Part shown: in pieces, positions 1 through 64,000 of the stretch
Layout: the number at the start of each line of letters is the position of its first letter
Position numbering within the stretch: position 1 is the first letter of the stretch
NCBI GenBank assembly: GCA_965209065.1
Contig: OZ242373.1
Span: 320,567-384,566, forward strand
Origin: Alphaproteobacteria bacterium
GTDB taxonomy: Bacteria > Pseudomonadota > Alphaproteobacteria > JAPOUT01 > G958296285
Direction: 5' to 3'
DNA length: 64,000 nt
Translations under genes and position numbers: made by a program
Notes under the pieces: generated by a model
The model's database searches: none
What the model was told of the DNA's origin: nothing
Seen by the model: the letters and a program-made list of their open reading frames with translations, nothing else

Positions 1-738
1 CAAGCCCCGATTGCGCTGGTCGGCAAGGGCGTTTGTTTCGATACCGGCGGCATTTCGCTTAAACCCGCCGGCGGTATGGAGGATATGAAAGCAGATATGG
101 GTGGTGCTGCTTGCGTTACCGGCACGATGTTAGCGCTCGCCAAGCGCAAGGCGAAAACCAATGCGGTGGGCATCATCGGGCTTGTTGAGAATATGCCTGA
201 TGGCAACGCGCAAAGACCTGGCGATATTGTCAAGTCTATGTCGGGGCAGACGATTGAAGTGCTTAACACTGATGCTGAGGGGCGTTTAGTCTTGGCGGAT
301 ATTTTGTGGTTCGCGCAAGAGAAGTTCAAACCGCAAGCGGTGGTGAATTTCGCCACTTTAACCGGAGCGATTATCGTAGCGCTTGGCAAGGAGCATGCCG
401 GCTTGTTTTCCAACAACGATAGGCTCGCCGAGCGTTTAAGCCATGCGGGACAAGAGGCGCGCGAGAAAGTGTGGCGCTTGCCTCTAACCGATAATTACAA
501 CAAGATGATGAATTCTAAAACTGCCGATATGAGAAACATTGGCGGCGGCAGAGAAGCAGGCTCTATTACGGCGGCGCAGTTTTTACAGCGTTTTATTAAG
601 AAGGGTCAAGCGTGGGCTCACGTGGATATTGCTGGCACGGCGATGGGCACGAAGCTGAGCCCGACGTCGCCGGCATGGGCGAGCGGTTTCGGTGTGCGCT
701 TGGTTCATCGGCTTATTCAACGCCATTACGAAAAATAA
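1..738 (+). CDS. pepA: leucyl aminopeptidase (M17 family), C-terminal part; 5' end lies outside the window
   Basis: The frame is open from nt 1. The motif [17 protein letters not shown] and the C-terminal catalytic domain are typical of M17 cytosol aminopeptidase. Confidence 0.85.
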
Positions 739-756
739 AAACAAAAGGAGATAAAA

Positions 757-1164
757 ATGAGTGAGAGAACTTTATCCATCATCAAACCTGACGCAACCAA
801 AAGAGGTTTGGAGGACAAAATCAATGCCAAGTTTGAATCGGGCGGTTTGAAAATTGTCGCGAGCCGCCGTCTGCAGTTAAGCAAGGAGCAGGCGGAGGGT
901 TTTTACGCGGTTCATAAAGAGCGTCCTTTTTTTAATGACCTCGTTGCGTTTATGCTATCGGGCGAAGTTGTGGTGCAGATACTTGAGGGAGAGAATGCTA
1001 TCGCGCGCAACCGCGAGATTATGGGCGCGACCAATCCTGCCGAAGCCGCGGAGGGAACAATTCGCGCTGAGTTCGCCGAGTCGATAGAAGCCAATAGCGT
1101 TCACGGCTCTGACTCTGCCGAAACGGCTAAAGAGGAAATTAAATTTTTCTTCCCGAATAAATAA
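757..1164 (+). CDS. ndk: nucleoside diphosphate kinase
   Basis: 135 aa. LSIIKPDA and NSVHGSDS (active-site His region) match the NDK family. A GGAG RBS lies upstream. Confidence 0.95.
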
Positions 1165-1184
1165 GAATAATAAATAAGGCGGGT

Positions 1185-2213
1185 TTAGCCTTTTCTTACG
1201 CGACCTATCGCGAATACCTTTTCGCCTAAACTTTCAAGCTGAGCGCCAATCTGCTCTGCTTCATTTTTGGCGACAATCAGTGCCATACCGATACCGCAAT
1301 TAAATACGGTATGCATTTCCTCTGCTGTAATGCCGCCCGCTTCTTGTAAGCGAGCGAACAGGGCAGGCATCTGCCAGCTAGAATAATCCACTTCAATCGT
1401 GAGATTTTTTGGGTCGGTTAAGGCGCGCGGCAGATTATTCACCAGCCCACCGCCGGTGATATGCGCGATGCCCCTAACGGCATTATTGTCGCGCAAGACC
1501 GCTAAAACCGATTTAACATAAAGGCGTGTCGGGGTCAGTAGCTCCGCGATGAATTCTTTATCATTAGATAAATCGCTGTTTGCCTCTAAAATTTTATGGA
1601 CGAGAGAAAAGCCATTCGCATGCACGCCGTCAGAAGCCAAGCCCAAAACGACATCATCGGCTTGCGCCTCGCTGTTTGGCAGAAGCTGTTCGCGCTCCAC
1701 CGCGCCCAGCGCGAAGCCGGCTAAATCAAAATCTTTGGCACGATAAAGACGCGGCATCTCGGCGGTTTCTCCGCCAATCAGCGCGCAACCGATAGAAGCG
1801 CAAGCTTCGCTAATGCCCTTGATAAGATTCGTGTGCCTTGCTTGCTCTAGTTTGCCGCAGGCGAGATAGTCTAAAAAGAAAAGGGGTTTCGCGCCTTGCG
1901 CGACAATATCATTAGCGCACATCGCAACAAGGTCTTGCCCCAGCCCGTCGAGCTGATTCGCTTGAATGGCAAGCAGAAGTTTCGTTCCCACGCCATCGGT
2001 AGAAGCGATGAGCAGAGGGTCTTTATACCCCGTTGCCTTTATATCAAAGACGCCGCCAAAACCGCCGAGCTCGCAAGCCGCGCCCTTGCTACTGGTGCTA
2101 CCAGTAAAGGGGGCGAGGGCTTTAACAAAAGCTTCTCCCTCTTCAATATCCACGCCTGCCTCTCGGTAGAGGGGTGTCGTGTTTCTAGGGGCGATAAATG
2201 ACATTTTTTCCAC
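1185..2213 (-). CDS. purM: phosphoribosylformylglycinamidine cyclo-ligase (AIR synthetase)
   Basis: 342 aa with PurM-type N- and C-domains (GVDIEEGEAFV..., DGVGTKL). Confidence 0.9.
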   Translation of the reverse strand: MEKMSFIAPRNTTPLYREAGVDIEEGEAFVKALAPFTGSTSSKGAACELGGFGGVFDIKATGYKDPLLIASTDGVGTKLLLAIQANQLDGLGQDLVAMCANDIVAQGAKPLFFLDYLACGKLEQARHTNLIKGISEACASIGCALIGGETAEMPRLYRAKDFDLAGFALGAVEREQLLPNSEAQADDVVLGLASDGVHANGFSLVHKILEANSDLSNDKEFIAELLTPTRLYVKSVLAVLRDNNAVRGIAHITGGGLVNNLPRALTDPKNLTIEVDYSSWQMPALFARLQEAGGITAEEMHTVFNCGIGMALIVAKNEAEQIGAQLESLGEKVFAIGRVRKG

Positions 2214-2246
2214 GAATCAATCAGTTTATAAAATATACTCCACTAT

Positions 2247-3377
2247 ATGAGAATAACCAGCCCAAGTCTATTATTGTTTTGTCTATTACTGTTTTTGGCG
2301 GCTCTACCGAGCGGCAGCGCGCTTGCGGGCGATGTTTATAGCGTTTCGGGGGTTGATGTTGAGGCGACCGCCTCCACTGCGGTGCGCGCGCGCCAAGCGG
2401 CGATATTAGAGGGGCACTCTATTGCGCTCACGCGCTTGCTCCAGCGTTTGACCTTGCCAGAGGACTGGGGAAAGCTCCCGCGCTTAGCGGGCAAGGACGC
2501 GCAGCTTCTATCGCTCGGCTACTCCACCGCCGGAGAGCGCAGAAGCGCGACACGCTATTTAGGACAAATATCCGTAAGGTTTGTCGCCGAGCGTATCCAA
2601 GAGCTGTTGAAAGAGAACAACATTCCTTTTGGTGATGTGCAGACGAGTCCCGTTTTGGTGATACCGGTTTATGATTTACCGAATGGCAGGCGGTTGATTT
2701 GGGAGAATCAAAACATCTGGCGCGCGGCGTGGGGCAGACCTGACATAGGCGAAAGTCTCACACCTTTTATTTTGCCGGTGGGGGATTTAGAGGATATTCA
2801 AGCCTTGCCTACGCGCGCGGCGTCGGTGAATAATCGCGGGGCTTTGTTTCGTTTAGCGCGACGCTATAACGTGCGGCGGGTTCTGCTGGCTCACGCTAAG
2901 CTAGAGGAGGTTGATTGGAAAGGCACATCGGGCTATGCGCTTAGTGTGCGGCTGAGCATTCTCAATGACAGGCAAAACACGAGCGGCGATGAAAGCATGA
3001 CCTTTGCAGTTTCAGGCGCTGCCTCAGGTAAGAACAGCGGCGAGGCTCTCGTTCAGCAAGGGGTTGATAACATTTTGCAAATGACCGGCATTTCTTGGAA
3101 AAGACGTATTATCGTTTATAGCAATGAAGCCAGCAGTCATGAGGTAAGACTAAATTTCAATTCTCTGCTAGAATGGCAACGTGTGCGCCGACTTTTAGAT
3201 GAGGTCAGCGTGCTCACCAATTATCAAATTTTGCGGCTAGATAATAAAAGTGCTTTACTAGTATTTAATTATTCGGGGTCAAAAGATATTTTGTCTATTG
3301 CGCTCAAGCAGAAGAATTTAGAGCTAACGCTCACGGAAGAGGAAGATGAGCCGTGGATATTAAAACGGGGGAGATAG
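2247..3377 (+). CDS. secreted protein, DUF2066-like. This is the conserved neighbour of purM and the CDP-alcohol phosphatidyltransferase in alphaproteobacteria.
   Basis: It has a signal peptide (LLLFLAALPSGSALA). Position and size are recalled from alphaproteobacterial synteny; the family assignment is from memory only. Confidence 0.5.
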   Translation: MRITSPSLLLFCLLLFLAALPSGSALAGDVYSVSGVDVEATASTAVRARQAAILEGHSIALTRLLQRLTLPEDWGKLPRLAGKDAQLLSLGYSTAGERRSATRYLGQISVRFVAERIQELLKENNIPFGDVQTSPVLVIPVYDLPNGRRLIWENQNIWRAAWGRPDIGESLTPFILPVGDLEDIQALPTRAASVNNRGALFRLARRYNVRRVLLAHAKLEEVDWKGTSGYALSVRLSILNDRQNTSGDESMTFAVSGAASGKNSGEALVQQGVDNILQMTGISWKRRIIVYSNEASSHEVRLNFNSLLEWQRVRRLLDEVSVLTNYQILRLDNKSALLVFNYSGSKDILSIALKQKNLELTLTEEEDEPWILKRGR

Positions 3378-3381
3378 AAAG

Positions 3382-4005
3382 TTGAAAAAGTATTTTTTAG
3401 ATATGGTCGAGGGCAAGGATTTGCTACAAGGCGAGGAGCTAAGTGATAATCCCTTGACTTTTCCTAACCTGCTGAGCCTATTGAGGCTTTTGGCGACACC
3501 CTTAATCATTGTTTTATTGTTGGGGGATAACCTTCAGCTTGCTTTTTATTTGTTTGTGATTGCGGCGATAACCGATTTTGTTGATGGCTGGTATGCTAAA
3601 GTTTTCAAGGCGCAGACGCGGTTCGGTGCTTTTCTAGACCCCATCGCCGATAAGGTTTTAACGATAAGCGTTTATTTTTGGTTGGGGTTAGAAGGGTTAG
3701 CACCCGAATGGTTCGTGGTGCTAATTATTAGCCGCGATTTATTTATTCTCGTAGGCATACTGATTACATGGATAGCCTTTGACAGATTATGGGTCGCGCC
3801 CTTAGGGGTTGGCAAAATAACAACCTTCGCGCAATTAAGTTTAGTCGGCTTAATTTTGATTAAAAATGTTTTTCCCCAAGCGATGAACCTGCCTATTGAT
3901 ATGATTATTCTATTGGGTATTTATATTGTTTCGTTTTTTAGTTTGCTGTCTATTTTTACTTATGCCACGCAGTGGTTTGTTCGTATCGTGATGGACAAGC
4001 AATGA
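3382..4005 (+). CDS. CDP-alcohol phosphatidyltransferase family protein (pgsA-like)
   Basis: DGWYAKVFKAQTRFGAFLDPIADK matches the D-G-x2-A-R/K...G-x3-D-x3-D motif. The protein has multiple TM segments. Confidence 0.75.
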   Translation: MKKYFLDMVEGKDLLQGEELSDNPLTFPNLLSLLRLLATPLIIVLLLGDNLQLAFYLFVIAAITDFVDGWYAKVFKAQTRFGAFLDPIADKVLTISVYFWLGLEGLAPEWFVVLIISRDLFILVGILITWIAFDRLWVAPLGVGKITTFAQLSLVGLILIKNVFPQAMNLPIDMIILLGIYIVSFFSLLSIFTYATQWFVRIVMDKQ

Positions 4006-4044
4006 GTTTTCCCCTAATGGACTTTCCCCTATGAACTTTCCCCT

Positions 4045-5094
4045 ATGAATTTTAGTGAGCGACAAATTATTTTCTGGCTGTCTGTCACCGCGCTCATCGG
4101 GCTGATGTTATATTTACTAGGCGATGTGATTGCGCCCTTTGTGGCAGGGTTCGCGCTGGCTTATATTTTGGATCCCCTCGTTGATAGGCTAGAGCGCATT
4201 TATATTCCGCGCTTGGCGGGTGCTTTCCTCGCGATTTTACTTGCGGCGGGCTCTGTGATTGGGTTGTTCCTGCTCATCTTGCCAATTCTATTGTCGCAGT
4301 TGTCCTCCATCATAGAAAATTTTCCGGCTTATGTAGATTGGTTTCGCGCAACGCTCCTAGAGATAGCACCGCAGCTAAAAGAGCTACTCAATGACGCGCC
4401 TTCCCTTTTAAGCCAAACCAAAAGCCTGTTGCCAAGCGAGTTATTCCAAAACCTATTCACCTCGCTGCGCACCGGCGGCGAGGCAATTGCTTCTTTCTTA
4501 TCCTTTTTGATTATTACGCCGATTGTTTCCATTTATCTTTTGCGCGACTGGGACAAAATCATCAACTACATCGATAGCCTGTTGCCGCCGCGAAAAGCCG
4601 AAGCCGTAAGAGAAATGGCAAAAGAAATCGATGGCGCGCTATCGGCAACCTTGCGCGGGCTGGTGTTCGTTTGCTCCACGCTCGCGGTGTTTTATGGCGT
4701 GAGCTTACATCTGCTAGGGCTAGATTTCGGTTTGCTGATTGGCATCTTTAGCGGGCTGATAAGTTTTATTCCTTACGCGGGGGCTATTTTTGGTTTTATT
4801 CTAGCACTCCAAGCAGGGCTCTTTCAATTTTGGCCTGACTGGCAATGGGCTTTGCTTATTTGCGGCGGCGTTTTCGGCGTGGGGCAGATACTTGAGGGCT
4901 ATGTGCTAACGCCGAGGCTTGTCGGGGATAGGGTTGGCGTTGATGTGGTGTGGCTTATTTTCGCTTTAATGGCGTTTGGTGCTTTGTGGGGTTTCACCGG
5001 TCTTTTGATTGCCTTGCCGGCTTCGGCGGTCATCGCGATTTTGATGCGCCATGGGATTAAGCGTTATCAAGCCAGCGACTATTATAAAAAATGA
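4045..5094 (+). CDS. AI-2E family transporter (PerM/YdiK-like permease)
   Basis: 349 aa polytopic membrane protein with a typical AI-2E hydrophobicity pattern, conserved downstream of pgsA. Confidence 0.75.
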   Translation: MNFSERQIIFWLSVTALIGLMLYLLGDVIAPFVAGFALAYILDPLVDRLERIYIPRLAGAFLAILLAAGSVIGLFLLILPILLSQLSSIIENFPAYVDWFRATLLEIAPQLKELLNDAPSLLSQTKSLLPSELFQNLFTSLRTGGEAIASFLSFLIITPIVSIYLLRDWDKIINYIDSLLPPRKAEAVREMAKEIDGALSATLRGLVFVCSTLAVFYGVSLHLLGLDFGLLIGIFSGLISFIPYAGAIFGFILALQAGLFQFWPDWQWALLICGGVFGVGQILEGYVLTPRLVGDRVGVDVVWLIFALMAFGALWGFTGLLIALPASAVIAILMRHGIKRYQASDYYKK

Positions 5095-5104
5095 CCTGTA
5101 AATT

Positions 5105-5755
5105 ATGCCAATTATAAAAGAGCAGCTCTTGTTAAACTTGCCCCATCGCGCGGCGCAAGGCAGGGAGGATTTTTTTGTCGCGCCGAGCAACCAAGCGGCA
5201 GTTGAAATGATTGATAACTGGCGCGCGTGGCAACCGCCAATTTTATTGCTCGTCGGTGCGGCGGCGAGCGGCAAGAGCCATCTCGCCAAAGTGTGGCAAG
5301 CGCAAAGCGGTGCGGCTTCTTTTTATGAAAGCCCTGATGCATCTTTTTTGCTCGCTGATGATATTGATAGCCAGCGCCAAGCGATTGATGAAGGACTTTT
5401 ATTTGAGAGGCTCAATTATATTTTACACAGCAAAAGCGGAGAGGCTGCCTTGCTTTTAACGGCAAGGAGTCTTGATTGGTGGCGCGGGGTCGCACTTGCT
5501 GACTTGCGTTCGCGTTTAGCCACGCTGCCGACCATAGAGATAGCATCGCCCGACGAGCATTTAATCGCGGCACTTTTGCTAAAGTTTTTTGCCGACAGGC
5601 AGCTACAGGTATCGGAGTCTTTAATTTATTGGCTGATGACGCGCATCGAGCGCGATTGCGCTACCGCCTATGCTTGCGTGGAGACTCTCGATAAAGAAAG
5701 TGCGCGGCGCGGCAAGCCGCTCACGATTGCTTTGGCGCGCGAGGTGTTGTTTTAA
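5105..5755 (+). CDS. hda: DnaA-homologous regulatory inactivator (HdaA/Hda-like)
   Basis: 216 aa. A truncated AAA+ DnaA-like domain (LLLVGAAASGKSHLAKVW) follows the AI-2E gene, as in Caulobacter-type synteny. Confidence 0.7.
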   Translation: MPIIKEQLLLNLPHRAAQGREDFFVAPSNQAAVEMIDNWRAWQPPILLLVGAAASGKSHLAKVWQAQSGAASFYESPDASFLLADDIDSQRQAIDEGLLFERLNYILHSKSGEAALLLTARSLDWWRGVALADLRSRLATLPTIEIASPDEHLIAALLLKFFADRQLQVSESLIYWLMTRIERDCATAYACVETLDKESARRGKPLTIALAREVLF

Positions 5756-6899
5756 CAATTTGCGTCTTCCCGTTAAGCAAGGTGAGCGAAATTTCACCAT
5801 TGAGCAGCGCTTTGGCATATTGTCCAAAAACCTCATAACGAAAACCCGAAAGAATAGAGAGGTTGTCTTTAGGATTGATGACGAGTTGTTCTATCTGCTT
5901 AGCGTTTGCGATGAGCTTAGGTGCTACGTTGTTGCGCTCGCATTGAATTTTCAATAGCAGTTTTAGCATAGAAATTTTGTCGTCATTTTTATTATTTGTT
6001 TTGCTGTTATTTTTTATAAAGTGTATTTCCTCTAGGGGTCGTTTCTGCGCCTGGGATATTTTTTTGTTAAGGGACTCGCCGCCTTTAGAATGCACGAGTT
6101 TTTTAGGAAAGCCGCGCACTTCGTGGAGGGGCGCTTGATTGGCGGCGGCGAGCATCAGGGGTTTTATCACCTCATCGCGCAACACCCAGCCGCGCGGAAT
6201 ATCGAGCCTCTGGGCTTCTTCCTCGCGCCATTCGGCAAGGGCTTCCAAGACAGCTTGCTGGCGTTCATTGTTTGCGTGAAATCTCAAGTTTTGCCATGCT
6301 TGCGCGGGCGGGTTCTGGTAAAAGCTCGGTTGCGTGAGAACCTCAAATTCGGGCAAGACCCATTCCAAGCGGTTCAATTTGTTTAAGTTGCCGAGCAGCT
6401 TTTCGTAAATAGCGCAGAGGTAAGTGACATCGCTCAGGGCATAGCGTTTTTGTTTATCGCTCAGCGGTCTTTTCGACCAGTCGGTCACGCGCGCGCTCTT
6501 ATCGATATTTTTGTGAATGAACGTGCGCACGAGAGATTCATAAGAAACGCTATCGCCGAGCCCACACGCAGCGGCGGCAATCTGGCTATCAAAAATGGGG
6601 CTGGGACAAAAGGCGGCTAGATGATGGATAATTTCAATATCCTGCCTTGCGTCATGGAACACCTTTAGCACCTTAGGGTTTTTGAGCACATCAAAAAAAG
6701 GTTCAAGCGTCAGCCCTTCGGCGAGCGGGTCGAGGAGGCATCCCTCGCCGTTAAAGCCGACTTGAATCAAGCATAGCCGCGGCCAGTAGGTAGAGGTGCG
6801 TAAAAACTCTGTATCAATTGTGATATAGGATTTTTCTTGCCATTCGCTACACTTTTGTTCTAGCGTAAGGTTGTCGGAGATGATATGAATATCAGTCAT
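5721..6899 (-). CDS. rnd: ribonuclease D
   Basis: DEDDy 3'-5' exonuclease domain (IDTEFLRTSTYWPRLCLIQ) plus HRDC. The start is taken at the internal Met (MTDIHII), which removes the overlap with aspS. Confidence 0.85.
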   Translation of the reverse strand: MTDIHIISDNLTLEQKCSEWQEKSYITIDTEFLRTSTYWPRLCLIQVGFNGEGCLLDPLAEGLTLEPFFDVLKNPKVLKVFHDARQDIEIIHHLAAFCPSPIFDSQIAAAACGLGDSVSYESLVRTFIHKNIDKSARVTDWSKRPLSDKQKRYALSDVTYLCAIYEKLLGNLNKLNRLEWVLPEFEVLTQPSFYQNPPAQAWQNLRFHANNERQQAVLEALAEWREEEAQRLDIPRGWVLRDEVIKPLMLAAANQAPLHEVRGFPKKLVHSKGGESLNKKISQAQKRPLEEIHFIKNNSKTNNKNDDKISMLKLLLKIQCERNNVAPKLIANAKQIEQLVINPKDNLSILSGFRYEVFGQYAKALLNGEISLTLLNGKTQIVKTTPRAPKQS

Positions 6900-6918
6900 T
6901 GAGTTTCTTTCTGTAGAT

Positions 6919-8718
6919 ATGTTTAGCACAAAATCATATAGGACGCACACCTGTTGTGAGCTGGGTCGTGGCGAGATTGGCGAGTCGGTTCGGCTTTCGG
7001 GCTGGGTTCACCGCAAGCGCGACCATGGCGGGCTTTTGTTCATCGACCTGCGCGACCATTATGGCATCACGCAGTGCGTGTTCGCGCCCGAGAGCCCTCA
7101 TTTTGAGGCGATGGCGCACATACCGAACGAATCGGTGATTTGCGTTGATGGCGAGGTCGTCGCCCGCCCCGACGACACCGAGAACAAGGAGCTGACCACT
7201 GGGGATATAGAGATTCAAGTCAAGGAGGTGGAGGTTTTGTCGAAAGCGGCGGAGTTAGCCTTGCCGGTGTTCGGCGAGCCTGATTACCCCGAAGACATTC
7301 GGCTTGCTTGGCGCGTGCTGGACTTGCGGCGCAAGGGGCAGCACGAGCGTATTATGTTGCGTCAAAAGGTGATTAGCTCGATGAGAGAGCGAATGACTGA
7401 CGCCGGCTTTATGGAATTCCAAACGCCCATTCTCACGGCGGGGAGTCCTGAAGGGGCGAGGGATTTTGTCGTGCCGAGCAGACTCCACGCGGGGAAGTTT
7501 TATTCTTTGCCGCAAGCGCCGCAAATGTTTAAGCAGCTGATTATGATGGGAGGCTTTGACCGCTATTTCCAAATAGCCCCTTGCTTTAGGGACGAGGACG
7601 CGCGCGCCGACCGCTCGCCGGGTGAATTTTACCAGCTTGATGTGGAGATGAGCTTTGTCGTTCAAGAGGACGTGCTGCGCACGATAGAGCCGATTTTACA
7701 CGGCTTGTTCGAGACCTTCGCGCAAGGACGGCAGATTTCTCCCCAGCCGTTTGAGCGGCTTACCTATAAAGATGCGTTAAGTCTTTACGGCACGGATAAG
7801 CCTGATTTGCGCAACCCGCTCAAAATTTATGACGTGAGCGATTGTTTTATCGCTGAGGGCGTTTCGTTTAAGGCGTTTCGCTCGGTGGTGGAAGGCGGCG
7901 GCGTGGTGCGCGCGATTGCCGTGCCGAATGTTGCCGAGCAGCCGCGTTCTTTTTTTGATAAGCTCAACGACTGGGCGCGTAGCGAAGGCGCGGCGGGCTT
8001 GGGCTATATTATTTTCAAGAAAGAGAATGAGGGTTCGGGTCCTATCGCAAAGTTTATTCCCGCCGAGCAGCAGAAGGAAATAGCAACCTGCACAGGTGCC
8101 AGCACGGGTAGCGCGGTATTCTTTATTTGCGACAAGCCCAAACCCGCGCAACGCTTCAGCGATTTAGCGCGGCAAAAAATTGCGCACACACTGGGCTTAA
8201 TTGACGAGAACAAATTTCACTTTTGCTGGATTGTCGATATGCCAATGTTCGAGGTAGGTGAAGAGAGCGGGGTGCTAGAGTTTTCGCATAATCCTTTTTC
8301 GATGCCGCAAGGCGGGCTAGAGGCATTGGCGCAAAAAGAGCCGTTAGATATTCTGGGTTATCAGTATGATATTGTCTGTAATGGCGTGGAGCTGTCGTCG
8401 GGCGCGATAAGGAATCATCGTTTAGATATATTGTTTAGGGCGTTTGAGATTGTCGGCTGGAGCGCGGCTCAAGTGACGGCGAGCTTCCCTGCGATGGTGC
8501 GCGCGCTATCGTGTGGAGCGCCGCCGCATGGCGGCATCGCGCCGGGCATCGATAGGATAGTGATGTTGCTCGCCGGCGCGGATAATCTGCGCGATGTCGT
8601 TATGTTTCCGCTCAATCAGCAAGGCGAGGACTTGCTTTTGGGTGCGCCCGCCGAAATTCCGCAGAAGCATTTACAGGAGCTTCACTTAAAGCACCTGCCA
8701 CCCCCCAAAAAGCCCTAA
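6919..8718 (+). CDS. aspS: aspartate--tRNA ligase
   Basis: 599 aa class II aaRS with anticodon-binding OB fold, GAD insertion and motifs 1-3 (GGIAPGIDRIVML). Confidence 0.95.
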   Translation: MFSTKSYRTHTCCELGRGEIGESVRLSGWVHRKRDHGGLLFIDLRDHYGITQCVFAPESPHFEAMAHIPNESVICVDGEVVARPDDTENKELTTGDIEIQVKEVEVLSKAAELALPVFGEPDYPEDIRLAWRVLDLRRKGQHERIMLRQKVISSMRERMTDAGFMEFQTPILTAGSPEGARDFVVPSRLHAGKFYSLPQAPQMFKQLIMMGGFDRYFQIAPCFRDEDARADRSPGEFYQLDVEMSFVVQEDVLRTIEPILHGLFETFAQGRQISPQPFERLTYKDALSLYGTDKPDLRNPLKIYDVSDCFIAEGVSFKAFRSVVEGGGVVRAIAVPNVAEQPRSFFDKLNDWARSEGAAGLGYIIFKKENEGSGPIAKFIPAEQQKEIATCTGASTGSAVFFICDKPKPAQRFSDLARQKIAHTLGLIDENKFHFCWIVDMPMFEVGEESGVLEFSHNPFSMPQGGLEALAQKEPLDILGYQYDIVCNGVELSSGAIRNHRLDILFRAFEIVGWSAAQVTASFPAMVRALSCGAPPHGGIAPGIDRIVMLLAGADNLRDVVMFPLNQQGEDLLLGAPAEIPQKHLQELHLKHLPPPKKP

Positions 8719-8820
8719 AAATCATACGAATTAAATACTTGGGCTTGCCTTAAGAGTAGCATTTGTGTAATGATTCTAGATTAAGGGGTTGGGTTAAGTA
8801 AATCATCACTGGAGGAAGCT

Positions 8821-9195
8821 TTGGGTGTAGAAAAAATAGATTTAGCAAAACAAGGGCTTGGCCGTGATATTTCTATTGGACTTTTAAGTGTTTTTTTTGG
8901 AATGTCTTTAGGTTTCATAACAGGGGGAGGGCTTTTAATTCCCCCGAAAGTTTATTTTCACAGCTACTTTGTTCTTTTATCTCTTTCTCTTATAGTTTCT
9001 GCAGTGTCAGCGTTTATGGCAATGTATGGAGTGCGTTTATTTGTAAAGAAAGATTTCTCCGCGCGTGTGATAGTTGGAGTAATTTCTAGCGTTATTGTGC
9101 TGACCTCTTCTTCTATAATTTTAATTTGGTATTTAGGACGCTATACAAAAATATTACATCCGCTTTGGTGGTTCCTTGGTTTTTCAGGAAAATGA
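8821..9195 (+). CDS. small multi-TM membrane protein, paralog 1, in an AT-rich islet
   Basis: 124 aa hydrophobic protein. Clearly paralogous to the next ORF (RDISIGLLSVFFGMSLGFITGG vs RDFMIGFLSAFVGAIYGFFLGA). Confidence 0.55.
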   Translation: MGVEKIDLAKQGLGRDISIGLLSVFFGMSLGFITGGGLLIPPKVYFHSYFVLLSLSLIVSAVSAFMAMYGVRLFVKKDFSARVIVGVISSVIVLTSSSIILIWYLGRYTKILHPLWWFLGFSGK

Positions 9196-9530
9196 AACAG
9201 ATAAGTTTATATAAAAAAGAATCTATGCGTGATTTTATGATTGGCTTTTTAAGTGCTTTTGTGGGAGCTATTTATGGTTTCTTTTTAGGGGCAATGTTCC
9301 TAACAAACCCAATGAGAGATTTCGAACGCTTTGTCGTTGGGTTTTCATCCTATTTTCCTATACTTCTTAGCGTGTTGGTTCTTGTGGGGATAGCCGTAAT
9401 ACATCTAGCCTTGTGGAAAATTTCTTCTGAACAAACTAGAACGATTATAACTGTTTTATTTTTTATTACTTATGGTATAAGTTTAACTTGGTTTTCATTT
9501 TATGCTTGGGATAGTAATTTTTTCTTTTAA
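9192..9530 (+). CDS. small multi-TM membrane protein, paralog 2
   Basis: Start chosen at MKQISLYKK. The ATGA overlap with the stop of paralog 1 suggests translational coupling. Confidence 0.55.
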   Translation: MKQISLYKKESMRDFMIGFLSAFVGAIYGFFLGAMFLTNPMRDFERFVVGFSSYFPILLSVLVLVGIAVIHLALWKISSEQTRTIITVLFFITYGISLTWFSFYAWDSNFFF

Positions 9531-9597
9531 AATAAAACATATAGGAGGAAATGATGGTGCTATGCTTAAAGCTCATCATTGAAGAGGGAGGTTTAAA

Positions 9598-10017
9598 TTG
9601 AAATTCTTAAATATGAATATGATTATACCATTCAAAATGCTTACAAGGCTTTTATCGCTTTTGGGAGGCATGCACATAATTTTTAAACTTCTTATTTTTA
9701 TACCCGGTGTTGTTCTCGGATCATTTTTTGCATTTCTTACGCTTGTGGGTGTTGGAATCCGTCCTGATGAAGAAATTTCTGCTAATGAAGTTCTTTTAAA
9801 AGCTATTCAAGTTTTCTTTTACCTCCTTTGGGCGTTTGGTGTCCCTGGGCTGATATTGTTTCTTGTTTTTAGTTTATCTGTATTGCTTTTTGAGCCAGCA
9901 AGTAAGCGCGCGCCCGATTTTGCACTCCAGGTGAGTTCAGTACTTTTTTTTCTACTTTTTGTTTCTATAACTTGGTGGATAACAGCAAAAGTTCTCATAA
10001 TTGATATGATTTTTTAA
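9598..10017 (+). CDS. small multi-TM membrane protein 3, a more distant relative of the two upstream paralogs
   Basis: 139 aa. TTG start 8 nt after a GAGGGAGG RBS (alternative ATG at 9613). Four predicted TM helices. Confidence 0.5.
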   Translation: MKFLNMNMIIPFKMLTRLLSLLGGMHIIFKLLIFIPGVVLGSFFAFLTLVGVGIRPDEEISANEVLLKAIQVFFYLLWAFGVPGLILFLVFSLSVLLFEPASKRAPDFALQVSSVLFFLLFVSITWWITAKVLIIDMIF

Positions 10018-10166
10018 TTTTTACTTCTGCTTTTTTCGGCGAGTCCTATTGGGCTAGCTTTTCCCCTATGGTATAGGGCATTTACCCCCCCCCAAAGCCT
10101 CAAAATTGGGTTGCGAACAAAAAAGAATCATGCTATAAGTAATTGCACCAATAAAAGAGGTGCTAA

Positions 10167-11666
10167 ATGAAACGGGAGCAAATCGCTGAGGCTTTAACTT
10201 TTGATGATGTCTTGCTAAAGCCTGCCATGTCTGATGTTCTGCCGAACCAAACCGATATTACCAGCCAATTAACCAGAGGCATAAGGCTGAATATCCCGCT
10301 CATCTCTGCGGCGATGGATAGCGTGACCGCCGCGAAAATGGCTATCGCTATGGCGCAAGCCGGCGGCATCGGTATCATTCACCGCAATATGACGATAGAA
10401 AAGCAAGCCGAGCAAGTGCGGCTGGTCAAAAAATATGAGTCGGGCATCGTGCGCAATCCCGTCACGATTATGGAGAACAAGAACCTCAACGATGCACTTG
10501 TTTTAATGAGAAGCCATAAAATATCGGGCATTCCGGTTATCAATGAGGCGAAAAAGCTCATCGGCATTTTGACGAACCGCGATGTGCGCTTCGCGACCGA
10601 CACCAGCCAGCCGGTCAATCAACTGATGACGAAAGACAACCTTATCACGCTAAAAGAAAAGGATTTTCTCAACGGCGCGGGCGAGGCGAAAGCAAAACAA
10701 TTATTTCACCAGCACCGCATAGAAAAAATTCCTATTGTTGATGAGAGCGGACAATGTTCGGGCTTGCTGACCGTCAAGGATATAGAGAAATCTGCCACCT
10801 TCCCCAACTCTAGCAAAGACGAAGGCGGGCGGTTGTTGGCGGGTGCTGCGATTGCTACCGGTGAAAATGGGTTGCAACGCGCCGAAGCCCTCATCGCCGA
10901 AGGCTGTGATGTCATCGTGCTAGATACGGCGCACGGACACTCAAAAAATGTTATTGAATGCCTCGCTACCTTGCGCCGCAATTATAACGAAACGCAATTC
11001 ATCGCGGGAAACATCGCGACCGCCGAAGCGGCAAAGGCGCTGATTGATAAAGGCGTTGATGCCATCAAGGTTGGCATAGGACCGGGCTCTATCTGCACGA
11101 CGCGGATGGTTGCGGGTGTCGGTGTGCCGCAGCTTACCGCTATCATCGAAACCGCCTCCATAGCCAAGGATGCCGGCGTTCCTATTATCGCTGACGGCGG
11201 CATAAAGTTTTCGGGTGATTTGGCGAAGGCGATTGCCGCCGGCGCGGACTGCGCTATGGTGGGAACGCTTCTCGCTGGCACGGACGAAACGCCGGGCGAG
11301 GTTTTTCTCTATCGCGGCAGGAGTTATAAATCCTATCGCGGCATGGGTTCGCTCGGCGCGATGGCGTCTGGCTCGGCGGATAGATATTCTCAAGGACATA
11401 TTAGCGATAACGATAAATTCGTTCCCGAAGGCGTTGAAGGCAGAGTGCCTTATAAAGGCGCGGTGAGCGCTATCCTATACCAGCTTACCGGCGGTCTGCG
11501 CGCCGCGATGGGATATACCGGCAATGCCTCTATCAAGCAGATGCAAAATGAAGCAGAATTTGTTAAAATGTCGCCAGCAGGCTTGCGCGAAAGCCATACC
11601 CACTCGGTTATGATAACGCGCGAAGCCCCCAACTACCCCGCAGGAGGAACGACATGGGAAGACTAA
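10167..11666 (+). CDS. guaB: IMP dehydrogenase
   Basis: 499 aa TIM-barrel with a tandem CBS insert. Catalytic loop [11 protein letters not shown]. Confidence 0.95.
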
Positions 11667-12127
11667 CCCCCCTTATTTTATCTCTTTTTCTTTTGCCCGC
11701 TTTCTTTTTGGCGCAAGCGCAGGCGAATGAAACTTCTAAAATGCTCGCTGGTAAAGGCTACCAAGCGCTTGTGCAAAAAAACTTCACCAAAGCGAAATTG
11801 TTTTGCCAGCAAGCGATGGTCGCCGATCCTAAAGATGTGGCGGGCTTTGCTTGTTTGGGGCGCTCTCTTGCCAAAACCAAGCAAGGAAAAAAGGCAGATA
11901 GATATTACGCGCTGGCACTTGCGCGCGCTCCCAATGATGAAAACGCGCTCAACTGGGCGGGCTTGCGCGATTTGTCTATCGGCAGACCCGATAAGGCGCG
12001 CAAAAAACTAGAGCTATTAGAAAAAAGTTGCGGTCAATGTCAGTCCGCGCGCAATTTACGCTCCGCTTATAGTGCTTATAAAGAGAATAAGAAAAAGTAT
12101 AAAGCCAAAAAAAATGCTACCCCCTAA
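11654..12127 (+). CDS. secreted TPR/Sel1-like repeat protein wedged between guaB and guaA
   Basis: Signal peptide [14 protein letters not shown] and helical repeat-like sequence. Its ends overlap both guaB and guaA. Confidence 0.5.
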
Positions 12128-13718
12128 TAAAGTCGCGGAACAGATTTTACTTATAGATTTTGGCTCGCAAGTAACGCAACTCATTGCGCGTCTTGTCCGT
12201 GAGCTAAATGTTTATTGTGAAATTGTTCCTTTTGATAAGGTCGAGCGCTTTTTAGATGGCAACAAAGATAGCGTGAAGGGCATTATTCTATCGGGTTCGC
12301 CGGCGAGTCTGGCTCAAGACGATGCGCCCTTGCCGCCCGAAATAATTTTTCAGTTAGGACTGCCAGTGCTAGGCATTTGCTACGGGCAGCAAGTGATGTG
12401 CGAAATGCTCGGCGGCAAGGCAGAGCCAACGCAAAAACGAGAATATGGCAGAGCCACGCTTGAACTTACAGACACTTCTCTCGCGACCGAGTCGCTCGCG
12501 ACCGAGTCGCCCCTACTAGATGGCATAGAAAATAGCAGCCAAGTTTGGATGAGCCATGGCGATAAGGTTGTGCGGTTGCCGCAAGGTTTTGTCGGCATCG
12601 CGCAAAGCGAGCATTCGCCTTTCGCCGCGATTGCTGATGAGGCGCGTGCTTTTTATGGCGTGCAGTTTCACCCTGAGGTATCGCACACGCCGATTGGTAA
12701 GAAGCTGCTTGAGAATTGGATATTCAAAATTGCCAAAGCCAGCGGCGAGTGGAGCATGGATGCTTTTCGAGAGAAAGTGCTTGCGTCTATCCGCGCGCAG
12801 GTGGGCGAGGGGCAGGTGATATGTGCTTTATCGGGCGGCGTGGATTCTGCGGTGTGCGCGAAGCTCATTCACGAGGCGGTGGGCGACAAGCTCACGTGCG
12901 TTTTTGTCGATAACGGACTTTTACGCAAGGGCGAGCGCGATGAGGTCGCTCATCTCTTTCGCGATAAATTTAATATCCCTTTGGTTGTGGTTGAGGCGCA
13001 GGAGCAATTTCTAAACGCCTTGCAGGGTATCACCGAGCCTGAAGCGAAAAGAAAAGCTATCGGAAAAATTTTTATTGATGTTTTTGAAGCGGAAGCGAAT
13101 AAATTATCAGGCAAAAAATCAGCCGTGAAATTTTTAGCGCAAGGCACGCTCTACCCCGATGTTATTGAAAGCGTTTCGGTTTCGGGCGCGCCAAGCCACT
13201 TGATTAAAAGTCATCACAATGTTGGCGGATTGCCCGAAAGAATGAATCTCCAGCTTGTTGAGCCGCTGCGCGAATTGTTTAAGGACGAGGTAAGAGCGCT
13301 CGGCAAACTTTTAGGGCTGCCCGATAGTTTTGTTTTGCGCCATCCTTTTCCCGGTCCGGGTCTTGCCATTCGTGTGCTGGGTGAGGTTTCGCGCGCAAGC
13401 TGCGACCTCCTGCGTGAGGCGGACGCTATCTTTTTAGATGAAATTAGAAAGGCGAAGCTCTATGACGATATTTGGCAAGCCTTTGCGGTGCTTTTGCCGG
13501 TGCGCTCGGTAGGCGTGATGGGAGACGCGCGCGCTTATGACAGGCTCTGCGCCCTGCGCGCGATAACCTCGCGCGATGGTATGACGGCTGATGTTTATCA
13601 TTTTGCGCCTGAATTTCTAAATAAAGTGGCGGCGCGCATCGTCAATGAGGTTGAGGGGATTGGCAGAGTCGTCTATGATATAACCTCTAAACCACCTGCT
13701 TCGATTGAATGGGAATAA
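12111..13718 (+). CDS. guaA: GMP synthase (glutamine-hydrolysing)
   Basis: GATase1 domain (GICYGQQ) followed by the ATP-PPase SGGVDS loop and C-terminal dimerisation domain. Start taken at the internal Met (MLPPNK...). Confidence 0.9.
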
Positions 13719-14366
13719 ATGTCTGAAATTTTACGCGATATTGAAAAAGAGCTAAAGCGCGACCGCTGGCTCAAACGATGGCAGACCTATCGCACGCAAT
13801 TTTTGTTTGCTGTGGGTGCGCTGGCTTTTACCGCGCTGCTTTTGGGCGGCAGCTATTTTTATAATAAGCAAAAAGTGGAATCGGCAAGCAGTGCTTTTGA
13901 TGTCGCTTTGGCGCTACAGGGCAAGAGCGCGCTTGCTGCGTTTGCGGCACTCGCCAAAGAAGGCGGGGTATATGGCGCGCTGGCTTCTTTTCACGAAGCG
14001 GCTCTCCATGCTGAGCAAGGACGCTGGAGACGGGCGGTGAAAATATACGATAGCCTCGCCACCAATAGCTATTTAACCGAACCCTTGCGCGACCTGTCTC
14101 AAATTTACGCGGCGCAAATTCTGATTAACCGCGTGCCTTACACAGAAATAGAACAAAGATTAGCCGATAGGGTGAGCGATAAAAGTTCTTTACGCTACTC
14201 GGCGTTAGAAATTTTAGCCCTCGCCGCGATAATAGACGGCAAGAGCGCGCAAGCTAGAAAATTTCTTCAACCTTTAATTGATGAACCCAATGCGCCTGAT
14301 ACGCTCACCGCGCGCGCGCAGCTTTTGCTCAACAAGCTAGACAGCCAAAAAGCAACAAAAAAATGA
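13719..14366 (+). CDS. YfgM-like TPR membrane protein
   Basis: N-terminal cytoplasmic segment, one TM helix and a periplasmic helical-repeat domain. It sits immediately upstream of bamB-der, as E. coli yfgM does. Confidence 0.65.
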   Translation: MSEILRDIEKELKRDRWLKRWQTYRTQFLFAVGALAFTALLLGGSYFYNKQKVESASSAFDVALALQGKSALAAFAALAKEGGVYGALASFHEAALHAEQGRWRRAVKIYDSLATNSYLTEPLRDLSQIYAAQILINRVPYTEIEQRLADRVSDKSSLRYSALEILALAAIIDGKSAQARKFLQPLIDEPNAPDTLTARAQLLLNKLDSQKATKK

Positions 14367-15673
14367 AGTGGCTTGTGTTAATACTTTTCGTGGGTCTCGC
14401 CGCTGTGGGTCTCGCCTCTTGCGAGAACGCGAAACCTTTAGGAGGAAAGCGCATCTCCATTTTTGAGCTAGGTCAAAAACTAAAAGTGGAAAAGAAAGAG
14501 GCGACACGTCAAATTACTTTGCCACCGCTCCAGAAAAACGCCGACTGGAATCAGGTTGGCGTGTCGGCGGCGCACACCCCGCAGCATCTTACGTTTGGCA
14601 CACCCAAACGAATGGGAGCGAGAGAGGTCAGGCGCACAAAAGTAGGCGAGGTGGGCGTTGCTCCGTTTGTTTTTCCTCCCATTGTGGCGCAAAATAAAAT
14701 TTATATTTTAGACGGCAAGAGTCGGCTCAATGTGTTTGATAGGCGTAGCGGCAAAAAGCTATGGAGTAGAAGTTTTTACCAAAAAGGTAGTTTTGGCGGC
14801 ACGCTTGCTTATGCGCGCGGGCGCATTTTTGTCGCGACTGGCGGCGGAGTTATCGCCGCTTTGGCTGCCGCCAACGGCGATAGGATTTGGCAGCACAAGC
14901 TAGATTCGGCTTTTCGCGCCGCACCGGTGATATGGCAAGATAAAGTTTTTTTTATGAGCTTCAACAATATTCTCACGGTGCGCGATGCCTCGACTGGAAA
15001 GGAAGTTTGGAATCATAACGGCATTAGCGAAAGCAGCTCTTTGCTTTTGTCCTCCGCCGTGGCGGTGGCGGACAATATTGCCATCGTGCCTTATAATTCG
15101 GGTGAGGTGTTCGCGCTAAACGCGCAAGACAGAAGATTTCTTTGGACCGATAACCTCTTGCGGCAAGGATTCAGCCAAACGACCAACAACGCGGGCTTCA
15201 TCGCTGTGCCTGCCATTGATAAAAATCATGTCTATCTGATTAGCAATGCGGATAATGTTGTCGCGATTAATCTGCGCAATGGTGAAAGAGTTTGGTCGCA
15301 ATTTGTGAGCGGAGTCAATATGCCTTGGGTGGCGGGCAAGCAACTTTATGTTGTCTCGGAGGAGGGTTTTTTGCTGTGCCTGTCGCGCGCGAAGGGGCTT
15401 GTGTTGTGGCGCGCGCGCCTTCCGCAAGGTGAAGCTAAAGGCGGCGGCAAAGGTGAGAAAGGGCTTGTGTGGTTTGGTCCTGTGCTCGCAAGCGGCAGTT
15501 TATGGCTTACCTCGTCCGATGGTAGATTGGCTCAAGTTTCTGCTACGAGCGGCAGGCTCATCGGGGTTAGCAAGCTGAGCGAGGGTTTTAATGTCGCGCC
15601 GGTTTTCGCCGCTGAGCGTATGTTTTTACTTTCCCAAAACTTGGAGCTGATAGAGCTCCAGCCTGAAAAATAA
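14363..15673 (+). CDS. bamB: outer-membrane protein assembly factor BamB (PQQ-like beta-propeller lipoprotein)
   Basis: Lipobox LASC followed by repeated PQQ-like blades. Conserved yfgM-bamB-der order. Confidence 0.8.
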   Translation: MKWLVLILFVGLAAVGLASCENAKPLGGKRISIFELGQKLKVEKKEATRQITLPPLQKNADWNQVGVSAAHTPQHLTFGTPKRMGAREVRRTKVGEVGVAPFVFPPIVAQNKIYILDGKSRLNVFDRRSGKKLWSRSFYQKGSFGGTLAYARGRIFVATGGGVIAALAAANGDRIWQHKLDSAFRAAPVIWQDKVFFMSFNNILTVRDASTGKEVWNHNGISESSSLLLSSAVAVADNIAIVPYNSGEVFALNAQDRRFLWTDNLLRQGFSQTTNNAGFIAVPAIDKNHVYLISNADNVVAINLRNGERVWSQFVSGVNMPWVAGKQLYVVSEEGFLLCLSRAKGLVLWRARLPQGEAKGGGKGEKGLVWFGPVLASGSLWLTSSDGRLAQVSATSGRLIGVSKLSEGFNVAPVFAAERMFLLSQNLELIELQPEK

Positions 15674-15674
15674 A

Positions 15675-17003
15675 GTGTCGGCGGTGGTTGCTATTGTTGG
15701 GCGTCCGAATGTTGGTAAATCCACTCTGTTCAATAGGCTTCGCGGCGCGCGCGATGCTTTGGTGGATCCGATGGCGGGGCTCACGCGTGATTTGCGTCAA
15801 AGTCTGTGCTTGATGGACGGGCGGGAGATTAGCCTCATCGACACCGCAGGGCTTGACGAGCAAGGCGCGAAGAAAACCGAACTCACTTCCTTAATGACAA
15901 AGCAAGCGTTGAAAGCGGTTGAGGCGGCTGATGTTGTGCTGTTTGTGATTGACGGCAGGGAGGGCGTTCTACCCGATGATGAAATGTGGGCGACCTTGCT
16001 TCGCAAGAAAGCGAAAAACCTTTTGCTTGTTGCCAATAAGTGCGAGAGCGACAAAAGAAGTGAAAGCGGAAAGTTAGACGCGCTGCGTTTAGGTTTGGGC
16101 GACCCCATCAGCATTTCTGCCGAGCATAATACCAACATTCCCGCTTTAGTAGATGAGGTTATCGCCCATCTTGAGCCAGAGGAGGAAGCTGAAACAGAGG
16201 GCAGCAGAAAATTGAAGCTGGCGATTATTGGCAGACCCAATGCGGGTAAGTCTAGTTTGGTGAATGTTCTGTTTGGCGAGGAGAGGCAGCTGACGCATAG
16301 TCAAGCTGGCACCACGCGCGATGCTATTGGGCTAGACTGGCAATGGCGCGGAGAGGAGATAACTTTATTTGACACCGCAGGGTTAAGACGCCCTTCGCGT
16401 ATTTTTGGCAGAACGGAGAAGCTGTCGGTTTCAAGCGCGCTTCGAGCCATTCGCTTTGCTGACATTGTTGTTCTGCTAATGGACGCGGAAAAATTATTTG
16501 AGAAGCAAGACCTCCGCCTCGCCGAGCTTGTGATAAAAGAAGGCAGGGGCTTGGTGCTTGCGGTCAATAAAATAGATTTGATGCCCCCTATCACGCAAGC
16601 GGATATTGAAAAAGCCGCGCGGCATTATTTGCCGCAGCTACGCGAAGTGCCGGTTGTTTGCTTGTCCGCTTTAACCGGAAAGAACATCGAGAGCTTTATG
16701 CCTAAAGTGTTTCAAGCAAGAGCCTTATGGAACAAAACAATTAGCACTTCCATGCTTAACGCGTGGCTTCAAGCTTGTGTTGCGCGGCGGCATCCGCCCT
16801 CCGTGCGCGGTAGAGCTGTGAGGATAAAATACATAACGCAAAAATCTGCCCGCCCGCCGAGCTTTGTTATCTTTACTTCCCACGCGAAAAAACTGCCCGA
16901 TGATTACCTGCGCTACTTGATGAACGATATGCGCACAAATTTTAATTTTCAAGGAACACCCATACGCCTCGATGTGCGCGCGAGCACTAATCCTTATATA
17001 TAA
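15675..17003 (+). CDS. der: ribosome biogenesis GTPase Der (EngA)
   Basis: Two tandem G domains (GRPNVGKS twice) plus a KH-like C-terminal domain. Confidence 0.9.
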   Translation: MSAVVAIVGRPNVGKSTLFNRLRGARDALVDPMAGLTRDLRQSLCLMDGREISLIDTAGLDEQGAKKTELTSLMTKQALKAVEAADVVLFVIDGREGVLPDDEMWATLLRKKAKNLLLVANKCESDKRSESGKLDALRLGLGDPISISAEHNTNIPALVDEVIAHLEPEEEAETEGSRKLKLAIIGRPNAGKSSLVNVLFGEERQLTHSQAGTTRDAIGLDWQWRGEEITLFDTAGLRRPSRIFGRTEKLSVSSALRAIRFADIVVLLMDAEKLFEKQDLRLAELVIKEGRGLVLAVNKIDLMPPITQADIEKAARHYLPQLREVPVVCLSALTGKNIESFMPKVFQARALWNKTISTSMLNAWLQACVARRHPPSVRGRAVRIKYITQKSARPPSFVIFTSHAKKLPDDYLRYLMNDMRTNFNFQGTPIRLDVRASTNPYI

Positions 17004-17703
17004 TTTTTTCTCCGCTTTTATTCCAGTCATCACACAGCAAAGGTAAGAGCTGCGGCACAACCGCTTCAGGCGGGGGTAAGGTCATTGGGTCTTCGCCGGG
17101 CATGGCTTCGGCGCGCATTTCGGTTCTCATTTTGCCGGGTTCAAAAAGATTTATCTTCACTTTGCTATCGGCGCATTCCTTCGCCCACACTTGGACGAGC
17201 GCATCGAGCCCTGCCTTTGTGGTGGCGTAAGTCGCCCAAAAGGGACGCAAGCTGCGCACTGCGCTTGAGCTGACAAAGACCGCCCGCCCGCTATAAGCAG
17301 CGCGAAGCAAAAGCTCTAGCGCCCTCATCAAGCGCCAGTTCGCCGTGAGATTAACCGCAAGCGCTTTCTCCCAAGCCTGCGGGTCTATGTGCGCGATAGG
17401 CGAAAGCCCGCCGAGCATACCGCCATTGGCAAGCAAAAAATCTAATTTACCGAAGCGCTCGAAAATTGCGCCGCCGAGTCTATCAATGCCCGCGCCATCG
17501 GCTAAGTCGAGCGGCACCAAAACAGAGGCACGATTGCCGTTCACCGCACGTAAAGCGTCATCGGCTTGCTCTAACCCTGCCTCGCCGCGCGCCACCAGCA
17601 CAAGCTCGGCACCTTCTTTCGCCAGAGCCAGAGCCGCCGCCAGCCCTAGCCCGCGCGAGCCGCCGGTGATTAAACCAACTTTGCCCTTAAATTTTCCGCT
17701 CAT
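16987..17703 (-). CDS. SDR family oxidoreductase
   Basis: TGGSRGLG Rossmann motif, 238 aa. Confidence 0.75.
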   Translation of the reverse strand: MSGKFKGKVGLITGGSRGLGLAAALALAKEGAELVLVARGEAGLEQADDALRAVNGNRASVLVPLDLADGAGIDRLGGAIFERFGKLDFLLANGGMLGGLSPIAHIDPQAWEKALAVNLTANWRLMRALELLLRAAYSGRAVFVSSSAVRSLRPFWATYATTKAGLDALVQVWAKECADSKVKINLFEPGKMRTEMRAEAMPGEDPMTLPPPEAVVPQLLPLLCDDWNKSGEKIIYKD

Positions 17704-19133
17704 TTCGTCCGCGATAAAAGCGAAAGCTGCTTTGCCGATAGGTCGGTGCTTTTATCCGTGAGGTTTGTCGGGTAATTGCCGGTAAAGCAGTGGTCGGTAA
17801 ATTGCGGGAATTTTTTGTCGCGTCCGCCTTCAACACCCATCGCCTGATAGAGACCTTCGAGAGATAGAAAGGCTAAACTATCCCCGCCGATGAAATCGCA
17901 CATGGCTTTTTCATCAAAGCGATTGGCGAGCAGCTCTTCAAACGAGGGCGTGTCGATGCCGTAGCAATCGGGATAGCGCACCGGCGGACAAGCCACACGG
18001 ATATGCACTTCTGCCGCACCCGCCTCATAAAGCATAGACACAATTTTTTTCGCTGTGTTGCCGCGCACGATAGAGTCATCAACCAGCGCGATGCGCGCGC
18101 CGGCAATTAAATTAGGATTAGGATTATGTTTAATGCGCACGCCGAGTTGCCGAATATGCTGTGTCGGCTCAATAAAGGTGCGCCCGACATAATGATTACG
18201 CGTAATCGCGAATTCACAAGACGTATCGCACTCATCGGCATAGCCGATGGCGGCAGGCACGCCGCTATCTGGCACCGGGCAAACGATATCAACATCGCAC
18301 GGGGCTTCGCGCGCAAGCGTGCGACCCATATTGCGGCGATAGTCATAAATGCTCTTTTTTCCCACGAGGCTATCGGGGCGGGAAAAATAAACATACTCAA
18401 AAATACAAGGGCGCTGTCGCATAGGCGGGAAGGGTCGTAGCGAGCGCGTTTCATTTTTGTCTATCACCACCACTTCACCGGGAGCGACTTCTCTAATAAA
18501 CGTAGCACCGATAATATCAAACGCGCATGTTTCGGACGCTAGAATGGTAGCACCCTCCAATTCGCCGAGCACCAGGGGGCGAATACCAAGCGGGTCGCGC
18601 GCACCGATGAGCTTGTCATTCGCCAACAGCACCAAAGCATAAGCCCCTTCAAGCTGGTGGAGCGCTTCGATAATGCGGTCCTCTATGCTCACCATCTTTT
18701 CGCGCGCCACCAAATGGAGAATGGATTCGGTATCGCTGGTCGATTGAAAAATAGAGCCTTGATTGACGAGCATTTTACGCAAGGTCAATCCGTTGGTTAG
18801 ATGTCCGTTGTGCGCGATGGCTAACCCGCCGCTTGATATATCGGCAAACAGAGGCTGAATTTTATTCTCTGCGGTTTCGCCGAAGGTTGAATATAAAACA
18901 TGCCCAATTGCAAACGAGCCTTGTAGTTTCTCTATCACCTCTTCGCGGGTGAAGTGGTCGCCGACGAGCCCCAGCTGTTTCTGCGAGTGAAACAAAGTGC
19001 CGTCAAATGTGGTAATGCCTGAGGCTTCTTGTCCGCGGTGCTGTAAAGCGTAAAGCCCAAGCGCGGTGAGTGCAGCAGAATCTTTATGATTGGCAACGCC
19101 GAAAACGCCGCATGCTTCTTTTAGTTTAGCCAT
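17700..19133 (-). CDS. purF: amidophosphoribosyltransferase
   Basis: N-terminal nucleophile Cys (MAKLKEACGVFG) and a PRTase domain. Confidence 0.95.
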   Translation of the reverse strand: MAKLKEACGVFGVANHKDSAALTALGLYALQHRGQEASGITTFDGTLFHSQKQLGLVGDHFTREEVIEKLQGSFAIGHVLYSTFGETAENKIQPLFADISSGGLAIAHNGHLTNGLTLRKMLVNQGSIFQSTSDTESILHLVAREKMVSIEDRIIEALHQLEGAYALVLLANDKLIGARDPLGIRPLVLGELEGATILASETCAFDIIGATFIREVAPGEVVVIDKNETRSLRPFPPMRQRPCIFEYVYFSRPDSLVGKKSIYDYRRNMGRTLAREAPCDVDIVCPVPDSGVPAAIGYADECDTSCEFAITRNHYVGRTFIEPTQHIRQLGVRIKHNPNPNLIAGARIALVDDSIVRGNTAKKIVSMLYEAGAAEVHIRVACPPVRYPDCYGIDTPSFEELLANRFDEKAMCDFIGGDSLAFLSLEGLYQAMGVEGGRDKKFPQFTDHCFTGNYPTNLTDKSTDLSAKQLSLLSRTK

Positions 19134-19677
19134 AATCTCTAGAGATAGAAAAAAGGTCTTTGAATAAATCAGCCAAATCTTTTAGCAAAAGAAAAAATTC
19201 TGCTTCGCGCACAATGATATGATAATTTTCTTCGGGCGTTATCCACGCATAGACAAAGAAAACCGCGACCATCAGCAAAAGCCCCCGCGCCGCGCCATAT
19301 AGAAAACCAAGAAATCTATCTATAAAGCTCATCTGCATATTGAGTGAGCCTTTCATAATAAAACCGGTGAGGGGTCCTAAAATAAGCGTCATTCCTAAAA
19401 AAACAATAACACCGGCAATGCCGACCACAACAAAATAAGGAAGACTCCAGCCCAAATAGCTCACCATCAAAGCGCCAACCCAAGGTCCTGCCGTCCAGCT
19501 TAAATACCACACAGCTGCCAAAGTCAAAATCCACGAAAATAGATTTACAACTTCCCAAGAAAAACCACGAATATAAGCAAAAGCACCCGACAAAAAAACA
19601 ATGCTCAATATAGCAAGATCCAGTGCGTTAAATCCTAGAATAATGTCTTCCATTTTATTCCCCAAATGTTGAATCAA
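19126..19677 (-). CDS. cvpA: CvpA family membrane protein
   Basis: 183 aa 4-TM protein directly upstream of purF (classical cvpA-purF operon). Confidence 0.8.
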   Translation of the reverse strand: MIQHLGNKMEDIILGFNALDLAILSIVFLSGAFAYIRGFSWEVVNLFSWILTLAAVWYLSWTAGPWVGALMVSYLGWSLPYFVVVGIAGVIVFLGMTLILGPLTGFIMKGSLNMQMSFIDRFLGFLYGAARGLLLMVAVFFVYAWITPEENYHIIVREAEFFLLLKDLADLFKDLFSISRDYG

Positions 19678-19692
19678 GTGCCACGTTCATCG

Positions 19693-21039
19693 CTATTTTA
19701 TAGCACTTAAACCGGCTTGTAAATCATTAACCGATTGAACCACGTAGCAGCGCGGCAAGAGCTTCGTTTCTTGCGGGCTAAAAACTTGAGTCCAACCGAG
19801 CTTTTTTGCTTCTTTGAGCCTCGCCTCGCTACGCGCGGCGGCGCGCACCGCACCCGAAAGGCTGATTTCGCCAAAGAAAACCGATTTTTTATCCCAGGCC
19901 TTGTTGAGCAAGGCGGAGGTGAGGGCGGCGGCAATCGCGAGGTCGGCGGCGGGGTCGGTGATTCGCAAGCCGCCAGCGACATTGAGATAAACATCTTGTC
20001 CCGAAAAGTTCAGCCCGGCGCGCGCTTCTAGCACCGCGAGGAGCATGGACAAACGCGCAGGCTCACACCCCACGACCGCGCGCCGCGCTTGGCCGTAATG
20101 GCTCGGTGTCGTCAGGGCTTGGATTTCCACCAACAAAGGACGTGTCCCCTCAATCGCCGCGAACACCGCCGCGCCGCTCATTTCGGCTTCGCCTTCGCCC
20201 AAAAATAAAGACGAGGGATTTAGAATAGGCGTAAGACCCGCGCGCGCCATTTCAAACACGCCGATTTCGTCTGCCGCGCCGTAGCGGTTTTTATTGACGC
20301 GCAAAATACGAAACTGATGATTGGCACTTCCTTCAAACTGCATCACGACATCTACCATGTGCGCGATAACATTGGGTCCTGCTATCTGTCCGTCTTTTGT
20401 AGAATGCCCGATAAGCAAGACGGCGGCACCGGTCTGCTTGGCGAAATGCACGAGCGCTTGCGTGCTCGCGCGTAATTGCGTTATCGTTCCCGCGACGCCA
20501 TCAACCTCATCGAGCCACATCGTTTGAACGGAATCGATTATCACCACGTCAGGTTTAAGCGTGGCAAAGGCGGCGAGAATTTTGTTCAAGTTGGTTTCCG
20601 TGAGTAAAGCGAGTTCGCTTTCGCTGACGTCTAGGCGTTGGGCGCGAATTCTTATTTGCTCGGCAGCTTCCTCGCCTGAGACATAAGCCACCGAGTAATT
20701 TTTCGCCAAAGCGGTGGCGGCTTGTAAGGTTAAGGTGCTTTTGCCGATGCCCGGCTCTCCGCCGAGCAGAATGGCAGAGCCTGCCACGATGCCTCCGCCT
20801 AAGGTGCGGTCGAGTTCGCTGATGTTTGTTTGGCGGCGTCCTATCGGGGGGCTGTTCTTGTCGCGCGCTAGGCTTTCTATCGGCGCGGGTGTCACTTTTC
20901 TATTTTTATGAATGGGGGATACATTGCTTTCTTCGTTCAAGCTATTCCACGCGCCGCAGTCATCGCAGCGCCCCGACCACTTGAAAGAGCGCACCCCGCA
21001 CGCTTGGCAAACATAAGCAGGTTTTGCTGCTCTAGACAT
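19693..21039 (-). CDS. radA: DNA repair protein RadA/Sms
   Basis: N-terminal C4 zinc finger (CQACG...CDDCG), RecA-like ATPase (GEPGIGKST) and Lon-protease-like C-domain. Confidence 0.9.
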   Translation of the reverse strand: MSRAAKPAYVCQACGVRSFKWSGRCDDCGAWNSLNEESNVSPIHKNRKVTPAPIESLARDKNSPPIGRRQTNISELDRTLGGGIVAGSAILLGGEPGIGKSTLTLQAATALAKNYSVAYVSGEEAAEQIRIRAQRLDVSESELALLTETNLNKILAAFATLKPDVVIIDSVQTMWLDEVDGVAGTITQLRASTQALVHFAKQTGAAVLLIGHSTKDGQIAGPNVIAHMVDVVMQFEGSANHQFRILRVNKNRYGAADEIGVFEMARAGLTPILNPSSLFLGEGEAEMSGAAVFAAIEGTRPLLVEIQALTTPSHYGQARRAVVGCEPARLSMLLAVLEARAGLNFSGQDVYLNVAGGLRITDPAADLAIAAALTSALLNKAWDKKSVFFGEISLSGAVRAAARSEARLKEAKKLGWTQVFSPQETKLLPRCYVVQSVNDLQAGLSAIK

Positions 21040-21775
21040 TTTTTATTGGTCCCTCAGCCCGACCATTAATAAATTGCTCGACATAAGGCGAGCCGCTATT
21101 ATCAATTTCGCTCGCCTTCCCGCGCCAGATAATTTTCCCTTGATAAATCATTGCGATGTTATCAGCAATTTTTCGCGCCGAAGGCATATCGTGGGTGATA
21201 GACAGAATGGTCGTGCCCAAATCACGGCAGGTGGAGACGATTAAGTCATTTATCGCGTCTGCGGTAATCGGATCGAGCCCGGTGGTCGGCTCGTCAAAGA
21301 GTATCAGGTTAGGGTCGCTGGCAATCGCGCGCGCAAGCCCGACCCGTTTTTGCATTCCACCCGACAGCTCTATAGGTCTTAATGCCGCCGTGTGCTCGTC
21401 TAAACCGACACGCTCTAGTTTTTCCAAAGCAATTTTCCGCGCCTCCACACGCGCCATCTTGTTTTTATAAATCAGACCAAAAGCAACATTCTCCCACACA
21501 CTCAAGCTATCAAACAAGGCAGAGTTCTGAAACAACATACCGATATTTTCGCGCTCCATCGGCGAGATATGAGTCATATCCTTTCCGTCAATCATAACAG
21601 TGCCGCTGTCTGGCTCTGTTAAACCCAAAATACAACGCAGCATCACCGATTTCCCTGTGCCAGAGCCGCCAATCACAACGAGACTCTCACCGACCGCTAA
21701 AGTCAAATCCAAGCCTTGCAGAACCTTCTTGTCGCCAAAGGCTTTATAGATATTTTGTAAAACAATTTTATCCAT
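21032..21775 (-). CDS. mlaF: ABC transporter ATP-binding protein, MlaF-like
   Basis: Walker A GGSGTGKS, the ABC signature LSGGMQKR, and an adjacent MlaE permease. Confidence 0.8.
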   Translation of the reverse strand: MDKIVLQNIYKAFGDKKVLQGLDLTLAVGESLVVIGGSGTGKSVMLRCILGLTEPDSGTVMIDGKDMTHISPMERENIGMLFQNSALFDSLSVWENVAFGLIYKNKMARVEARKIALEKLERVGLDEHTAALRPIELSGGMQKRVGLARAIASDPNLILFDEPTTGLDPITADAINDLIVSTCRDLGTTILSITHDMPSARKIADNIAMIYQGKIIWRGKASEIDNSGSPYVEQFINGRAEGPIKNV

Positions 21776-21776
21776 C

Positions 21777-22571
21777 TTATCCCGAAAAGAAAACCGAAGT
21801 TAAAACATAATTCATCGAAAGAATGAGGATAGAAGAAAAAACAACTGCGTTAGTCGCTGCGCGTCCAACGCCTTGCGCGCCGCCTTGACTATAAAAACCT
21901 TGAAACGAACCAATGAGCGCAATAATCGCACCAAAAACAGCAGTCTTAATCATACCCGAGCGAATAACCTCAAGGGTGATGAAGTCCCAGCTCTCTTTGA
22001 TAAAGATACCCTCATTAAACCCAAGCGCTTGCGTGCTCACGATAAAGCCGCCCAATATCCCAATCGTATCGGCAACCAGCAGCAAAATCGGCAGCGCGAT
22101 AGTCGCGGCAAGCAAGCGCGGCACCACAAGATATTTATAGGGGTTGGTCGAAAGCGTTATCAAAGCATCAATTTGTTGCGTGACTCTCATCGAGCCGATT
22201 TCGGCAGCAATCGCCGCGGCGATGCGCCCCGCCACCATCAAGCCGGTTAGCACAGGACCCAACTCACGCGTGATGCCAATCACAACAACCCGCGCGATAA
22301 TTAGCTCAGAGTTGAAACCATCATTGCCATAGTAAATTTGCAAGGCAAACACCGCGCCGGTGAAAAACAAAGTCAGCGCAATCACCGGCAAGGAGTAATA
22401 ACCTATCTTCATCACTTGGTCGATAAAGGAGCGCCAGAAAAATGGCGGCGAAAACAAATGCCGAAAGCTCAAGGCAGTGAAAAGGGTAAAGCGTCCGGCG
22501 TGCAAAGAGGCACGCAGAACAACAGCACCGATAGAGGTTAGAAAACTTAATGGAATCGCAGTTATGTTCAT
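21777..22571 (-). CDS. mlaE: ABC transporter permease, MlaE family
   Basis: 264 aa polytopic permease upstream of mlaF. Confidence 0.8.
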   Translation of the reverse strand: MNITAIPLSFLTSIGAVVLRASLHAGRFTLFTALSFRHLFSPPFFWRSFIDQVMKIGYYSLPVIALTLFFTGAVFALQIYYGNDGFNSELIIARVVVIGITRELGPVLTGLMVAGRIAAAIAAEIGSMRVTQQIDALITLSTNPYKYLVVPRLLAATIALPILLLVADTIGILGGFIVSTQALGFNEGIFIKESWDFITLEVIRSGMIKTAVFGAIIALIGSFQGFYSQGGAQGVGRAATNAVVFSSILILSMNYVLTSVFFSG

Positions 22572-22602
22572 ATTTCGGCTAATATAGCAGATTATTCGCA
22601 GA

Positions 22603-23649
22603 TTATTCTTTGTAATGTCGGGGGTTGCGCCTGCCGCTGTCTAGCTCTGTGAGAATATTGTGCGGAATTGTGCCTGCGCGCCTAGCAAGCGCGTTGATGG
22701 TTATATTTTCGCCTAAAAACTCCGCCATTGTGCCCACGGCTAGGGGTTGAGGCGAATCAGTGATATCCACCGCGAGCATATCCATAGACACACGCCCGAC
22801 AAGCGGATAGGGCTTGCCCTCGATGAAGGCGGTAGCGTTTTTCACATTGCGCGGGTAGCCATCGGCATAGCCGAGCGCGATGACCGCAATCGTGGAAGGG
22901 CGTTGGGCTTGCCAGTCGCCGCCATAGCCCACGCGCGCGCCGACCGCAAGCTCTTTTATTTGCCCTATCGGCGCGGCGAGCGAAACCACAGGCAGAAATT
23001 TTTCTTCTTTATCCTCTAGAGGGTTGCCGCCATAAAGGGCAACGCCTGCGCGGGTCATTTGGAATTGAAAGGCATCGCCCAAAAACAAACCCGCGCTGTT
23101 GGACACACTTTTAGGAACATCATATTTTTCTACCGCTTTTATGAAAAGGTTTAGCTGCTCTTGATTGCTAGGGTTGCGGGGTCTGTCTGCGCTACTTAAA
23201 TGAGTCATCAGCAGGGCGGGGGTGAAACCTAAATCGCATGCGGTGAAGTCGCGCACGGAAATGCCTAGCCGATGAATTCCGGTATCAATATGAACTGCCG
23301 CCTTGCCTTGCGGAAAAGTTTTGCGCCAGCGCATCATCTCTTCTGGGCTAGAAAGACAAGGGCGCAAATTATATTCGCTAAAAGCAGATAGAGGTTCAGC
23401 GAGTCCATTAAAAACGTAAATGGTTTGCGCGCTCAATAAAGCGCGTAGTTTAATGGCTTCATCAAGGGTGGCAACAAAAAAAGTGTTCGCGCCTGCTTTG
23501 ACAAGCGCGGGCGCAATTCTCTCTACCCCAAGTCCATAAGCGTTTGCCTTTACCACACAAGCGGCTTCTGCCACGCCGCTGAGTTTTTGAACACGGCGAT
23601 AGTTTTCTGCTAAAGCCGCTAAATTAATTGTGAGTCCAAGCTCATTCAC
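22603..23649 (-). CDS. alr: alanine racemase
   Basis: PLP site VVKANAYGLG. The longest ORF (to 23751) would overlap the dnaB 3' end by 110 nt. A GTG at 23649 gives a normal-length protein 4 nt after the dnaB stop. Confidence 0.8.
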   Translation of the reverse strand: MNELGLTINLAALAENYRRVQKLSGVAEAACVVKANAYGLGVERIAPALVKAGANTFFVATLDEAIKLRALLSAQTIYVFNGLAEPLSAFSEYNLRPCLSSPEEMMRWRKTFPQGKAAVHIDTGIHRLGISVRDFTACDLGFTPALLMTHLSSADRPRNPSNQEQLNLFIKAVEKYDVPKSVSNSAGLFLGDAFQFQMTRAGVALYGGNPLEDKEEKFLPVVSLAAPIGQIKELAVGARVGYGGDWQAQRPSTIAVIALGYADGYPRNVKNATAFIEGKPYPLVGRVSMDMLAVDITDSPQPLAVGTMAEFLGENITINALARRAGTIPHNILTELDSGRRNPRHYKE

Positions 23650-25180
23650 GGAACTCGGCGGTATGTATTGGTGATAAGTCAGAGAAGCGCATATAACGAT
23701 GGTCAAAATGTAAATCAACGATGCCTGTGGGTCCGTGCCGATGTTTGCCAATAATCACTTCAGCCTTATCGGTTACATGCTCCATTGCTTCTTGCCATTT
23801 GAAGAACTCTTCGCTTTCTTCATCTTGGGGTTTTTCTTGTCGTTTGTAATACTCCTCGCGGAATAGAAAGAGGACGATGTCGGCGTCTTGCTCGATGGAG
23901 CCGGATTCGCGCAAGTCGGCGAGGTGCGGGCGTTTATCATCGCGCTGCTCGGTCTGGCGCGAAAGCTGCGAGAGGGCGATAACCGGAATGTTTAAATCTT
24001 TCGCCAGCGCCTTGAGCCCTTGCGTTATTTGGCTCACTTCTTGAACGCGGTGGGCGATGTTTCGGTAGCTACTGCCGGTGGTAACAAGCTGGAGGTAATC
24101 AACCACGACCAACCCTAGCCCGCGTTGTCGCTTGAGCCTTCGCGCGCGCGCGGCAAGCGTCGGCATGGAAATCGCGCCCGTGTGGTCTATGTAAAGAGGC
24201 ATTTGCTTTAGCTCATTAGAGGCGATGTTTAGATTTTCTAAATCCTCTCTGTGTAAGCCGCCTTGCTGTATCGTGTGCGATGGCACTTGCGCTCTATCGG
24301 CAAGGATACGCATTGAAAGCTGCTCGGCTGCCATCTCCAAAGAGAAAAAGCCAACCACCGACCCCTTGCCACCCGCGCTCTCTTCATTTTCCGCCTTGAA
24401 TTTACGCGCGATATTAACAGCGATGTTTGTCGCGAAGGCAGTTTTACCCATCGCCGGTCTGCCGGCAATTATGATGAGGTCGGAAGCGCGCAAGGTGCCT
24501 AACTTCTCATCTAAATCTCTAAAGCCGGTGGAAAGCCCGGTCGTCTGCCCTTTAGAAGATAGCTCGTAAGCGGTTGTCGCGGTTTCCATCGCGCCCTCTA
24601 ATGTTTGGGCAAAGCTTTGCATGCCTTCTTCATAGCTGCCGTGCTCGGCGATGTCATAAAGCGCGCTTTCGGCTTGTTCTATTTGTTGTGTGGGTGTGTT
24701 ATCAATGTCGTGGGTTATCGCGCGGTTATAAACCTCTTGCCCCAATTTCATTAGCTCGCGGCGCTGGGCGTAGCTTTGGATAGCGCGCGCCCACGCAAGA
24801 CTATTGACTAAAGTGCTCGCCGCGCCTTCAAGCGACACAAGATAATGCGTGCCACCACGCTTTTTTATCTGCTCGTCGGTCTCAAAATAGGGACGGAGAG
24901 TTATCGCGGTTGCCGGCTCGTTGTTGTTGATGAGGCTGCTAATAATCTCAAAAATTTTGCTATGGAGCGGGTCGTAAAAATGTAGAGGCTTTAGAAAATC
25001 GCTTACGTGGTCGTAAAGCGTGTTATTGACCATCAAGGCACCTAATAAACCTTGCTCTATCTCGAAGTCGTAAGTGCTGGTGGTTTCTGTTGGTTCGGAC
25101 GAAGCCCCTTCATGCTGAAAGGACTCTCGGGGAAGATTCTCCTTAGGGTTTTTAAGTGGTGTGATGTTGGTTTTAGACAC
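23642..25180 (-). CDS. dnaB: replicative DNA helicase
   Basis: 512 aa with DnaB N-terminal domain and RecA-like C-domain (GRPAMGKTAFA, the arginine-finger region). Confidence 0.9.
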   Translation of the reverse strand: MSKTNITPLKNPKENLPRESFQHEGASSEPTETTSTYDFEIEQGLLGALMVNNTLYDHVSDFLKPLHFYDPLHSKIFEIISSLINNNEPATAITLRPYFETDEQIKKRGGTHYLVSLEGAASTLVNSLAWARAIQSYAQRRELMKLGQEVYNRAITHDIDNTPTQQIEQAESALYDIAEHGSYEEGMQSFAQTLEGAMETATTAYELSSKGQTTGLSTGFRDLDEKLGTLRASDLIIIAGRPAMGKTAFATNIAVNIARKFKAENEESAGGKGSVVGFFSLEMAAEQLSMRILADRAQVPSHTIQQGGLHREDLENLNIASNELKQMPLYIDHTGAISMPTLAARARRLKRQRGLGLVVVDYLQLVTTGSSYRNIAHRVQEVSQITQGLKALAKDLNIPVIALSQLSRQTEQRDDKRPHLADLRESGSIEQDADIVLFLFREEYYKRQEKPQDEESEEFFKWQEAMEHVTDKAEVIIGKHRHGPTGIVDLHFDHRYMRFSDLSPIHTAEFRE

Positions 25181-25223
25181 GTTCGCTACTCCCGCTTGTT
25201 ATAGCTAGAATAGGTAATTTAAT

Positions 25224-25940
25224 CTATTCATTGGACTTTGTGTTAGAAGAATTTAAGTTATCCCCATTATTCACAGCAGGAGCTGTTTCAATTTCCCCCT
25301 CAATTTCCCCCTCAATTTTTTTGGCAGCAGGGGCGGGTGCTTCGGGCGGGGCTTCGGGCTCTTGGTTTTCTTCCTCAATTTGTTGTGCCATTTCGGTTGG
25401 CGCAGCGCCTTCGTCAAACAGGTTCTCGGCGGCTTTGTTTAACTCCTCCGCTTGCTCCTCTGCCGAGAGGGCGGCGAGCTGTCCTGCGGCGTCCTCCTCA
25501 CTGCGCGCCACATTGAGCTGAACTTTCGCCACCACTTCGGGGTGAAGGCGAACCCGCGCCTCGTGGATGCCGAGCGTTTTTATCACATTGCTAATCATCA
25601 CTTGCGAGCGTTGGATAGGGCAATCGACTTCGGCTAAGGCGGAAACAATATCCTGCGCCTTCACCGAGCCGTAAAGTTGTCCGGTTTCACTCGCTTGCCG
25701 AATGAGAGTCCACGTCTTGTCATTCACTTTCTCGTGTTGAGATTGCGCAATCACAAGGGCGTCGGCATTTTGCTTTTCAAATTTTTCGCGCTCGGCTTCA
25801 AAGAAAGCGCGCGCTTCTTTGGTTGCGCGTAGAGCCTTCTTGTTCGGCAAAAGAAAATTGCGCGCGAAACCATCTTTGACACGAACGCTATCACCAATTT
25901 TGCCAAGTTTCTCAATGCGCTCTAGTAGAATGACTTCCAT
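25224..25940 (-). CDS. rplI: 50S ribosomal protein L9 with a roughly 90-aa acidic C-terminal extension
   Basis: The N-terminus [32 protein letters not shown] is canonical L9. The tail contains KKIEGEIEGEIE. Confidence 0.85.
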   Translation of the reverse strand: MEVILLERIEKLGKIGDSVRVKDGFARNFLLPNKKALRATKEARAFFEAEREKFEKQNADALVIAQSQHEKVNDKTWTLIRQASETGQLYGSVKAQDIVSALAEVDCPIQRSQVMISNVIKTLGIHEARVRLHPEVVAKVQLNVARSEEDAAGQLAALSAEEQAEELNKAAENLFDEGAAPTEMAQQIEEENQEPEAPPEAPAPAAKKIEGEIEGEIETAPAVNNGDNLNSSNTKSNE

Positions 25941-26419
25941 TAGGTTTTTTCTCCCTCACGAGTTTCATCTTCAAAAGGAACAGGCTCTGGAGCAGTCTCG
26001 ACTGGTGCAGGTTCAGCTGGCGCAGGTTCAGCTGGAGCAGACTCGACTGGAACAGCCTCGGCTGGGGCAGCATCGGCTGGTGCAGCCTCGACTGGAACAG
26101 CCTCGGCTGGCACAAACCCTTCGCTACGCGGCTTGGGAGGTTTATCCTCACGCAGATAGGGCATTAAAGCCAAAAAGCGCGAGCGTTTTATCTCACGCGC
26201 CAAGACTCTTTGCTTCTTTTGTGAAACGAGAGTAATACGGCTCGGCGTCATTTTGCCTTGCTCGGAAACGAAACGCTCAAGCAAACGCGCATCTTTGTAA
26301 TCAATTTTAGGCGCGCCCTCACCAGAGAAGGGGCAGTTCTTATTCTTGTCGTGCTTCAAAGGCATCTGGTTTAAGGCAATGAGTTTGCCCTTACCGAGTT
26401 TTCTTCTTTTTTTACGCAT
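25940..26419 (-). CDS. rpsR: 30S ribosomal protein S18 with a Pro/Ala/Glu-rich repeat C-terminal extension
   Basis: The S18 core ([51 protein letters not shown]) is followed by [43 protein letters not shown]. Confidence 0.85.
25986..26120. repeat. imperfect 15-bp tandem repeat (about 9 units) encoding the S18 PAEAV-type tail
   Basis: gcaggttcagctgg / agcagactcgactgg / aacagcctcggctgg units are visible by eye. Confidence 0.7.
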
Positions 26420-26867
26420 CGCTTTTACCTTCTTCTTGCTTTGGTTCTGGTGCCTGCTCTAGTGGAGGTTCTTCCTCTACAGGCGGAGCGCTATCGGCTT
26501 TATACTCGCCTTTTGGGGAGTCTTCGCTTTCACTGCTTTCTTTATCCTTGCGCTTCATTTGGATAGAGGGGTTTTCGTCAAGTTCATCGACCCGCAGGGT
26601 GAGAAAGCGCAAAATATCTTCGTGTAGCTTCATCTGGCGTTCCATTTCGCCGACATCGCTAGGGTTCGCGGTGATATTCATCAAGAGATAATGTCCCTTG
26701 TCGTTCTTTTTAATCGGGTAGGCGAGGTCTTTCAGCCCCCAGTATTCGGTCTTGCCGACAGAGCCGCCGCCTTTGGTCAGCGTAGCACCAAATTCCTCGG
26801 CAAGCGCTTGGGCGCGTTGCGAGGAAACTTCTGGGCGCACGATAAAAACATGCTCATAAAAGTTCAT
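26412..26867 (-). CDS. rpsF: 30S ribosomal protein S6 with an acidic C-terminal tail
   Basis: [15 protein letters not shown] is a canonical S6 start. It is the first gene of the rpsF-rpsR-rplI operon. Confidence 0.85.
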
Positions 26868-26927
26868 AGAGCCTCTTTTTGTGATAGTTTAGAGCTTATA
26901 GCACAATATAGCAGAAAGGGCGAGGAT

Positions 26928-27857
26928 ATGAAAGCATTTATTTTTCCCGGACAGGGCTCTCAGGCTTTGGGTATGGGGCGCGCGCTTGCCGAAGCCTACC
27001 CTGCCGCCCGCGAGGTGTTCGAGCAAGTAGATGACGCGCTCGGCGAGAAATTATCTAGCATTATGTGGGGGGAAGACGGCGAGAAATTAACCCTAACCGC
27101 CAACGCCCAGCCTGCTTTGATGGCGGTGAGCTGCGCGGTCGCGCGGGTGCTAGAGGCGGAGGGAAAGCCCCTCGCCGAGCTAGGAAAATTCGCCGCCGGG
27201 CACTCTTTGGGCGAGTATTCCGCGCTCATTGCGGTGGGCGCGCTCAAGCTGGACGATGGGGCAAAGCTCCTGCGCTTGCGCGGGGAGGCGATGCAGGAAG
27301 CCGTCCCTCTTGGTAAGGGCGCGATGGCGGCTTTGCTCGGGCTTGAGTTTGAGGCGGTTGCCGAATTTATGCAGAAAATCGAGGGTGCTACGATTGCCAA
27401 CGATAACGCCATCGGGCAAATTGTTATTAGCGGCACGAAAGAGGCGGTCGCGCAAGCCGTTGAGCTCGCCAAAGAAAAAGGCGCGAAGCGTGCGATGATG
27501 CTTGATGTTAGCGCGCCTTTTCACTGCCCCTTGATGAAGCCCGCCGCCGATAAAATGCAAGCCGCTCTCGCCGATATAAATTTCGCCGAGCCGCAACTGC
27601 CGATTGTGGAGAACATGCTCGCCGCGCCGACACAAGACAAGGAAGCCTTGCGCACGCTTCTTGTCGAGCAAATCACCGGGTGTGTGCGCTGGCGCGAATC
27701 TATCACTTTTATGGCAGCGGAGGGCGTCGCCGAATTTTACGAAATAGGCACGGGCAAAGTGCTAAGCGGAATGATAAAGCGTATCGTTAAAGAGGCAAGC
27801 GGGGTTAGTGTTGGTTCAAAAGAAGAAATTGAAAAATTTCTAACAGACAATAAATAA
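26928..27857 (+). CDS. fabD: malonyl CoA-ACP transacylase
   Basis: MKAFIFPGQGSQ and the GHSLGE active-site Ser. The true start is the internal ATG at 26928, not the upstream extension that overlaps rpsF. Confidence 0.9.
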   Translation: MKAFIFPGQGSQALGMGRALAEAYPAAREVFEQVDDALGEKLSSIMWGEDGEKLTLTANAQPALMAVSCAVARVLEAEGKPLAELGKFAAGHSLGEYSALIAVGALKLDDGAKLLRLRGEAMQEAVPLGKGAMAALLGLEFEAVAEFMQKIEGATIANDNAIGQIVISGTKEAVAQAVELAKEKGAKRAMMLDVSAPFHCPLMKPAADKMQAALADINFAEPQLPIVENMLAAPTQDKEALRTLLVEQITGCVRWRESITFMAAEGVAEFYEIGTGKVLSGMIKRIVKEASGVSVGSKEEIEKFLTDNK

Positions 27858-27870
27858 CAAAGGAGGCTTT

Positions 27871-28608
27871 ATGGCAAAACTAGAAAACAAACGCGCTTTA
27901 ATCACTGGCGCATCAGGCGGCATCGGGGCGGCGATTGCGCAGGCTTTACATAAAGAGGGCGCGGAAGTTGTCATCTCTGGCAGACGCGAGGACGCCCTGC
28001 AAGCGCTCGCGAAAATTTTAGGCGAACGATGCCACATCATCACCGCCGCTCTGGATAAACGCGAAGACCTCACCGCGCTCGCCAAAGAGGCTGAGAAAAC
28101 AATGGGCGCGGTCGATATTCTTATCAATAACGCTGGGCATACCAGCGATAACCTCGCGATTAGAATGAGCGATGAGGCATGGGATAGCGTGCTTGAAGTA
28201 GATTTAACCGCCGCCTTTTTATTGGCGCGCGCTTGCTTGCGCGGAATGATGAAACAACGCTGGGGACGCATCATCTCTATTACGTCTGTTGTTGCTGAAA
28301 TGGGAAATGCCGGTCAGGCGAACTATGCTGCCGCGAAAGCCGGCCTCACCGCGATGACGAAATCTCTCGCGCGCGAAATAGCCAATCGCGGTATCACTGT
28401 GAATGCTATCGCACCAGGTTTTATCAAAACCGCGATGACTGATGCGCTTAGCGAACAGCAACGCGCTACGCTTGCCGAGACCATTCCCGCCAGCCGCTTT
28501 GGCGAGCCGAATGACATCGCCGCCGCCGCACTTTTTCTCGCGAGTGATGATGCCGCTTATATCACCGGGCAAACGCTCCACGTGAATGGCGGTATGGTTA
28601 TGCCCTAA
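27871..28608 (+). CDS. fabG: 3-oxoacyl-ACP reductase
   Basis: ITGASGGIG, the catalytic YAAAKAG, and the position after fabD. Confidence 0.9.
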   Translation: MAKLENKRALITGASGGIGAAIAQALHKEGAEVVISGRREDALQALAKILGERCHIITAALDKREDLTALAKEAEKTMGAVDILINNAGHTSDNLAIRMSDEAWDSVLEVDLTAAFLLARACLRGMMKQRWGRIISITSVVAEMGNAGQANYAAAKAGLTAMTKSLAREIANRGITVNAIAPGFIKTAMTDALSEQQRATLAETIPASRFGEPNDIAAAALFLASDDAAYITGQTLHVNGGMVMP

Positions 28609-28617
28609 AGGAATCTT

Positions 28618-28689
28618 TTAACGCTGCGTGAGCTTGAACTCTTAACGCTGGGTGAGCTTGAACTCTTAACGCTGGGTGAGCTTGAACTC
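28618..28689. repeat. 3 x 24-bp perfect/near-perfect tandem repeat (ttaacgctg[c/g]gtgagcttgaactc)
   Basis: Seen directly. One copy encodes the last 7 codons plus the stop (EFKLTQR*) of the MotB-like gene. The other two copies lie in the fabG/MotB-like intergenic space. Confidence 0.85.
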
Positions 28690-29634
28690 TATGCGCCGAT
28701 TGCGCCGCCACTCATTGGGGTTGGTCGCGCTCTTTAATGGGTGATACTGCCCAAACCCCGCCGCCACCAGATTTTGCGGCGGAACGCCTTGCTCCACCAA
28801 AAATTCAACCACCGCCAACGACCGCGCCACCGATAAATGCCAGTTAGACGGAAATGCCTTCGTCTTGATAGGCTGAATATCGGTATGACCATCGACCCGC
28901 AAAACCCAAGAAACTTTAGGCGGAATAGAACGGCGCACATCATTGATAACGCGCGCAACCTTGCCTAGCTGCACCTTGCCTTGACGCGAAACCCGCGCCT
29001 CTCCCGACCGAAACAAAACCTCTGATTGTAAAATAAATCTATCATCAACAATCTCAAAATCTTTTCTGTCGCGTAAAATATCGCGCAGCGCCTCCATAAA
29101 GGCAGAGCGATAACGCGCTAACTCTTGAACCTTGCTCGCCAAAGCCGTGTTGAGCCGCTTGCCGAGCTCTTTTATTTGCGCTTGAGACTTTTTGTCCTTC
29201 GCCTCGCTTGCTTGGAGCGCGGCTTCTAATGCCGCAAGCTGCTTTCTTAACTGCGCGAGCTGCCGATTCAATAAAACCAACCGCGCGTTCGCTTTTTCTT
29301 TAGCCGCCTTCTCTCCCGTCAAAGCGGAGGCGAGTGCCTTGTTGTTTTTTTTCGTTTTTTCTAAAGAGGCAACGAGCTCCGCCAATTCGGTTTTATAGTT
29401 TTCGCTCGTCACCTTTTCTAATGCCAGCAGTTGCGCTAACTCGGCGATGCGCGTTTCTAATTGCGTTATCGTTTTATCCTTGCCCGAAAGCAAATTGCCC
29501 AAGGTAAATTGCCCGACAACAAACAGCGCAAGCAAAAAAGTAATGACAAGCAACAAGGTTGCCATCGCATCAACAAAACCGGGCCAGAAATCTAACGGCG
29601 CGCGCGCGCGCGAGCGTCTGGCGAGACGCGCCAT
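28666..29634 (-). CDS. MotB-like stator/anchor protein. It has an N-terminal TM plus plug, a roughly 170-aa predicted coiled-coil linker, and a C-terminal OmpA-type peptidoglycan-binding domain.
   Basis: DFWPGFVDAMATLLLVITFLL resembles the MotB N-terminus. The C-terminus (VDGHTDIQP...NWHLSVARSLAVVEFLVEQGV...NRRIEF) is OmpA_C-like. The middle is a heptad-rich Ala/Leu/Lys/Glu sequence. Confidence 0.7.
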   Translation of the reverse strand: MARLARRSRARAPLDFWPGFVDAMATLLLVITFLLALFVVGQFTLGNLLSGKDKTITQLETRIAELAQLLALEKVTSENYKTELAELVASLEKTKKNNKALASALTGEKAAKEKANARLVLLNRQLAQLRKQLAALEAALQASEAKDKKSQAQIKELGKRLNTALASKVQELARYRSAFMEALRDILRDRKDFEIVDDRFILQSEVLFRSGEARVSRQGKVQLGKVARVINDVRRSIPPKVSWVLRVDGHTDIQPIKTKAFPSNWHLSVARSLAVVEFLVEQGVPPQNLVAAGFGQYHPLKSATNPNEWRRNRRIEFKLTQR

Positions 29635-30458
29635 TATTGACCTCGCAATTTAGCCAAAAGTTGGTCAAGCGATTCAGCCACCTCGCTGATGGCAGCTTGC
29701 GATTGACCCGCCGAAATATCGGGCAGGGCGGCGCCATCAAGCGCGAAACGCGCCGAAGTTGAAAGCCAATCCTCCAACTCCATCACAAAGCGGTTTTGCG
29801 CCTGCCCTAGCTGTAAGTCTAAAAAACCCAAAAGCAGCGAGCCGGCTAAACCAAAAAGCGAAGAGGAAAAAGCCGTCCCCATTCCCGCCAGAGGCTTTTT
29901 CAACCCGGCGATAAGCTGTGAAAACAAAACCGCAGATTGCCCGCCTTGTTCGCTCAACGAGGCGATTAAATCACCCACCGAGCTAATCGTAATCAAAAGC
30001 CCCCAAAAAGTTCCAAGCAGCCCCAAAAAAACCAGCAAGCCAATCATATAACGCAAAATTTCTCGCGTTTCTTCCATTCGCGCCGAAACGGAATCCATAA
30101 TAGAGGCAAGGCTCGTTTGCGTTAAAACCAGCTTCCCACCTGAGCGCATCACCATCGCCGCAAGCGGCGCCAGCAACTTAGGCGAAGGCACAGCAGCACC
30201 CGTGCCAGAGCTTAAAACATTCACCCAGCGAATCTCAGGCAGCAAAATCAGCACATAGCGAAAGGCATAAATCGCGCCGAGCACAAACACAAGCACGATA
30301 AGCCCGTTCAGCAGAGGGTTCGCATTAAAAAAAACCGACAACCGATTGGCAGGCGCGCTCAACGCGGCAACCGCCGCGAGGCTTATAAATAAAAAAACCA
30401 CCATGCGCACAATATAAGTCGAGGGCGCCGATAGGGGGGTGGCACTAGGATTAAACAT
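29634..30458 (-). CDS. MotA/TolQ/ExbB-family proton-channel subunit
   Basis: 274 aa with 2+2 TM helices and an roughly 80-aa cytoplasmic loop. GLLGTFWGLLITI is the family signature. Its stop and the start of the MotB-like gene share nt 29634. Confidence 0.7.
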   Translation of the reverse strand: MFNPSATPLSAPSTYIVRMVVFLFISLAAVAALSAPANRLSVFFNANPLLNGLIVLVFVLGAIYAFRYVLILLPEIRWVNVLSSGTGAAVPSPKLLAPLAAMVMRSGGKLVLTQTSLASIMDSVSARMEETREILRYMIGLLVFLGLLGTFWGLLITISSVGDLIASLSEQGGQSAVLFSQLIAGLKKPLAGMGTAFSSSLFGLAGSLLLGFLDLQLGQAQNRFVMELEDWLSTSARFALDGAALPDISAGQSQAAISEVAESLDQLLAKLRGQ

Positions 30459-30528
30459 AAAGAATCATAACATATTCACGGGACATATATTAGATTAACC
30501 AAAAGAATAAAATTGCTATACTAAAAGA

Positions 30529-31743
30529 ATGATTAAGAATCGCACGCTATTTACAGGCGATAATTTACCAATTATGCGCGGTATGGAAAATGAAAGCGTG
30601 GATTTGATTTACCTTGACCCGCCTTTCAATTCTAACCGCACCTATTCAGCACCAATTGGGAGTAAGGCAGCAGGCGCTGCTTTTAGGGATGTTTGGACAC
30701 TTGATGATACCGATAACGCTTGGTGGGGCGAAATAGCAGACGAATACCCCTCACTTTATAAAGTGATAGACGCAACCGGTGAAGTAGGAGGCAAAGGTGA
30801 TAAAGCCTATCTGATTTATATGGCAATGCGCTTGCTTGAAATAAGACGGATATTAAAACCAACGGGCTCTATCTATTTACACTGCGACCAAACAATGAGC
30901 CACGCCCTCAAAATGACAATGGATGCCATATTCTGTAGTGGCAAGGGCAGATTCTTAAATGAAATTGTATGGTGTTATACAGGACCAAGCAATACAAAAC
31001 AATACTATCCTAAAAAACATGATGTTTTATTGTTTTATGTGATGAGCTATGGCAGTCATGTTTTTAATGGCGATGCGATAAGAACATCTTATACTAAGCT
31101 AGAAACAGGTAAGACAGGCGGTATATTCAAATCTTCTGCGACTTTAAGGGAAGATGGCAAAATACCCGAAGACTGGTGGGAAGAAAAACGAGACGGAATG
31201 ACGCCAGTAGGAAGGCTAATCAAGGAACGCACGGGTTATCCAACACAAAAGCCACTCGCCTTACTAGAGCGCATTATCAAAGCTTCCAGTAATAAAAGTG
31301 ATATAGTCTTTGATCCTTTTTGTGGTTGTGCGACTACCCTCATCGCTGCTGAAAAGCTCCAACGCCAATGGATAGGGATTGATATATCACGGAAAGCAGT
31401 TGATTTAGTTAAAGAGAGGTCAAGAAATGAACTTGGTCTTGTCGGTGGTTTTGGTAAGCTAGGCATTACGATTAGAACTGACATACCCAAACGCAAAAAA
31501 GATATTAAGCGTTCGAAAAACATCAAGCACACTCTTTATGGAGAGCAAGAGGGCAAGTGCCGCGGCTGCAAGCTATGGTTTCCCTTTAGAAACCTAACGG
31601 AAGATCACATTATTCCTCAAAATAAGGGAGGAGCAGATGACGATTCTAACCTCCAGCTTTTATGTGGCTCGTGTAATAGCACTAAGGGCGACCGAGAGCA
31701 GAGCTATCTTGACGCTAGGCTAAAGGAGCTAGGTATCCTATAA
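30529..31743 (+). CDS. beta-class DNA amino-methyltransferase (probably N6-adenine, Type III Mod-like core) fused to a C-terminal HNH endonuclease domain
   Basis: Motif IV DLIYLDPPFNS; GSIYLHCD...FLNEIVWCY; YPTQKP; motif I DPFCGCATT. Then CRGCKLW...EDHIIPQNKGG...NLQLLCGSCNSTKG is a textbook HNH. Confidence 0.8.
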   Translation: MIKNRTLFTGDNLPIMRGMENESVDLIYLDPPFNSNRTYSAPIGSKAAGAAFRDVWTLDDTDNAWWGEIADEYPSLYKVIDATGEVGGKGDKAYLIYMAMRLLEIRRILKPTGSIYLHCDQTMSHALKMTMDAIFCSGKGRFLNEIVWCYTGPSNTKQYYPKKHDVLLFYVMSYGSHVFNGDAIRTSYTKLETGKTGGIFKSSATLREDGKIPEDWWEEKRDGMTPVGRLIKERTGYPTQKPLALLERIIKASSNKSDIVFDPFCGCATTLIAAEKLQRQWIGIDISRKAVDLVKERSRNELGLVGGFGKLGITIRTDIPKRKKDIKRSKNIKHTLYGEQEGKCRGCKLWFPFRNLTEDHIIPQNKGGADDDSNLQLLCGSCNSTKGDREQSYLDARLKELGIL

Positions 31744-31756
31744 GCCCGCATATTTA

Positions 31757-32143
31757 TTATTGCCTCAAAGATATATCTACCCGCTGGCAAGGCGATTCGC
31801 AAATATTGCCTTGAGGCATAAGAATAATGTCTTTTACGCGAACCTTGTGCTGTAGCAGATAATCGCGCACGGCTAAGGCGCGCTTCAAAGAGAGGCGAAA
31901 GGCGCTCCAGCTCGGCTTGTTCGACAAAACCGCGTAGGCTTTTATCTCAAGACGCGTCCTGTTTTTTTTCTGGTCTTTCTGGTCTTTCTGATATTTTTTT
32001 ATCACCCCGTCTAGTTTTGCCGCCGCGCCTATCGGCAGGGTTGCGCTGTCTTCAAAAAATATAATGCGAACTTTATTCTCCGCTAACGCATCTGATAAGG
32101 TAAAAAATAAAAAACAAAAAGCAAATGCACGTAGCATGTTCAA
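31757..32143 (-). CDS. small secreted protein with a degenerate OmpA_C-like domain
   Basis: Signal peptide FCFLFFTLSDALA. IFFEDSATLP...AKLDGVIKKY...SAFRLSLKRALAVRDYLLQHKV follows the OmpA_C pattern but lacks the G-H-T-D turn. It is the last gene of the efp-suhB operon. Confidence 0.45.
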   Translation of the reverse strand: MNMLRAFAFCFLFFTLSDALAENKVRIIFFEDSATLPIGAAAKLDGVIKKYQKDQKDQKKNRTRLEIKAYAVLSNKPSWSAFRLSLKRALAVRDYLLQHKVRVKDIILMPQGNICESPCQRVDISLRQ

Positions 32144-32907
32144 GAAATAAGCTGCTTATGCAAAGCGGGATTGGCGGCAGTCAAAGCCGAATGGCTTGCG
32201 CTGAAGTCAATGGGTTTGCCGTCTGGCGTTGTTATCATAGCACCCGCCTCGCGCGCGATGATGGCACCTGCCGCAATATCCCACAGGGCTGCCTCGCCGG
32301 TGATGAAGCCATCGAGCCGCGCGGCTGCCGTCCATGCGAGTGCTAAAGATATCGCGCCTAATTGACGCGTGTGCGCACCTTGTCGCATCATCGATAAAAG
32401 CCTCTCGCGAAAAGCGCCCAACCTGCCGTAAGACAAAAGGCTACGCGACAAATGCGTGGTGGTTGATACGCGAATGCGCTTGTCGTTTAGATAAGCCCCT
32501 TGTCCTTTCTCCGCGACAAACATCTCGTTGTAAAAAGGAGCGTAAATCACGCCAGCGATAATTTCATCTTTCTCCGCCGCCGCGATGGATATAGCAAAAA
32601 AAGGAAAGCCGTGAATAAAATTCCGTGTGCCGTCAAGAGGGTCAATAATCCAGCGGCGCGAACGTTCATCAAGCCACGCACCTTTTTGTTCGCCGCGCTC
32701 TTCGGCTAGAATCGCAAACTGCGGACGCGCCTCGCTCAATTTGCGGCAGATGATTTCCTCCGCCTTCAAGTCGGACTGCGATACATAATCTTGATTGCCT
32801 TTTACAGAATAGCGCAACGCCTCGCTTTCGCCGAAGTCGCGTATCATAGAGCGCGACGCTTGCCGCGCGGCGTCAATCATCACGAGTAAAAGAGGACTAT
32901 GACGCAC
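32140..32907 (-). CDS. suhB: inositol monophosphatase family protein (SuhB)
   Basis: IDPLDGTRNFIHGFPFFAISIA and the WDIAAG motifs. Confidence 0.85.
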   Translation of the reverse strand: MRHSPLLLVMIDAARQASRSMIRDFGESEALRYSVKGNQDYVSQSDLKAEEIICRKLSEARPQFAILAEERGEQKGAWLDERSRRWIIDPLDGTRNFIHGFPFFAISIAAAEKDEIIAGVIYAPFYNEMFVAEKGQGAYLNDKRIRVSTTTHLSRSLLSYGRLGAFRERLLSMMRQGAHTRQLGAISLALAWTAAARLDGFITGEAALWDIAAGAIIAREAGAMITTPDGKPIDFSASHSALTAANPALHKQLIS

Positions 32908-33479
32908 TACCCTTCACTTGCGCGCTTAACATATTCCGCTGTCTCGCTATCAATAACAATTTTTTCGCCAACAGAAATAAAAGGCGGCACCATAATTTTC
33001 ATCTTGTTGTCCATAATCGCTGGCTTATAACTCGCCGCCGCCGTTTGCCCTTTGACAACCGGCTCCGCTTCCATCACCTCTAACGTAACGTGCTCAGGCA
33101 GCTTTATCGCCAGCGAGGTGCCTTCAAAGCTCTCAATTTCAACGTTCATTCCGTCTTGTAGAAACTGCGCGCGCTCGCCAAGCAAAGTGCTCGGCAGGGA
33201 AATCTGCTCGTAATCATCGGTGCTCATAAAACATAAGGCATCGCCATCGGCATAGAGGAACTGGTGCGTCTTTTGCTCTAAGCGCACGCGCTCCACGCTT
33301 TCCGACGAGCGAAACCGCTCGTTGAGCTTAGAGCCGTCCTTCAGATTCCGCAGCTCCACCTGCGCGAAGGCACCGCCCTTGCCGGGCTTCACGTGGTTTA
33401 TCTTCACCGCCTGCCAAAGCCCGTTCTTATGGCTGATAATGTTGCCGGGGCGAATTTCGTTTCCATTTATTTTAGGCAT
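32907..33479 (-). CDS. efp: elongation factor P
   Basis: [15 protein letters not shown]...[16 protein letters not shown]. Start taken at MPK rather than the 20-codon upstream extension. Confidence 0.9.
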
Positions 33480-33581
33480 AGCCCCCATAGTAAGCCCGCG
33501 TCCCAAAAGAAGCAACCCCGCTTTTTTGGCGCAAGTCAAAAATTGCTTGAAAAAAATGGAGAGAATGTGCTAAAAGAATCT

Positions 33582-34019
33582 ATGGATTTCTTTAAGCAAT
33601 TATTCGTTTGGTGGCGCGGGCAGACGCTCGGCACAAGGATTTGGACGATGCTGTTTGGCAAAAGAGTTGGCATCGATGAGGTCGGCAACATCTACTATCG
33701 CCACCGACAAAGAGAAACACGCCGTTGGGTCATTTATAAAGGCATCATTGACGCGAGTAAAATTCCGGCTGAGTGGCACGCCTGGCTTCATAATATGGTG
33801 CGCATGCCTCCTATTAGCGCGCAGAAAAATGGCGCGCAAGAAAAGAGCGGGCAAGAAAAAACAGAGCGCGCTTGGTTTAAGCCTCACCTGCCAAACTTTA
33901 CCGGCACGCAAAAAGCCTATCGGCGCAAACCGCCCGCGCGGGTTGATGAAAATTTGGGCATTATGGAATATGAGGCATGGCAACCCAATACAATAAAGGA
34001 GCAAACTCATGAAGGGTAA
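33582..34019 (+). CDS. NDUFA12 (B17.2)-like NADH:ubiquinone oxidoreductase-associated protein
   Basis: FVWWRGQTLGTRIWT...GNIYYRH...RRWVIY...IPAEWHAWLH is the NDUFA12 signature. Start at the internal ATG at 33582. Confidence 0.75.
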   Translation: MDFFKQLFVWWRGQTLGTRIWTMLFGKRVGIDEVGNIYYRHRQRETRRWVIYKGIIDASKIPAEWHAWLHNMVRMPPISAQKNGAQEKSGQEKTERAWFKPHLPNFTGTQKAYRRKPPARVDENLGIMEYEAWQPNTIKEQTHEG

Positions 34020-34485
34020 TATCATAGAAACTATTATTGGCGCTTTCGTGCTGATTGTGGCACTGAGTTTTGTCGTCTATGCTTATGGCATTGCCGGCAC
34101 CAGCCCGCAGTCGGGTTATGAAGTGAAAGCAGATTTCAACAAGGTTGATGGCTTATCGACCGGGGCTGATGTGCGTTTGTCGGGCATTAAAATTGGAACC
34201 ATCACCGCGATGACGTTAGACCCTGAAAGCTACCGAGCTAAAATCATTATGACGATAAACGCTGATGTTAAATTGTATGAAGGCACGACAGCGAAAATAA
34301 CCAGCGCAGGGTTTTTGGGGAATTCTTATATTTCCCTTGACCCCGGCGGCGGTTTTGATGCGATTACTGATGGCGGAGAAATTGTCCATACGATGGGTTC
34401 GGTTGATTTGATAGAACTGATTAGTAAATTCATCTTTAGCGGCGGCGGTGGTGGCCAAGACGATGATAATGGTAAGAAAAAATAA
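34009..34485 (+). CDS. mlaD: MlaD (Mce-domain) protein
   Basis: N-terminal TM anchor followed by a single MCE domain (ADFNKVDGLSTGADVRLSGIKIG), with a Gly/Asp-rich tail. Confidence 0.8.
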   Translation: MKGNIIETIIGAFVLIVALSFVVYAYGIAGTSPQSGYEVKADFNKVDGLSTGADVRLSGIKIGTITAMTLDPESYRAKIIMTINADVKLYEGTTAKITSAGFLGNSYISLDPGGGFDAITDGGEIVHTMGSVDLIELISKFIFSGGGGGQDDDNGKKK

Positions 34486-34954
34486 AAAGATAGTTTCTTT
34501 TTTAGCACCTCTGTTGATAATAGGTTGGTCTAGCTTTGCCCCAGAAGAGTCATTGGGGGAGGAGTCGTCGAATTTGGGTGTTGAGCTGCCTCCTGCCAAT
34601 CCTTTTTCTCCCGACGGACGCCTAATTGAAACCGAACCTAGAACCGCTGAATTTCTCGTGCTAGACAAAATTACCGCGCGTAAAAAGAAAATAAAAATTA
34701 ATAATGGCGAGGTCGCTTTTTTTGGCACACTTTATGTGCGCTTGCGTCATTGCGAGGCTTCGCCGCCCGAAGCCCCGATGCCCGAAGCCAAAGCCCTCAT
34801 AGAAGTTTATGAAAAACCCCCAGGCGGAGGCGGCACGCTAAAGCAGATATTTAATGGTTGGCTCTTTGCGTCTAGCCCCGCCATCAATGGGTTAGAGCAC
34901 CCGGTTTATGATATTTGGCCTATCTCTTGTAGCGCGCGCACGCCTGATAAATGA
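34448..34954 (+). CDS. DUF2155-like secreted protein, the conserved alphaproteobacterial neighbour of mlaD
   Basis: Signal peptide and position. Family assignment is from memory of the synteny. Confidence 0.55.
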   Translation: MVAKTMIMVRKNKKIVSFLAPLLIIGWSSFAPEESLGEESSNLGVELPPANPFSPDGRLIETEPRTAEFLVLDKITARKKKIKINNGEVAFFGTLYVRLRHCEASPPEAPMPEAKALIEVYEKPPGGGGTLKQIFNGWLFASSPAINGLEHPVYDIWPISCSARTPDK

Positions 34955-35565
34955 GACGGCAAAGCAAAAAAATCAGCGGAAACATTTTTCGCGAGGGTTA
35001 GCCTTTCTTTGAACTGAGCGTCAAAAACTTCAACCGCGCCAAACTGCCTCAAGTGAGAGGTCATAAATTGCGTGTCAAGCAATCTGAAATTACCGGCGCG
35101 CAGCCTCGCAACAAGATGAACGAGCGCGACTTTGCTCGCATCGCGCATTTGGGAGAACATACTCTCTCCAAAAAACGCTCCGCCGAGAGCCACGCCGTAA
35201 AGCCCGCCAACCAAGTGGTTGTTGCTCCACACCTCAACGCTATGGGCATAGCCAAGTCGGTGGAGTCCGTTGTAGCCATCAATAATTTGCTGGTTAATCC
35301 ACGTAGTCGAGCGCGCCGCACAACGCTTGATGACCTCATCAAAATTATAATTGATACGAACCTCAAAGTTATCGGGTTCGCCGGTGCGCGCCACCTTGCG
35401 CGCCAACCTACGCGGGCAGTGGAAGTCGTAAAGAGGTAAGATGGTTCTCGTTTTCGGCGTTATAATATGAAGCTCATTGACAAACCGCCCCTCCGCCATA
35501 GGAAAAGAACCAGAAGCAAGAATCTCTAGAATTTGCTGTGCTTGAACTTTGGCAAGATATTCCAC
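34906..35565 (-). CDS. aat: leucyl/phenylalanyl-tRNA--protein transferase
   Basis: ILEILASGSFPMAEGRFVNELHIITPKTRTILPLYDFHCPRRLARKV...GNFRLLDTQF is typical of L/F-transferase. Confidence 0.85.
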   Translation of the reverse strand: MEYLAKVQAQQILEILASGSFPMAEGRFVNELHIITPKTRTILPLYDFHCPRRLARKVARTGEPDNFEVRINYNFDEVIKRCAARSTTWINQQIIDGYNGLHRLGYAHSVEVWSNNHLVGGLYGVALGGAFFGESMFSQMRDASKVALVHLVARLRAGNFRLLDTQFMTSHLRQFGAVEVFDAQFKERLTLAKNVSADFFALPSHLSGVRALQEIGQIS

Positions 35566-35577
35566 CGCGCTATCTTG

Positions 35578-36324
35578 TTAGTTTGCCGCGCGAAAACTGC
35601 TAAAAAGAGCCGTAAGCTCGCGCTCACTCTGTATGCCTGAAATAGAGACAATTTTCTTATCGTTAAACAGAATAAAAGTCGGTGTGCCACTAATACCGAG
35701 CTTGCGCGCAAGGTCAAAATTGCGGGTGAGCGCTTCTTCAATTTTCTTACTCTGCATGTCTTTCTTCAATCTCTTAACATCTAAACCGATAGACTTGGCG
35801 ATGCTCCACACTTTATCTTTAGTCAATCTGCCGGGGGTTGTCATCAAGGCAGTATGGAATTTTTTATATTTGCGTTGCTTCCTTGCGGCAACCGCTGCGC
35901 GCGCCGCAAGGGTAGAGGGTTTGCCTAAAATAGGAAATTCTTTATAAATAAAGCGAATGTTTTTATCTTTTTTGAGCGCGGCGCTCACTTGCGGGAATGC
36001 TTTTTTACAAAACCCGCATTGATAATCAAAAAATTCTACTAGCGTAAGGTCGCCCTGACCCTGCGCGATGGTCGCTAAGTTAAGCCGAGCTAGTTCGGGT
36101 CTAGCTTTCTTTAGAGTGTCTTGTTTTTGTGCTTCTTTTTTAGCGCGGTCGTGTTGCACCGCATTTTCTATTACTTCCATCACAACTTCGGGATTTTTCA
36201 TTAAATAATCGCGAATGGTCTTGTCCATTTTTTTGTCAGCAAAAGCGCTACCAACAAAAACACTGGCAACAAAAATACCGCTCGTGAGCGCGAAAACAAT
36301 AAAAAGTGAAATAAAGCGTATCAT
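35578..36324 (-). CDS. DsbA-family thiol:disulfide oxidoreductase
   Basis: Signal anchor, thioredoxin fold and a CGFC active site. Confidence 0.75.
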   Translation of the reverse strand: MIRFISLFIVFALTSGIFVASVFVGSAFADKKMDKTIRDYLMKNPEVVMEVIENAVQHDRAKKEAQKQDTLKKARPELARLNLATIAQGQGDLTLVEFFDYQCGFCKKAFPQVSAALKKDKNIRFIYKEFPILGKPSTLAARAAVAARKQRKYKKFHTALMTTPGRLTKDKVWSIAKSIGLDVKRLKKDMQSKKIEEALTRNFDLARKLGISGTPTFILFNDKKIVSISGIQSERELTALFSSFRAAN

Positions 36325-37667
36325 CAGTTTCTTCCTCTATTTTCTAATATAGCAACAATATCTTGCGCGCGCAAGCGGCTAATTTTATTTTGTGGAGGAA
36401 TTCGCCTCAACGCGCGCTTGGCATGGCGCAAAGCGGCGAAGGCTTTGCCCTCAGTGAGGAGCGCCTCTGCGGTTGCGAGCTCGGCAAGCCCGATGTTGCC
36501 CAAAACGCCGAACCCTCGCGCCATCGGGCGATAGGTTGAAAGCGCCAGCTCACTATTTTGCGCGGCTATTTTTAGATGTTTTATCCCTTGCTTAACAAAG
36601 GCTCGCTTGTTGGAGCTCACGAGCACAGAGCCAATTTCCAATCGCATAATCAGGTTATGGGGCGCGAGGGCGATGGCTTTTTTATAACTTTCAATCGCAG
36701 CATCGTAATTAGCGCCGCGGCTTAACACATAGCCTTTGAGTTCGTGAAAATAGGGGTTACTTTTTTGGTCTGCGATAAGGCTGTTAATCAAAGCGAGGCT
36801 TTTTTCTCTATCCGCGAGGTGATAGGCGAACATAATCGCGCGGGCATAACGCGCGGGCATGGAGTTGTCGGCGTAAGTATGGAGGGTTGTATTGGGTGGC
36901 ATCACGAACCCGTGCAGTTTCGCCAGCACCATTTTATGCGCGAGAGATAATTGTGGTGCAGAGCGAGCCTTATAATTTTTCGCTTGCCTCACGCGCTGGT
37001 TTAAAAAGCGCAGGCGGTCGGCGGAGAGGGGGTGCGTGCGCAAATAGGGGTTCGGCGCGGTGCGCGCGGCAGAGGCGTAGGCTTGCTCGCGCGGCAAGAA
37101 CTCTCGCTTGAAAAAAGACACAAGCCCCTTGCCCGAAACCTGCGCCTTGTCTAAATAAGAAAGGGCTGCTTGGTCGGCGCTTGCTTCTGCGGTGCGGGTT
37201 TCTCCTAAAGCCGAATAAGCGCCAACCGAAGAGCCGCCGGCTAAAATCAAAACGCCCAAGGGAGCAAGCCCGGCGATAATCGCGCCGAGTCCAATAATTT
37301 GAGTGGCAAGCAAGGTCCAGCCGGCTCTTTGTCTCTGCTCCACCAGCGAAGGAATATGTCCGGCGGCGATGTGCGCAATTTCGTGCGCAATCACCGCTTG
37401 TAATTCTTCGGGATTTTTTGTCTTTAGCACCAAACCCGAAAACAAAATAATACGACCGGGAGAAGCCAAAGCGTTAATCTGGTTGGTAGATTCTAAATAG
37501 ATAGTAATGTTTCGCGGCTTTAATCCGGCGGCGACAATTAACGGGTCGGCATATTGTCTAAACAAGTCGGTTGTTTCTGCGTCTAGCAGAATGCGTCCGC
37601 GCGCAAAAGCAGAAAGAGGGGTCAAAACTAACGTAATACATAAAAATAAAACGAAAGTTCTCATCAT
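36324..37667 (-). CDS. M48-family metalloprotease with a C-terminal TPR domain (BepA-like)
   Basis: Signal peptide, HEIAHIAAGH (HExxH), and helical repeats in the C-terminal half. Confidence 0.75.
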   Translation of the reverse strand: MMRTFVLFLCITLVLTPLSAFARGRILLDAETTDLFRQYADPLIVAAGLKPRNITIYLESTNQINALASPGRIILFSGLVLKTKNPEELQAVIAHEIAHIAAGHIPSLVEQRQRAGWTLLATQIIGLGAIIAGLAPLGVLILAGGSSVGAYSALGETRTAEASADQAALSYLDKAQVSGKGLVSFFKREFLPREQAYASAARTAPNPYLRTHPLSADRLRFLNQRVRQAKNYKARSAPQLSLAHKMVLAKLHGFVMPPNTTLHTYADNSMPARYARAIMFAYHLADREKSLALINSLIADQKSNPYFHELKGYVLSRGANYDAAIESYKKAIALAPHNLIMRLEIGSVLVSSNKRAFVKQGIKHLKIAAQNSELALSTYRPMARGFGVLGNIGLAELATAEALLTEGKAFAALRHAKRALRRIPPQNKISRLRAQDIVAILENRGRN

Positions 37668-39766
37668 TTTTTACCTAAAAGCCTTTTAAGGAAAGAAGGC
37701 TTATTCTCAGCTGAAGCAGGCGGTTTATTTCTATTCTTTGCCGCTGACTTGTTTTGATGTTTATAGCGCTTTTGTCTTCCCTGTCCCTGTCCTTGTTCTC
37801 GTTCTCGTCCCTGTTCTCGTCCCTGTCCCTGTTCTCGTCCCCGTCCGTGCCGTTGGTTCTTATGCCTTTGTCTTTTATTTTGTGGCTGGTTTTGTGCCCT
37901 GTCTTGTGGTGCGGTATAGGCTTCGGGGTCAGGGGGGGTCATCTGGGTGTAAGCGGTCTCCATATTGACGGCATTTTCGCTATCCTTGTTTTCGCTATTA
38001 CTCGTGCGGGCGAGCTTTCTCGTTTCCAAAGTCCAAGGCTTATTGGGATTATTCGTGCCGCCCGCCTCGATGCGTAGCCTGATGCCTTGCTCTTTTTCTA
38101 TACGCAAGAGTTCGTCCTTGCGCTCGTTGAGAAGGTAAAGCACCACCGGCCAGTTAAGGCGCAAAATGGTTTCTCGATTTTTACCCGCTTTATTAGCGAA
38201 AGCAATTCCCTCGCGTAAAGCGCGCAGAGCGATGGTCTGCGCCGTTAGCGTTTGCCCGCTGCCGTCGCATTCGGGGCATGGCTCGGTGCGCCTCTCGGAT
38301 ATTTCGGGGCTGAGCCTCTGGCGCGACATCTCCAGCAAGCCGAAGCTAGAGCTAATGCGGCCGGTTTGAACTTTCGCTCGGTCGGCGCGGACGGCATCGC
38401 GCATGCGCCGCTCAACCGCACGGATATTGCCAGAGCTTTCCATATCAATAAAATCGACAACAATCAGCCCACCCAAATCGCGTAGCTTGGCTTGACGCGC
38501 AATTTCATCGGCAGCCTCTAGGTTAGTCTTGAAAGCCGTGTCCTCTATATTATGCTCGCTGGTTGCCTTGCCCGAATTGACATCAATCGCAACGAGTGCT
38601 TCGGTTGGATTAATCACAATATAGCCGCCTGACTTTAGCTGCACCGTCGGTTGCAACATCTGGTCGAGCAGAGCCTCCACGCCGTGAAAATCGAAAATTG
38701 GCTTCGCTTCCTTATATTCCTTTAACAGACAAAGCTCGGCGGGCATCAGCTGCTCCATATATTGCTTCGCCTTTTGATAGGCAGCCGCGCCCTCCACCTG
38801 AATTTCGCCCACATCCTTCTTAACGAAATCGCGTAGCGAGCGTTGAACGAGATTGCCCTCTTCATAAATCAGCGCAGGCGCTTTTGATTCTAAAGTGAGT
38901 TCGCGAATGCTCTCCCATAAGCGCATTAGATATTCAAAATCACGTTCCAAATCGCCTTTGGGCTGGTTCGCACCTGCCGTGCGCACAATCAGGCTCATTC
39001 CTTGTGGCGCTTTAAGGTCATCTATAATAGAGCGAATTTTATTGCGAATGTCAGAAGGCACTTTACGCGAAATACCACCCGCGCTTTCGCTATTGGGCAT
39101 TAGCACACAATAGCGTCCGGCTAAAGAAAGAAAGGTCGTTAGTGCGGCACCTTTATTGCCGCGCTCCTCCTTTACAATCTGCACGAGCAAAACCTGACCG
39201 CGCTTGATAACTTCTTGAATGTTATACTTCTTGTAGATATTATTTTGGCGCGGAGCATCCTCCTGAGGAAAGTCTTCTTGAGGCGTGTCTTCGGAAGTGA
39301 TGGTCTCAACATTATTACTGGTATCGTTTTTGGTAGGCGGGGCGGGGGGATTATCTTGTTTATTTAGATTATAGAAATCGCTATCGCCTTGCTGTTCGGG
39401 CATCAAGTCTTCAAGGCGATGCGCCGCCCCATTACCTGCCGCTCCATTACCTGCTTCAACACTTGTCTCAACACCTGTGGTGGCATTTGAGAAATCCTCA
39501 TCTGGCGTTTCATCTCGGTCGGCAGTCGGTATCTGGAAGTAGTCAGGGTGAATTTCGGGAAAAGCAAGAAAGCCATGCCGATTACCCCCATACTCAATGA
39601 AAGCAGCTTGAAGAGAAGGCTCTACGCGCGTAACGCTCGCGAGATAAATGTTTCCCTTAATTTCATTTTGCGTTTCAGTTTCAAAAGCCTCTATCTTCTG
39701 CCCTTGCAGAACGACAAGGCGTGTTTCCTCTTTGACGGAGGCGTCTATAAGAAGTTTTTTGGTCAT
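37664..39766 (-). CDS. rne: ribonuclease E
   Basis: S1/5'-sensor/DNase I-like catalytic N-terminal domain (MTKKLLIDAS...GNIYLASVTRVEPSLQAAFIEYGG) and a Zn-link CPxCxGxG. The C-terminal scaffold is low-complexity with RGREQGQG repeats. ATG taken at MTKK. Confidence 0.9.
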   Translation of the reverse strand: MTKKLLIDASVKEETRLVVLQGQKIEAFETETQNEIKGNIYLASVTRVEPSLQAAFIEYGGNRHGFLAFPEIHPDYFQIPTADRDETPDEDFSNATTGVETSVEAGNGAAGNGAAHRLEDLMPEQQGDSDFYNLNKQDNPPAPPTKNDTSNNVETITSEDTPQEDFPQEDAPRQNNIYKKYNIQEVIKRGQVLLVQIVKEERGNKGAALTTFLSLAGRYCVLMPNSESAGGISRKVPSDIRNKIRSIIDDLKAPQGMSLIVRTAGANQPKGDLERDFEYLMRLWESIRELTLESKAPALIYEEGNLVQRSLRDFVKKDVGEIQVEGAAAYQKAKQYMEQLMPAELCLLKEYKEAKPIFDFHGVEALLDQMLQPTVQLKSGGYIVINPTEALVAIDVNSGKATSEHNIEDTAFKTNLEAADEIARQAKLRDLGGLIVVDFIDMESSGNIRAVERRMRDAVRADRAKVQTGRISSSFGLLEMSRQRLSPEISERRTEPCPECDGSGQTLTAQTIALRALREGIAFANKAGKNRETILRLNWPVVLYLLNERKDELLRIEKEQGIRLRIEAGGTNNPNKPWTLETRKLARTSNSENKDSENAVNMETAYTQMTPPDPEAYTAPQDRAQNQPQNKRQRHKNQRHGRGREQGQGREQGREREQGQGQGRQKRYKHQNKSAAKNRNKPPASAENKPSFLKRLLGKK
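37760..37870. repeat. short tandem repeats (tccctg / ttctcg units) encoding the Arg/Gly/Gln/Glu repeat tail of RNase E
   Basis: Seen directly: gtccctgtccttgttctcgttctcgtccctgttctcgtccctgtccctgttctcgtcc. Confidence 0.6.
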
Positions 39767-40103
39767 TGTGAACCCCATTGGTATTGTGTTGCGGGGACTG
39801 GCACACGCACGGGAACTCTCCCGAGAATTCTTGTTGTGTTTTCTTTTGCCACCTAGACTCTAAGAAAAGAGGCACTAAAAAAATTGAACGAATAGAAAAT
39901 TCCTGTTGCATTGATGCTATCCCTGCAAATTTGTTTCAATCAGACGATGCTCTCACCATAGCGCACGGCGGGAGAGAAAGCAAGCGCAAAAATGAAAAAG
40001 GCAGTTTTTAGCCTTCTTTGCCTGCTTTATGGGAGAAGCGGGGCGCGTCAAGGAATCATTAACCACTTTATGCTTTGATAGAAATGCTTTGTTTGGAGTT
40101 CTT
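39767..40103 (-). promoter_or_regulatory. long untranslated region between divergent rne and amiC; probable rne promoter and structured 5' leader
   Basis: There is about 340 nt without a credible ORF upstream of rne. A long autoregulatory rne leader is established in E. coli, but conservation here is unverified. Confidence 0.35.
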
Positions 40104-41336
40104 ATGCTAACAAAAATTTTATTATTGTTTATTTCTTTATTTGTATCGGGATTTTTATCGGTGCCCGCCTTATCGCAAGAGCGGCAGTTGTCTTTGCATA
40201 TTGTAGAGAAAAAAGAGGAGGCGTGGGTGTTGCGCTTGCACGTTCCTTATATGACGAACTACGGCGTGTTTTTGTTAGAGAAGCCTCAAAGGCTGGTGAT
40301 AGATATTTTAGACCCGAAATTAAAACCGATAGGCTGTCGTATTAAGATGGTGGCGATAAAGCGTTGCCGTATGGGTAGGCTCGACGGCAGACGCGCGCGC
40401 TTCGTGTTGGATTTGAAAAGAAAAATTCATTTGGAAAACGCACAGCTCACGCGCGATAAGCGCAAGCACTATTTAGAGGTGCGCTTTTCTATGAAAAACG
40501 CCAAGCAAGCAGCTGAAACGGAATTTGTCCAAGCCATCAAGCCGATAGAGCCAAAGGGTAAAAAGAATGGGAAGTTTATTATTGTTATTGACGCCGGCCA
40601 TGGCGGCGCGCGTGACACAGGCTCTAGCTACGGCGGTATGGATGAAAAAGATATAACCTTAAAATATGCGAAAGAGCTACGCGCGGCTTTGGTAAAAGAA
40701 AAAAATATAGAAGTGCGTATGACGCGCACCAAAGATGACACGATGCTCTTAAAGAAACGTTTGATGCTTGTGCGCGAGCGTCATGCGGATATGCTCATTT
40801 CGCTCCACGCCGACTGGAACGCTGACCCGAAAGTTAAAGGGATTGCCGTCTATTCGCAATCCAAATACGCGAGCGATAAGTATATGCAACGCTTCTTACA
40901 AAATGAGCGACCCCAAATCATTCAAGGCGGAGACTGGAAGAAAGCCATGCCAAGCGCTTATGGCATTTTGTTTGACATCACCCAGCGCGACACCTTAAAC
41001 AAATCTATTGTGCTTAGTCGCGCTTTGCTTGAAGAGATGAGGCTCTATTCGCCGGTGCTTGACCAGCCGCACCGCTTTGCCGACTTCCACCTGCTGTCCG
41101 CACCCGACCTGCCCGCGGTGCTTATTGAGATGGGCTTCTTGTCGAACAGGGGGGACAGAAAAAAATTAACGTCTAAAAAATGGCGGCGCGGGCTCTCGCG
41201 GCGCATTGTCAGGGCGGTTAAAACCTACCGCATCCGCTTGCAGCAAGTAGAAAAGGTCAATTATCAAAAAAAGAATGGCAAAAAGAGTGACAAAACGCAA
41301 AAACAAGCTTATAATAGCCTAAACCCAAAACAATAG
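40104..41336 (+). CDS. amiC: N-acetylmuramoyl-L-alanine amidase (AmiC-like, Amidase_3)
   Basis: Signal peptide MLTKILLLFISLF. IIVIDAGHGG...DMLISLHAD is the Amidase_3 signature. GGAG RBS before the ATG at 40104. Confidence 0.85.
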   Translation: MLTKILLLFISLFVSGFLSVPALSQERQLSLHIVEKKEEAWVLRLHVPYMTNYGVFLLEKPQRLVIDILDPKLKPIGCRIKMVAIKRCRMGRLDGRRARFVLDLKRKIHLENAQLTRDKRKHYLEVRFSMKNAKQAAETEFVQAIKPIEPKGKKNGKFIIVIDAGHGGARDTGSSYGGMDEKDITLKYAKELRAALVKEKNIEVRMTRTKDDTMLLKKRLMLVRERHADMLISLHADWNADPKVKGIAVYSQSKYASDKYMQRFLQNERPQIIQGGDWKKAMPSAYGILFDITQRDTLNKSIVLSRALLEEMRLYSPVLDQPHRFADFHLLSAPDLPAVLIEMGFLSNRGDRKKLTSKKWRRGLSRRIVRAVKTYRIRLQQVEKVNYQKKNGKKSDKTQKQAYNSLNPKQ

Positions 41337-41393
41337 GAGTCTTTCGAGTTTTAGAACTTCGCTCGGCTAATAAACGTGTTGAGATTAGAAAAA

Positions 41394-43916
41394 ATGAATA
41401 GATTTTTTTGGCGCTTGCGCTATCAGCCACGACAAACGATGTTGTCTATTTTAGGTGTGTTCGGTATGTTCGGCACGGTTTTTGGATTGCTCGCGGGGTT
41501 AGCCCTTTTGGGAATCGTCTGGCGAATGAATACCGACCTGCCGAGCTACGAACATCTCGCGAATTATCAGCCTTCGGTGATGACTCGCATTTACGCTTCT
41601 GACGGCACGCTGCTCGGCGAGTATGCGAAAGAGCAGAGATTGTTCGTGCCTTATCAAGAAGTCCCGCCGCAGCTTATCAACGCGCTGGTTTCCGCTGAGG
41701 ATAAATCCTATTGGACGCACCCCGGCATTGATGTGCAAGGCATCGCGCGCGCCGCCGTGATGAATGTCCCGCGCGCTTTCAAGGGGCAGAGACTCGCCGG
41801 CGGCTCGACGATTACACAGCAGGTCGCGCGTAATTTTCTCCTAACGCAAAAAGTCAAGCTGGAGCGCAAAATCAAAGAGGCACTCCTCGCTTTACGTATC
41901 GAGCGCGTCTTGTCTAAAGAAAAAATAATGGAGCTTTATGTTAATCAAATTTATCTAGGGCTTGCGACCTATGGCGTTGCGGCGGCGGCTTTGCGCTATT
42001 TCGGCAAGGCGCTGAATGAATTGACGCTCGCGGAGATGGCTTATATCGCCGCCTTGCCTAAAGGACCGAACAACTACCACCCGGTCTATAGAAAAGAAGA
42101 GGCTATCGCTAGACGCAACTGGGTGCTCGGTAGAATGCACGAAGAAGGATATATTAACGACGAACAACGCCGTGTTGCTGTCGCGCAAAACATTTACCCG
42201 CCGTCGCCGAAAAAAACGACAGATAAACGCTGGTCTTACTTCACCGAAGATGTGCGCCGCTCGCTTAAAAAGCTTTTCGGCGACAAGCCTCTTTACAGCG
42301 GCGGGCTAACCGTGCGCGCCACGTTAGACACGCAAATGCAACGCGCCGCTTATAACGCCTTGCGTAACGGCTTGTCCGCTTACGACAGAAGACACGGCTT
42401 TAGAGGTCCGATTAGAAAATTACCGCCGGCATCACACTGGCCGACAATTCTATCTAAAATGAATCCGCCGATTGATATTGACCCATGGCGTTTAGCGGTT
42501 GTTTTACAAGTCAGCAAGAAAGGCGTCAAAATTGGTTTGCGACCCTCTAGAGGAAAAAAACCTAAGGGGCTAGGCAGTTTGCTAAAAACGCAAGTCGGTT
42601 TTATTCCGCTAAGCGAAATGAAATGGGCGCGCGAGCAATATGCCGATAATAGCTTAGGTCCGCGTGTGCGCCACCCCAAACAAGTTTTAGAAAAAGGCGA
42701 TATCATTTATGTCGAGCCTTTGCTAAATCGTCCCAAGTCTATCAAGCCGAGTGAGCTAAAAGGCGTTAGCTTGTATAGCTTGCGTCAATTACCTCAAGTG
42801 AATGGTGGCATCGCGGTGCTAGACCCGCACACCGGCAAGGTGCTGGCGATGACCGGCGGCTTTAGCTTCGCGATGAGCGAGTTTAATCGCACCACGCAGG
42901 CGTGGCGTCAGCCGGGCTCGGCGATTAAGCCTTTTGTTTATGCCGCCGCTTTGGATAGCGGCTTCACGCCGGTGTCTAAAGTGATGGACGCGCCCTTCGT
43001 GGGAGCAAGAGGCGAAAACTTCTTGTGGAAGCCCGAAAACTATAGCGATAGTTTTGGCGGACCGACCTTGCTACGCAAAGGGCTGGAGCTTTCGCGCAAC
43101 TTGATGACCGTCCATCTCACCAACGAGATAGGGCTCGGCAAGGTGATGGACTACACCAAACGCTTCGGCGTGGCTACCGATATTCGCCCTGAACTTTCGC
43201 TCGCACTCGGCGCGGAGGAGACGACCCTGCTAAGACTCACTGCCGCTTACGCTATGTTCGCCAATGGCGGCAGGCATATCAAACCCTATGCCATAGAGAG
43301 AATCCAAAATAGATTAGGACACACAATCTATCGCCACGATAAACGGCAGTGCAGAGGGTGCGTGGTTCAAGACGGATGGCGCGGAGAAGACTCACCTGAG
43401 TTGTCTGATACGCGTTCGCAAGTTATTTCGCAACAAACCATTTATCAAATTATTTCTATGCTACAAGGCGTTGTTAGACGCGGCACGGGTGTGCTTGCGC
43501 GTGTGCGCGGCATTACTATCGCTGGTAAAACCGGCACCACCAATAAAGAGCGTGACGCTTGGTTTGTCGGCTTTTCGCCTGATTTGGTTGTTGGGGTTTA
43601 TGTCGGCTTTGATAGCCCTCAGCCGATGGGAAAAAAAGAAACCGGCGGAAAAGTTGCCGCACCTATCTTTAGAGACTTTATGCAACAAGTGAAACCCATG
43701 CTCGGTAAGGCGAAGCCCTTTCCCACGCCGCCGGGCATTACGCTCGTGCGCATTAACAGAGAAACCGGCAAACCCGCAAGCAATAAGGATAAAGACACGA
43801 TATGGGAAGCTTTCAAAACAGGCACGGAGCCGGGCAATAGGAATCAAAGAATTGGCAGACAAGACCCCATTAGCGATGAACGCGATGACTTTAGCGGCAC
43901 AGGAGGGCTTTATTAA
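41394..43916 (+). CDS. mrcA: penicillin-binding protein 1A (bifunctional glycosyltransferase/transpeptidase)
   Basis: GT51 motifs (EDKSYWTHPGID, GGSTITQQ) and a transpeptidase SxxK/KTGT (ITIAGKTGTT). Confidence 0.9.
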   Translation: MNRFFWRLRYQPRQTMLSILGVFGMFGTVFGLLAGLALLGIVWRMNTDLPSYEHLANYQPSVMTRIYASDGTLLGEYAKEQRLFVPYQEVPPQLINALVSAEDKSYWTHPGIDVQGIARAAVMNVPRAFKGQRLAGGSTITQQVARNFLLTQKVKLERKIKEALLALRIERVLSKEKIMELYVNQIYLGLATYGVAAAALRYFGKALNELTLAEMAYIAALPKGPNNYHPVYRKEEAIARRNWVLGRMHEEGYINDEQRRVAVAQNIYPPSPKKTTDKRWSYFTEDVRRSLKKLFGDKPLYSGGLTVRATLDTQMQRAAYNALRNGLSAYDRRHGFRGPIRKLPPASHWPTILSKMNPPIDIDPWRLAVVLQVSKKGVKIGLRPSRGKKPKGLGSLLKTQVGFIPLSEMKWAREQYADNSLGPRVRHPKQVLEKGDIIYVEPLLNRPKSIKPSELKGVSLYSLRQLPQVNGGIAVLDPHTGKVLAMTGGFSFAMSEFNRTTQAWRQPGSAIKPFVYAAALDSGFTPVSKVMDAPFVGARGENFLWKPENYSDSFGGPTLLRKGLELSRNLMTVHLTNEIGLGKVMDYTKRFGVATDIRPELSLALGAEETTLLRLTAAYAMFANGGRHIKPYAIERIQNRLGHTIYRHDKRQCRGCVVQDGWRGEDSPELSDTRSQVISQQTIYQIISMLQGVVRRGTGVLARVRGITIAGKTGTTNKERDAWFVGFSPDLVVGVYVGFDSPQPMGKKETGGKVAAPIFRDFMQQVKPMLGKAKPFPTPPGITLVRINRETGKPASNKDKDTIWEAFKTGTEPGNRNQRIGRQDPISDERDDFSGTGGLY

Positions 43917-45024
43917 ATGGAGAATAAAACCGCAAATGAGCAGTTAGCAGAAATAAAAAGCATCGCCGCGATGCTTCGGGGGCGTCTTTGACGCCACGGG
44001 CATCGTTCATCAATTAGCAGAGCTAACGCAAGCAGCGCAAAAGCCAAATCTGTGGGACGACACGGAGCAAGCGAAGCAAGTTCTACAGCAGCAAGCAAAA
44101 TTAAAACAGCAGGTTGATGAAGTAAAAAATTTGGAGCAAGGCTTCCAAGATATTGCAGAGCTTTTAGCCCTCGCGCAAAGTGAAAAGGATTCCGCGCTAG
44201 AGCAAGAAAGTTTAACCGCGCTCCAAACGCTTTACGCGCAATCGCAAGAGCTAAAGTGGCAAGCCTATTTCACTAACCCTTTAGATGGCAATGATTGCTT
44301 TTTGGAAATTCACCCGGGCGCGGGCGGCACAGAAAGTCAAGATTGGGCTGAGATGTTGTTGCGTATGTATCACCGCTGGGCGCGCGCGCGCAACTACACC
44401 GTTGAAACAATAGAGGAAATGCCAGCCGAAGAAGCGGGCATAAAGTCAGCGACCATAAAAATTTGCGGCTTGTATGCTTATGGGTGGTTGAAGGCGGAGG
44501 CGGGGGTTCATCGGTTGGTGCGCATTTCGCCTTTTGATTCTAACCAGCGCCGCCACACAAGCTTTGCCAGCGTTGGCATTTATCCGGTGATTGACGATAA
44601 AATTGAAATTGAAATTGATGAAGCCGATGTTCGTGTTGATACGTATCGTGCGCGCGGTGCGGGCGGACAGCATGTCAATACGACCGATAGCGCGGTGCGC
44701 CTCACGCACCAGCCGAGCGGCATTGCGGTTCAATGTCAAAATGAACGCTCGCAGCATAAAAATCGTAGGACGGCTTGGAATATGTTGCGCGCGCGCCTCT
44801 ATGAACTAGAGCTGCTCCGCCGCCAAGACGAAAAGCAAGCCAGCCAAGCCGAACGCGGTGAAATAGGGTGGGGCAATCAAATTCGGTCTTATGTTTTACA
44901 GCCCTATCAGCTTGTGAAGGACTTGCGGACTCAAATCCAAAACGGCAACCCGCAAAAAGTGCTAGATGGAGAGCTAGACGAATTTCTCGCTGCCGCTTTA
45001 GCCCCCGCTAAACCCCGCGCTTAA
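43917..45024 (+). CDS. prfB: peptide chain release factor 2, made by a programmed +1 frameshift at about nt 43989
   Basis: Frame 0 (MENKTANEQLAEIKSIAAMLRGRL) hits an in-frame TGA. The +1 frame continues DATGIV... through GGQHVNTTDSAVRLTHQPSGI (GGQ motif) to 45024. Confidence 0.9.
43975..43992 (+). other. prfB autoregulatory frameshift site: internal SD-like GGGGG, then CTT TGA C
   Basis: cgggggcgtCTTTGAC matches the canonical RF2 frameshift cassette (SD-like - spacer - CUU UGA C). Confidence 0.85.
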
Positions 45025-45032
45025 CCTCGCAT

Positions 45033-45482
45033 TTAACGTAAAGAATTTACCCGCGCGGAGGAAGGATGAGCAAAAACATTGTCTTTCGTGTCGCCTTCGG
45101 CATTTTTTTCTTCGCTGATGTGCTGGCACGTGCCGTTGATAGAAGCGCCGGTCTCAATGGTGATGTGATGATGAAGGACATCACCTTCAATGCGGCTACC
45201 GCGCGACATATAAATTTCGTTCGTATGCACATTGCCGATAATCTCGCCATGGTGTTCTATCATTTCCGCTGTGATGTTGCCTTTGACGGATGCGTTCTTA
45301 TGAACTTTTAGTGTGCTTGCGTGAATATCGCCAATCACATCGCCATCCACTTGAACTTCGCCAGAAGAAATAATATCGCCACTGAATTGTGAATCCTCAC
45401 CGATAATTGTCGGGAGTCTATTTTTTTTATTGCGATGCTTCGAAAACATTTTTTCCTGCTTCGATGAATTTCCAAGGGTCAT
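45033..45482 (-). CDS. bactofilin family cytoskeletal protein
   Basis: Beta-helical repeat pattern GDIISSGEVQVDGDVIGDIHAS...VKGNITAE...IEGDV is typical of DUF583/bactofilin. Confidence 0.8.
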   Translation of the reverse strand: MTLGNSSKQEKMFSKHRNKKNRLPTIIGEDSQFSGDIISSGEVQVDGDVIGDIHASTLKVHKNASVKGNITAEMIEHHGEIIGNVHTNEIYMSRGSRIEGDVLHHHITIETGASINGTCQHISEEKNAEGDTKDNVFAHPSSARVNSLR

Positions 45483-47007
45483 AGGGTTTATCGTTAAATA
45501 AAATTTCGTAGTGTAAGTGTTCGCCTGTGCTACGGCCGGTATTTCCCATTAAGCCGACACGTTGTTTAAACTTCACTTTTTGCCCTTTATGCACCGATAT
45601 TTTTTTCAAATGACCATAGCGCGTCTTGACGCCAAAGCCGTGATCTATCTCTACCATTTTGCCATAGCCACGCGCGACACCAGCAAAAGCAACTTTACCG
45701 GGCAAGGTTGCTTGCACGCGGTCGTTCTTGCCGGCAATATCCACGCCCGTGTGAAAAGCCCATTCGCGTGTAAAGGGGTCAATGCGCGGACCGAAAGGAC
45801 TCGTAATATAATAAACCGGCATCGGTTGCGCCAAAGGCAAATAGATAATTGCTCTATCTAGGTTTGTTAAACTTTGGATATGCGCGTGTAATTGATTAAT
45901 TTGCTCGCGCGCTTGCATAGATATTTTATAAGGATTGTTGCCAGTTTGCGGCACGGTGAGTAAGAGGGGGAGTGTTCCTGCCTTATCGGTTTTGTCTGTT
46001 GCGCGTGTGCGTGTTGCTTGCGTGCGTGGGGCAGCGATGGTTACAAAAGGACCTCCTATAGGTGCGTTTTCTTGTTCGGGGATAGAGCCGCTAAACTGGT
46101 TAAACTTATTCGTGTTTTGCCGTGCGCGTGCCACACGCTCGCGTGCCACACGTTCGGCAAACAAATCAGCTTTCACAGCTTCGGTTTGGGCGAAAGCTCG
46201 GTGGTAGCCTTTTAGGCGCACCGCGATTGTCTCTTCAATATGGTCTAAGATGGCTCTTTGTTCTCTGTCTAGAGCAACAACCTGGCGCACAATTTTATCG
46301 ATAGGCTTGTTGCCGGTCATTATCTTATTGACATTGGCATCTTGGTGGAAGGGGAGCTTAATCGCAGGAAAGTGCTGGTAGCTAGGACCCGCAGGACGAG
46401 AGCTCAATATAACATCATCATGAGAACGCAACGGCTTCATGCTTCCTTGCTTGCGACTTTTATTTTCTTTTGCTTTTATTTTTTTTTCGATGCGGTTGCG
46501 CCTTTTTACTTTCTTACCTATATGCTTCTGCATACCAATTAAATTGGTTAAGTGATTATGTCGTTTAATGAGCTCGTCCGATATTTTAGAAAACTCTTTC
46601 TCCGTGAGAAATATCCTCAAGTTTAGCTCTTCATATTCTTTTTGCAGATTGCTTATTTTGGTTTCATAAGCATTATGGGTTTCAGCTAAGCGCTCTTGCA
46701 TAATTTTGTTGGAGCTCTTGCCGAGCAACACGCCGCTCGTAGAGTAAGCGAGCCAGAAGACAAGCCCCAAACCGACAAGGGCAAGTTGAATTTGCATACC
46801 CTTCTCAAACACGATGCGCTTGGTGCCGCTTGCGTTGCGGATAAACAGCTCGCGGCGCACAAAGACTTTACGCCAAACGCCAATCATAGAGGAGAAGAGA
46901 CCAAGTAGCCTAGAAAATAGACCCTGTTTCGAATGTTTTGCTTTCTGGGCGATAGCGATATCTCCCTCTGCTAGGTGAGGTTTGCCAAAGATGAGTTCTA
47001 GACTCAT
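45427..47007 (-). CDS. membrane-anchored M23 (LytM-type) peptidoglycan metalloendopeptidase with a coiled-coil region
   Basis: The C-terminal domain has HTGVDIAG...GNTGRSTGEHLHYEI (HxxxD / HxH motifs). It has an N-terminal TM segment and sits upstream of and overlapping the bactofilin gene. Confidence 0.8.
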   Translation of the reverse strand: MSLELIFGKPHLAEGDIAIAQKAKHSKQGLFSRLLGLFSSMIGVWRKVFVRRELFIRNASGTKRIVFEKGMQIQLALVGLGLVFWLAYSTSGVLLGKSSNKIMQERLAETHNAYETKISNLQKEYEELNLRIFLTEKEFSKISDELIKRHNHLTNLIGMQKHIGKKVKRRNRIEKKIKAKENKSRKQGSMKPLRSHDDVILSSRPAGPSYQHFPAIKLPFHQDANVNKIMTGNKPIDKIVRQVVALDREQRAILDHIEETIAVRLKGYHRAFAQTEAVKADLFAERVARERVARARQNTNKFNQFSGSIPEQENAPIGGPFVTIAAPRTQATRTRATDKTDKAGTLPLLLTVPQTGNNPYKISMQAREQINQLHAHIQSLTNLDRAIIYLPLAQPMPVYYITSPFGPRIDPFTREWAFHTGVDIAGKNDRVQATLPGKVAFAGVARGYGKMVEIDHGFGVKTRYGHLKKISVHKGQKVKFKQRVGLMGNTGRSTGEHLHYEILFNDKPYDPWKFIEAGKNVFEASQ

Positions 47008-47119
47008 ATTACCCCCTATTGGTTTATATTTGGTATATAAAATAAAATGACCCCATCATCTACTCGATGCCATTTGCTTACATCATTTGGACTCAAGTAA
47101 ACTATAGGGATTCTATAAT

Positions 47120-48145
47120 ATGGAGAAGATGCCTGAAAAAATTATAAAAATCAAGCCTTTTTTAGCTCGCTGGAGGCTTTTTGCCCTGAAAGCTGGGAAG
47201 GCGGGGCGAGCGGGGATAGCTAGTGTCCTTATCGGGAGTGTGCTTTTGGTGGGAAAGCCCGCTCACAGCGATAAAACCCCTTCACCGCCGCCATTGGTAG
47301 AGGGGGAGAATCTGCAGAAAGAGCATGAGAGATTCGTTATTACAAAAAGGGGGGACCATATCGTGATTAAGACGCAAGTGAATGAGATTGATTTGCGTCC
47401 TGTGCTGAGCGCTCTTTTTCAAGGCGCGAGAGAGGAGGGCAAGGCGCGCGAAGCACCGCAAGCACCGGCGCCAAAAAAGCCAGAGGAAACACAAGAGGCG
47501 GAGCAGGGGAAATTACGAATTTTAGATGTGGATATTGATATTAAAAAAATGCTTCTGCTGCATGATGTGACGATTGAAAATGGTAAAAGTTTTTTTGTCT
47601 ATCAAGATAATCGAGGTGGCGATGATGACGCAAACCTGCTGTCGTTCGTTGATGACTTGTCGGGTAGAACGCAAAAAAAAATATTGTTTGGAATGCAGAA
47701 TTTAGATTTTAACGGAGCGCTCAACAACCGAGGCTACTTAACGCCTATTCGTATAAGAATAGCGCCACTGAATGAAAAAACAAAAAGTATTCTTGTCCGC
47801 TCTAGTGATGCAAATGGAATGATGAAAGTGATTGGCTTCACGCAATTTGAGGGCGAGCAGTATGTTCTGTCGGCACAATGGACGCAAGGTGAGACAAAAG
47901 AAAAATGGTCGGTTGAGGGCTGGATAGAGCTTAAAGATTTTTATGTTAATCAACCACCTCTAACGGTGCGTTTCATTGGTGCTTTCTTTTCCTTCAGTGG
48001 TTTTTTCAGTGCGCTAACGGGAGAAAAAGTTTTTTTTAGAAAAATGAAATTCTTTTTTAACGCAACCAATGAGAAAGCGAATATTGAATGCAGAATCTTT
48101 TTTGGTGATACGAATTCTGTATCTTGTGGGAGCTTTGACTTATAA
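47120..48145 (+). CDS. hypothetical secreted protein
   Basis: 341 aa with a signal-like N-terminus and no recognisable motifs. It is divergent from the M23 gene and carries an A9 tract at 47673-47681. Confidence 0.5.
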   Translation: MEKMPEKIIKIKPFLARWRLFALKAGKAGRAGIASVLIGSVLLVGKPAHSDKTPSPPPLVEGENLQKEHERFVITKRGDHIVIKTQVNEIDLRPVLSALFQGAREEGKAREAPQAPAPKKPEETQEAEQGKLRILDVDIDIKKMLLLHDVTIENGKSFFVYQDNRGGDDDANLLSFVDDLSGRTQKKILFGMQNLDFNGALNNRGYLTPIRIRIAPLNEKTKSILVRSSDANGMMKVIGFTQFEGEQYVLSAQWTQGETKEKWSVEGWIELKDFYVNQPPLTVRFIGAFFSFSGFFSALTGEKVFFRKMKFFFNATNEKANIECRIFFGDTNSVSCGSFDL

Positions 48146-48153
48146 AGGCTTTA

Positions 48154-49410
48154 TTATTTTATTTTAAGTAAGGCAACGTTTTTCTTACCAAGCGCTAGTT
48201 TGATAACACCCCGGTTTATATCTTTTTGAGTTAAGATGGTTTTTTCATCTTCAACCAACACATCATTGACTTTAACCGCCCGCCCGCGCACTTGTCGGCG
48301 CGCTTCACTATTAGAGGCAGCCAGTCGGGTTAGCACGAAAGCCTCTAGTAAGCCGATGCCTTTTTTGAGTTGCGCCGCTTCAAGTTGCCAGCTTGGAATG
48401 TTTTCATCAATCGCGCCTTCCTCAAAAGTTTTGCTTGCCGCTGTGCTTGCCTCGGCGGCGGCGGCTTGACCATGGGCGAGCGCGGTTGCTTCGTTGGCTA
48501 ATACTTTTTTTGCTTCGTTGATTTCTTCGCCTTCTAATGCTTCTAACCGCTTAATTTCGCCTAAAGACAGGTCTGTGAAGATGCGCAAGAATTTAGCCAC
48601 GTCACCATCTTTGGTGTTGCGCCAGAACTGCCAGTAATGATAGGGCGACAAACTATAATCAGGTTGTGTTGCGTCATCATTGAGCCAAACTGCGCCGTCC
48701 GCGGTTTTACCCATTTTGCTTCCGTCTTGCGTGGTGATGAGCGGCATGGTCAGCGCGAATGTTTCGCCTAGCCCAGCGCGCCGCGCGAGCTCTATGCCGT
48801 TGATGATATTGCCCCACTGATCACTGCCGCCCATCTGCAGGCGGCAATTATATTCTTGCGCGAGATGTAAAAAGTCAAAGGCTTGAACCACCATATAGTT
48901 GAACTCAATGAAAGATAGAGGCTGCTCGCGCTCTAGCCTCAGCTGCACCGAATCCATCGTCAGCATTCGATTGACCGAGAAATGTTTGCCGATGTCGCGT
49001 AAGAACTCAATATAGTTTAAGTCTTTCAGCCAGTCGTAATTATTGACGATGATTGTTTGCTTCAAGTCCAAAAATTTGCCAAACACGCGTGTGATAGATT
49101 GGATATTTTCCTCGATTTTATTTTCGTCAAGGATTTCGCGTTTATCGGTTTTGCCTGAGGGGTCGCCGATACGCGTTGTGCCGCCGCCGATAACCACAAT
49201 CGGCTCATAGCCTGCCTGCTGAAAACGCCGAAGCGTCATAATAGGCAGCAAGTTGCCGATGTGAAGGCTCGGGGCGGTGCAATCAAACCCGATATAAGCT
49301 CGCGGTTTTTGCGCCGAAAGATAGGCTTCCAGCCCCGCAGCATTAGAGCACTGCTCGATGAGACCGCGCTCATCAAGGGTCTGTAGAAATGGGTTCTTAA
49401 ATTTCGTCAT
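48154..49410 (-). CDS. tyrS: tyrosine--tRNA ligase
   Basis: HIGN (HIGH-type) at GFDCTAPSLHIGN, KMGKT (KMSKS), and a C-terminal S4 domain. Start taken at MTKFKNPFL. Confidence 0.9.
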   Translation of the reverse strand: MTKFKNPFLQTLDERGLIEQCSNAAGLEAYLSAQKPRAYIGFDCTAPSLHIGNLLPIMTLRRFQQAGYEPIVVIGGGTTRIGDPSGKTDKREILDENKIEENIQSITRVFGKFLDLKQTIIVNNYDWLKDLNYIEFLRDIGKHFSVNRMLTMDSVQLRLEREQPLSFIEFNYMVVQAFDFLHLAQEYNCRLQMGGSDQWGNIINGIELARRAGLGETFALTMPLITTQDGSKMGKTADGAVWLNDDATQPDYSLSPYHYWQFWRNTKDGDVAKFLRIFTDLSLGEIKRLEALEGEEINEAKKVLANEATALAHGQAAAAEASTAASKTFEEGAIDENIPSWQLEAAQLKKGIGLLEAFVLTRLAASNSEARRQVRGRAVKVNDVLVEDEKTILTQKDINRGVIKLALGKKNVALLKIK

Positions 49411-49440
49411 AAGAGATATAAGCATATATTATATTAAGCG

Positions 49441-50385
49441 ATGAATAAAACCATACATATTGCGCCGATGATGGGCTGGACGGATAGGCACGGCTTATAC
49501 TTGATGAGGCTTCTGTCGTCTCGGCTTGGCTTGTGGAGCGAGATGAAGGTTGCCGATGCGGTGCTTTACGGCAAGGCGGAGGTTATCTTGGCGGAGGCTG
49601 CGCCTGATATTACGTTGCAGCTCGGCGGTTGCGAGGCGGGTGCGCTTGCGCGCGCGGCGCGCAAGGGAGAGGCGGCTGGTTTTGGTGCTATCAATTTGAA
49701 TATGGGTTGTCCTTCGTGTCGTGTTGGCGCGGGCGGCTTCGGTGCGAAAATGATGTTGGATATTGATAATGCCGCGCGTTGTCTTGCTGCGATGAAAGAG
49801 GCGGTGGCGATTCCGCTGAGCGTTAAGTGTCGTCTCGCGGTTGATGAGCAAGAGGCGAGTGAAGTTTTACCGCGCTTGTTAGAAAAGCTTTCTGCTGAGG
49901 GCGTGAGCGATTTTGTTATTCACGCGCGCAAGGCTTGGCTGAAAGGTTTGTCGCCGCGACAAAACCGCACCTTGCCGCCGCTAGAGTATGGGCTTGTGTA
50001 TAAAATGAAAGAGGATTACCCGCACTTGAATATCATTATCAACGGAGGCATCACGGAGCTGGAGCAAGTGCCAGCGCATTTACAAAAAACCGATGGCGTG
50101 ATGATTGGCAGGGCGGCTTTCGCCAATCCTTTTATGCTGACCGCGCTAAACGACAACCCGCCGAGTCGCCAAGCGGTGTTAGAGCAATGGACGCACTATG
50201 CGTTACGTCAGGGGTTAAAGCCGAGCCACTTAACGCATTATGTTTCGGGCTTGTGGCGCGCGCAACGCGGGGCTGCTTATTTTCGCCGAAAGCTCAATGG
50301 GCTTAAAGAGCTCACCGAGCAAAGCGCGCAAGAGCTATTAGACTTCACGCGCACAGGCTACCAGCAGTATGAACACACTGCTTGA
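49441..50385 (+). CDS. dusA: tRNA-dihydrouridine synthase (DusA-like)
   Basis: IAPMMGWTD...NLNMGCP is the Dus TIM-barrel signature. 314 aa. Confidence 0.85.
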   Translation: MNKTIHIAPMMGWTDRHGLYLMRLLSSRLGLWSEMKVADAVLYGKAEVILAEAAPDITLQLGGCEAGALARAARKGEAAGFGAINLNMGCPSCRVGAGGFGAKMMLDIDNAARCLAAMKEAVAIPLSVKCRLAVDEQEASEVLPRLLEKLSAEGVSDFVIHARKAWLKGLSPRQNRTLPPLEYGLVYKMKEDYPHLNIIINGGITELEQVPAHLQKTDGVMIGRAAFANPFMLTALNDNPPSRQAVLEQWTHYALRQGLKPSHLTHYVSGLWRAQRGAAYFRRKLNGLKELTEQSAQELLDFTRTGYQQYEHTA

Positions 50386-51250
50386 ACTTTTGGCTGAACC
50401 ATTGCTTATTGAGCTTTTGCTTTTGGTTGCGGCGACCGGTGCGCTTGCGGGATTCTTGTCGGGTGTGTTGGGTGTTGGCGGGGGCGTGGTTATTGTTCCG
50501 GTGCTTTATTATATTTTTATCAGCTTGGGGTTTTCTATCGATGTTTCTTTACACACCGCACTCGGCACTTCTTTAGCGACAATTATTATAACGCAAGGGC
50601 GTTCGGCTTTATCGCACCGCGCGCGTGGTTCGTTCAATGGGCAAGTGTTGCGTATGTGGGCGGTGCCGCTAACGCTCGGTGCTTTGAGCGGCGGTATGAT
50701 AGCGGGATTTGTTTCGGGTAAGACGCTTGCATTCATTTTTGCGAGCGGCATTTCTTTGGTCGCGCTCGTTATGATTTATCGCGCGCGGCTTGACTCTTCT
50801 GCGCGCGCTCTTGAGACAAGAGGCTTTGCGCTTGCTTCGCCGATGCGCTACCCGACAGCGTTTTTGTCGGGGCTTTTCTCGGCGATAACCGGCATCGGCG
50901 GAGGGACTTTTAACGTTTCCGCTTTAACCTTAATGTTTCGCCTCAACATTCGCGAAAGCATTGGGACATCATCGGCACTTGGCGTTTTGATTGGGGTTTG
51001 CGGCACATTTATGTTTATCTTGGGGGGTATGTTTATTTTAGGCGGGATAGAAAAGCAAAACCTCATTCCCTATTCTTTGGGTTATATTCACTTGCCTTCT
51101 GCGGTTTTGGTGGTTTTGTTTTCTATTTTGACCGCGCCTTTGGGCGTTGCTTTTTCGCACAAGATAGAGCAACGCCAGCTACAAATTTTCTTTGCTTTAA
51201 TGCTCTTGGCGGCGGCGGTTAAAATGTTTTATGAGGGGTGGCAGGCGTGA
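50369..51250 (+). CDS. TauE/SafE (DUF81) family anion exporter
   Basis: Two homologous halves, each with a GxGGG motif (VLGVGGGVVIVP; ITGIGGGTF). Confidence 0.75.
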   Translation: MNTLLELLAEPLLIELLLLVAATGALAGFLSGVLGVGGGVVIVPVLYYIFISLGFSIDVSLHTALGTSLATIIITQGRSALSHRARGSFNGQVLRMWAVPLTLGALSGGMIAGFVSGKTLAFIFASGISLVALVMIYRARLDSSARALETRGFALASPMRYPTAFLSGLFSAITGIGGGTFNVSALTLMFRLNIRESIGTSSALGVLIGVCGTFMFILGGMFILGGIEKQNLIPYSLGYIHLPSAVLVVLFSILTAPLGVAFSHKIEQRQLQIFFALMLLAAAVKMFYEGWQA

Positions 51251-51260
51251 TAAATATAAT

Positions 51261-52688
51261 TTATATTTTTTGGTCGTAAGCGCCTACTTCTTCCATTGTG
51301 CTTAATGTTTTGTTGAGCTCATCAAACAGGGCTTTCATATCCGCCGCCGAGCGCGTGCTTTCAACCACCACGACAAGGCTAGGCACATTAGAAGAAGCGC
51401 GCACCAAAAGCCAACTGCCATCGTCCAACGTAAGCCGCAAGCCATTCACGCAAAGACGCTCGGTTATTTTTCTGCCCAAAATGTTGTCGCGCTCTTTGTA
51501 GTGAGCAATCACTTTCTCCACCGCCGCATATTTTTTTTCGTCCGCACAAGTCGGCGCCATTGTCGGAGAAATAAAACTTTGCGGCAAGGTGCTATAAATT
51601 TTGCTTAAAGCGCGCCCGCTCTTTGCGACCAAAGCGCAAACCAAAAGCCCCGACAGCAAGCCGTCATCATAACCCCTGCCAACAGGAGGCGCGAAAAAGA
51701 AATGCCCGCTTTTTTCAAAACCGGCAAGCGCACCGCTTTCATTCAGCTTGCGCTTCATATAGGAATGTCCGGTCTTCCAGTAAAAAGTCGAAGCCTCGTT
51801 TTGCTTGAGCTCAGGGTCGGTGGCGAACAGCCCGGTCGATTTCACATCAGCAATAAACTGACTCTTCTTATTCTCCGCCGATAAATGCCGCGCAACAAGC
51901 ACGCCCATCTTGTCAGCAGAAATAACCTCGCCCGTGTTATCAACGAAACCGCAGCGGTCGCCATCGCCATCAAAAGCCAGCCCGATATCCGCCTTATGCT
52001 CGCGCACGTGGGCGGCAAGCTCGTTCATCATTTTCATATTCTCAGGGTTGGGCGTGTAGTGCGGGAAGCTCCAGTCGAGCTCGCAGTGGAGCGGAATCAC
52101 CTCACAGCCCGCGCCCTCGAATACACGCGGCGCAAACTTGCCCGCCGTTCCATTGCCGCAAGCCAAAACCACACGCAACCCTCTAGCTAGGGAAACAGAG
52201 GCAATCAAATCCTCAATATATTTTTCTTGAATAGAATCTATTGTTTCAAGCGAACCGCCAGATAAAGGCTTGGCTTCGCCATTAAGCGCAATCTGTTTGA
52301 GCCGCGCCATCTCTTGAGGACCGAAAGTCATCGGCGCGACACAGCCCATTTTCACGCCGGTCCAGCCGTTTTCATTATGGCTTGCGGTCACCATTGCCAC
52401 GGCGGGAATGCCCAAAATGCTCTGCGCGAAATAGGCAGTAGGCGAAAGACATAATCCAATATCGATGACGCTCTGCCCGCTTTCTACCAGCCCGTCGGTC
52501 ATCGCCTGCTTCACGGCTTGAGAATAGGAGCGGTAATCATTGCCGACAATAATCTTGCCGCTCGTGCCGCGCTCGTTGAGGTAAGTGCCCAAAGCCAACC
52601 CAAGCCGATGCATACCCTCATCATCTATCTGTTGAGGATAGAGCCACCGCGCGTCATACTCGCGAAAGCCGCTCGGTTCTAATTTCAT
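51261..52688 (-). CDS. phosphomannomutase/phosphoglucomutase (alpha-D-phosphohexomutase)
   Basis: Active-site loop TASHNENGW(TG), the metal-binding loop DGDGDR, and the sugar-binding loop. Confidence 0.8.
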   Translation of the reverse strand: MKLEPSGFREYDARWLYPQQIDDEGMHRLGLALGTYLNERGTSGKIIVGNDYRSYSQAVKQAMTDGLVESGQSVIDIGLCLSPTAYFAQSILGIPAVAMVTASHNENGWTGVKMGCVAPMTFGPQEMARLKQIALNGEAKPLSGGSLETIDSIQEKYIEDLIASVSLARGLRVVLACGNGTAGKFAPRVFEGAGCEVIPLHCELDWSFPHYTPNPENMKMMNELAAHVREHKADIGLAFDGDGDRCGFVDNTGEVISADKMGVLVARHLSAENKKSQFIADVKSTGLFATDPELKQNEASTFYWKTGHSYMKRKLNESGALAGFEKSGHFFFAPPVGRGYDDGLLSGLLVCALVAKSGRALSKIYSTLPQSFISPTMAPTCADEKKYAAVEKVIAHYKERDNILGRKITERLCVNGLRLTLDDGSWLLVRASSNVPSLVVVVESTRSAADMKALFDELNKTLSTMEEVGAYDQKI

Positions 52689-52707
52689 TTCTGCTCCTGC
52701 TGCTTAT

Positions 52708-53499
52708 ATGGTTTATATTATAAATATGGTCGAGATGGAGAAAAATATATTGAGTCGCTTTGCGAATTTGTCGGTAGAAATGTCTCTGCCGCAGATGAAA
52801 GCGGGCGAGGTTTGGATTGTCGGTGCGGGACCGGGGGAGCTGGGCTTGCTTTCTCTGCACGGGCTGAACGCCTTACAGCAAGCGGATATTGTGCTACACG
52901 ATTCTCTCGTTTCGCCTTCGCTGCTTGCGCTGGCGGGCGATGCGCAGACGGAATATGTCGGCAAGCGCGCGGGTGCGGGACGCTCTGGCGCGAGCAGGAA
53001 GCAGACGGATATTTCTCAGCGGCTGATAGAGTTATCGCGTGCGGGCAAGAAGGTTGTGCGCTTGAAGGGCGGCGACCCCGGCATTTTCGGTCGCAGCGGG
53101 GAGGAGGCGCATGCGCTTGCGGGCGCGGGTGTTTCCTTTCGGGTATTTGCGGGGGTGAGTGCGGCATTAGCGGCGGCGCATGCGGCGGAGGTTTCTCTCA
53201 CGCACCGCGAGCGCAATCATTCGGTGTCGTTTATCACCGGGCACGATGCGGGGCTGATAAACTGGCAGGCTCTGTGCGATGGAGCGAGGACGCTGGTTAT
53301 CTATATGCCTCAAGATTACGCGGCGATACAGGCGCGGTTGTTGGGCGCGGGTCGTGCGCCGAGCGAGTCTATTGTTATTGTGAGCCATGCGGGTTTAGCA
53401 CCGAAAGAGGCAATTATCAAAACGACTCTTAGCGAGCTAGACAAGAATGTTGCGGAGCCTCCGTCTATTATTATAGTCGGCGCGAAAGGCTGGGAATAG
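52708..53499 (+). CDS. cobA: uroporphyrinogen-III C-methyltransferase (SUMT)
   Basis: VWIVGAGPGE, VVRLKGGDPGIFGR and ITGHDA motifs. The real start is probably an internal Met. Confidence 0.8.
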   Translation: MVYIINMVEMEKNILSRFANLSVEMSLPQMKAGEVWIVGAGPGELGLLSLHGLNALQQADIVLHDSLVSPSLLALAGDAQTEYVGKRAGAGRSGASRKQTDISQRLIELSRAGKKVVRLKGGDPGIFGRSGEEAHALAGAGVSFRVFAGVSAALAAAHAAEVSLTHRERNHSVSFITGHDAGLINWQALCDGARTLVIYMPQDYAAIQARLLGAGRAPSESIVIVSHAGLAPKEAIIKTTLSELDKNVAEPPSIIIVGAKGWE

Positions 53500-53876
53500 T
53501 TAATAAGGGAATCATATGCGTGACTAGACAAACTAGAAAGATGGCAGTCTTTGCGATGCTTGATATGACTAAATTTTGAGTGGTCCGCCATGATTAAATC
53601 TGATTCGCCTGTAAAACTCTAGCATAACAATCTTACGCTACGATGGGTGAATAAAGGAAATGCCTGAAAAATGGGAATTATATACTTATATACTATACAG
53701 ATAAAAATAGTTTAAAAAATTAAAAGATTATTTACTCAATATGTTAATAAATCAATATGGTAATAAATTTTCTAGTAGGTATAATTTTTGTTAGTATGAT
53801 AAATTAAAGGTCAGCTTATAGAAATTTTCTTTACCGAGGAAGATTAAATAAAAAACTAATTAAAGGATTAAATTCA

Positions 53877-54752
53877 ATGGAATACAAGTTAGAATTTTTT
53901 AATAAAAATATTGACGATTCTATAATACATGGAAATGCTCTTGATGTTTTAAAGTCTCTGAACGATCAACTGGTAGATTGTATTATCACTAGCCCCCCAT
54001 ATTATAAGCAAAGGGATTATTTTACAATATCGCAGATAGGGAGCGAACTTACAGAAAAACAATATGTTAATTCGTTAGTTCAAGTTTTTTTAGAAGCAAA
54101 AAGAGTATTAAAAGATACTGGAACTTTTTGGCTAAATTTAGGTGACAAATATGTGGATAATAATCTATTGGGCTTGCCTTGGCGAATAGCTTTAGCTTTG
54201 AAAGAAGTGGGGTGGGTGTTAAGATCTGATATTATATGGCATAAGCCAAACGCAATGCCTTCTTCAGTTAAAAATAGACCCACCATAGACCATGAGTACG
54301 TCTTTTTGTTTGTAAAAACGCAAAAATATTTTTATGATGCTGATGCAATAAGAGAGCCACATATAACTTTTTCTGATAAAAGTAAAATGTCTGGAGGAAG
54401 AAATCATTTTGGAGTACGCAATGGAACTCCAGAAAATGGGAAAAACTCAGGGAATCCAAATCTTCATAACGGTAGATGGGACCAAGCATTCCACCCACTT
54501 GGACGCAATAAGAGAACAGTTTGGAGCGTCCCATTATCAAAATTTCGTGACGCACATTTTGCAGTCTTTCCAGAGAAGCTAATAGAACCATGTATTCTTG
54601 CAGGATGTCCTGTCGATGGGTTAGTATTAGATCCGTTTATGGGATCTGGAACTACAGGTATAGTGGCAATGAAAAATGCTAGAAGGTTTTTAGGAATAGA
54701 TATAAATAAGAAATATTGTAATATGGCTAAGAGAAGACTTATAAACCTCTAA
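53877..54752 (+). CDS. beta-class DNA amino-methyltransferase, SPPY-type (probably N4-cytosine)
   Basis: CIITSPPYY motif IV precedes the DPFMGSGTTG motif I, and AHFAVFPEKL is present. It lies in an AT-rich islet. Confidence 0.85.
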   Translation: MEYKLEFFNKNIDDSIIHGNALDVLKSLNDQLVDCIITSPPYYKQRDYFTISQIGSELTEKQYVNSLVQVFLEAKRVLKDTGTFWLNLGDKYVDNNLLGLPWRIALALKEVGWVLRSDIIWHKPNAMPSSVKNRPTIDHEYVFLFVKTQKYFYDADAIREPHITFSDKSKMSGGRNHFGVRNGTPENGKNSGNPNLHNGRWDQAFHPLGRNKRTVWSVPLSKFRDAHFAVFPEKLIEPCILAGCPVDGLVLDPFMGSGTTGIVAMKNARRFLGIDINKKYCNMAKRRLINL

Positions 54753-55617
54753 ATAAATTGATTTTTTCTACTAGAGCATTGGTTAGTTTTTGTGTCACAT
54801 CAATAATTTGATTTGGGTTCATGTTGATGTATATAAAATCTTTACAGTCGAGATCTGCAAGATTTCCCGTCCACGATTCTGCAATTATAATTGGTAAACA
54901 ATCATGCCCTTCTTCATAAGCAACTCTTATTGCTTTATGAATATCTCTTGTAAAAAGATTAGAATGTCCTCCCCCCATAGTTTCTCTTGTTTTTACAGGA
55001 ACTAAAATAGATTTCGAACCTTTTTTTATTTGAATGTCATAGGTTTCTCCGCTTATGCTTTTTTGTTTTTCACTTACATGTATTGGCAAGTTGTTTTTTT
55101 TAAATAATTCTATTAAGACTCTTCTAACAATTGCTTCAAACAAGTTGCCTTTAATAGCCCTCCTGCTTCCTTCAAGTCTATCTATAACAACTTCTATAAT
55201 TGCATGCCATTCCCAACTTTTTTTATCTGGAAATATGGTTATTAAATTTTTTCTAACTTCATTTATTAAAAATGATTTTTTTTGATATGTATTGCCTTCA
55301 ATAGATGACAAAATAGGTCTAAGCCTTTGTTCTGGGGCATCCCTAAGTATCCATCCACACATAAGCCACTTTGCTTTATCTGATTTGTATGCCCTAGCCA
55401 CTCCATCATATAATTTTATATTATCTGGCATTTGGTGGGCTAAAAATCTTTCTAATACATGCAATGCTTTTGTATCGTCTTTTTCATTTACAAAATCATG
55501 TAAAGATTTATATCCGTTATTATTTAAAAATTTAATTATGTAATAAAAATAATCCTTATTTTTATCAGCGATAATTTTTAATTCTTTTAGACGGATATTT
55601 TCTATAATATACTCCAT
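54739..55617 (-). CDS. putative Type II restriction endonuclease partnered with the adjacent MTase
   Basis: It is convergent with the MTase, overlapping by 14 nt, and shares its low GC. No recognisable family. Possible PD-(D/E)xK-like ...YDIQIK.../...VPVKTRE.... Start at the internal MEYIIEN. Confidence 0.45.
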   Translation of the reverse strand: MEYIIENIRLKELKIIADKNKDYFYYIIKFLNNNGYKSLHDFVNEKDDTKALHVLERFLAHQMPDNIKLYDGVARAYKSDKAKWLMCGWILRDAPEQRLRPILSSIEGNTYQKKSFLINEVRKNLITIFPDKKSWEWHAIIEVVIDRLEGSRRAIKGNLFEAIVRRVLIELFKKNNLPIHVSEKQKSISGETYDIQIKKGSKSILVPVKTRETMGGGHSNLFTRDIHKAIRVAYEEGHDCLPIIIAESWTGNLADLDCKDFIYINMNPNQIIDVTQKLTNALVEKINLFRGL

Positions 55618-55872
55618 AGCTCTCCATAGTTCACATAGATTGTTTATAAAGAGGAAAAGAAAGAAGCACAAGAGCTTAAAGCAAAAAATATATGCTTCTT
55701 TGGTTTGTTCTTTAATTAGCCTCTAGTTTCAGGAGTAAGGAATACGTAAAACACATAAAAAATATGTAAATTGCCTTTATCTTGTTTAAACATATAAGCC
55801 CTTAAAAAACCTGCTTGCCTCGCTGGGGGCGATTTGCTATCATTAAGACTCAAACTTGAAATGGAGGCAAAA

Positions 55873-57054
55873 ATGGACCTAGATTTCTCACCCGAGCATC
55901 TCGCTTTCCGTGACGAAGCGAGCTCATTTATAGAGCAAAACTACCCAAAACAGCTACGCGATAAACCTATCCACGAAATGGAGAAAGAGGATTACCTCTC
56001 GTGGCATGGCATCTTGCACAAGCAAGGCTGGGCGGCGCCCGGCTGGCCAGAGGAATATGGCGGAACAGGCTGGGACATCACCAAGCGATACATCTGGGGA
56101 CAAGAAACCGGCAAAGCGGGCACGATTCGCATTTTGCCTTTCGGCGTGAATATGGTCGGGCCGGTGATTTACACTTTCGGCTCTGACGAGCAGAAACAAA
56201 ACTTTCTGCCTAAAATTCTATCGGGCGAGCACTGGTGGTGTCAGGGTTATTCCGAGCCGGGCTCTGGCTCTGACCTCGCGAGCCTGCGCACCAAAGCAGA
56301 GCGCGATGGCGATGATTACATTGTCAATGGGCATAAAATGTGGACGACACTCGCGCAGCATGCGGATATGATGTTCTGCCTCGTGCGCACCGACCCGAAA
56401 GCGGACAAGCAGCAGCAGGGCATTTCTTTCTTGCTGATTGATATGAAAACGCCGGGCATTACCGTTCGCCCTATCATCACGGTTGATGGCACGCACGAAG
56501 TCAATGAGGTTTTCCTAGAGAATGTGCGTGTGCCTATCAAAAATAGGGTTGGCGAAGAAAATCAAGGTTGGACTTACGCTAAGTTTCTGCTCGCGCATGA
56601 GCGTTCGGGTATTGCGGGAGTTTCTGACTCTAAGCGCAACATCGGTCGCGTGAAAGAGATTGCGCGCGCGGTGGCGGTCAATGGCGGCACCCTGATTGAT
56701 GACAGCGCCTTCCAGCGCAAAATTGCCGAGCTTGAAATTGAGCTCTCCGCGCTTGAATATACCGAGCTGCGCACGCTTGCCGGTGAAAGCTCTGGGAAGG
56801 GACCGGGTCCTGAGTCCTCTATTCTCAAAATTCGCGGCACGGAGATACAGCAACGCATTACCGAGCTTGTCTTAGAGGCTGTCGGTAGCTATATTCACGT
56901 GCCGAACGGCGCGAATAAGCACAACATACCGGGCATTCCGTCATTTGCTGCGGGAGCTGCTGATGCTTACTTCAATTATCGTAAGGCCTCTATTTACGGC
57001 GGCTCGAATGAAATCCAACGTAATATTATCGCTAAGATGGTATTAGGGCTATAA
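55873..57054 (+). CDS. acyl-CoA dehydrogenase (catalytic subunit)
   Basis: ACAD N, middle and C domains. The catalytic Glu context GGSNEIQRNIIA is present. Start at MDLDFSPEHLAF after a GGAGG RBS. Confidence 0.85.
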   Translation: MDLDFSPEHLAFRDEASSFIEQNYPKQLRDKPIHEMEKEDYLSWHGILHKQGWAAPGWPEEYGGTGWDITKRYIWGQETGKAGTIRILPFGVNMVGPVIYTFGSDEQKQNFLPKILSGEHWWCQGYSEPGSGSDLASLRTKAERDGDDYIVNGHKMWTTLAQHADMMFCLVRTDPKADKQQQGISFLLIDMKTPGITVRPIITVDGTHEVNEVFLENVRVPIKNRVGEENQGWTYAKFLLAHERSGIAGVSDSKRNIGRVKEIARAVAVNGGTLIDDSAFQRKIAELEIELSALEYTELRTLAGESSGKGPGPESSILKIRGTEIQQRITELVLEAVGSYIHVPNGANKHNIPGIPSFAAGAADAYFNYRKASIYGGSNEIQRNIIAKMVLGL

Positions 57055-57075
57055 CAATAAAAACAGGGAGGACAA

Positions 57076-58179
57076 ATGGACTTTTCGTTCACTGAAGAGC
57101 AAAATCTTCTGCGCAATTCTCTGCAAGGTCTCTTGCAGAACGAGTATGACTTCGAGACGCACCGCAAGACCAGCAAAGAAGAGGGTTGGCGCAGGGCTAT
57201 CTGGGATAAATTTTCCGAGTTGGGTTTGCTGGCTATTCCTTTTGCTGAGGAGTATGGTGGCTTCGGCGAGGAGAGCAGCATAGAAACTTTGGTTGTGATG
57301 GAAGAATTCGGTCGCTTCTTGGTGACCGAGCCTTATTTATCGACGATTATTTTATCGGGCAATGTGCTAAAAGGCGCTACGGCTGATGTCCAAAAGAAAT
57401 ACCTGCCCGACATCACCACCGGCAAGAAGATATGGGCGCTGGCGGCTTTAGAGCCGCAAGGGCGTTATTATCTCAATCAGGTTAAGACGAAAGCGGAAGG
57501 CAACCGCTTAACAGGTCATAAGTCGGGCGTTTTGGGTGGCGCGTGGGCTGATTATTTCATTGTGTCGGCGCGTCATAGCGGCGCGGCTGGCGATAGCGCG
57601 GGCATCGGGCTTTATATTGTGGATAAAAGCAGCTCTGGGGTTGAGGTTCACGATTATCCTTCGGTTGATGGCTCGCGTGTGGCGGAGCTTGTGCTGGATG
57701 GCGTTGAGGCTGAGCCGCTCACGCAGGAGGGGTTTGCGCTTCTCACGAGGGCGGTTGATTACGGCGTGGCTGCTTTATGCGCCGAGGCTTGCGGCGCGAT
57801 GAAGGAGCTTCATCTTGCGACATTAGAGTATTGTCAAACGCGCAAGCAGTTCGGTGTGCCGATAGGTTCTTTTCAGGCGTTGCAACATCGTATGGTGGAT
57901 ATATTCATTGCTTACGAGCAGGCGGTTTCTATGAGCTATATGGTTCATCTCCATTTAGGCGCAGATGACAAGGAGCGCGCGAAGGCGGCGTCTGCGGCGA
58001 AGGCTCAGATTGGCAATTCGAGTCGTTTTGTCGGACAGAGCGCGGTTCAGCTTCACGGCGGCATGGGTGTTACTGATGAGCTTAATGTCGGGCATTTTTT
58101 CAAACGCTTAACGGTGATTGATAATTTATTTGGCGGTGTGGATTATCACACGCAACGTTATACACAGCTTACAATTTAA
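57076..58179 (+). CDS. acyl-CoA dehydrogenase-like protein lacking the canonical catalytic glutamate (probable non-catalytic partner subunit)
   Basis: ACAD fold throughout, but the C-terminal EGTSEIQ-type motif is replaced by GGVDYHTQR. Confidence 0.75.
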   Translation: MDFSFTEEQNLLRNSLQGLLQNEYDFETHRKTSKEEGWRRAIWDKFSELGLLAIPFAEEYGGFGEESSIETLVVMEEFGRFLVTEPYLSTIILSGNVLKGATADVQKKYLPDITTGKKIWALAALEPQGRYYLNQVKTKAEGNRLTGHKSGVLGGAWADYFIVSARHSGAAGDSAGIGLYIVDKSSSGVEVHDYPSVDGSRVAELVLDGVEAEPLTQEGFALLTRAVDYGVAALCAEACGAMKELHLATLEYCQTRKQFGVPIGSFQALQHRMVDIFIAYEQAVSMSYMVHLHLGADDKERAKAASAAKAQIGNSSRFVGQSAVQLHGGMGVTDELNVGHFFKRLTVIDNLFGGVDYHTQRYTQLTI

Positions 58180-58200
58180 CTAAATCCACAGGAGGAAAAA

Positions 58201-58485
58201 ATGGCAATTGGTATTATAGCAACCTTAAAGGTTCAAGCAGACAAGGCAAGCGAAGCGGAGGAAGTCTTTCGGTCGCTACAAGAGCAAGTGACAAAAAACG
58301 AAGACGGCAATTTATTCTATAGCTTCTTCAAGGCGGCGGAAGGGGAGTATGTTGTTTTAGAAAGTTATAAAGATGAGGCAGCGCTTGCCGCGCATGGTTC
58401 AACCGATTACTTTAAGGCGGCGGGCAAAAAGATGGCGGGCTTTATGGCAGGACCTCCCGACATTAAAAGAATGCCTAGCATCTAG
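58201..58485 (+). CDS. ABM-domain (antibiotic biosynthesis monooxygenase-like) protein
   Basis: 94 aa with the ferredoxin-like ABM pattern. Confidence 0.6.
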   Translation: MAIGIIATLKVQADKASEAEEVFRSLQEQVTKNEDGNLFYSFFKAAEGEYVVLESYKDEAALAAHGSTDYFKAAGKKMAGFMAGPPDIKRMPSI

Positions 58486-58518
58486 ACGCTCGCGTCTAAA
58501 TGCCGAGCATTTAGAGAT

Positions 58519-59391
58519 TTATTTCTTTACTTTTTTAGGAATAGGCACGAGAGCATAAGTGCTTTTAATATGCTCTTGGTAGTTTGCGCGCCGTGCGAGA
58601 CCGCGCCTATTCATTAAAGGCACGGATACAAAAACAAAAAGCGCAGTCATTACAAATGGGCTTGCCAACAGGTAGGAATTGCCGCTTGCCGCAAGACCGA
58701 AGAAACATAGCCCCCACCAAAAACCGACTTCACCTAAATAATTAGGATGGCGCATATATTTCCATAAACCTGATTTCAATATTTCCCCATCTTTGTCTTG
58801 ATTGCCTTTTTTTATTTTAAGAAAGGTGCGCAACTGATTATCGGCGGTTGCTTGTAGCAGAATAGCACCGCCAGTGATAATCAAGGCTAAAGCGTCTAGC
58901 AGATTAAGGGGAGCATCGCTATTGATTACCGCGAACACAGGTAAAAGCCCGACGAAAACAATCAAGGTCGGCAAAAGCTGAATGGCAAAAAAATTAGCGA
59001 GAGGGTAAGCTCTTTTCGTTTTCGCTTGAATATCAAGGTAGCGCCAATCGACATCGCTAAGCCCGCGCCAGCGCAACGCCCAGTTGGTGGTTAAGCGCGT
59101 TCCCCAAATAAAGAGAAAGCCCAAAACAAATAACCCGCGCAGATGAATATCCTCCGCGAGCCAGTAAAGCGCGATAAAAAAAGGCGCAACCGACCAATAG
59201 GGGTCATACAGGCTTGCGTTGCGGTAAATGAGGCTTGCCACAAAAATAATAAAGGTCGCGATAATATCCGCCGCCAAAGCCAGCGCGAGAGGGTTCTTCG
59301 GCAAATAATCAGCGAGAAAAAAAACAGAAGCCACCGCGCCTAGCAGAGCGAGCAGATAAACAAAAAAAATGTGCTTCAAGTCAGCGTGCAT
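58519..59391 (-). CDS. DUF1295 / steroid 5-alpha-reductase-like integral membrane protein
   Basis: Polytopic. The C-terminal YMRHPNYLGEVGFWWG is typical of the 3-oxo-5-alpha-steroid 4-dehydrogenase / ICMT-like superfamily. Confidence 0.6.
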   Translation of the reverse strand: MHADLKHIFFVYLLALLGAVASVFFLADYLPKNPLALALAADIIATFIIFVASLIYRNASLYDPYWSVAPFFIALYWLAEDIHLRGLFVLGFLFIWGTRLTTNWALRWRGLSDVDWRYLDIQAKTKRAYPLANFFAIQLLPTLIVFVGLLPVFAVINSDAPLNLLDALALIITGGAILLQATADNQLRTFLKIKKGNQDKDGEILKSGLWKYMRHPNYLGEVGFWWGLCFFGLAASGNSYLLASPFVMTALFVFVSVPLMNRRGLARRANYQEHIKSTYALVPIPKKVKK

Positions 59392-60321
59392 CTAAAGCCA
59401 GTCGGACAGCACTTTATCTATTGCGGCGGCAAACTCTAGAGGCTTATCCAACATAATGTGATGATGGGCATCGTCAATAGTAATTGTGGGGAAATCTGTT
59501 TTAGACCGCTCTTTAAGATATTCAACAACATTTAGCTCAACAAGATGGCTGTGCGCGCCGTGGATAATAGCTTTCGGCGTGTCAAGGGCGGAGAAGACGT
59601 TGCTATTTTCAATCCACCAGAAGCGTTCTTTTTCATCGCGCTCCATAATCATTGGGTCAAACTTCCACGTCCAGCCTTCATCAAGCTGCTTGACGGAATG
59701 TTTCGCCATATACTCAAACAGGAAGGGGCAAGCAACCGGCTGGGGCGGAGATAAAACATAACGCGAATAAATCGTCTCCCAATCGGGATAGACTCTGCGC
59801 TTATTGGAGGGGGAGGGTCTTTGCATTCGGTCGGACGACAGCCACGCCTCAACGTTTTGTGGTTGCAACATAAAGACATCGCAAGCAAGCAGCCCACGCG
59901 CAACGTCAGGGTTGTGTGCGGTGAAATGAGTATAAATTCCGCCGCCAAAACTATGCCCGACCAAAAAAGGCTTTTGTTGTAAATTGAGCTTGTCTATAAA
60001 GCCGCCAACTTCTTTAATGCGCGCGGCAAGTTTATAATCGGGGGCTTCGCCGCTATCGCCCATACCGCTTAGGTCAAAAGCGATGAGATGATATTTCTCA
60101 GCCAACAAGGGAGCGACAAAAGCCCAACAGCGTCTGTGCGATAAAAATCCGTGAAGCAAAAGCACCGGGGGGTTGGCTTTATCGCCCCACTCAAAATAAC
60201 GGATAGGCACGCCATCAACATCCACCGACAGGTCCTTACGCGGCACGGACATCGCACGTTCAAACCATTCGGGCAGGTTGTCGCCGATGCCGTCAATTTC
60301 GCCTGCAGGAATTGCCATCAA
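59392..60321 (-). CDS. alpha/beta hydrolase
   Basis: GHSFGG nucleophile elbow (GxSxG), 309 aa. Confidence 0.7.
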   Translation of the reverse strand: MMAIPAGEIDGIGDNLPEWFERAMSVPRKDLSVDVDGVPIRYFEWGDKANPPVLLLHGFLSHRRCWAFVAPLLAEKYHLIAFDLSGMGDSGEAPDYKLAARIKEVGGFIDKLNLQQKPFLVGHSFGGGIYTHFTAHNPDVARGLLACDVFMLQPQNVEAWLSSDRMQRPSPSNKRRVYPDWETIYSRYVLSPPQPVACPFLFEYMAKHSVKQLDEGWTWKFDPMIMERDEKERFWWIENSNVFSALDTPKAIIHGAHSHLVELNVVEYLKERSKTDFPTITIDDAHHHIMLDKPLEFAAAIDKVLSDWL

Positions 60322-60324
60322 ACT

Positions 60325-61230
60325 TTATTTTTTAGTCGCAAGGGAAATCATTTTAGCGCTTTGCTCGCCGCCCATATTGTAAGGCTCGGCTTTCGACATA
60401 TCGCTAATTTTATCCCAGTTTTCCTCAACGGCTTCGGCAGTGAGGTCGTTGCCGGTGCCGACAAAATAGCCTGCACCTTCCTCTACCTGCGCGACCGCGA
60501 AAGCCCCCGCGCCGGCAGATAGAATTTTGCCGGTCGGCGCGTCCTCGCTCACCAAATAGATAACCCCTGGCGTAACAAAATTGGGTTGAAGCATCTCCTC
60601 AGCTTGCGGCGGCATCAGCTCGGCGGTCATGCGCGTCCATGCCACAGGGGCAAGCGCGTTAATGCGAATGTTATCTTTTTGACCCTCGAGCTTCAAGGTA
60701 TTCATAAAGCCGACAACTGCCAATTTCGCCGCGCCGTAATTGGTCTGCCCGAAATTGCCAAAAAGCCCCGACGAAGATGAAGTCACCATAATCCGTCCGT
60801 ATTTTTGCTCGCGCATTATCGGCCAAACCGCTTTGGTCGGCTTGATGGTGCCCATCAAGTGAATGCCAACGACAAATTCAAAATCAGATATTTCCATTTT
60901 AGTGAAACTCTTATCGCGCAACACGCCGGCATTATTGACGAGAACATCAATCCTGCCCCATTTATCCATCGTGTCTTTGACCATATTAGCAACGCCGGCA
61001 TCATCGGTAACGCTAGAGCCGTTGGCGATGGCTTCGCCGCCGGCGGCTGTTATTTCCGCGACCACTTTATCTGCCATTTCGCTAGAGCCGCCGCTGCCAT
61101 CAGCCGAGCCGCCCAAGTCATTGACGACAACTTTCGCACCGCGCCGCGCTAACTCTAACGCATGGCAACGACCCAAACCGCCGCCCGCGCCTGTTACAAT
61201 GGCTACTTTGTCCGTAAAATCAATAGACAT
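60325..61230 (-). CDS. SDR oxidoreductase, MFE-2-type (3-hydroxyacyl-CoA dehydrogenase-like)
   Basis: FTDKVAIVTGAGGGLGRCHALELARRGAKVVVNDLGG resembles the N-terminal dehydrogenase of peroxisomal multifunctional enzyme type 2. Start at MSIDF. Confidence 0.7.
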   Translation of the reverse strand: MSIDFTDKVAIVTGAGGGLGRCHALELARRGAKVVVNDLGGSADGSGGSSEMADKVVAEITAAGGEAIANGSSVTDDAGVANMVKDTMDKWGRIDVLVNNAGVLRDKSFTKMEISDFEFVVGIHLMGTIKPTKAVWPIMREQKYGRIMVTSSSSGLFGNFGQTNYGAAKLAVVGFMNTLKLEGQKDNIRINALAPVAWTRMTAELMPPQAEEMLQPNFVTPGVIYLVSEDAPTGKILSAGAGAFAVAQVEEGAGYFVGTGNDLTAEAVEENWDKISDMSKAEPYNMGGEQSAKMISLATKK

Positions 61231-61315
61231 CTTGTGAAACCTCCCGTATAATAAATTTGCTTGAGAGAAGTATAACACTTCAACTTGAGGAGTCAAGATT
61301 TAAGAGGAGAGAAAT

Positions 61316-61927
61316 ATGAAGCTTTACAACACAAAGGGAGCACCGAACCCGCGCCGCGTTTTAATCTATCTTGCGGAGAAGGGACTCACCGACACAATTG
61401 AGTTAGAGGAAATTTCTATTATGAAGGGGGAGCATAAGCAACCTGCTTACAGGGAGAAGAGTCCTTTGGGGCAAACGCCTTGTCTTGTGCTAGATGACGG
61501 GACGAGCATGACGGAATCGATTGCTATTTGTCGTTATTTAGAAGCGCTTCATCATGAGCCGCCTCTGTTCGGCACCAAGCCCAAGCAGATTGCCCTGATA
61601 GATATGTGGAGCAGGCGCTTTGAGCTCAGTTTGTTTATTGCTGTGGCGATGCATTTTCGACACACCCACCCGGCGATGGCAGAGCTAGAGCAGCAAAACA
61701 AAGAGTGGGGTTTGCTCAATAAGGAGCGCGGTATTAAAATGATGAAGTTTGTCGATAGGTCTTTGGCGGGCAAGGAGTTTATCGCCGGAGATTATTCTTT
61801 CGCGGATATTGTGGGGCTCACGACCTTAGATTTCGCGACAGCCACGGGAATTCCTATTCCTGATGAGCTAGAAAATCTGTCTGCCTATCACCAGAGGCTT
61901 CTAGCGCGTCCTTCTGCAAAAGTTTAG
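61316..61927 (+). CDS. glutathione S-transferase
   Basis: Thioredoxin-like N-domain (MKLYNTKGAPNPRRVLIYLAEKG...SPLGQTPCLVLDDG) plus a helical C-domain. Confidence 0.8.
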   Translation: MKLYNTKGAPNPRRVLIYLAEKGLTDTIELEEISIMKGEHKQPAYREKSPLGQTPCLVLDDGTSMTESIAICRYLEALHHEPPLFGTKPKQIALIDMWSRRFELSLFIAVAMHFRHTHPAMAELEQQNKEWGLLNKERGIKMMKFVDRSLAGKEFIAGDYSFADIVGLTTLDFATATGIPIPDELENLSAYHQRLLARPSAKV

Positions 61928-61945
61928 CTGTGCTATGATGAGAGA

Positions 61946-62569
61946 ATGTTGCGATTCTTATTTCTAGCATTATGTTTATTCGTTAGCGGCACGGCCGTTA
62001 GCGGCGCAGCCGTTGGAGCGGATAGGGGAGATATTTATAAACAGATAAAGTCTCTGCAGTTGGAGTTTCTTTTGCCGTTAGAGCAAACTTTTTTTGTCGA
62101 GCTCACGGGTTTAGCAGAGGACAGCTTCAATGACGATGAGGGTGCGCATCAGTTCGGTTATGGCGGCAGCTTGGCTTTGAGCTGGGTAGCCTATTCCGAC
62201 ACTTTTGGTTTGCGTCCTGCTTTAGATATATCGGGAGCTTATTCCACACGGAGCGACATAAATGTTATCAGCGCTAAAGGGTTGGCTTTGCTTTATTTAG
62301 ATTTTGGTTATCTGCAGTTTAATCCTTTTATCGGCGCGGGTGGCGGCTATAGCTATGTCTTTGACGATGCCGATGGCGATAAAGACAATGGCGGCGGTTT
62401 TATTGTCGTGGGAGACGCCGGCGTGAGTTTCGCCGCAAGTAGATTTTTGGGGCTGACGATAGGCTATCGCTATATTTACGGCATAACAGACGTGAAGCTA
62501 GACACAAGAGTCGGTGACTTGAAGCTCACCACGCACCAAGCGCGCATTGGAATTAGGATGCGGTTTTAA
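61946..62569 (+). CDS. small outer-membrane beta-barrel protein (OmpW/OmpA-like)
   Basis: Signal peptide, alternating amphipathic strands, and a C-terminal ...RIGIRMRF terminal Phe. Confidence 0.55.
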   Translation: MLRFLFLALCLFVSGTAVSGAAVGADRGDIYKQIKSLQLEFLLPLEQTFFVELTGLAEDSFNDDEGAHQFGYGGSLALSWVAYSDTFGLRPALDISGAYSTRSDINVISAKGLALLYLDFGYLQFNPFIGAGGGYSYVFDDADGDKDNGGGFIVVGDAGVSFAASRFLGLTIGYRYIYGITDVKLDTRVGDLKLTTHQARIGIRMRF

Positions 62570-62571
62570 TC

Positions 62572-62647
62572 TGGTGGGCGGTGCTGGGCTTGAACCAGCG
62601 ACCTCAGCGATGTGAACACTGCGCTCTACCAACTGAGCTAACCGCCC
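62572..62647 (-). tRNA. tRNA-Val (anticodon CAC), CCA encoded
   Basis: The reverse complement folds by hand as GGGCGGT-TA-GCTC-AGTTGGTA-GAGC-G-CAGTG-TTCACAT-CGCTG-AGGTC-GCTGG-TTCAAGC-CCAGC-ACCGCCC-A-CCA. Anticodon loop tTCACat. Confidence 0.85.
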
Positions 62648-62662
62648 CCACTTCATTTAACC

Positions 62663-63334
62663 TTAAACGGGTAAGGATAATTTCTCAAGGGCTAGAGGAA
62701 GCTCGCGCCAATGGTCGATAAGAATATCGGCGCCCAGCTCCTCAATCGGCTCAAGAGAATAGCCAAAACGAACTGCAATAACAGGTATGCCACAATTATG
62801 AGCAAAATCAATATCGGTTTTGCTGTCGCCAATCATAATCATTTGGCGCGAGGTGGCGTTCATCGCGCGCGTGATGGTGTCGAGCGTTTCCTTTTCGGGC
62901 TTAGCGGGCATGCCATCGCGTCTGCCGCGGATATGCTTGAAAAACCGCGTGAGGTTAAAGCCCTCCAGCACCTTCTCGGCAGGAAACTGACGCTTGTTCG
63001 TGCACACACTCATCGGCACGTCCGCCTTGAACAGCATCTCAAGCACAGACACCACTTCGGGGTAGGGCTTGGAAAGCTTCGTGCAATTCTCAAGATAGCC
63101 CTCAAGAAAATCAGCTTCAATCTCTGCCAAAAGGGTGTCGCTAATCTCTATGCCCTTCGCCTCAAAGCCACGCTGGATAAGATTAATCGCGCCACCACCA
63201 ATAAAATCGCGCAAGTTTTCGTGAGGAATATCCGCGCCACGCGCGGTCATCACCCGCTGTAGCTGCGCGAGCAAGTCAGGCGCAGTATCAACTAAGGTGC
63301 CATCAAGGTCAAAAATAAGCACTTTATCTTTCAT
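62663..63334 (-). CDS. HAD-superfamily hydrolase (phosphoglycolate phosphatase-like)
   Basis: N-terminal DLDGTLVD motif I and IGDSKTD motif IV. Confidence 0.8.
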   Translation of the reverse strand: MKDKVLIFDLDGTLVDTAPDLLAQLQRVMTARGADIPHENLRDFIGGGAINLIQRGFEAKGIEISDTLLAEIEADFLEGYLENCTKLSKPYPEVVSVLEMLFKADVPMSVCTNKRQFPAEKVLEGFNLTRFFKHIRGRRDGMPAKPEKETLDTITRAMNATSRQMIMIGDSKTDIDFAHNCGIPVIAVRFGYSLEPIEELGADILIDHWRELPLALEKLSLPV

Positions 63335-63379
63335 ATTAACGATTTAGAAACCATATATTGGATAGAATCAATTCCAAGA

Positions 63380-64000
63380 TGAGAATATTATGTTGAAAAC
63401 ATTTTTTTCTATTATATCAGTAGTTTTTCTAGTTTGGGTTGGGATTGTTTATATTCTACCACAAACCGATACCGCGCGGCGCATTCATTTTGGCATTGAA
63501 AACCGATTAAGCAAGCAGCTCGGCGGCGAGGTTAAAATTGAAAATATTACTTTTGGGCTTTTTTATGTGAAAGCGGAAAACCTGCGCCTCAACAAAGAGG
63601 GCAGAGATGTTTTGACTATCCCCTATGCCAAAGCCCTGCTGAATCTGTCGGCGCTGTTTAGCAGGAGAATTCACTGGTTTGAGATTGTGGTAAATAAACC
63701 GCAGCTTAATTTGGTTGGGGTTGCTGCTTGGGAGAAGAGAGACGGCTTGCTTGCATCGGGTCGGTTTTTGGCGCCCCTGCTTGGGTTTCACTTGGTTCAA
63801 GTGCGCGCGGGTGCGGTGCGTTATAACCTAGAAACATGGGAGAACATCAACGGCTCTATTGCCGCGGGGAAATCGAAGCCGATAGAAGCCGAGTTGAGTT
63901 TCTGGTTTAGGCAAAAAAAATATAAGAGTCAGGTGTCTTTGGCGGCGCTGGATAGCAATAAGCCGCTTGCGATGGCGCTCAAGGTGCGTGAGGAAGGCGA
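63380..64000 (+). CDS. AsmA/TamB-like family protein, N-terminal part (runs off the window)
   Basis: ATG at 63380, N-terminal TM anchor (FFSIISVVFLVWVGIVYIL), and an open frame to the end of the window. The family call is tentative. Confidence 0.45.

What the first reader, a model, noticed from the sequence alone, without database searches (positions are those of the whole stretch)
8750..10160. An AT-rich islet between aspS and guaB encodes a tandem family of three small multi-TM proteins
GC drops sharply between 8.75 and 10.16 kb. The islet holds three ORFs of 124, 113 and 139 aa. The first two are unmistakable paralogs (RD-x-IG-x-LS-x-F-x-G...GF..G; sYF..LLS..L). They are linked by an ATGA stop/start overlap. 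The third is a more diverged relative preceded by a strong GGAGG RBS. No toxin, transposase or other cargo is present. Such arrays are typical of orphan immunity-protein clusters for membrane-acting toxins and of bacteriocin immunity or holin-like families, but I recognise no named family.
Basis: seen in the sequence. Interest (0 to 1): 0.55.

Follow-up and report, generated by a model that had tools for sequence, protein, structure and literature searches.

The report
Orphan membrane-protein genes from a toxin-export island
The AT-rich islet between aspS and guaB is a recently acquired scrap of a toxin-secretion gene cluster that keeps only the small membrane-protein genes, most likely "orphan" immunity genes that protect a non-producing bacterium from a neighbour's secreted toxin.

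Summary
GC is 0.30-0.39 against about 0.50 in the window. There are three same-strand ORFs with ribosome-binding sites and an ATGA overlap.

ORF1 and ORF2 are true paralogs. ORF3 is not detectably related to them.

No Pfam, NCBIfam, PADLOC or PHROGs family matches. A profile search of 1.84 billion proteins found one other organism with the same tandem pair.

The decisive result is that window 8768-9557 is 98.9% identical to part of a low-GC, integrase-bearing island on another contig of the same metagenome. There the pair sits between two large soluble proteins, downstream of a HlyB/HlyD type I secretion system. One of the two large proteins carries an FrpC-type self-processing module.

The window keeps the last 10 codons of the upstream gene and the first two codons of the downstream gene, and also a remnant of another membrane-protein gene and a decayed duplicate of the aspS 3' end.

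At 90% identity, the secretion and large-protein genes are not on the window's 1.69-Mb contig.

Across four haplotypes the islet has almost no substitutions, while its flanks differ by 1.2-1.7%.

Best reading: an orphan immunity cassette array. This is a new family and has not been tested experimentally.

The parts
6919..8718 (+). aspS (aspartyl-tRNA synthetase), the intact left flank. Its last ~300 bp is the segment that is duplicated on the far side of the islet.
   Evidence: Pfam tRNA-synt_2, OB and GAD domains. Strain differences are 48 synonymous to 10 non-synonymous. The duplicated 3' end is seen in L002.
8691..8722 (+). Left copy of the direct repeat, covering the aspS 3' end and its stop codon.
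   Evidence: Repeat D2, 8691-8709 against 10078-10096. In L002 the repeat is much longer: 51 nt at 94%, 30 nt at 93%, 21 nt at 90%.
8719..8767 (.). Junction spacer of unknown origin, between the aspS stop codon and the start of homology to the secretion island.
   Evidence: Four-way alignment A2: window, L001 and L002 are identical here, and L164 is unrelated up to column ~80.
8769..8801 (+). Remnant of the upstream secreted-protein gene B: its last 10 codons (NDSRLRGWVK) and stop codon.
   Evidence: tblastn of L164 gene B residues 535-544 is 100% identical at 8769-8798. Alignment A2. The same tail sequence recurs three times in L164, each time just upstream of a TM-protein gene.
8821..9195 (+). 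ORF1: 124 aa, three predicted TM helices, ORF1-type member of the paired family. RBS GGAGG at 8811-8815.
   Evidence: Paralogy to ORF2. Homolog P0006 in a second organism. Identical in four haplotypes and in L164.
9192..9530 (+). ORF2: 112 aa, three predicted TM helices, ORF2-type member. Its start overlaps the ORF1 stop (ATGA).
   Evidence: ORF2-type homolog in L163/L167. The only substitutions in the islet cluster in its 3' half, 9404-9524, 5 non-synonymous and 2 synonymous inside the ORF.
9544..9583 (+). RBS plus ATGATGG, the truncated start of downstream secreted-protein gene C. The rearrangement breakpoint lies after 9557. What is left reads as a 10-codon mini-ORF.
   Evidence: Homology to L164 ends exactly at ATGATGG, which is the start of the 757-aa gene C in L164. 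L002 diverges at the same point.
9598..10017 (+). ORF3: 139 aa (or 126 aa from ATG 9637), 3-4 predicted TM helices. An unrelated orphan cassette that replaces other TM genes present in haplotype L002.
   Evidence: Only itself found among 5.8 billion proteins. No relation to ORF1/ORF2. Identical in window, L001 and L166 apart from a 6-nt indel at 9610-9615 in L001. Absent from L002.
10013..10093 (+). Decayed remnant of the 3' part of gene A, a six-TM protein that is intact in L002 and in the L164 island.
   Evidence: blastn L164:7785-7863 against window 10013-10090, 82%. tblastn and pairwise alignment.
10078..10110 (+). Right copy of the direct repeat: a pseudo-remnant of the aspS 3' end, shortened by a deletion between poly-C runs.
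   Evidence: The longer version survives in L002:4248-4348.
10167..11666 (+). guaB (IMP dehydrogenase), the intact right flank.
   Evidence: Pfam IMPDH and CBS. Strain differences are 31 synonymous to 1 non-synonymous.

Best explanation
The islet is an array of orphan immunity-type genes. It derives from a type I secretion (HlyB/HlyD) effector island.

In the complete locus (contig ctg49828, loci L164, L169-L171), large soluble secreted-type proteins alternate with small multi-TM proteins. The order is gene A (6 TM), gene B (544 aa), ORF1 + ORF2 (3 TM each), gene C (757 aa, with an FrpC-type Ca2+-dependent self-processing module), TM236, then a 2460-aa RTX/subtilase protein.

The window holds only a 790-bp excerpt: the tail of B, ORF1, ORF2 and the start of C. 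It also holds an unrelated TM cassette (ORF3), a remnant of A, and a decayed duplicate of the aspS 3' end that marks the insertion.

Inferred mechanism: ORF1 and ORF2 are inserted in the inner membrane, probably as a 3+3-helix heteromer using the conserved K-x4-RD-x3-G-x2-S-x3-G-x3-G segment of TM1. There they neutralise the envelope-acting domain of the cognate secreted protein (B or C) when it arrives from producer cells. This would make the non-producing host resistant.

Shown: the homology, the truncated neighbours, the insertion scars, the absence of close copies of the secretion and effector genes from the window's contig, and the recent spread among haplotypes.

Inferred: toxicity of B and C, protection by ORF1/ORF2, heteromer formation, and expression by read-through from aspS or from the imported upstream region.
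For: 1. Window 8768-9557 is 98.9% identical over 790 bp to L164:9577-10363, where the pair lies between genes B and C.
2. The ABC protein scores 988 bits on TIGR01846 (HlyB-type T1SS). The adaptor scores 332 bits on TIGR01843 (HlyD).
3. Gene C residues 608-740 match the FrpC self-processing module (PDB 6sjw, E=2e-27), with the Asp-Pro site in place. B, C and the giant protein share a central region. B and C have no TM segments.
4. The window keeps B's last 10 codons and C's ATGATGG. L002 keeps B's first 16 codons.
5. Every TM gene of the locus has chromosomal orphan copies. Gene A is in L002. TM236 is in L168 (xthA-ilvD islet, 95.9% nt) and on the window's own 1.69-Mb contig as P0024.
6. The 90%-identity clusters of HlyB, HlyD, B, C, DUF4020 and three further island proteins each contain only the 96.9-kb contig. 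Exact copies of aspS, guaB, ORF1 and ORF2 are on the 1.69-Mb contig.
7. A second organism (L163/L167) has the same ORF1-type + ORF2-type tandem pair at 27-30% identity. It sits in an AT-rich islet without a toxin gene and is again strain-variable.
8. There are zero substitutions at 8677-9403 and 9525-10091 among three haplotypes whose flanks differ by 1.2-1.7%. The Poisson probability is 1e-3 to 4e-6 per tract.
9. GC3 is foreign.
10. Precedent: CdzI, a 3-TM inner-membrane immunity protein for T1SS-exported bacteriocins in an alphaproteobacterium, which has no sequence homologs (PMC5380434).
Against: - No toxic domain was recognised in B or C. The only hint is a non-significant TseH-like match in B's N-terminus, E=0.22.
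- FrpC-type proteins are not known as antibacterial toxins.
- Between the two strains of the second organism, dN/dS is about 1.0 for the ORF1-type gene and about 1.5 for the ORF2-type gene. This fits diversifying selection, but it fits relaxed constraint equally well.
- The near-zero diversity of the islet means its intact ORFs could simply be young.
- The producer contig cannot be assigned to the same species. Only sample, coverage and core-gene GC agree.
- A secretion or effector locus less than 90% identical could still exist in the window's genome.
- The AF2 model is poor, pLDDT 62.
Confidence: 0.6

Rival explanations
1. Non-functional debris. The islet is a decaying fragment of the secretion island that hitch-hiked into the aspS-guaB spacer. 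Its ORFs are intact only because the insertion is recent.
For: Truncated genes lie on both sides, with a gene A remnant and a decayed aspS duplicate. There are essentially no substitutions, so there has been no time for decay. dN/dS is about 1-1.5 for the homologous pair in L163/L167. ORF3 has no homolog anywhere.
Against: In at least three independent islets the intact genes are the TM-protein genes, and only truncated ends of the soluble-protein genes remain next to them. These are aspS-guaB, xthA-ilvD and DUF2332-SDR. The ORF1-type + ORF2-type pair keeps its length, order, three-TM layout and an invariant motif at 27-30% identity across two organisms. That requires long-term purifying selection. 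The RBSs and the translational coupling are retained.
Confidence: 0.2
2. Accessory factors rather than immunity. The small TM proteins are inner-membrane helpers for secretion, anchoring or maturation of the adjacent T1SS substrates, loosely analogous to FrpD pairing with FrpC.
For: They are interleaved with T1SS substrates in L164. FrpC has a dedicated partner protein, FrpD (PMC5233953, abstract listed). No toxin domain is recognised in B or C.
Against: Orphan copies persist and spread in a genome whose 1.69-Mb contig lacks close copies of the T1SS and substrates. A helper with nothing to help should not be retained in three separate loci and in a second organism. FrpD is an outer-membrane lipoprotein, not a polytopic inner-membrane protein.
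Confidence: 0.1
3. Phage-derived or defence-related membrane proteins (holin, superinfection exclusion or an abortive-infection effector), unrelated to secreted toxins.
For: The proteins are small and multi-TM, in AT-rich foreign DNA. The donor island also carries defence genes: SIR2_2/DUF4020, an SNF2 helicase with an MmeI-type methylase, and a PLD nuclease.
Against: There are no significant PHROGs or PADLOC hits. Nothing was found in the phage, IMG/VR or plasmid collections. The immediate neighbours in the island are T1SS substrates, not the defence genes.
Confidence: 0.05
4. Spurious ORFs: T-rich non-coding DNA that happens to read as hydrophobic ORFs.
For: Strong negative AT skew and low GC. 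No database family matches.
Against: The shuffle test gave 0 of 2000 with three runs of at least 112 codons. There is protein-level paralogy and cross-organism homology with little DNA similarity. RBSs and the ATGA coupling are present.
Confidence: 0.03

Closest known systems
CdzI of Caulobacter crescentus, the immunity protein of the CdzABCDI type I-secreted bacteriocin system
   Same: It is a small inner-membrane protein with three predicted TM helices and no recognisable family. It is encoded next to T1SS-exported proteins and an ABC/HlyD exporter, in an alphaproteobacterium, in a locus that is horizontally acquired and strain-variable (PMC5380434).
   Different: The Cdz toxins are small glycine-zipper proteins. 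Here the neighbours are soluble proteins of 540-2460 aa, two of which (C and the giant protein) carry an FrpC-type self-processing module, and the giant one also RTX repeats. Immunity here would be a pair of paralogs rather than a single protein. Sequence relatedness to CdzI was not tested. The window copy is detached from any exporter.
E1-type immunity proteins of pore-forming colicins (three TM helices, about 100-115 aa) and orphan pyocin/colicin immunity genes
   Same: Size, three-TM inner-membrane architecture, a position next to the toxin gene, and stand-alone orphan copies in non-producers (my own knowledge of colicin biology; orphan immunity in Pseudomonas pore-forming bacteriocins, PMC5358913, title and abstract as listed).
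   Different: No sequence match to any Pfam colicin-immunity model at E<=1. No colicin pore-forming domain was found in B or C. Export is by T1SS rather than by a lysis protein.
Orphan immunity arrays of polymorphic toxin systems: CDI/Rhs orphan modules, T6SS orphan immunity, and T7SS TsaI/EsaG strings
   Same: Immunity genes are kept without a functional toxin and sit beside truncated toxin fragments. Tandem paralogs occur. The arrays are reshaped by recombination and vary between strains (PMC3150448 and PMC9484751, titles and abstracts as listed).
   Different: The secretion route is different (HlyB/HlyD T1SS). The protein families are unrelated. The array sits in a housekeeping intergenic spacer, bracketed by a duplicated gene 3' end, and is not downstream of the toxin locus.
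FrpC/ApxIVA clip-and-link RTX proteins. This concerns the partner genes on the island, not the window ORFs.
   Same: Gene C and the giant protein contain a self-processing module with the Asp-Pro site and EF-hand-like Ca2+ motifs (E=2e-27 to PDB 6sjw). They lie next to a HlyB/HlyD exporter (PMC7078468).
   Different: FrpC and ApxIVA are studied as host-interaction or virulence factors with no known immunity partner. Here the SPM proteins are interleaved with polytopic membrane proteins that have orphan copies elsewhere.

Membership tests
Pore-forming colicin immunity proteins (Pfam colicin/microcin immunity models) | Sequence match to a family model | tested here: not met
   hmmscan against Pfam-A and NCBIfam at E<=1 gave only sub-threshold noise: Vma12, Glycophorin_A, DUF3169 and an Sdh membrane anchor.
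Pore-forming colicin immunity proteins (Pfam colicin/microcin immunity models) | Small inner-membrane protein with 3-4 TM helices | tested here: met
   A hydropathy scan gives three TM segments each. AF2 gives three long helices, at low confidence.
Pore-forming colicin immunity proteins (Pfam colicin/microcin immunity models) | Adjacent toxin carries a colicin-type pore-forming domain | tested here: not met
   No Pfam or NCBIfam domain of that kind in L164 genes B or C, and no hydrophobic hairpin.
CdzI-like immunity to T1SS-exported bacteriocins | Encoded with an ABC transporter and a HlyD adaptor and their exported proteins | tested here: met
   This holds for the 98.9%-identical copy in L164. 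It does not hold for the window copy, which is detached.
CdzI-like immunity to T1SS-exported bacteriocins | Cognate toxins are small glycine-zipper proteins (CdzC/CdzD type) | tested here: not met
   The neighbours are soluble proteins of 544, 757 and 2460 aa.
CdzI-like immunity to T1SS-exported bacteriocins | Sequence homology to CdzI | not tested
The paper states that CdzI has no obvious homologs.
Orphan immunity gene / acquired interbacterial-defence cassette (a functional class, not a sequence family) | A homolog of a toxin-linked gene is present without the cognate toxin or secretion genes | tested here: met
   The 90% clusters of HlyB, HlyD, B, C and others are absent from the 1.69-Mb contig that carries the window's aspS, guaB, ORF1 and ORF2. 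Limitation: only relatives at 90% identity or above are excluded.
Orphan immunity gene / acquired interbacterial-defence cassette (a functional class, not a sequence family) | Flanked by truncated toxin-gene fragments, in a horizontally acquired and strain-variable region | tested here: met
   Tail of B and start of C. Foreign GC3. Cassette swap in L002. Insertion scar.
Orphan immunity gene / acquired interbacterial-defence cassette (a functional class, not a sequence family) | Confers protection against the cognate toxin | not testable with these tools
   This needs co-expression or competition experiments.
Holins / phage lysis proteins | Match to phage holin families, or a location in a lysis cassette | tested here: not met
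   PHROGs gave nothing below E=0.08. There were no hits in phage genomes or IMG/VR.
Integron cassette array (CALIN) | Cassettes separated by attC sites, with or without intI nearby | tested here: inconclusive
   No integrase ORF lies near the islet. The repeat scan of the islet returned only short, imperfect inverted repeats (14-19 nt, 76-88% complementary), none placed at the ORF boundaries. Rfam found nothing at gathering score. Cassette boundaries coincide with truncated gene ends. No dedicated attC search was run.
FrpC-type self-processing-module RTX proteins (for island gene C only) | SPM domain with the Asp-Pro scissile site, and T1SS linkage | tested here: met
   phmmer to 6sjw_A gives E=1.9e-27. 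The alignment starts at PLVLDLDGDGIE, preceded by Asp. HlyB and HlyD lie upstream.

The most novel reading that the evidence does not exclude
FrpC-type clip-and-link type I-secreted proteins, whose biological role is still unclear, include interbacterial toxins. Their N-terminal effector would be released by Ca2+-triggered Asp-Pro cleavage outside the cell. It would be neutralised by a previously unknown family of paired 3-TM inner-membrane immunity proteins.

These immunity genes would circulate among strains as recombinase-free cassettes. They would insert just downstream of housekeeping genes by recombination that duplicates the 3' end of the gene. This signature is seen here at aspS and, in a second organism, at a DUF2332 gene.
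Probability: 0.3. Interest if true: 0.75.

Novelty: new variant of a known kind. Interest (0 to 1): 0.6.

Why it matters
If correct, the finding does four things.

- It defines a new family of membrane immunity proteins that act as a conserved heterologous pair.
- It links HlyB/HlyD-exported proteins carrying an FrpC-type self-processing module to bacterial competition. That would give a testable function to a protein class whose role has been obscure.
- It shows a producer island and several immune-only haplotypes together in one community, inside a small-genome (at least 1.69 Mb) and poorly sampled alphaproteobacterial lineage.
- The duplicated gene 3' ends at the insertion sites hint at a simple, integrase-independent route by which immunity cassettes spread.

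If wrong, the islet is merely a young fragment of a degraded island.

Tried and rejected
- **Family libraries.** Pfam, NCBIfam, PADLOC and PHROGs scans of ORF1-3 and of the L002 and L164 TM proteins gave nothing significant.
- **Word-indexed homolog searches.** ORF1, ORF3 and gene A returned only themselves.
- **Synteny through AspRS.** Searches of GTDB species genomes and JGI metagenomes found relatives of only 58-64% identity. These keep the rnd-aspS pair but not the aspS-guaB adjacency, so no empty site could be recovered.
- **Mobile-element collections.** Plasmid, phage and IMG/VR searches found no match. The viral scan with alignment A3 failed because the alignment has no conserved stretch.
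- **ORF3 as a family member.** Rejected by BLASTP and hhalign. Gene A and TM236 as fused duplicates of the 3-TM unit were rejected in the same way.
- **Structure.** The AF2 model of ORF1 from a 4-sequence alignment has pLDDT 62 and pTM 0.36. That is too poor for a fold search, so none was run.
- **Toxin identity.** PDB sequence searches with gene B found nothing. The TseH-like hit in B's N-terminus (E=0.22) is treated only as a lead.
- **Signals.** No intrinsic terminator and no convincing promoter lie within the islet. No Rfam family matches.
- **Contig walking.** It worked with protein ids obtained from cluster look-ups.
- **The window's second orphan.** The locus of P0024 on the window's own genome could not be fetched.
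Full report

Yes. In 300-bp windows GC drops to 0.30-0.39 between about 8750 and 10100. The neighbouring aspS and guaB sequences are at 0.46-0.59, and the 64-kb window averages about 0.50.

- ORF1 8821-9195: TTG start, 124 aa, GGAGG at 8811-8815.
- ORF2 9192-9530: ATG start, 112 aa, with the ATGA stop/start overlap at 9192-9195.
- ORF3 9598-10017: TTG start, 139 aa, GGGAGG at 9583-9588.

Three stop-free runs of at least 112 codons on one strand never arose in 2000 shuffles of the islet.

The low GC is not just a by-product of hydrophobic coding. GC3 of the three ORFs is 0.26-0.28. Core genes of the window have 0.39-0.64, including membrane proteins of similar hydropathy. The islet values equal those of a restriction-modification pair at 53877-55671, which has GC3 0.21-0.25.

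Each ORF is predicted to have three TM helices. A low-confidence AF2 model of ORF1 shows three long helices.

**2.

ORF1 and ORF2 are paralogs: 34% identity over 77 aa, E=6e-7.

ORF3 is not detectably related to either. BLASTP gives E=7 and 0.1, and hhalign of a five-sequence family profile against ORF3 gives a probability of 0.5%.

No Pfam, NCBIfam, PADLOC or PHROGs model matches any of the three.

**3. How rare is the family?**

Word-indexed searches of 5.8 billion proteins returned only the query's own alleles for ORF1 and ORF3.

An exhaustive profile search (ORF1+ORF2) of 1.84 billion representatives gave four hits:
- P0001, an ORF1 allele.
- P0004, an ORF2 allele.
- P0005, a spurious repetitive protein.
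- P0006, a genuine full-length relative of 126 aa.

P0006 lies on a contig from a sister metagenome, in a different organism whose flanks have GC 0.55-0.60. It is the first gene of a tandem pair there:
- The 126-aa protein is ORF1-type (27-30% identity, E about 1e-7 to 4e-9).
- The 114-aa protein is ORF2-type (E about 4e-7).

So the duplication predates the split of the two organisms, and the two types are kept together. The invariant residues form the motif K-x4-RD-x3-G-x2-S-x3-G-x3-G, which runs into TM1.

**4. Where does the islet come from?**

The ORF2 allele P0004 sits on ctg49828, a 96.9-kb contig at 7.67x from the same metagenome as the near-identical strain contigs. L164:9577-10363 matches window 8768-9557 at 98.9% over 790 bp.

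The gene order in that locus is:
- a HlyB-type ABC exporter (TIGR01846, 988 bits) and a HlyD adaptor (TIGR01843, 332 bits);
- gene A, 269 aa, six TM;
- gene B, 544 aa, soluble;
- ORF1' and ORF2';
- gene C, 757 aa, soluble;
- TM236, multi-TM;
- a 2460-aa protein with cadherin/Big_9, subtilase, P-domain and RTX repeats.

Gene C residues 608-740 are an FrpC-type self-processing module (PDB 6sjw, E about 2e-27). The alignment begins at PLVLDLDGDGIE, directly after an Asp, which is the canonical Asp-Pro clip site (PMC7078468). B, C and the giant protein share a central region.

B ends in ...MFDEIPHEAYNDSRLRGWVK. The same tail follows C in another frame, after a G-run that is probably a read error. 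A 49-nt stretch covering that tail and the RBS recurs three times, each time just upstream of a TM-protein gene.

The locus lies in a low-GC island of at least 37 kb. The island also carries these genes:
- SIR2_2/DUF4020;
- an SNF2 helicase with an MmeI-type methylase;
- a PLD nuclease;
- a P4-type tyrosine integrase.

It abuts tRNA-Tyr/Gly-tuf-secE-nusG-rplKA. The GC (0.48-0.52) and GC3 (0.48-0.55) of those core genes resemble the window's core genes.

**5. Anatomy of the window islet in that light**

From left to right:
- the aspS stop codon;
- 49 nt of unknown origin (8719-8767);
- the last 10 codons and stop of gene B (8769-8801);
- ORF1, then ORF2;
- the RBS and ATGATGG of gene C (9544-9557), where homology stops. 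What follows reads as a 10-codon mini-ORF;
- ORF3;
- an 82%-identical remnant of the 3' part of gene A (10013-10093);
- a short copy of the aspS 3' end (10078-10110, compare 8691-8722);
- the guaB leader.

Haplotype L002 (97.7% identical in the flanks) shows an older state. After ATGATGG it carries other TM ORFs, an intact gene A (97% aa identity to the island copy) and the first 16 codons of gene B. These are fused to a roughly 100-bp decayed copy of the last ~300 bp of aspS, in pieces of 51 nt at 94%, 30 nt at 93% and 21 nt at 90%.

The islet is therefore an insertion bracketed by a direct duplication of the aspS 3' end. The window form arose by swapping in the ORF3 cassette and by a deletion between poly-C runs. 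No terminator separates aspS, the islet and guaB.

**6. Population genetics**

Four haplotypes exist: the window, L001, L002 and L166. Their flanks differ by 1.2-1.7%, almost entirely at synonymous sites. aspS has 48 synonymous and 10 non-synonymous differences, and guaB has 31 and 1.

Positions 8677-9403 and 9525-10091 carry no substitution in any pairwise comparison among the window, L001 and L166. About 7-12 are expected per tract, so the Poisson probability is 1e-3 to 4e-6.

The only differences are 6-8 substitutions clustered at 9404-9524. Between the window and L001/L002, seven of them lie within ORF2 (5 non-synonymous, 2 synonymous). The others fall beside a 3-nt indel at the end of ORF2 and in the stop codon.

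The islet is thus younger than the strain divergence and has spread by recombination. Divergence is elevated in aspS 8000-8500, which fits recombination tracts ending there.

In the second organism the pattern is the opposite. The pair is 90% identical in DNA against 94-97% for the flanks, with dN/dS of 0.98 and 1.52 against 0-0.23 for the flanking genes. This means fast protein evolution. It fits diversifying selection but does not exclude relaxed constraint.

**7. Is the window copy really orphan?**

Exact-sequence and 90%-cluster look-ups place the window's AspRS, GuaB, ORF1 and ORF2 on a 1,687,333-bp contig.

The clusters of HlyB, HlyD, B, C, DUF4020 and three further island proteins contain only the 96.9-kb contig.

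The TM236 cluster does have a member on the 1.69-Mb contig (P0024, 159 aa). It has another in L168, in a low-GC islet between xthA and ilvD, 95.9% identical in DNA to the island copy.

So every TM-protein gene of the island has detached chromosomal copies, while the exporter and the large soluble proteins do not.

**8. Interpretation**

Five lines of evidence point the same way:
- Soluble secreted-type genes alternate with polytopic membrane genes in the island.
- The intact genes in three separate islets are the membrane genes, with only truncated fragments of the soluble-protein genes beside them.
- Close copies of the exporter and effectors are absent from the window's contig.
- The pair is conserved over the long term across two organisms.
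- The cassettes show strain-level turnover.

Together these are the signature of orphan immunity genes. The nearest functional analogues are:
- CdzI, a 3-TM inner-membrane immunity protein for T1SS-exported bacteriocins in Caulobacter, which has no homologs (PMC5380434).
- The 3-TM immunity proteins of pore-forming colicins (my own knowledge).
- The orphan or tandem immunity arrays of CDI/Rhs and T7SS systems (PMC3150448 and PMC9484751, from the abstracts listed).

Membership in any of those sequence families was tested where possible and is not met. This is a new family.

What is not shown:
- that B or C are toxic. No toxin domain was recognised; there is only a non-significant TseH-like hint;
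- that ORF1/ORF2 protect;
- that they form a heteromer;
- that the islet is expressed;
- that the producer island belongs to the same species.

The main rival is that the islet is young, non-functional debris. I give it about 0.2, and the immunity reading about 0.6.

**9. Verdict**

- Observation: confirmed.
- Interpretation: partly supported. The orphan-immunity idea is strengthened by direct linkage to a T1SS effector island. The three-member-family and holin ideas are not supported.
- Novelty: a new variant of a known kind.
- Interest: moderate to high, 0.6. The reasons are the unexpected link between FrpC-type self-processing T1SS proteins and immunity-like membrane genes, and the clear producer / immune-only population structure in a poorly known small-genome alphaproteobacterium.

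Noticed in passing
window 53877-55671: A second AT-rich islet (GC 0.32-0.35, GC3 0.21-0.25) holds convergent, overlapping genes. One is an N6/N4 DNA methylase (PF01555, E=1e-56). The other is a 310-aa protein with no family, probably its restriction endonuclease. This looks like a horizontally acquired R-M system.
   Followed up: partly
L167:9367-9446 and 9849-9929 (second organism); compare L163:2887-3492: An 81-nt direct repeat of the DUF2332 gene's 3' end (55 nt at 100%, 26 nt at 92%) brackets a 402-bp insert with an 88-aa gene, just upstream of the ORF1/ORF2-type pair. Sister strain L163 instead has a minus-strand 191-aa TM236-like gene at that spot. This is the same duplicated-gene-3'-end scar as at aspS, and suggests a shared insertion mechanism.
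   Followed up: partly
L168:8790-10400 (ctg50339, 222 kb, same metagenome): A low-GC islet between xthA and ilvD holds a 93-aa lipoprotein-like ORF, a 56-aa Cys-rich ORF and a TM236 orphan. The orphan is 91.6% identical in protein and 95.9% in DNA to the island copy. A 159-aa member of the same cluster (P0024) is on the window's own 1.69-Mb contig but outside the 64-kb window.
   Followed up: partly
L170/L169/L171 (ctg49828, contig positions ~4,000-41,300): The T1SS locus lies in a low-GC island of at least 37 kb. The island carries a PLD nuclease, an SNF2 helicase with an MmeI-type methylase, DUF2513, SIR2_2+DUF4020, a GNAT-like acetyltransferase, a P4-type integrase and a second R-M pair (HaeIII-type endonuclease with a D12 methylase). 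It lies next to tRNA-Tyr/tRNA-Gly-tuf. This is a combined defence and competition island.
   Followed up: partly
window 8000-8500 (inside aspS): Divergence between haplotypes is locally elevated, at 22-30 substitutions per 500 bp against about 4-10 elsewhere. It lies just upstream of the zero-divergence tract that starts at 8677. This is consistent with imported recombination tracts ending in the aspS 3' region.
   Followed up: no
window 9610-9615 (ORF3 N-terminus): Haplotype L001 has an in-frame 6-nt deletion here, and gene callers start ORF3 at ATG 9637 (126 aa). The true start of ORF3 may therefore be downstream of the TTG at 9598, despite the GGGAGG at 9583-9588.
   Followed up: no
L164:~12600-12690: Gene C ends at a G-run. 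One base later, the next frame reads ...GALMFDEIPHEAYNDSRLRGQVK, the same tail as gene B. This is probably a homopolymer read error in a 7.7x long-read contig, so C most likely carries the shared C-terminal tail.
   Followed up: no
L164:7976-8665 (gene B N-terminal 230 aa): There is a weak, non-significant match to the T6SS effector family TseH-like (PF25218, E=0.22, residues 107-157). By eye there is also a His...Cys arrangement (GHANVSF ... NTCVNFVNDV) reminiscent of permuted NlpC/P60 or LRAT-type hydrolases. This is only a lead to B's possible activity.
   Followed up: partly
whole window / lineage: The best AspRS relatives in GTDB species genomes and JGI metagenomes are only 58-64% identical (Alphaproteobacteria). 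The window belongs to a 1.69-Mb contig. This is a small-genome, poorly sampled alphaproteobacterial lineage, seen at species level only in metagenome ERZ25069786.
   Followed up: partly

Follow-up and report, generated by a model that had tools for sequence, protein, structure and literature searches.

The locus described here lies in a window of 64,000 nucleotides of an alphaproteobacterial contig, the window being the whole stretch of DNA that was analysed, and it raises the question of what a MotB-like protein does with a long helical segment between its membrane helix and its peptidoglycan-binding domain. A preliminary description had reported the open reading frame at 28666-29634 and had quoted two peptides from its middle region. 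The reading frame is real, its ATG start codon has a GAGG Shine-Dalgarno sequence 5' of it, and both peptides are present in the product (LETRIAELAQLLALEKV at residues 59-75 and LRKQLAALEAALQASEAKDKK at residues 129-149). The gene is referred to below as gene B, and its parts are as follows.

28666..29634, minus strand: gene B, MotB-like peptidoglycan-binding subunit with a coiled-coil rod (322 aa open reading frame; NF006543 and Pfam OmpA matches)
29509..29634, minus strand: Arg-rich cytoplasmic N-terminus and single transmembrane (TM) helix, residues 1-42 (W17/P18/G19/D22 invariance; AlphaFold2 helix from residue 18)
29074..29508, minus strand: periplasmic helical rod, residues 43-187, about 145 residues (heptad analysis and AlphaFold2; heptad phase continuous with the TM helix)
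29419..29502, minus strand: conserved membrane-proximal coiled-coil module, residues 45-72 (consensus LSGRDxALxxLxxQIAELxxLLALE)
29290..29418, minus strand: variable, heptad-quantised segment, residues 73-115, 43 aa (alignment and spacer statistics; 34-469 aa in relatives)
29308-29322, minus strand: possible hinge with a weak core, residues 105-109, inside the variable segment (pLDDT <50 at 105-108)
29074..29289, minus strand: distal conserved module, residues 116-187, leucine zipper L119-L140 and neck (invariant residues; HMM alignments)
28672..29058, minus strand: OmpA/MotB-type peptidoglycan-binding domain, residues 193-321 (Pfam OmpA, Foldseek, contact motif N264-x2-L267-x3-R271)

The NCBIfam model NF006543 (PRK09039.1-2, "peptidoglycan-binding protein") scored gene B at 362.2 bits (E = 4.5e-108; cut-off 305), and the long orthologues L081 and L083 also passed this model with 417.7 and 444.4 bits, respectively. 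The five NCBIfam entries of this family, NF006542-NF006546 (PRK09039.1-1 to -5), give the name "peptidoglycan-binding protein" without a function, a partner or a coiled-coil rule, and our literature searches found no publication or phenotype for the family. The closest relatives of gene B are from alphaproteobacterial metagenome-assembled genomes, one of them with a complete chromosome of 1.6 Mb. The TM motif FWPGFVD holds Asp22 (codon 29569-29571), a putative proton-binding residue, and W17, P18, G19 and D22 were invariant in 57 homologues; an N-in topology would follow from the positive-inside rule. At the other end of the protein, Pfam OmpA covers residues 207-313 (E = 1e-13), and D252, N264, L267, S268 and R271 were invariant in the same 57 homologues, with N264/L267/R271 spaced as the peptidoglycan-binding residues N152/L155/R159 of ZorB (PMC11946911). 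The top Foldseek matches in the PDB were the periplasmic domains of MotS (9ljl), PomB (3wpw) and MotB (3s06), with TM-scores by target of 0.74-0.80 and E-values from 2.5e-12 to 1e-9, and they were confined to the C-terminal domain. With an invariant TM aspartate and an OmpA-type peptidoglycan-binding domain, gene B is thus rightly called MotB-like. Near-invariant residues in the region of the membrane-proximal module were L59, L66, L70, L72 and E73, and the invariant residues of the distal module include N123, Q125, Q132, L140, I154, L157, G158, L161 and N162. The neck (from about residue 156 to 187-200) is common to B subunits of the ZorB3/PRK09040 type, the ZorB3 HMM and NF006547 both aligning from residue 156.

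In residues 45-200 the most notable amino acids are Leu (17%), Ala (16%), Lys (12%) and Glu (10%), while Gly occurs four times and Pro is absent. A single heptad register, starting at the TM helix, could be followed as far as about residue 168. The power of the hydrophobicity signal at period 3.5 was 48.6 in comparison to 10.5 +/- 10.6 for shuffled sequences, 1% of which reach 48.6. In the AlphaFold2 monomer model built with the 57-sequence alignment (mean pLDDT 76.9), helices were predicted at residues 18-104 and 110-187, with a low-confidence break at 105-109 and an OmpA-like fold at 193-321; the single-sequence model (pLDDT 48.9) had an unusable OmpA domain and placed the helix breaks differently. 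According to the alignment-based model, the TM helix is predicted to run directly into the coiled coil with no separate plug and linker, and the plug that had been described before the insert is therefore withdrawn. The long helical insert itself stands, but at about 145 residues (43-187) rather than the 170 or so (45-215) first proposed, and in comparison to the nearest short B subunits only about 110 residues (45-155) are truly inserted. The length of the rod, if straight, is about 21 nm, in comparison to the earlier estimate of about 25 nm.

To see how the rod behaves across the family, we collected 141 representatives, each less than 50% identical to the others, and measured their variable segments between anchors given by HMMs of the conserved N and C modules, as regex anchors had missed 48 of 201 and then 127 of 150 sequences. 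The results showed that the variable segment ranges from 34 to 469 residues, the 43 residues of gene B being among the shortest, and that its length differs from that of gene B by an exact multiple of 7 in 103 to 106 of the 141 representatives (p ~1e-86). The congruence was significant for moduli 7 and 14 only. Most representatives outside the multiple-of-7 class differ from gene B by +3 or +4, offsets that are typical of coiled-coil stammers and stutters, and a looser check with motif anchors agreed, with 59 of 77 representatives in class 0. When the heptad phase was set from the N anchor alone (16,251 residues), occupancy by Leu, Ile, Val, Met or Phe was 0.59 at position a and 0.47 at position d in comparison to 0.07-0.13 at the other positions, the e and g positions were charged, and the a/d pattern was also present in the middle third. 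Judged by these family-level statistics, the coiled coil of the B family is far beyond chance, and since the rod varies tenfold almost only by whole heptads or by +3/+4, it is therefore read as one uninterrupted coiled coil. Foldseek matched no globular fold in the PDB to the middle region of gene B, and the middle is a coiled coil, not a globular domain; the earlier reading of a dimeric coiled-coil stalk likewise fits the narrow a/d seam, the charged e and g positions and the heptad-quantised lengths, although the dimer itself is inferred.

The same measurements bear on the suggestion that the rod matches the full width of the periplasm. Among orthologues at the same efp-suhB-A-B locus the helical region spans 136 to 571 residues, or about 20-85 nm if straight, with gene B at the short end, and this width is thus no constraint on the family. 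Whole orthologues of 489 and 703 aa are among the longer members. The tenfold range argues against a fixed periplasm-spanning ruler, and with a length so elastic the rod is probably tilted or laid along the wall instead of standing as a perpendicular ruler. At 40-85 nm a rod is too long to be perpendicular to the membrane within the periplasm, a point which counts against the tether described below.

The alternative that survives best is a folded-back hairpin, in which each chain would form an intramolecular antiparallel pair of helices with its tip near residues 105-109, giving a spike or, in a dimer, a four-helix bundle, while the OmpA domain would stay by the membrane as in ZorB. The break in the alignment-based AlphaFold2 monomer could be such a tip, which counts against a continuous rod: it has pLDDT <50 and lies close to the mid-point of residues 45-170, and a stretch rich in Gly and Pro is found near the middle in many alphaproteobacterial homologues with short rods. 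A hairpin could also vary tenfold in length without displacing the OmpA domain, and as each added layer would again amount to 7 residues, the modulo-7 rule alone is compatible with it. However, the 81 long-rod representatives showed neither a dip in the a/d seam nor a rise in Gly/Pro at the mid-point, Gly and Pro being spread evenly, and both residues are wholly absent from some variable regions 85-211 residues long. The e and g positions are not enriched in Ala or hydrophobic residues, which a four-helix bundle would require, and conservation is asymmetric, so that the conserved zipper at 119-140 would face the variable residues 74-95. The position of the break also differs between the two AlphaFold2 models. 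Covariation of the N module with the C module, measured as mutual information (about 171 effective sequences), was underpowered and dominated by clade markers; it gave no antiparallel diagonal at the i+j of ~214 expected for a hairpin, the best antiparallel diagonal having z = 3.2 at i+j = 182 in comparison to z = 3.18 for the parallel control. Taken together, we consider the hairpin unlikely and prefer the continuous coiled coil.

The rod belongs to a protein with a membrane partner, gene A, and a possible accessory protein is encoded further upstream on the same strand.

29634..30458, minus strand: gene A, 4-TM partner of the MotA/ExbB/TolQ/ZorA superfamily, 274 aa (Pfam MotA_ExbB, PADLOC ZorA1, conserved motifs)
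31757..32143, minus strand: small secreted OmpA-like protein, 128 aa, possible accessory (Pfam OmpA 31.9 bits)

The stop codon of A and the start codon of B overlap as TAATG, pointing to translational coupling. In 77 of 80 loci from Alpha-, Beta- and Gammaproteobacteria, A directly precedes B in the same orientation, and the remaining three have too little upstream DNA. Species of Rhizobium, Neorhizobium and Thauera are represented among the family's loci. The motifs LLGTFWGL and TAFSSSLFGL of A were invariant across the three classes, this clade included. In gene A, TM2 and TM3 are separated by about 55 residues and only about 50 follow TM4, the cytoplasmic helical C-terminal tail being missing; in relatives this tail ranges from 19 to 344 aa, with about 100-140 aa in most loci, up to 160 aa in others and 344 aa in locus L026. 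The Spearman correlation of 0.79 between A-tail and B-rod lengths rests on few clades that are not phylogenetically independent and was given no weight.

Pfam MotA_ExbB (PF01618) matched gene A with 26.0 bits, a marginal pass of the gathering score of 22.9, and most gene A homologues have no precomputed Pfam match. When a profile of the A family was searched against PDB sequences, the membrane part of the solved MotA, ExbB, TolQ or ZorA was not matched at E <= 1, and the only matches, made through the tail that relatives carry, were to designed coiled coils. The score barely above threshold and the missing match to a membrane part both count against an A-B motor. The hhalign alignments of this profile were short and weak, covering 21 columns with a probability of 25% for E. 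coli TolQ (FLGLLGTFWGLL aligned to TolQ 139-159) and reaching a probability of 16% for E. coli MotA. A matches the MotA_ExbB channel family, the conserved acidic residue of B lies in its one TM helix close to the N-terminus, and judged from their sequences A and B belong to the MotAB/ExbBD/TolQR/ZorAB superfamily of ion-driven motors, A being a divergent member.

Such weak matches of A to MotA_ExbB, the loss of its cytoplasmic tail in this lineage and the small genomes found there (1.6-1.9 Mb in relatives) would also agree with a passive tether, in which the pair is no longer driven by ions and B, as a rigid dimeric rod, staples the inner membrane to the peptidoglycan at a set distance. A staple of this kind would need neither A nor the aspartate, yet A is retained and coupled at every locus, and Asp22 of B together with the GTFWG and TAFSSS motifs of A is invariant in Alpha-, Beta- and Gammaproteobacteria including this clade. 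We therefore regard a passive role as quite improbable and keep to an ion-driven pair.

The gene neighbourhood and the profile matches also allowed the pair to be compared with the Zorya antiphage system. In the window the neighbours are fabG, fabD, rpsF, rpsR, rplI, dnaB, suhB and efp, and at related loci they are likewise housekeeping genes (efp, suhB, an ABC transporter and metabolic genes), with efp-suhB synteny conserved. The loci have no conserved third gene beyond the OmpA-like protein, whose 128 aa share 45% identity with a gene at L002 and 37% with the C-terminal part of the gene that precedes A at L081. Genes with an OmpA domain precede A throughout L081-L083, and several alphaproteobacterial loci have a homologue of the OmpA-like protein immediately upstream of A. 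In the window a gene for a methylase-HNH protein, 70 bp upstream and on the opposite strand, is inserted between the OmpA-like gene and A. The best matches in the defence library were ZorA1 and ZorA3 for A and ZorB3 (6e-21) for the neck and OmpA domain of B, the PADLOC ZorA1 model giving gene A 44.6 bits (2e-12) and longer A proteins reaching 45-53 bits to ZorA; on four proteins of the window, PADLOC matched ZorA/ZorB and methylase models only. Similar to ZorAB, A and B are adjacent genes with A first, B has an invariant aspartate in its TM helix, and the peptidoglycan-binding dimer domain carries the N-x2-L-x3-R contact motif. A helical cytoplasmic tail is found on ZorA and on most relatives of A but is absent from A in the window, the tail of ZorA being about 500 residues long in comparison to 19-344 in the A family and about 50 here.

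In the cryo-EM structure of EcZorAB, no linker separates the TM helix of ZorB from its peptidoglycan-binding domain (PMC11946911), whereas the B family has a rod at this place, from 110 to more than 500 residues long. The ZorAB design is thus inverted in the B subunit, as the long coiled coil sits on the periplasmic, wall-bound partner. The curated ZorA models missed gene A (NF033917, 14.8 bits vs 500; NF033915, 13.8 vs 100), and longer A proteins reach at most 20.9 bits on the NCBIfam ZorA models. A role of A and B in defence as ZorA/ZorB homologues, perhaps with the adjacent methylase-HNH gene, would account for the PADLOC matches, for the helical tails of up to 344 aa and for the nearby methylase; but NCBIfam ZorA scores of 14-21 bits against cut-offs of 100-500, the lack of any ZorC, D, E, F or G-like gene in 84 loci and the lack of a methylase-HNH counterpart at the closest loci, L001 and L002, in a tblastn screen all speak against it. 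The core-genome synteny, which extends from Hyphomicrobiales to this small-genome lineage and shows no effector genes, is the opposite of a defence island, and we hold a Zorya variant to be very improbable. The A-B pair is a distinct, vertically inherited proteobacterial family.

In comparison to the flagellar stators MotA-MotB, PomA-PomB and MotP-MotS, the pair has a similar plan, with a catalytic aspartate in a single TM helix, an OmpA-like domain of the same fold and a 4-TM partner encoded immediately upstream, and a 5:2 architecture is presumably common to both by analogy. The differences lie in the parts that define a stator. MotB has a plug helix and then a flexible linker before the peptidoglycan-binding domain (PMC12505986), and while this linker is Gly/Pro-rich and about 50 residues long, the B family has a rigid heptad coiled coil in its place. 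MotA has a large cytoplasmic torque-generating domain between TM2 and TM3, which gene A lacks, and no NCBIfam MotA model matched gene A. Gene B fell below the flagellar cut-offs throughout, with 103 vs 283 bits for MotD, 84 vs 264 for MotS and 61/301, 54/300 and 50/250 for the MotB models, and Pfam found no flagellar gene among the conserved neighbours checked in representative loci. In rhizobia, motA and motBC belong to the flagellar regulon, apart from the efp-suhB locus. An ordinary flagellar stator, with B as MotB and A as MotA, is therefore scarcely tenable, even though automatic annotation names the homologues so ('chemotaxis protein MotB' at JGI for B, 'flagellar motor protein MotA' at NCBI for A), MotD is the top NCBIfam match of B outside its own family and the C-terminal fold is shared; in line with the reading in the preliminary description, the homologues are not ordinary flagellar MotB proteins.

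For an ion-driven A-B pair, two other systems are instructive. In TolQ, the TM2 motif FGTVWGI (Thr145) aligns with the channel motif LLGTFWGL of A, and both TolQ-TolR-TolA/Pal and A-B are housekeeping, core-genome systems. In one chain, B resembles TolR (a TM helix with an aspartate), domain II of TolA (a long periplasmic helix) and Pal (an OmpA-like binder). However, B lacks the periplasmic domain of the TolR/ExbD type and matched no NCBIfam TolR or ExbD model, A has four TM helices in comparison to three in TolQ, no tolA- or tonB-like neighbour was seen, and no tolB or pal genes lie near A-B. GldL-GldM, of type IX secretion and gliding, is a 5:2-type motor whose dimeric single-TM subunit has a long periplasmic extension, as B may have by analogy. 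The periplasmic part of GldM is built from globular domains, extends to partners in the outer membrane and is believed to rotate, whereas B has a coiled coil that ends in a wall-binding domain, and B is thus more likely to be the fixed part.

Based on these comparisons, we regard it as reasonably probable that A and B form a non-flagellar complex of the ion-driven motor superfamily, in which a continuous parallel B2 coiled coil would serve as the tether in an A5B2-type, proton-driven complex. The parallel in-register dimer, the 5:2 stoichiometry, the ion flow and the rotation are inferred by analogy to the characterised motors. Two B chains would pair in parallel and in register, and the dimer, fixed to the cell wall through its OmpA domains, would resist torque as a stiff tether or axle. 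Around this B dimer the A ring may be turned by protons flowing through A (at a Thr150-type channel motif) and B (at Asp22). A transmission of motion by the stalk, as proposed in the preliminary description, is hypothetical, and the conserved peptidoglycan-contact residues suggest that B is the fixed element. As the cytoplasmic tail of A was lost in this lineage, the retained role is more likely to be periplasmic or envelope-related, in the coupling of inner membrane and wall or in sensing. A broader proposal, which we put forward as possible and more tentatively than the complex itself, is that the 5:2 rotary motors of Proteobacteria may include a housekeeping class so far unrecognised, represented by A-B, related to ZorAB and vertically inherited, in which a wall-anchored B dimer with a continuous periplasmic coiled coil of 20-85 nm lengthens by whole heptads. 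Such a coiled coil might connect the motor with the sacculus as a cable or lever that is stiff in torsion, for instance in proton-motive-force-dependent sensing or control of the relationship of the inner membrane to the wall, with the variable A tail as the output in most lineages.

The family is large, a profile search at E <= 1e-30 returning 1,428 representatives from Alpha-, Beta- and Gammaproteobacteria, each standing for a cluster of at least 50% identity, and the database names 'MotA' and 'MotB' are misleading for thousands of genes. Each of the characterised 5:2 motors (MotAB, ExbBD, TolQR, GldLM and ZorAB) showed a different kind of energy transfer in the envelope, to which A-B would add a further, apparently housekeeping branch. 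The result on rod length is new, and the strict quantisation by heptads provides a simple structural rule that can be tested. If the proposed working of the rod is right, the A-B family would bear on how the inner membrane is mechanically coupled to the cell wall in bacteria.

The rod-bearing protein, referred to as B, and its MotA/ExbB/ZorA-like partner, A, are encoded by two overlapping genes:

28666-29634, minus strand: B, MotB-like protein, 322 aa
29634-30458, minus strand: A, directly upstream of B, 274 aa

At the junction, TAATG, the TAA stop of A overlaps the ATG of B, a GAGG Shine-Dalgarno sequence lies 7 nt upstream of that ATG, and both peptides quoted in the preliminary description were found in the translation of B. 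Housekeeping genes flank the pair, with fabG and fabD on one side and rpsF, rpsR, rplI and dnaB beyond fabD; the other flank carries a methylase-HNH gene, a small OmpA-like gene, suhB and efp.

The sole Pfam domain of B was OmpA (residues 207-313), besides weak generic coiled-coil matches. B belongs to a family already catalogued by NCBIfam, PRK09039, scoring 362 bits with model NF006543 (PRK09039.1-2, "peptidoglycan -binding protein"), whose cut-off is 305. In the AlphaFold2 model, built with a 57-sequence alignment (mean pLDDT 76.9), the transmembrane helix runs on directly as a periplasmic helix (residues 18-104), followed by a low-confidence break at 105-109, a helix at 110-187 and an OmpA-like alpha/beta fold at 193-321. 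Foldseek matched only the C-terminal domain to PDB structures, the best being the periplasmic domains of MotS, PomB and MotB, and a profile search of PDB sequences with B returned OmpA-like domains only and none for the middle, which accordingly does not represent any known globular domain. An Asp in the transmembrane helix and D252, N264, L267, S268 and R271 in the OmpA domain are invariant, and the distal zipper and neck of the rod, i.e., the helical middle, are conserved. The spacing of N264, L267 and R271 matches that of the peptidoglycan-binding residues essential in ZorB (PMC11946911).

Leu, Ala, Lys and Glu abound in residues 45-200 of B, which contain four Gly and no Pro, a single heptad register runs from the transmembrane helix to approximately residue 168, and the hydrophobic power at period 3.5 was reached by only 1% of shuffles. 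The evidence for a coiled coil is much stronger in the family than in this B alone. Of 1.84 billion cluster representatives searched with a profile, 1,428 matched at E <= 1e-30, and the best 150 of these are 254-926 aa long, so that B at 322 aa is among the shortest complete members. Rod length was measured between two conserved anchors, an N module whose last residue in B is 72 and a C module whose first is 116, and the variable segment between them spans 34-469 residues across 141 representatives, with 43 in B. The results showed that the variable-segment length modulo 7, relative to B, was 0 for 106 representatives, +4 for 20 and +3 for 9, the latter two being the classical stutter and stammer offsets, while the other four classes together held just 6. 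A second length measure placed 103 of the 141 in class 0. When moduli 3-11 and 14 were compared, only 7 and its multiple 14 were significant (p ~2e-86). The rule was robust to the way of counting, as class 0 held 39 of 73 when each distinct length was counted once and 59 of 77 with independent motif anchors.

The heptad phase was also projected from the N anchor alone through the variable regions of 81 long-rod representatives, 16,251 residues in all. Occupancy by LIVMF was 59% at a, 47% at d and 7-13% at the other positions, with charged residues at e and g and Ala at b, c and f, and the a/d pattern was equally strong in the middle third of the variable region. A pattern of this kind marks a two-stranded coiled coil with a narrow seam and no interruption. 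The proposal in the preliminary description that the middle of B is a coiled coil, and not a known globular domain, is thus supported by the mod-7 lengths (103-106 of 141) and the phased seam, together with the structure and profile searches.

We consider it fairly probable that the rod is a continuous parallel dimer. A folded-back hairpin of the helical region had to be considered because the AlphaFold2 break lies near the rod mid-point and a Gly/Pro-rich patch is frequent there in short-rod alphaproteobacterial homologues, and the mod-7 rule taken by itself is compatible with it. However, in long-rod members Gly and Pro are evenly distributed, some variable regions of 85-211 residues have neither, and the mid-point shows no dip in the a/d seam and no Gly/Pro peak. 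The e/g positions are not hydrophobic, whereas a four-helix bundle would need them to be; conservation is asymmetric on either side of the putative tip; and the position of the helix break differs between the model made from the single sequence and the one made from the alignment. The hairpin is thus regarded as unlikely. Residues 105-118 (core positions L, E, K and A) may form a local hinge.

Four transmembrane helices were predicted for A, which narrowly passed Pfam MotA_ExbB (26.0 against 22.9), and its best matches were PADLOC ZorA profiles (44.6 bits, and 45-53 bits for longer relatives). Motifs LLGTFWGL and TAFSSSLFGL are invariant, the former aligning weakly to the TolQ helix bearing Thr145. 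Among loci coding for relatives of B, A is directly upstream in 77 of 80, the remaining three having too little upstream DNA. Among the genera represented are Rhizobium, Neorhizobium, Hoeflea, Stappia, other Hyphomicrobiales, Elstera, Thauera and other Rhodocyclaceae, and Xanthomonadales-like genera. The alphaproteobacterial order is efp-suhB-(OmpA-like)-A-B, where B proteins of 320, 343, 489, 703 and 746 aa occur, and the remaining neighbours are metabolic or housekeeping genes.

No flagellar gene or Zorya effector was found among the neighbours checked in these loci. A matched no NCBIfam MotA, TolQ or ExbB model. TolQR or ExbBD identity was rejected, B ending in an OmpA domain, and a Zorya system was rejected, as ZorA models scored far under their cut-offs and no effector was among those neighbours. 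A flagellar MotB identity of B was likewise rejected, its scores being far under every cut-off of the NCBIfam MotB, MotS and MotD models; with these cut-offs missed and no flagellar gene among the neighbours checked, the homologues are not the ordinary flagellar MotB proteins that the preliminary description had allowed for. Homologues of B and A are automatically named 'chemotaxis protein MotB' (JGI) and 'flagellar motor protein MotA' (NCBI), and since no curated flagellar model supports them, these names are probably misannotations across thousands of genes.

In most A proteins the C-terminus extends into the cytoplasm as a helical tail of ~100-160 residues, which is lost in the clade of the window and loci L001, L002 and L009. 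Across the A subunits of all loci (L001-L084) the tail ranges from ~19 to 344 residues (longest in L026, 363-2078; further examples of variation, L083 3850-4986 and L068 4930-5997), and its end carries the conserved motif E-[IL]-R-x-E-[IL]-[RK]-L-[LM]-[AS]-R-T-[IL]-A-A in some Alphaproteobacteria and many Beta- and Gammaproteobacteria. Tail and rod lengths rise together across clades (Spearman 0.79), in a sample that is not phylogenetically independent.

Other features of the window were as follows:

30529-31743, plus strand: methylase-HNH fusion, 404 aa, N6/N4 DNA methyltransferase (Pfam E = 5e-45) with C-terminal HNH endonuclease domain (E = 8e-13)
31757-32143, minus strand: OmpA-like secreted protein, 128 aa
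53877-54752, plus strand: second N6_N4 DNA methylase (Pfam E = 1e-56)
54739-55671, minus strand: 310-aa ORF with no Pfam match, overlapping the second methylase tail to tail
8821-10017, plus strand: three tandem ORFs of 124, 134 and 139 aa, very hydrophobic small proteins

The methylase-HNH gene lies between the small OmpA-like gene and A, with a local G+C of 0.44 against about 0.51, and it looks like a recent insertion in the upstream region of the A-B operon because a tblastn screen of the closest syntenic loci, L001 and L002, found no counterpart. In several lineages of Alphaproteobacteria a secreted OmpA-like protein is encoded immediately before A (L002, about 4800-5130; L081, 2551-3789; L083, 2637-3770). 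Outside the window it can be as long as about 380-410 aa and then has an extended N-terminal region rich in Pro and Ala. The inspected Rhizobium-type loci have no space for its gene (suhB-A gap ~225 bp in L016), and the protein may be a third component of certain lineages only. The pair at 53877-55671, the lowest-G+C stretch (0.33), is probably a horizontally acquired restriction-modification pair. The stretch that holds the 8821-10017 ORFs has 41% G+C and is bordered by aspS-like and guaB-like genes, and no ORF in it reaches 200 aa.

By profile, the nearest known systems are ZorA and ZorB, and the nearest functional analogy for B is a fusion of TolR, the TolA helix and Pal. MotB has a plug and flexible linker and ZorB lacks a linker, both unlike B with its rod (PMC11946911; PMC12505986). 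A 2025 survey of MotAB relatives, in which non-flagellar B subunits typically lack plug and linker, does not describe the rod architecture (PMC12505986), and full-text literature searches returned no account of the family, nor of any MotB-like protein whose periplasmic part forms a coiled coil.

MotAB and ZorAB suggest by analogy that A and B would form an A5B2 complex, with B2 anchored in the cell wall and the A ring turned by proton flow. Through its rod, B2 would be a tether that is stiff and resists torque. If straight, the rod of this B would measure ~21 nm, twice the inner membrane-peptidoglycan gap of roughly 9 nm in E. coli (PMC11946911), and rods of orthologues would reach ~85 nm; it is therefore not a perpendicular ruler across the family, the match to the full periplasmic width noted in the preliminary description is no constraint on the family, and the rod would have to be tilted or lie along the wall. 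In the lineage of the window A and B remain under conservation although the A tail has been lost, so the role that persists there is probably an envelope one and not cytoplasmic signalling. The A-B pair is real, widespread and structurally distinctive.

Follow-up and report, generated by a model that had tools for sequence, protein, structure and literature searches.

Can a nuclease that is fused to its own modification enzyme spare the DNA of the cell that makes it? The initial annotation fairly raised this question for one open reading frame in the window, by which we mean the whole stretch of 64,000 nucleotides analysed here. A solution is known from single-chain Type IIG/IIL enzymes, in which one module serves both activities. 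The gene described below is carried by some strains only of a marine alphaproteobacterium. It belongs to a large, uncharacterised family of fused methyltransferase (MTase) and HNH proteins which, judged from sequence, looks like a minimal one-gene restriction-modification (RM) system.

Domain architecture of the protein

30529..31743, plus strand: open reading frame of the MTase-HNH protein, 404 aa (Pfam, ORF listing)
30598..31416, plus strand: N6_N4_Mtase domain, beta-class, aa 24-296 (Pfam, invariant columns, fold matches)
30616-30627, plus strand: motif IV, DPPF, aa 30-33
31024..31224, plus strand: target-recognition domain (TRD), a hypervariable cassette, aa 166-232 (entropy, identity, indels)
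31312-31335, plus strand: motif I, D-P-F-C-G-C-A-T (DPFCGCATT is aa 262-270)
31429..31533, plus strand: variable basic linker from MTase to HNH, aa 301-335 (mean pairwise identity 40%, indels)
31558..31695, plus strand: HNH nuclease domain, HNN-type with CCCC zinc, aa 344-389 (Pfam HNH and HNH_5)

As the initial annotation had proposed, a beta-class amino-MTase core and a C-terminal HNH share a single polypeptide, and both domains score well above the Pfam cut-offs (for N6_N4_Mtase, residues 24-296 with E 5e-45 and 154.5 bits, cut-off 26.7; for HNH, residues 344-389 with E 8e-13 and 48.7 bits, cut-off 21.4; HNH_5 was found too). Motif IV had also rightly been placed before motif I. DPPF (30-33), YPTQKP (237-242) and DPFCGCATT (262-270) follow one another in the order IV...X...I, which, together with the TRD lying between motifs IV and I and the score above the cut-off, assigns the domain to the beta class. 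The AlphaFold2 model of the 404-aa protein is confident (pLDDT 87.5, pTM 0.88), with lower pLDDT in the linker.

The MTase part had been called Type III-Mod-like, a description that holds for its beta-class motif order, but Type II and orphan beta MTases match it far better. The best matches were M.BceJIV, MboIIA, CcrM and RsrI (E 1e-18 to 1e-13), along with a YhdJ-type NCBIfam and PADLOC MTase_II (183 bits), whereas the match to EcoP15I Mod was weaker (E 2e-7; PADLOC MTase_III, 114 bits). RsrI, MboIIA, CcrM and BceJIV were likewise the fold matches of the model, at a TMq of about 0.5 that reflects coverage of the MTase part alone. The aspartate in motif IV and the m6A-type structural neighbours point to m6A, and the MTase is therefore probably of the N6-adenine type. 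It had been suggested that the protein might turn out to belong to an already characterised family, and no such family was found. Neither the PDB, searched by sequence and by fold, nor BFVD held an entry spanning MTase and HNH, and no characterised MTase-HNH enzyme was found in searches of the literature, where the nearest reports are predictions concerning MTase-nuclease fusions of other kinds (PMC1564403) and surveys of domains (PMC4738411).

The C-terminal HNH had been described as complete, with the reservation that its catalytic histidine or metal ligands might prove to be missing on careful alignment; all of them are present and invariant. The zinc ligands C344/C347 and C379/C382 align one-for-one with C38/C41/C73/C76 of the solved HNH protein Gmet_0936, and D359-H360, N374 and N383 align with its catalytic D53/H54/N68/N77, the roles of which have been described (PMC3765158). 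The domain also aligns residue-for-residue to a Cas9 HNH, and the AlphaFold2 model has a beta-beta-alpha element at 356-386. With the full residue set of a beta-beta-alpha-Me nuclease in place, the HNH is predicted to be catalytically intact. Both active sites, that of the MTase and that of the HNH, are invariant in 119/119 homologs, and in the HNH this applies to C344, C347, D359, H360, N374, C379, C382, N383 and K386. Such invariance across diverged sequences argues for a selected catalytic role. Gmet_0936, the nearest characterised stand-alone HNH, is a weak, non-specific nickase, and HNN-type relatives can be feeble nucleases (PMC3765158). Since Gmet_0936 on its own is so weak and non-specific, the HNH of the fusion would need a targeting domain.

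A strain-specific insertion in a housekeeping operon

30475..31751, plus strand: inserted unit of 1,277 bp, made up of an AT-rich leader (54 bp), the ORF and a tail (8 bp) (alignment with the empty site)
30471..30474, plus strand: CATA at the left junction, found again at 31749-31752 and once in the empty site
30495..30522, plus strand: promoter-like TTAACC-16-TATACT with a TG extended -10, ending 7 nt before the ATG

The window gene is inserted in a housekeeping operon, and its neighbours are FabD, FabG, MotA/ExbB-like, OmpA-like, SuhB and EF-P. In a 99%-identical strain from the same sample (locus L064) the OmpA-like stop and the MotA-like start are separated by only 24 bp, and the flanks of the insert are identical to this empty site at 281/284 positions. 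The filled alleles (the window and L060) and the empty allele all come from one sample, and in relatives at 82% and 75% identity the site is likewise empty. The insert is foreign in composition, with GC 0.420 and GC3 0.385 against GC 0.52-0.55 and GC3 of about 0.56 in the neighbouring genes.

No integrase or transposase was found near the window gene, and no terminal inverted or direct repeats were found at its junctions beyond the 4-bp CATA. As CATA stands at both junctions and is single in the empty site, it may represent a 4-bp microhomology or a TSD-like repeat; four bases could also agree by chance. A TAA/AAT unit adjacent to the junction differs by one copy between the filled and empty alleles. 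It had been noted that no restriction or specificity subunit adjoins the gene, and our searches agree, in that no res, hsdS or separate nuclease gene was found nearby. A res helicase-nuclease gene was absent from the 10 kb to the left and to the right of the window gene, as well as from four other contexts examined, and no partner gene was conserved across the window and four other contexts.

The leader carries a promoter-like site, and no Shine-Dalgarno sequence was found upstream of the ATG; with the site only 7 nt from the ATG, the mRNA may be leaderless. The count of promoter-like sites in the leader region was not above shuffle expectation. A TGCTATAyT box is kept in an independently inserted copy (L001). 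The extended -10/leaderless layout was considered as a family feature and rejected, as it was shared with L001 only and the upstream regions were unrelated in 22 other loci. Likewise, a 310-aa sequence that is 100% identical and lacks the HNH (P0002) was rejected as a naturally occurring allele without the domain. It represents the very same locus in a long-read assembly of 5x, where neighbouring genes are split as well, and is therefore an artefact of assembly.

Family spread, cassette exchange and nuclease swapping

The insertion polymorphism, like the size and habitat of the family, TRD exchange, nuclease swapping and phase-variation tracts, lies beyond the initial annotation. At 50% identity the MTase-HNH architecture makes up more than 150 clusters. 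Most members come from MAGs whose names refer to sponge-associated lineages of many phyla, and a genome often has several copies (2-4). Other copies, too, fit closely between housekeeping genes, with 1-2 bp left to the gene downstream, and independent insertions occupy unrelated sites. The closest relative of the window gene comes from the same sample and a different genome context. In sponge symbionts RM systems are known to be enriched and to move by lateral transfer (PMC8163846).

Entropy in the TRD is about 2-3 bits, compared with 0.5-0.9 for the cores; indels are numerous in the TRD, and its mean pairwise identity is 27.7%, that of the cores 66-70%. The 119 sequences fall into 53 TRD clusters, and TRD identity shows no correlation with scaffold identity (r = 0.05). 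Paralogs from the same genome are 88-100% identical in the cores, linker and HNH and 20-36% identical in the TRD; one pair (P0036/P0104) is 100% identical outside the TRD and 22% identical inside it. By these comparisons the TRD is a cassette swapped on a conserved scaffold. The HNH varies independently of the TRD, and for this reason the family data fit the Type IIG/IIL solution to self-sparing. A recent exchange could be traced in the window itself:

30831..31330, plus strand: recombinant tract with the TRD, 95.4% DNA identity to the L001 copy (alignment, sliding window)

Outside this tract, identity to L001 falls to 84.4% on the 5' side and to 71.7% on the 3' side (sliding-window analysis, Fisher p = 2e-20), a pattern indicating that the TRD-bearing segment is one lately exchanged between the window element and L001.

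The nuclease varies too. In place of the HNH, T5orf172 (GIY-YIG-like, a putative nuclease) is found in L025, L027 (two copies) and L030, and a Mrr-like PD-(D/E)XK domain occurs on the MTase scaffold in Likavirus phages. The same type of TRD can be joined to an HNH in one protein and to T5orf172 in another (z about 18-22). Judged from these combinations, the nuclease module is interchangeable on the MTase scaffold, being HNH, the putative nuclease T5orf172 or Mrr-like. Matches in Streptomyces phages were considered as MTase-HNH fusions and rejected, since their C-terminus is Mrr_cat/NA-iREase1 by Pfam.

Of the 5 long homopolymers in 68 loci, 4 are poly-C/G tracts in switch-like positions (C14 in L003, C20 in L004 and L057, G21 in L038), and two 2.5-kb copies differ solely by C14 versus C20. 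All three coding-region poly-C tracts (3/3) are OFF as assembled, homopolymer lengths in assemblies being unreliable. In some relatives these tracts thus appear, from their placement, to be positioned as on/off switches. The window gene contains no tract of at least 7 A/T or at least 6 C/G.

Proposed mechanism and alternatives

We consider it on balance probable, from the sequence evidence, that the gene encodes a self-contained single-chain RM enzyme, in which one TRD, that of the MTase, guides the methylation that protects as well as the cutting or nicking done by the HNH. The TRD would read a short DNA motif, which the enzyme would keep methylated on the host chromosome. On unmethylated incoming DNA the same binding event would set the non-specific HNH beside the site, where it would nick. 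Should the protein form a dimer, in the way of known beta-class MTases, both strands would be cut. Self-DNA would be spared because recognition and protection use one TRD, and with one TRD for both, specificity could change by cassette exchange while the activities would never be uncoupled. Since about 1.2 kb, a short promoter included, holds everything that is needed, the gene would behave as a selfish or defensive mobile unit. The window copy is a recent strain-specific insertion into the 24-bp spacer of the operon; elsewhere the gene is carried as IS1595 cargo and probably by phages, and in some lineages homopolymer tracts appear to be placed so as to turn it on and off.

Presence/absence polymorphism, foreign composition, multiple copies and switch tracts suggest a population biology like that of RM systems. 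Several points count against an RM enzyme: a single HNH site per chain would only nick, unless the protein is a dimer, the window copy lies outside any defence island, and PADLOC sees a generic Type II MTase alone. A bolder proposal, which we regard as improbable, is that these roughly 1.2-kb genes are autonomously spreading minimal RM elements, whose own breaks would lead to microhomology integration at arbitrary intergenic sites and to TRD conversion. If true, autonomous spread would explain one scaffold across many phyla in sponge holobionts, as well as continual new specificities without a dedicated recombinase.

The clean, ORF-sized and strain-polymorphic insert, with a 4-bp microhomology only and no transposase, also brings to mind a homing-type selfish element, as the initial annotation had allowed. 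In such an element the HNH would break empty alleles or other DNA and repair would copy or integrate the cassette, with the MTase acting as a DNA-binding module and as insurance against self-cutting, and with phage defence incidental. Presence or absence of a gene-sized insert at a conserved site is seen in homing endonuclease genes, the tight placement of other copies between housekeeping genes and the location of the closest relative are in keeping with it, and HNH and GIY-YIG, swapped in this family, are the classic folds of free-standing homing nucleases. However, MTase TRDs read short genome-wide motifs and not one long homing site, and homing elements protect themselves by disrupting their target, for which no MTase is needed. 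The unrelated sites of independent copies also speak against homing, as does the finding that at least one lineage of the family rides an IS1595 element with an ordinary IS1595 transposase, and extreme TRD diversity beside a constant HNH fits selection on specificity better. Homing therefore seems unlikely to us; what stands of it is the strain-specific, ORF-sized insertion, whereas the protective MTase and the diversification of the TRD fit an RM enzyme better.

M.BceJIV, CcrM and the YhdJ-type enzymes are orphan MTases. That these enzymes, M.BceJIV being the closest solved structure, work without a restriction partner would suit a switchable epigenetic regulator of the phasevarion type, to which the HNH would be an accessory for nicking or repair, or a zinc-finger DNA clamp. 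The solitary position of the window gene among housekeeping genes agrees with such a role, poly-C/G tracts and TRD allele swaps are hallmarks of phase-variable mod genes in host-adapted bacteria, and Gmet_0936-like HNH proteins have been proposed as repair nickases (PMC3765158). We find this role doubtful, as the catalytic HNH residues do not vary across 119 diverged sequences and the HNH is replaced by two other nuclease folds, which argues that DNA cutting is what selection maintains; nor is it typical of core regulators to be present or absent from strain to strain, or to occur as several paralogs in a genome, each with another TRD. A phage counter-defence gene, its MTase shielding phage DNA from host restriction and its HNH serving packaging, nicking or host-DNA degradation, could have left chromosomal copies as remnants. 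The best PHROG match of the 404-aa protein is a phage DNA MTase family, MTase-only forms are abundant among 564 relatives on viral contigs, the full fusion occurs in a few of these (L069-L071 and L100, with tail-fibre-like neighbours at L069), and the Likavirus fusions point the same way. Yet the HNH is present in only about 4 of the best 80 viral matches, no BFVD model spans both domains, no phage genes surround the window copy or three paralogs examined, and the window insertion is a bare gene and not a prophage, so that we hold a phage origin to be very unlikely.

If active as we propose, the single-chain RM enzyme would be among the smallest complete RM systems known (404 aa, one gene, its own promoter), with a design of beta-class MTase plus HNH in place of the gamma-MTase/PD-(D/E)XK of known single-chain enzymes. 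With dozens of natural TRDs on a scaffold that hardly changes, and more than one nuclease module to choose from, the family would serve as a natural experiment on how specificity can be reprogrammed, and compact enzymes that nick or cut at directed sites might be drawn from it. RM systems are reported to be enriched and laterally transferred in sponge symbionts, and here would be a concrete family of genes in which this can be traced: gain and loss among strains, exchange of cassettes by co-resident genomes, putative switches and hitch-hiking on an IS are all visible in metagenomes.

Comparison with known systems

Like the 404-aa protein, Type IIG/IIC/IIL enzymes (MmeI, BpuSI, Eco57I-type) hold nuclease and MTase in one polypeptide. 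Their one recognition module for both activities solves self-protection and permits a one-step change of specificity, and like the window gene they are self-contained solitary gene units. Enzymes of the MmeI/BpuSI type have a gamma-class MTase and are roughly 900-1000+ aa long. The 404-aa protein differs from them in its beta-class MTase, central TRD and C-terminal HNH, and no sequence or fold match of it to the MmeI/BpuSI families was seen. MmeI (PMC2582602) and BpuSI (PMC3185434) are large multi-domain proteins with an N-terminal nuclease, then the MTase and a C-terminal recognition domain, the nuclease of BpuSI being PD-x15-ExK (PMC3185434), and a phase-variable Type IIG enzyme is known in Campylobacter (PMC4889913).

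The Type III Mod proteins EcoP15I and Mbo45V have the same beta-class motif order and a central variable TRD, and the TRD allele exchange and homopolymer tracts of Type III mod genes recur in relatives of the window gene. In contrast to Type III Mod, the 404-aa protein has no Res partner and has its nuclease fused to the MTase, and its similarity to Mod is much weaker than that to small Type II beta MTases. Among the latter, M.BceJIV, CcrM, M.RsrI, M.MboIIA and YhdJ are the best matches for residues ~1-300 and have a D-P-P-aromatic motif IV; unlike the 404-aa protein they have no nuclease domain. The HNH shares its D-H...N...N residues and two CxxC pairs with the CCCC-zinc HNHs (Gmet_0936, Cas9/IscB, McrA-type, Hpy99I). 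Hpy99I, Cas9 and McrA each rely on a second domain to aim a catalytic module that has no specificity of its own, as proposed here, the difference being that the aiming domain in our case is a predicted DNA methyltransferase, a pairing of which no characterised example was found.

Free-standing HNH/GIY-YIG homing genes and mobile RM units resemble the window gene as gene-sized inserts between conserved genes, present or absent among close strains, and with interchange of HNH and GIY-YIG-type nucleases. The window gene is set apart from free-standing homing genes by its own predicted protective MTase, unrelated insertion sites and short-motif TRDs. Homing endonucleases and RM systems have been discussed as two versions of one strategy (PMC1564403).

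Domain architecture and active-site residues

The ORF at 30529-31743 (+ strand) of the window encodes a 404-aa product, MTase-HNH, and the initial annotation's view of it as one polypeptide joining an amino-methyltransferase core to a C-terminal HNH nuclease was borne out by Pfam, both domains scoring well over the curated cut-off.

Features of MTase-HNH (amino acid positions)
24-296: N6_N4_Mtase (Pfam, E 5e-45)
30-33: DPPF, motif IV
166-232: target-recognition domain (TRD), flanked by the N-core and C-core of the methyltransferase
237-242: YPTQKP
262-269: DPFCGCAT, motif I
344-389: HNH (Pfam, E 8e-13)

Motif IV does precede motif I, as had been described, which is the order of beta-class amino-methyltransferases. 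The accompanying label "Type III-Mod-like" was right only loosely; small Type II and orphan beta methyltransferases match far better than Type III Mod. In sequence and fold the N-terminal 300 residues resemble M.BceJIV, MboIIA, CcrM, RsrI and a YhdJ-type NCBIfam model, and the D of motif IV, the m6A-type structural neighbours and established knowledge of these motifs suggest that the methylation would be of the N6-adenine type.

The HNH domain aligns residue for residue with Gmet_0936 (PDB 4H9D) and with one Cas9 HNH. C344, C347, C379 and C382 correspond to C38, C41, C73 and C76 of Gmet_0936, its zinc ligands, and D359, H360, N374 and N383 to D53, H54, N68 and N77, its proposed catalytic residues (PMC3765158). 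The zinc and catalytic residues do not vary across an alignment of the query and 118 homologs, and neither do the methyltransferase motifs. The finger is thus complete, as first noted, and not the degenerate, non-catalytic one that had been named beforehand as fatal to that reading. An AlphaFold2 model built on the same alignment was confident (pLDDT 87.5, pTM 0.88), and both domains together were matched by no solved structure and no viral predicted structure.

A strain-specific insertion

MTase-HNH is a recent, strain-specific insertion among housekeeping genes (FabD, FabG, a MotA/ExbB-like and OmpA-like pair, a small OmpA-like protein, SuhB and EF-P). The same metagenome sample yielded an empty-site locus (L064) whose MotA-like protein is 99% identical to that of the window; there the small OmpA-like and MotA-like genes lie 24 bp apart with no gene in the spacer, and the site is also empty in relatives at 82% and 75% identity.

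Features of the insertion in the window
30475-31751: 1,277-bp insert of 54-bp AT-rich leader, ORF and 8-bp tail (alignment of filled and empty alleles)
Ending 7 nt before the MTase-HNH ATG: promoter-like TTAACC-16-TATACT with TG upstream, without a Shine-Dalgarno sequence
28666-32907 (- strand): SuhB, small OmpA-like, MotA/ExbB-like and OmpA (MotB-like) genes, an apparent operon with MTase-HNH antisense in its 24-bp spacer

The insert flanks are identical at 281 of 284 positions between the filled and empty alleles, and the 4-bp CATA found at each junction is present as a single copy in the empty site. The insert has a GC of 0.42 and a GC3 of 0.385, against about 0.52-0.55 and 0.56 in the neighbouring genes. 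No terminal repeats were found at the insert, nor a transposase or integrase near the gene. The promoter-like box is kept in the closest relative, not family-wide. The insert brings no terminator into the apparent operon, and in the filled strain transcription converging from the two strands could influence the MotA/MotB-like genes downstream. The window's own locus in a low-coverage long-read assembly (L060; ERZ25069786, contig ctg45112) has several genes split through indel errors, with SuhB in two pieces and the MotA-like and methyltransferase genes truncated, and is a caution against taking truncated database proteins as natural variants.

Two further low-GC regions were seen in the window.

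Other islands in the window
53877-55671: second foreign island, GC 0.30-0.35, GC3 0.21-0.25
8821-10017: low-GC patch (0.41) between aspS and guaB, with ORFs of 124, 134 and 139 aa without a Pfam match

The former holds a 291-aa beta-class methyltransferase, whose SPPY motif IV suggests an N4-cytosine type, and a convergent, overlapping 310-aa ORF without a Pfam match; it has the look of a two-gene Type II restriction-modification (RM) system of the classical kind, inserted amid housekeeping genes. The latter may be another small island.

Modular exchange within the family

The MTase-HNH family is modular on three axes, namely TRD cassettes, recent exchange at the DNA level and nuclease modules. 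Entropy per alignment column is 0.5-0.9 bits in the cores and rises to 2-3 bits, with many indels, at residues 166-232, and the family alignment holds 53 TRD clusters. Paralogs within one genome are 88-94% identical in N-core, C-core, linker and HNH and 20-36% in the TRD; between P0036 and P0104 C-core, linker and HNH are 100% identical and the TRD 22%. Over 7,021 pairs, TRD identity does not follow scaffold identity (r = 0.05). Between the window gene and its 86%-identical relative (L001) the TRD-bearing central 500 bp are 95.4% identical in DNA, while identity falls to 84.4% for the 5' part and 71.7% for linker plus HNH (contrast with the centre, p = 2e-20), a pattern that points to recent exchange of the TRD-bearing DNA. 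The crossover points lie in DNA coding for conserved motifs.

On the same scaffold the C-terminal HNH can be replaced by T5orf172/MUG113, of the GIY-YIG superfamily, and in Streptomyces Likavirus relatives an Mrr-like PD-(D/E)XK domain takes its place. One TRD type pairs with HNH or with T5orf172 (z ~18-22).

Alternative nuclease modules in relatives' loci
L025 5986-7233: T5orf172/MUG113 fusion
L027 5989-7260 and 7495-8811: two tandem T5orf172/MUG113 fusions with different TRDs
L030 5986-7305: T5orf172/MUG113 fusion (Spirochaetes bacterium COTS27)
L067 2465-4120 (Ejemplo) and L068 2465-4108 (Hippo): N6_N4_Mtase with C-terminal Mrr_cat/NA-iREase1, about 550 aa

The two phage fusions adjoin a serine integrase and are annotated as DNA methyltransferase only.

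Homopolymer tracts and a transposon vehicle

Homopolymers of at least 11 nt were found at five places in 68 loci, four of the five at the 5' end of family genes.

Tracts and mobile element in relatives' loci
L003 5977-5990: C14
L004 5971-5990: C20
L057 5952-5971: C20
L038 5953-5973: G21
L003 4894-7444 and L004 4888-7444: 2.55-kb IS1595-family element (Paracoccaceae MAG OZ241902.1)

The poly-C tracts have an upstream ATG on one side and the conserved N-terminus on the other, and the G21 ends 6 nt before the ATG; the former are putatively placed to switch the reading frame, the latter the promoter or 5' UTR. As assembled, the three coding tracts are out of frame (OFF), homopolymer lengths in assemblies being uncertain. 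Changing the tract by one C in silico brings back an ORF of 402-405 aa in L003 and L004, and in L057 the frame of the conserved N-terminus (first 112 nt examined). The window gene has no poly-C/G switch tract. In the IS1595 element a DDE_Tnp_IS1595 transposase gene comes first and MTase-HNH rides behind it as a passenger gene. The element's 23-bp inverted repeats are perfect, and each of its two copies has its own 8-bp target duplication (TTAAGAAA and AAATAAAG); the copies differ solely in the tract, C14 or C20.

Family size and genomic contexts

A word-indexed search gave at least 8,000 matches, the best 120 of which are almost all 390-430 aa long with both domains (54-87% identity) and include, among the few named, Dadabacteria and Cellvibrionales. 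When 1.84 billion representatives were searched exhaustively with a profile, 6,128 matches reached E ≤ 1e-30; among the matches listed (150 representatives of 50%-identity clusters) all had E ≤ 1e-117, and the HNH is covered in most of them. Full-length matches in species-representative genomes carry the MAG labels Poribacteria, Dehalococcoidia/Chloroflexi, 'Porisulfidus', Paracoccaceae, Parvibaculaceae, Arenicellales, Bdellovibrionales, Acidobacteria-like and Spirochaetota. These lineages are ones reported in sponge microbiomes, a habitat read from lineage labels in a search biased towards relatives of the query.

More than one copy is present in several genomes, and one 1.98-Mb contig has three paralogs, each solitary amid unrelated housekeeping genes and 1-2 bp off the downstream gene. 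The closest homolog among the matches listed (L001, 86% identity) comes from the window's sample in another genome context, beside a 16S rRNA gene; the two are convergent (8001-9164 and 9344-10843), the homolog lying 180 bp off the 16S 3' end. That locus also holds a SocA_Panacea gene, an ABC_tran/AAA_21/DUF4435 gene and two further N6_N4 methyltransferase genes, and looks like a defence island. The fusion was not found in cultured plasmids. In viral contigs the HNH is present in about 4 of the best 80 relatives, once with tail-fibre-like neighbours, and family members probably hitch-hike on phages.

Some homologs depart from the common layout. P0338 (650 aa) is an MTase-HNH with a C-terminal extension of ankyrin repeats, a motif typical of sponge symbionts, and P0241 (1,598 aa) has three N6_N4_Mtase domains without HNH. 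At L062 179-1592 (- strand), about 4.4 kb from a fused paralog, the gene for a 277-aa N6_N4 methyltransferase stands first and, 1 nt on, that for a 192-aa HNH protein faintly resembling AbiEi_4; the pair is either a true two-gene version or a frameshifted fusion.

Interpretation

The nearest characterised relative of the family HNH, Gmet_0936, is intrinsically non-specific (PMC3765158). Since the HNH is complete, non-specific in that relative, not co-varying with the TRD and replaceable, the selected property appears to be a methyltransferase with a DNA-cutting effector aimed by its own TRD. We therefore lean, with some reserve, towards a single-chain RM enzyme of Type IIG/IIC logic, the restriction of unmethylated DNA being read from the domains. 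The initial annotation had asked how self-DNA is spared; in the Type IIG/IIC enzymes one recognition module serves both methylation and cutting, which makes self-protection automatic, and the same logic would answer the question here. Rapid TRD turnover, multiple paralogs, gain and loss between strains, foreign composition, phase-variation tracts and hitch-hiking on an IS and probably on phages are typical of RM systems in their defensive or selfish role.

The clean, ORF-sized insertion would agree with the nuclease having a homing-type role, but the insertion sites are unrelated and a methyltransferase is present, and we regard such a role as unlikely. We give as little credence to a switchable epigenetic regulator with an accessory nickase, and a phage counter-defence gene seems more improbable still.

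Comparison with known systems

Putative REBASE listings aside, MTase-HNH was described in no paper, solved structure or defence-system model found, and domain surveys treat methyltransferase-nuclease fusions in general terms only. From its sequence it is a bona fide member of both the beta-class N6_N4 methyltransferases and the HNH nucleases. Type III Mod it is not, since a Res partner is missing and its resemblance to the Mod families is weak. Its folds and domain order differ from those of the known Type IIG families, to which it is not homologous, yet it probably works in the manner of the Type IIG/IIC single-chain enzymes.
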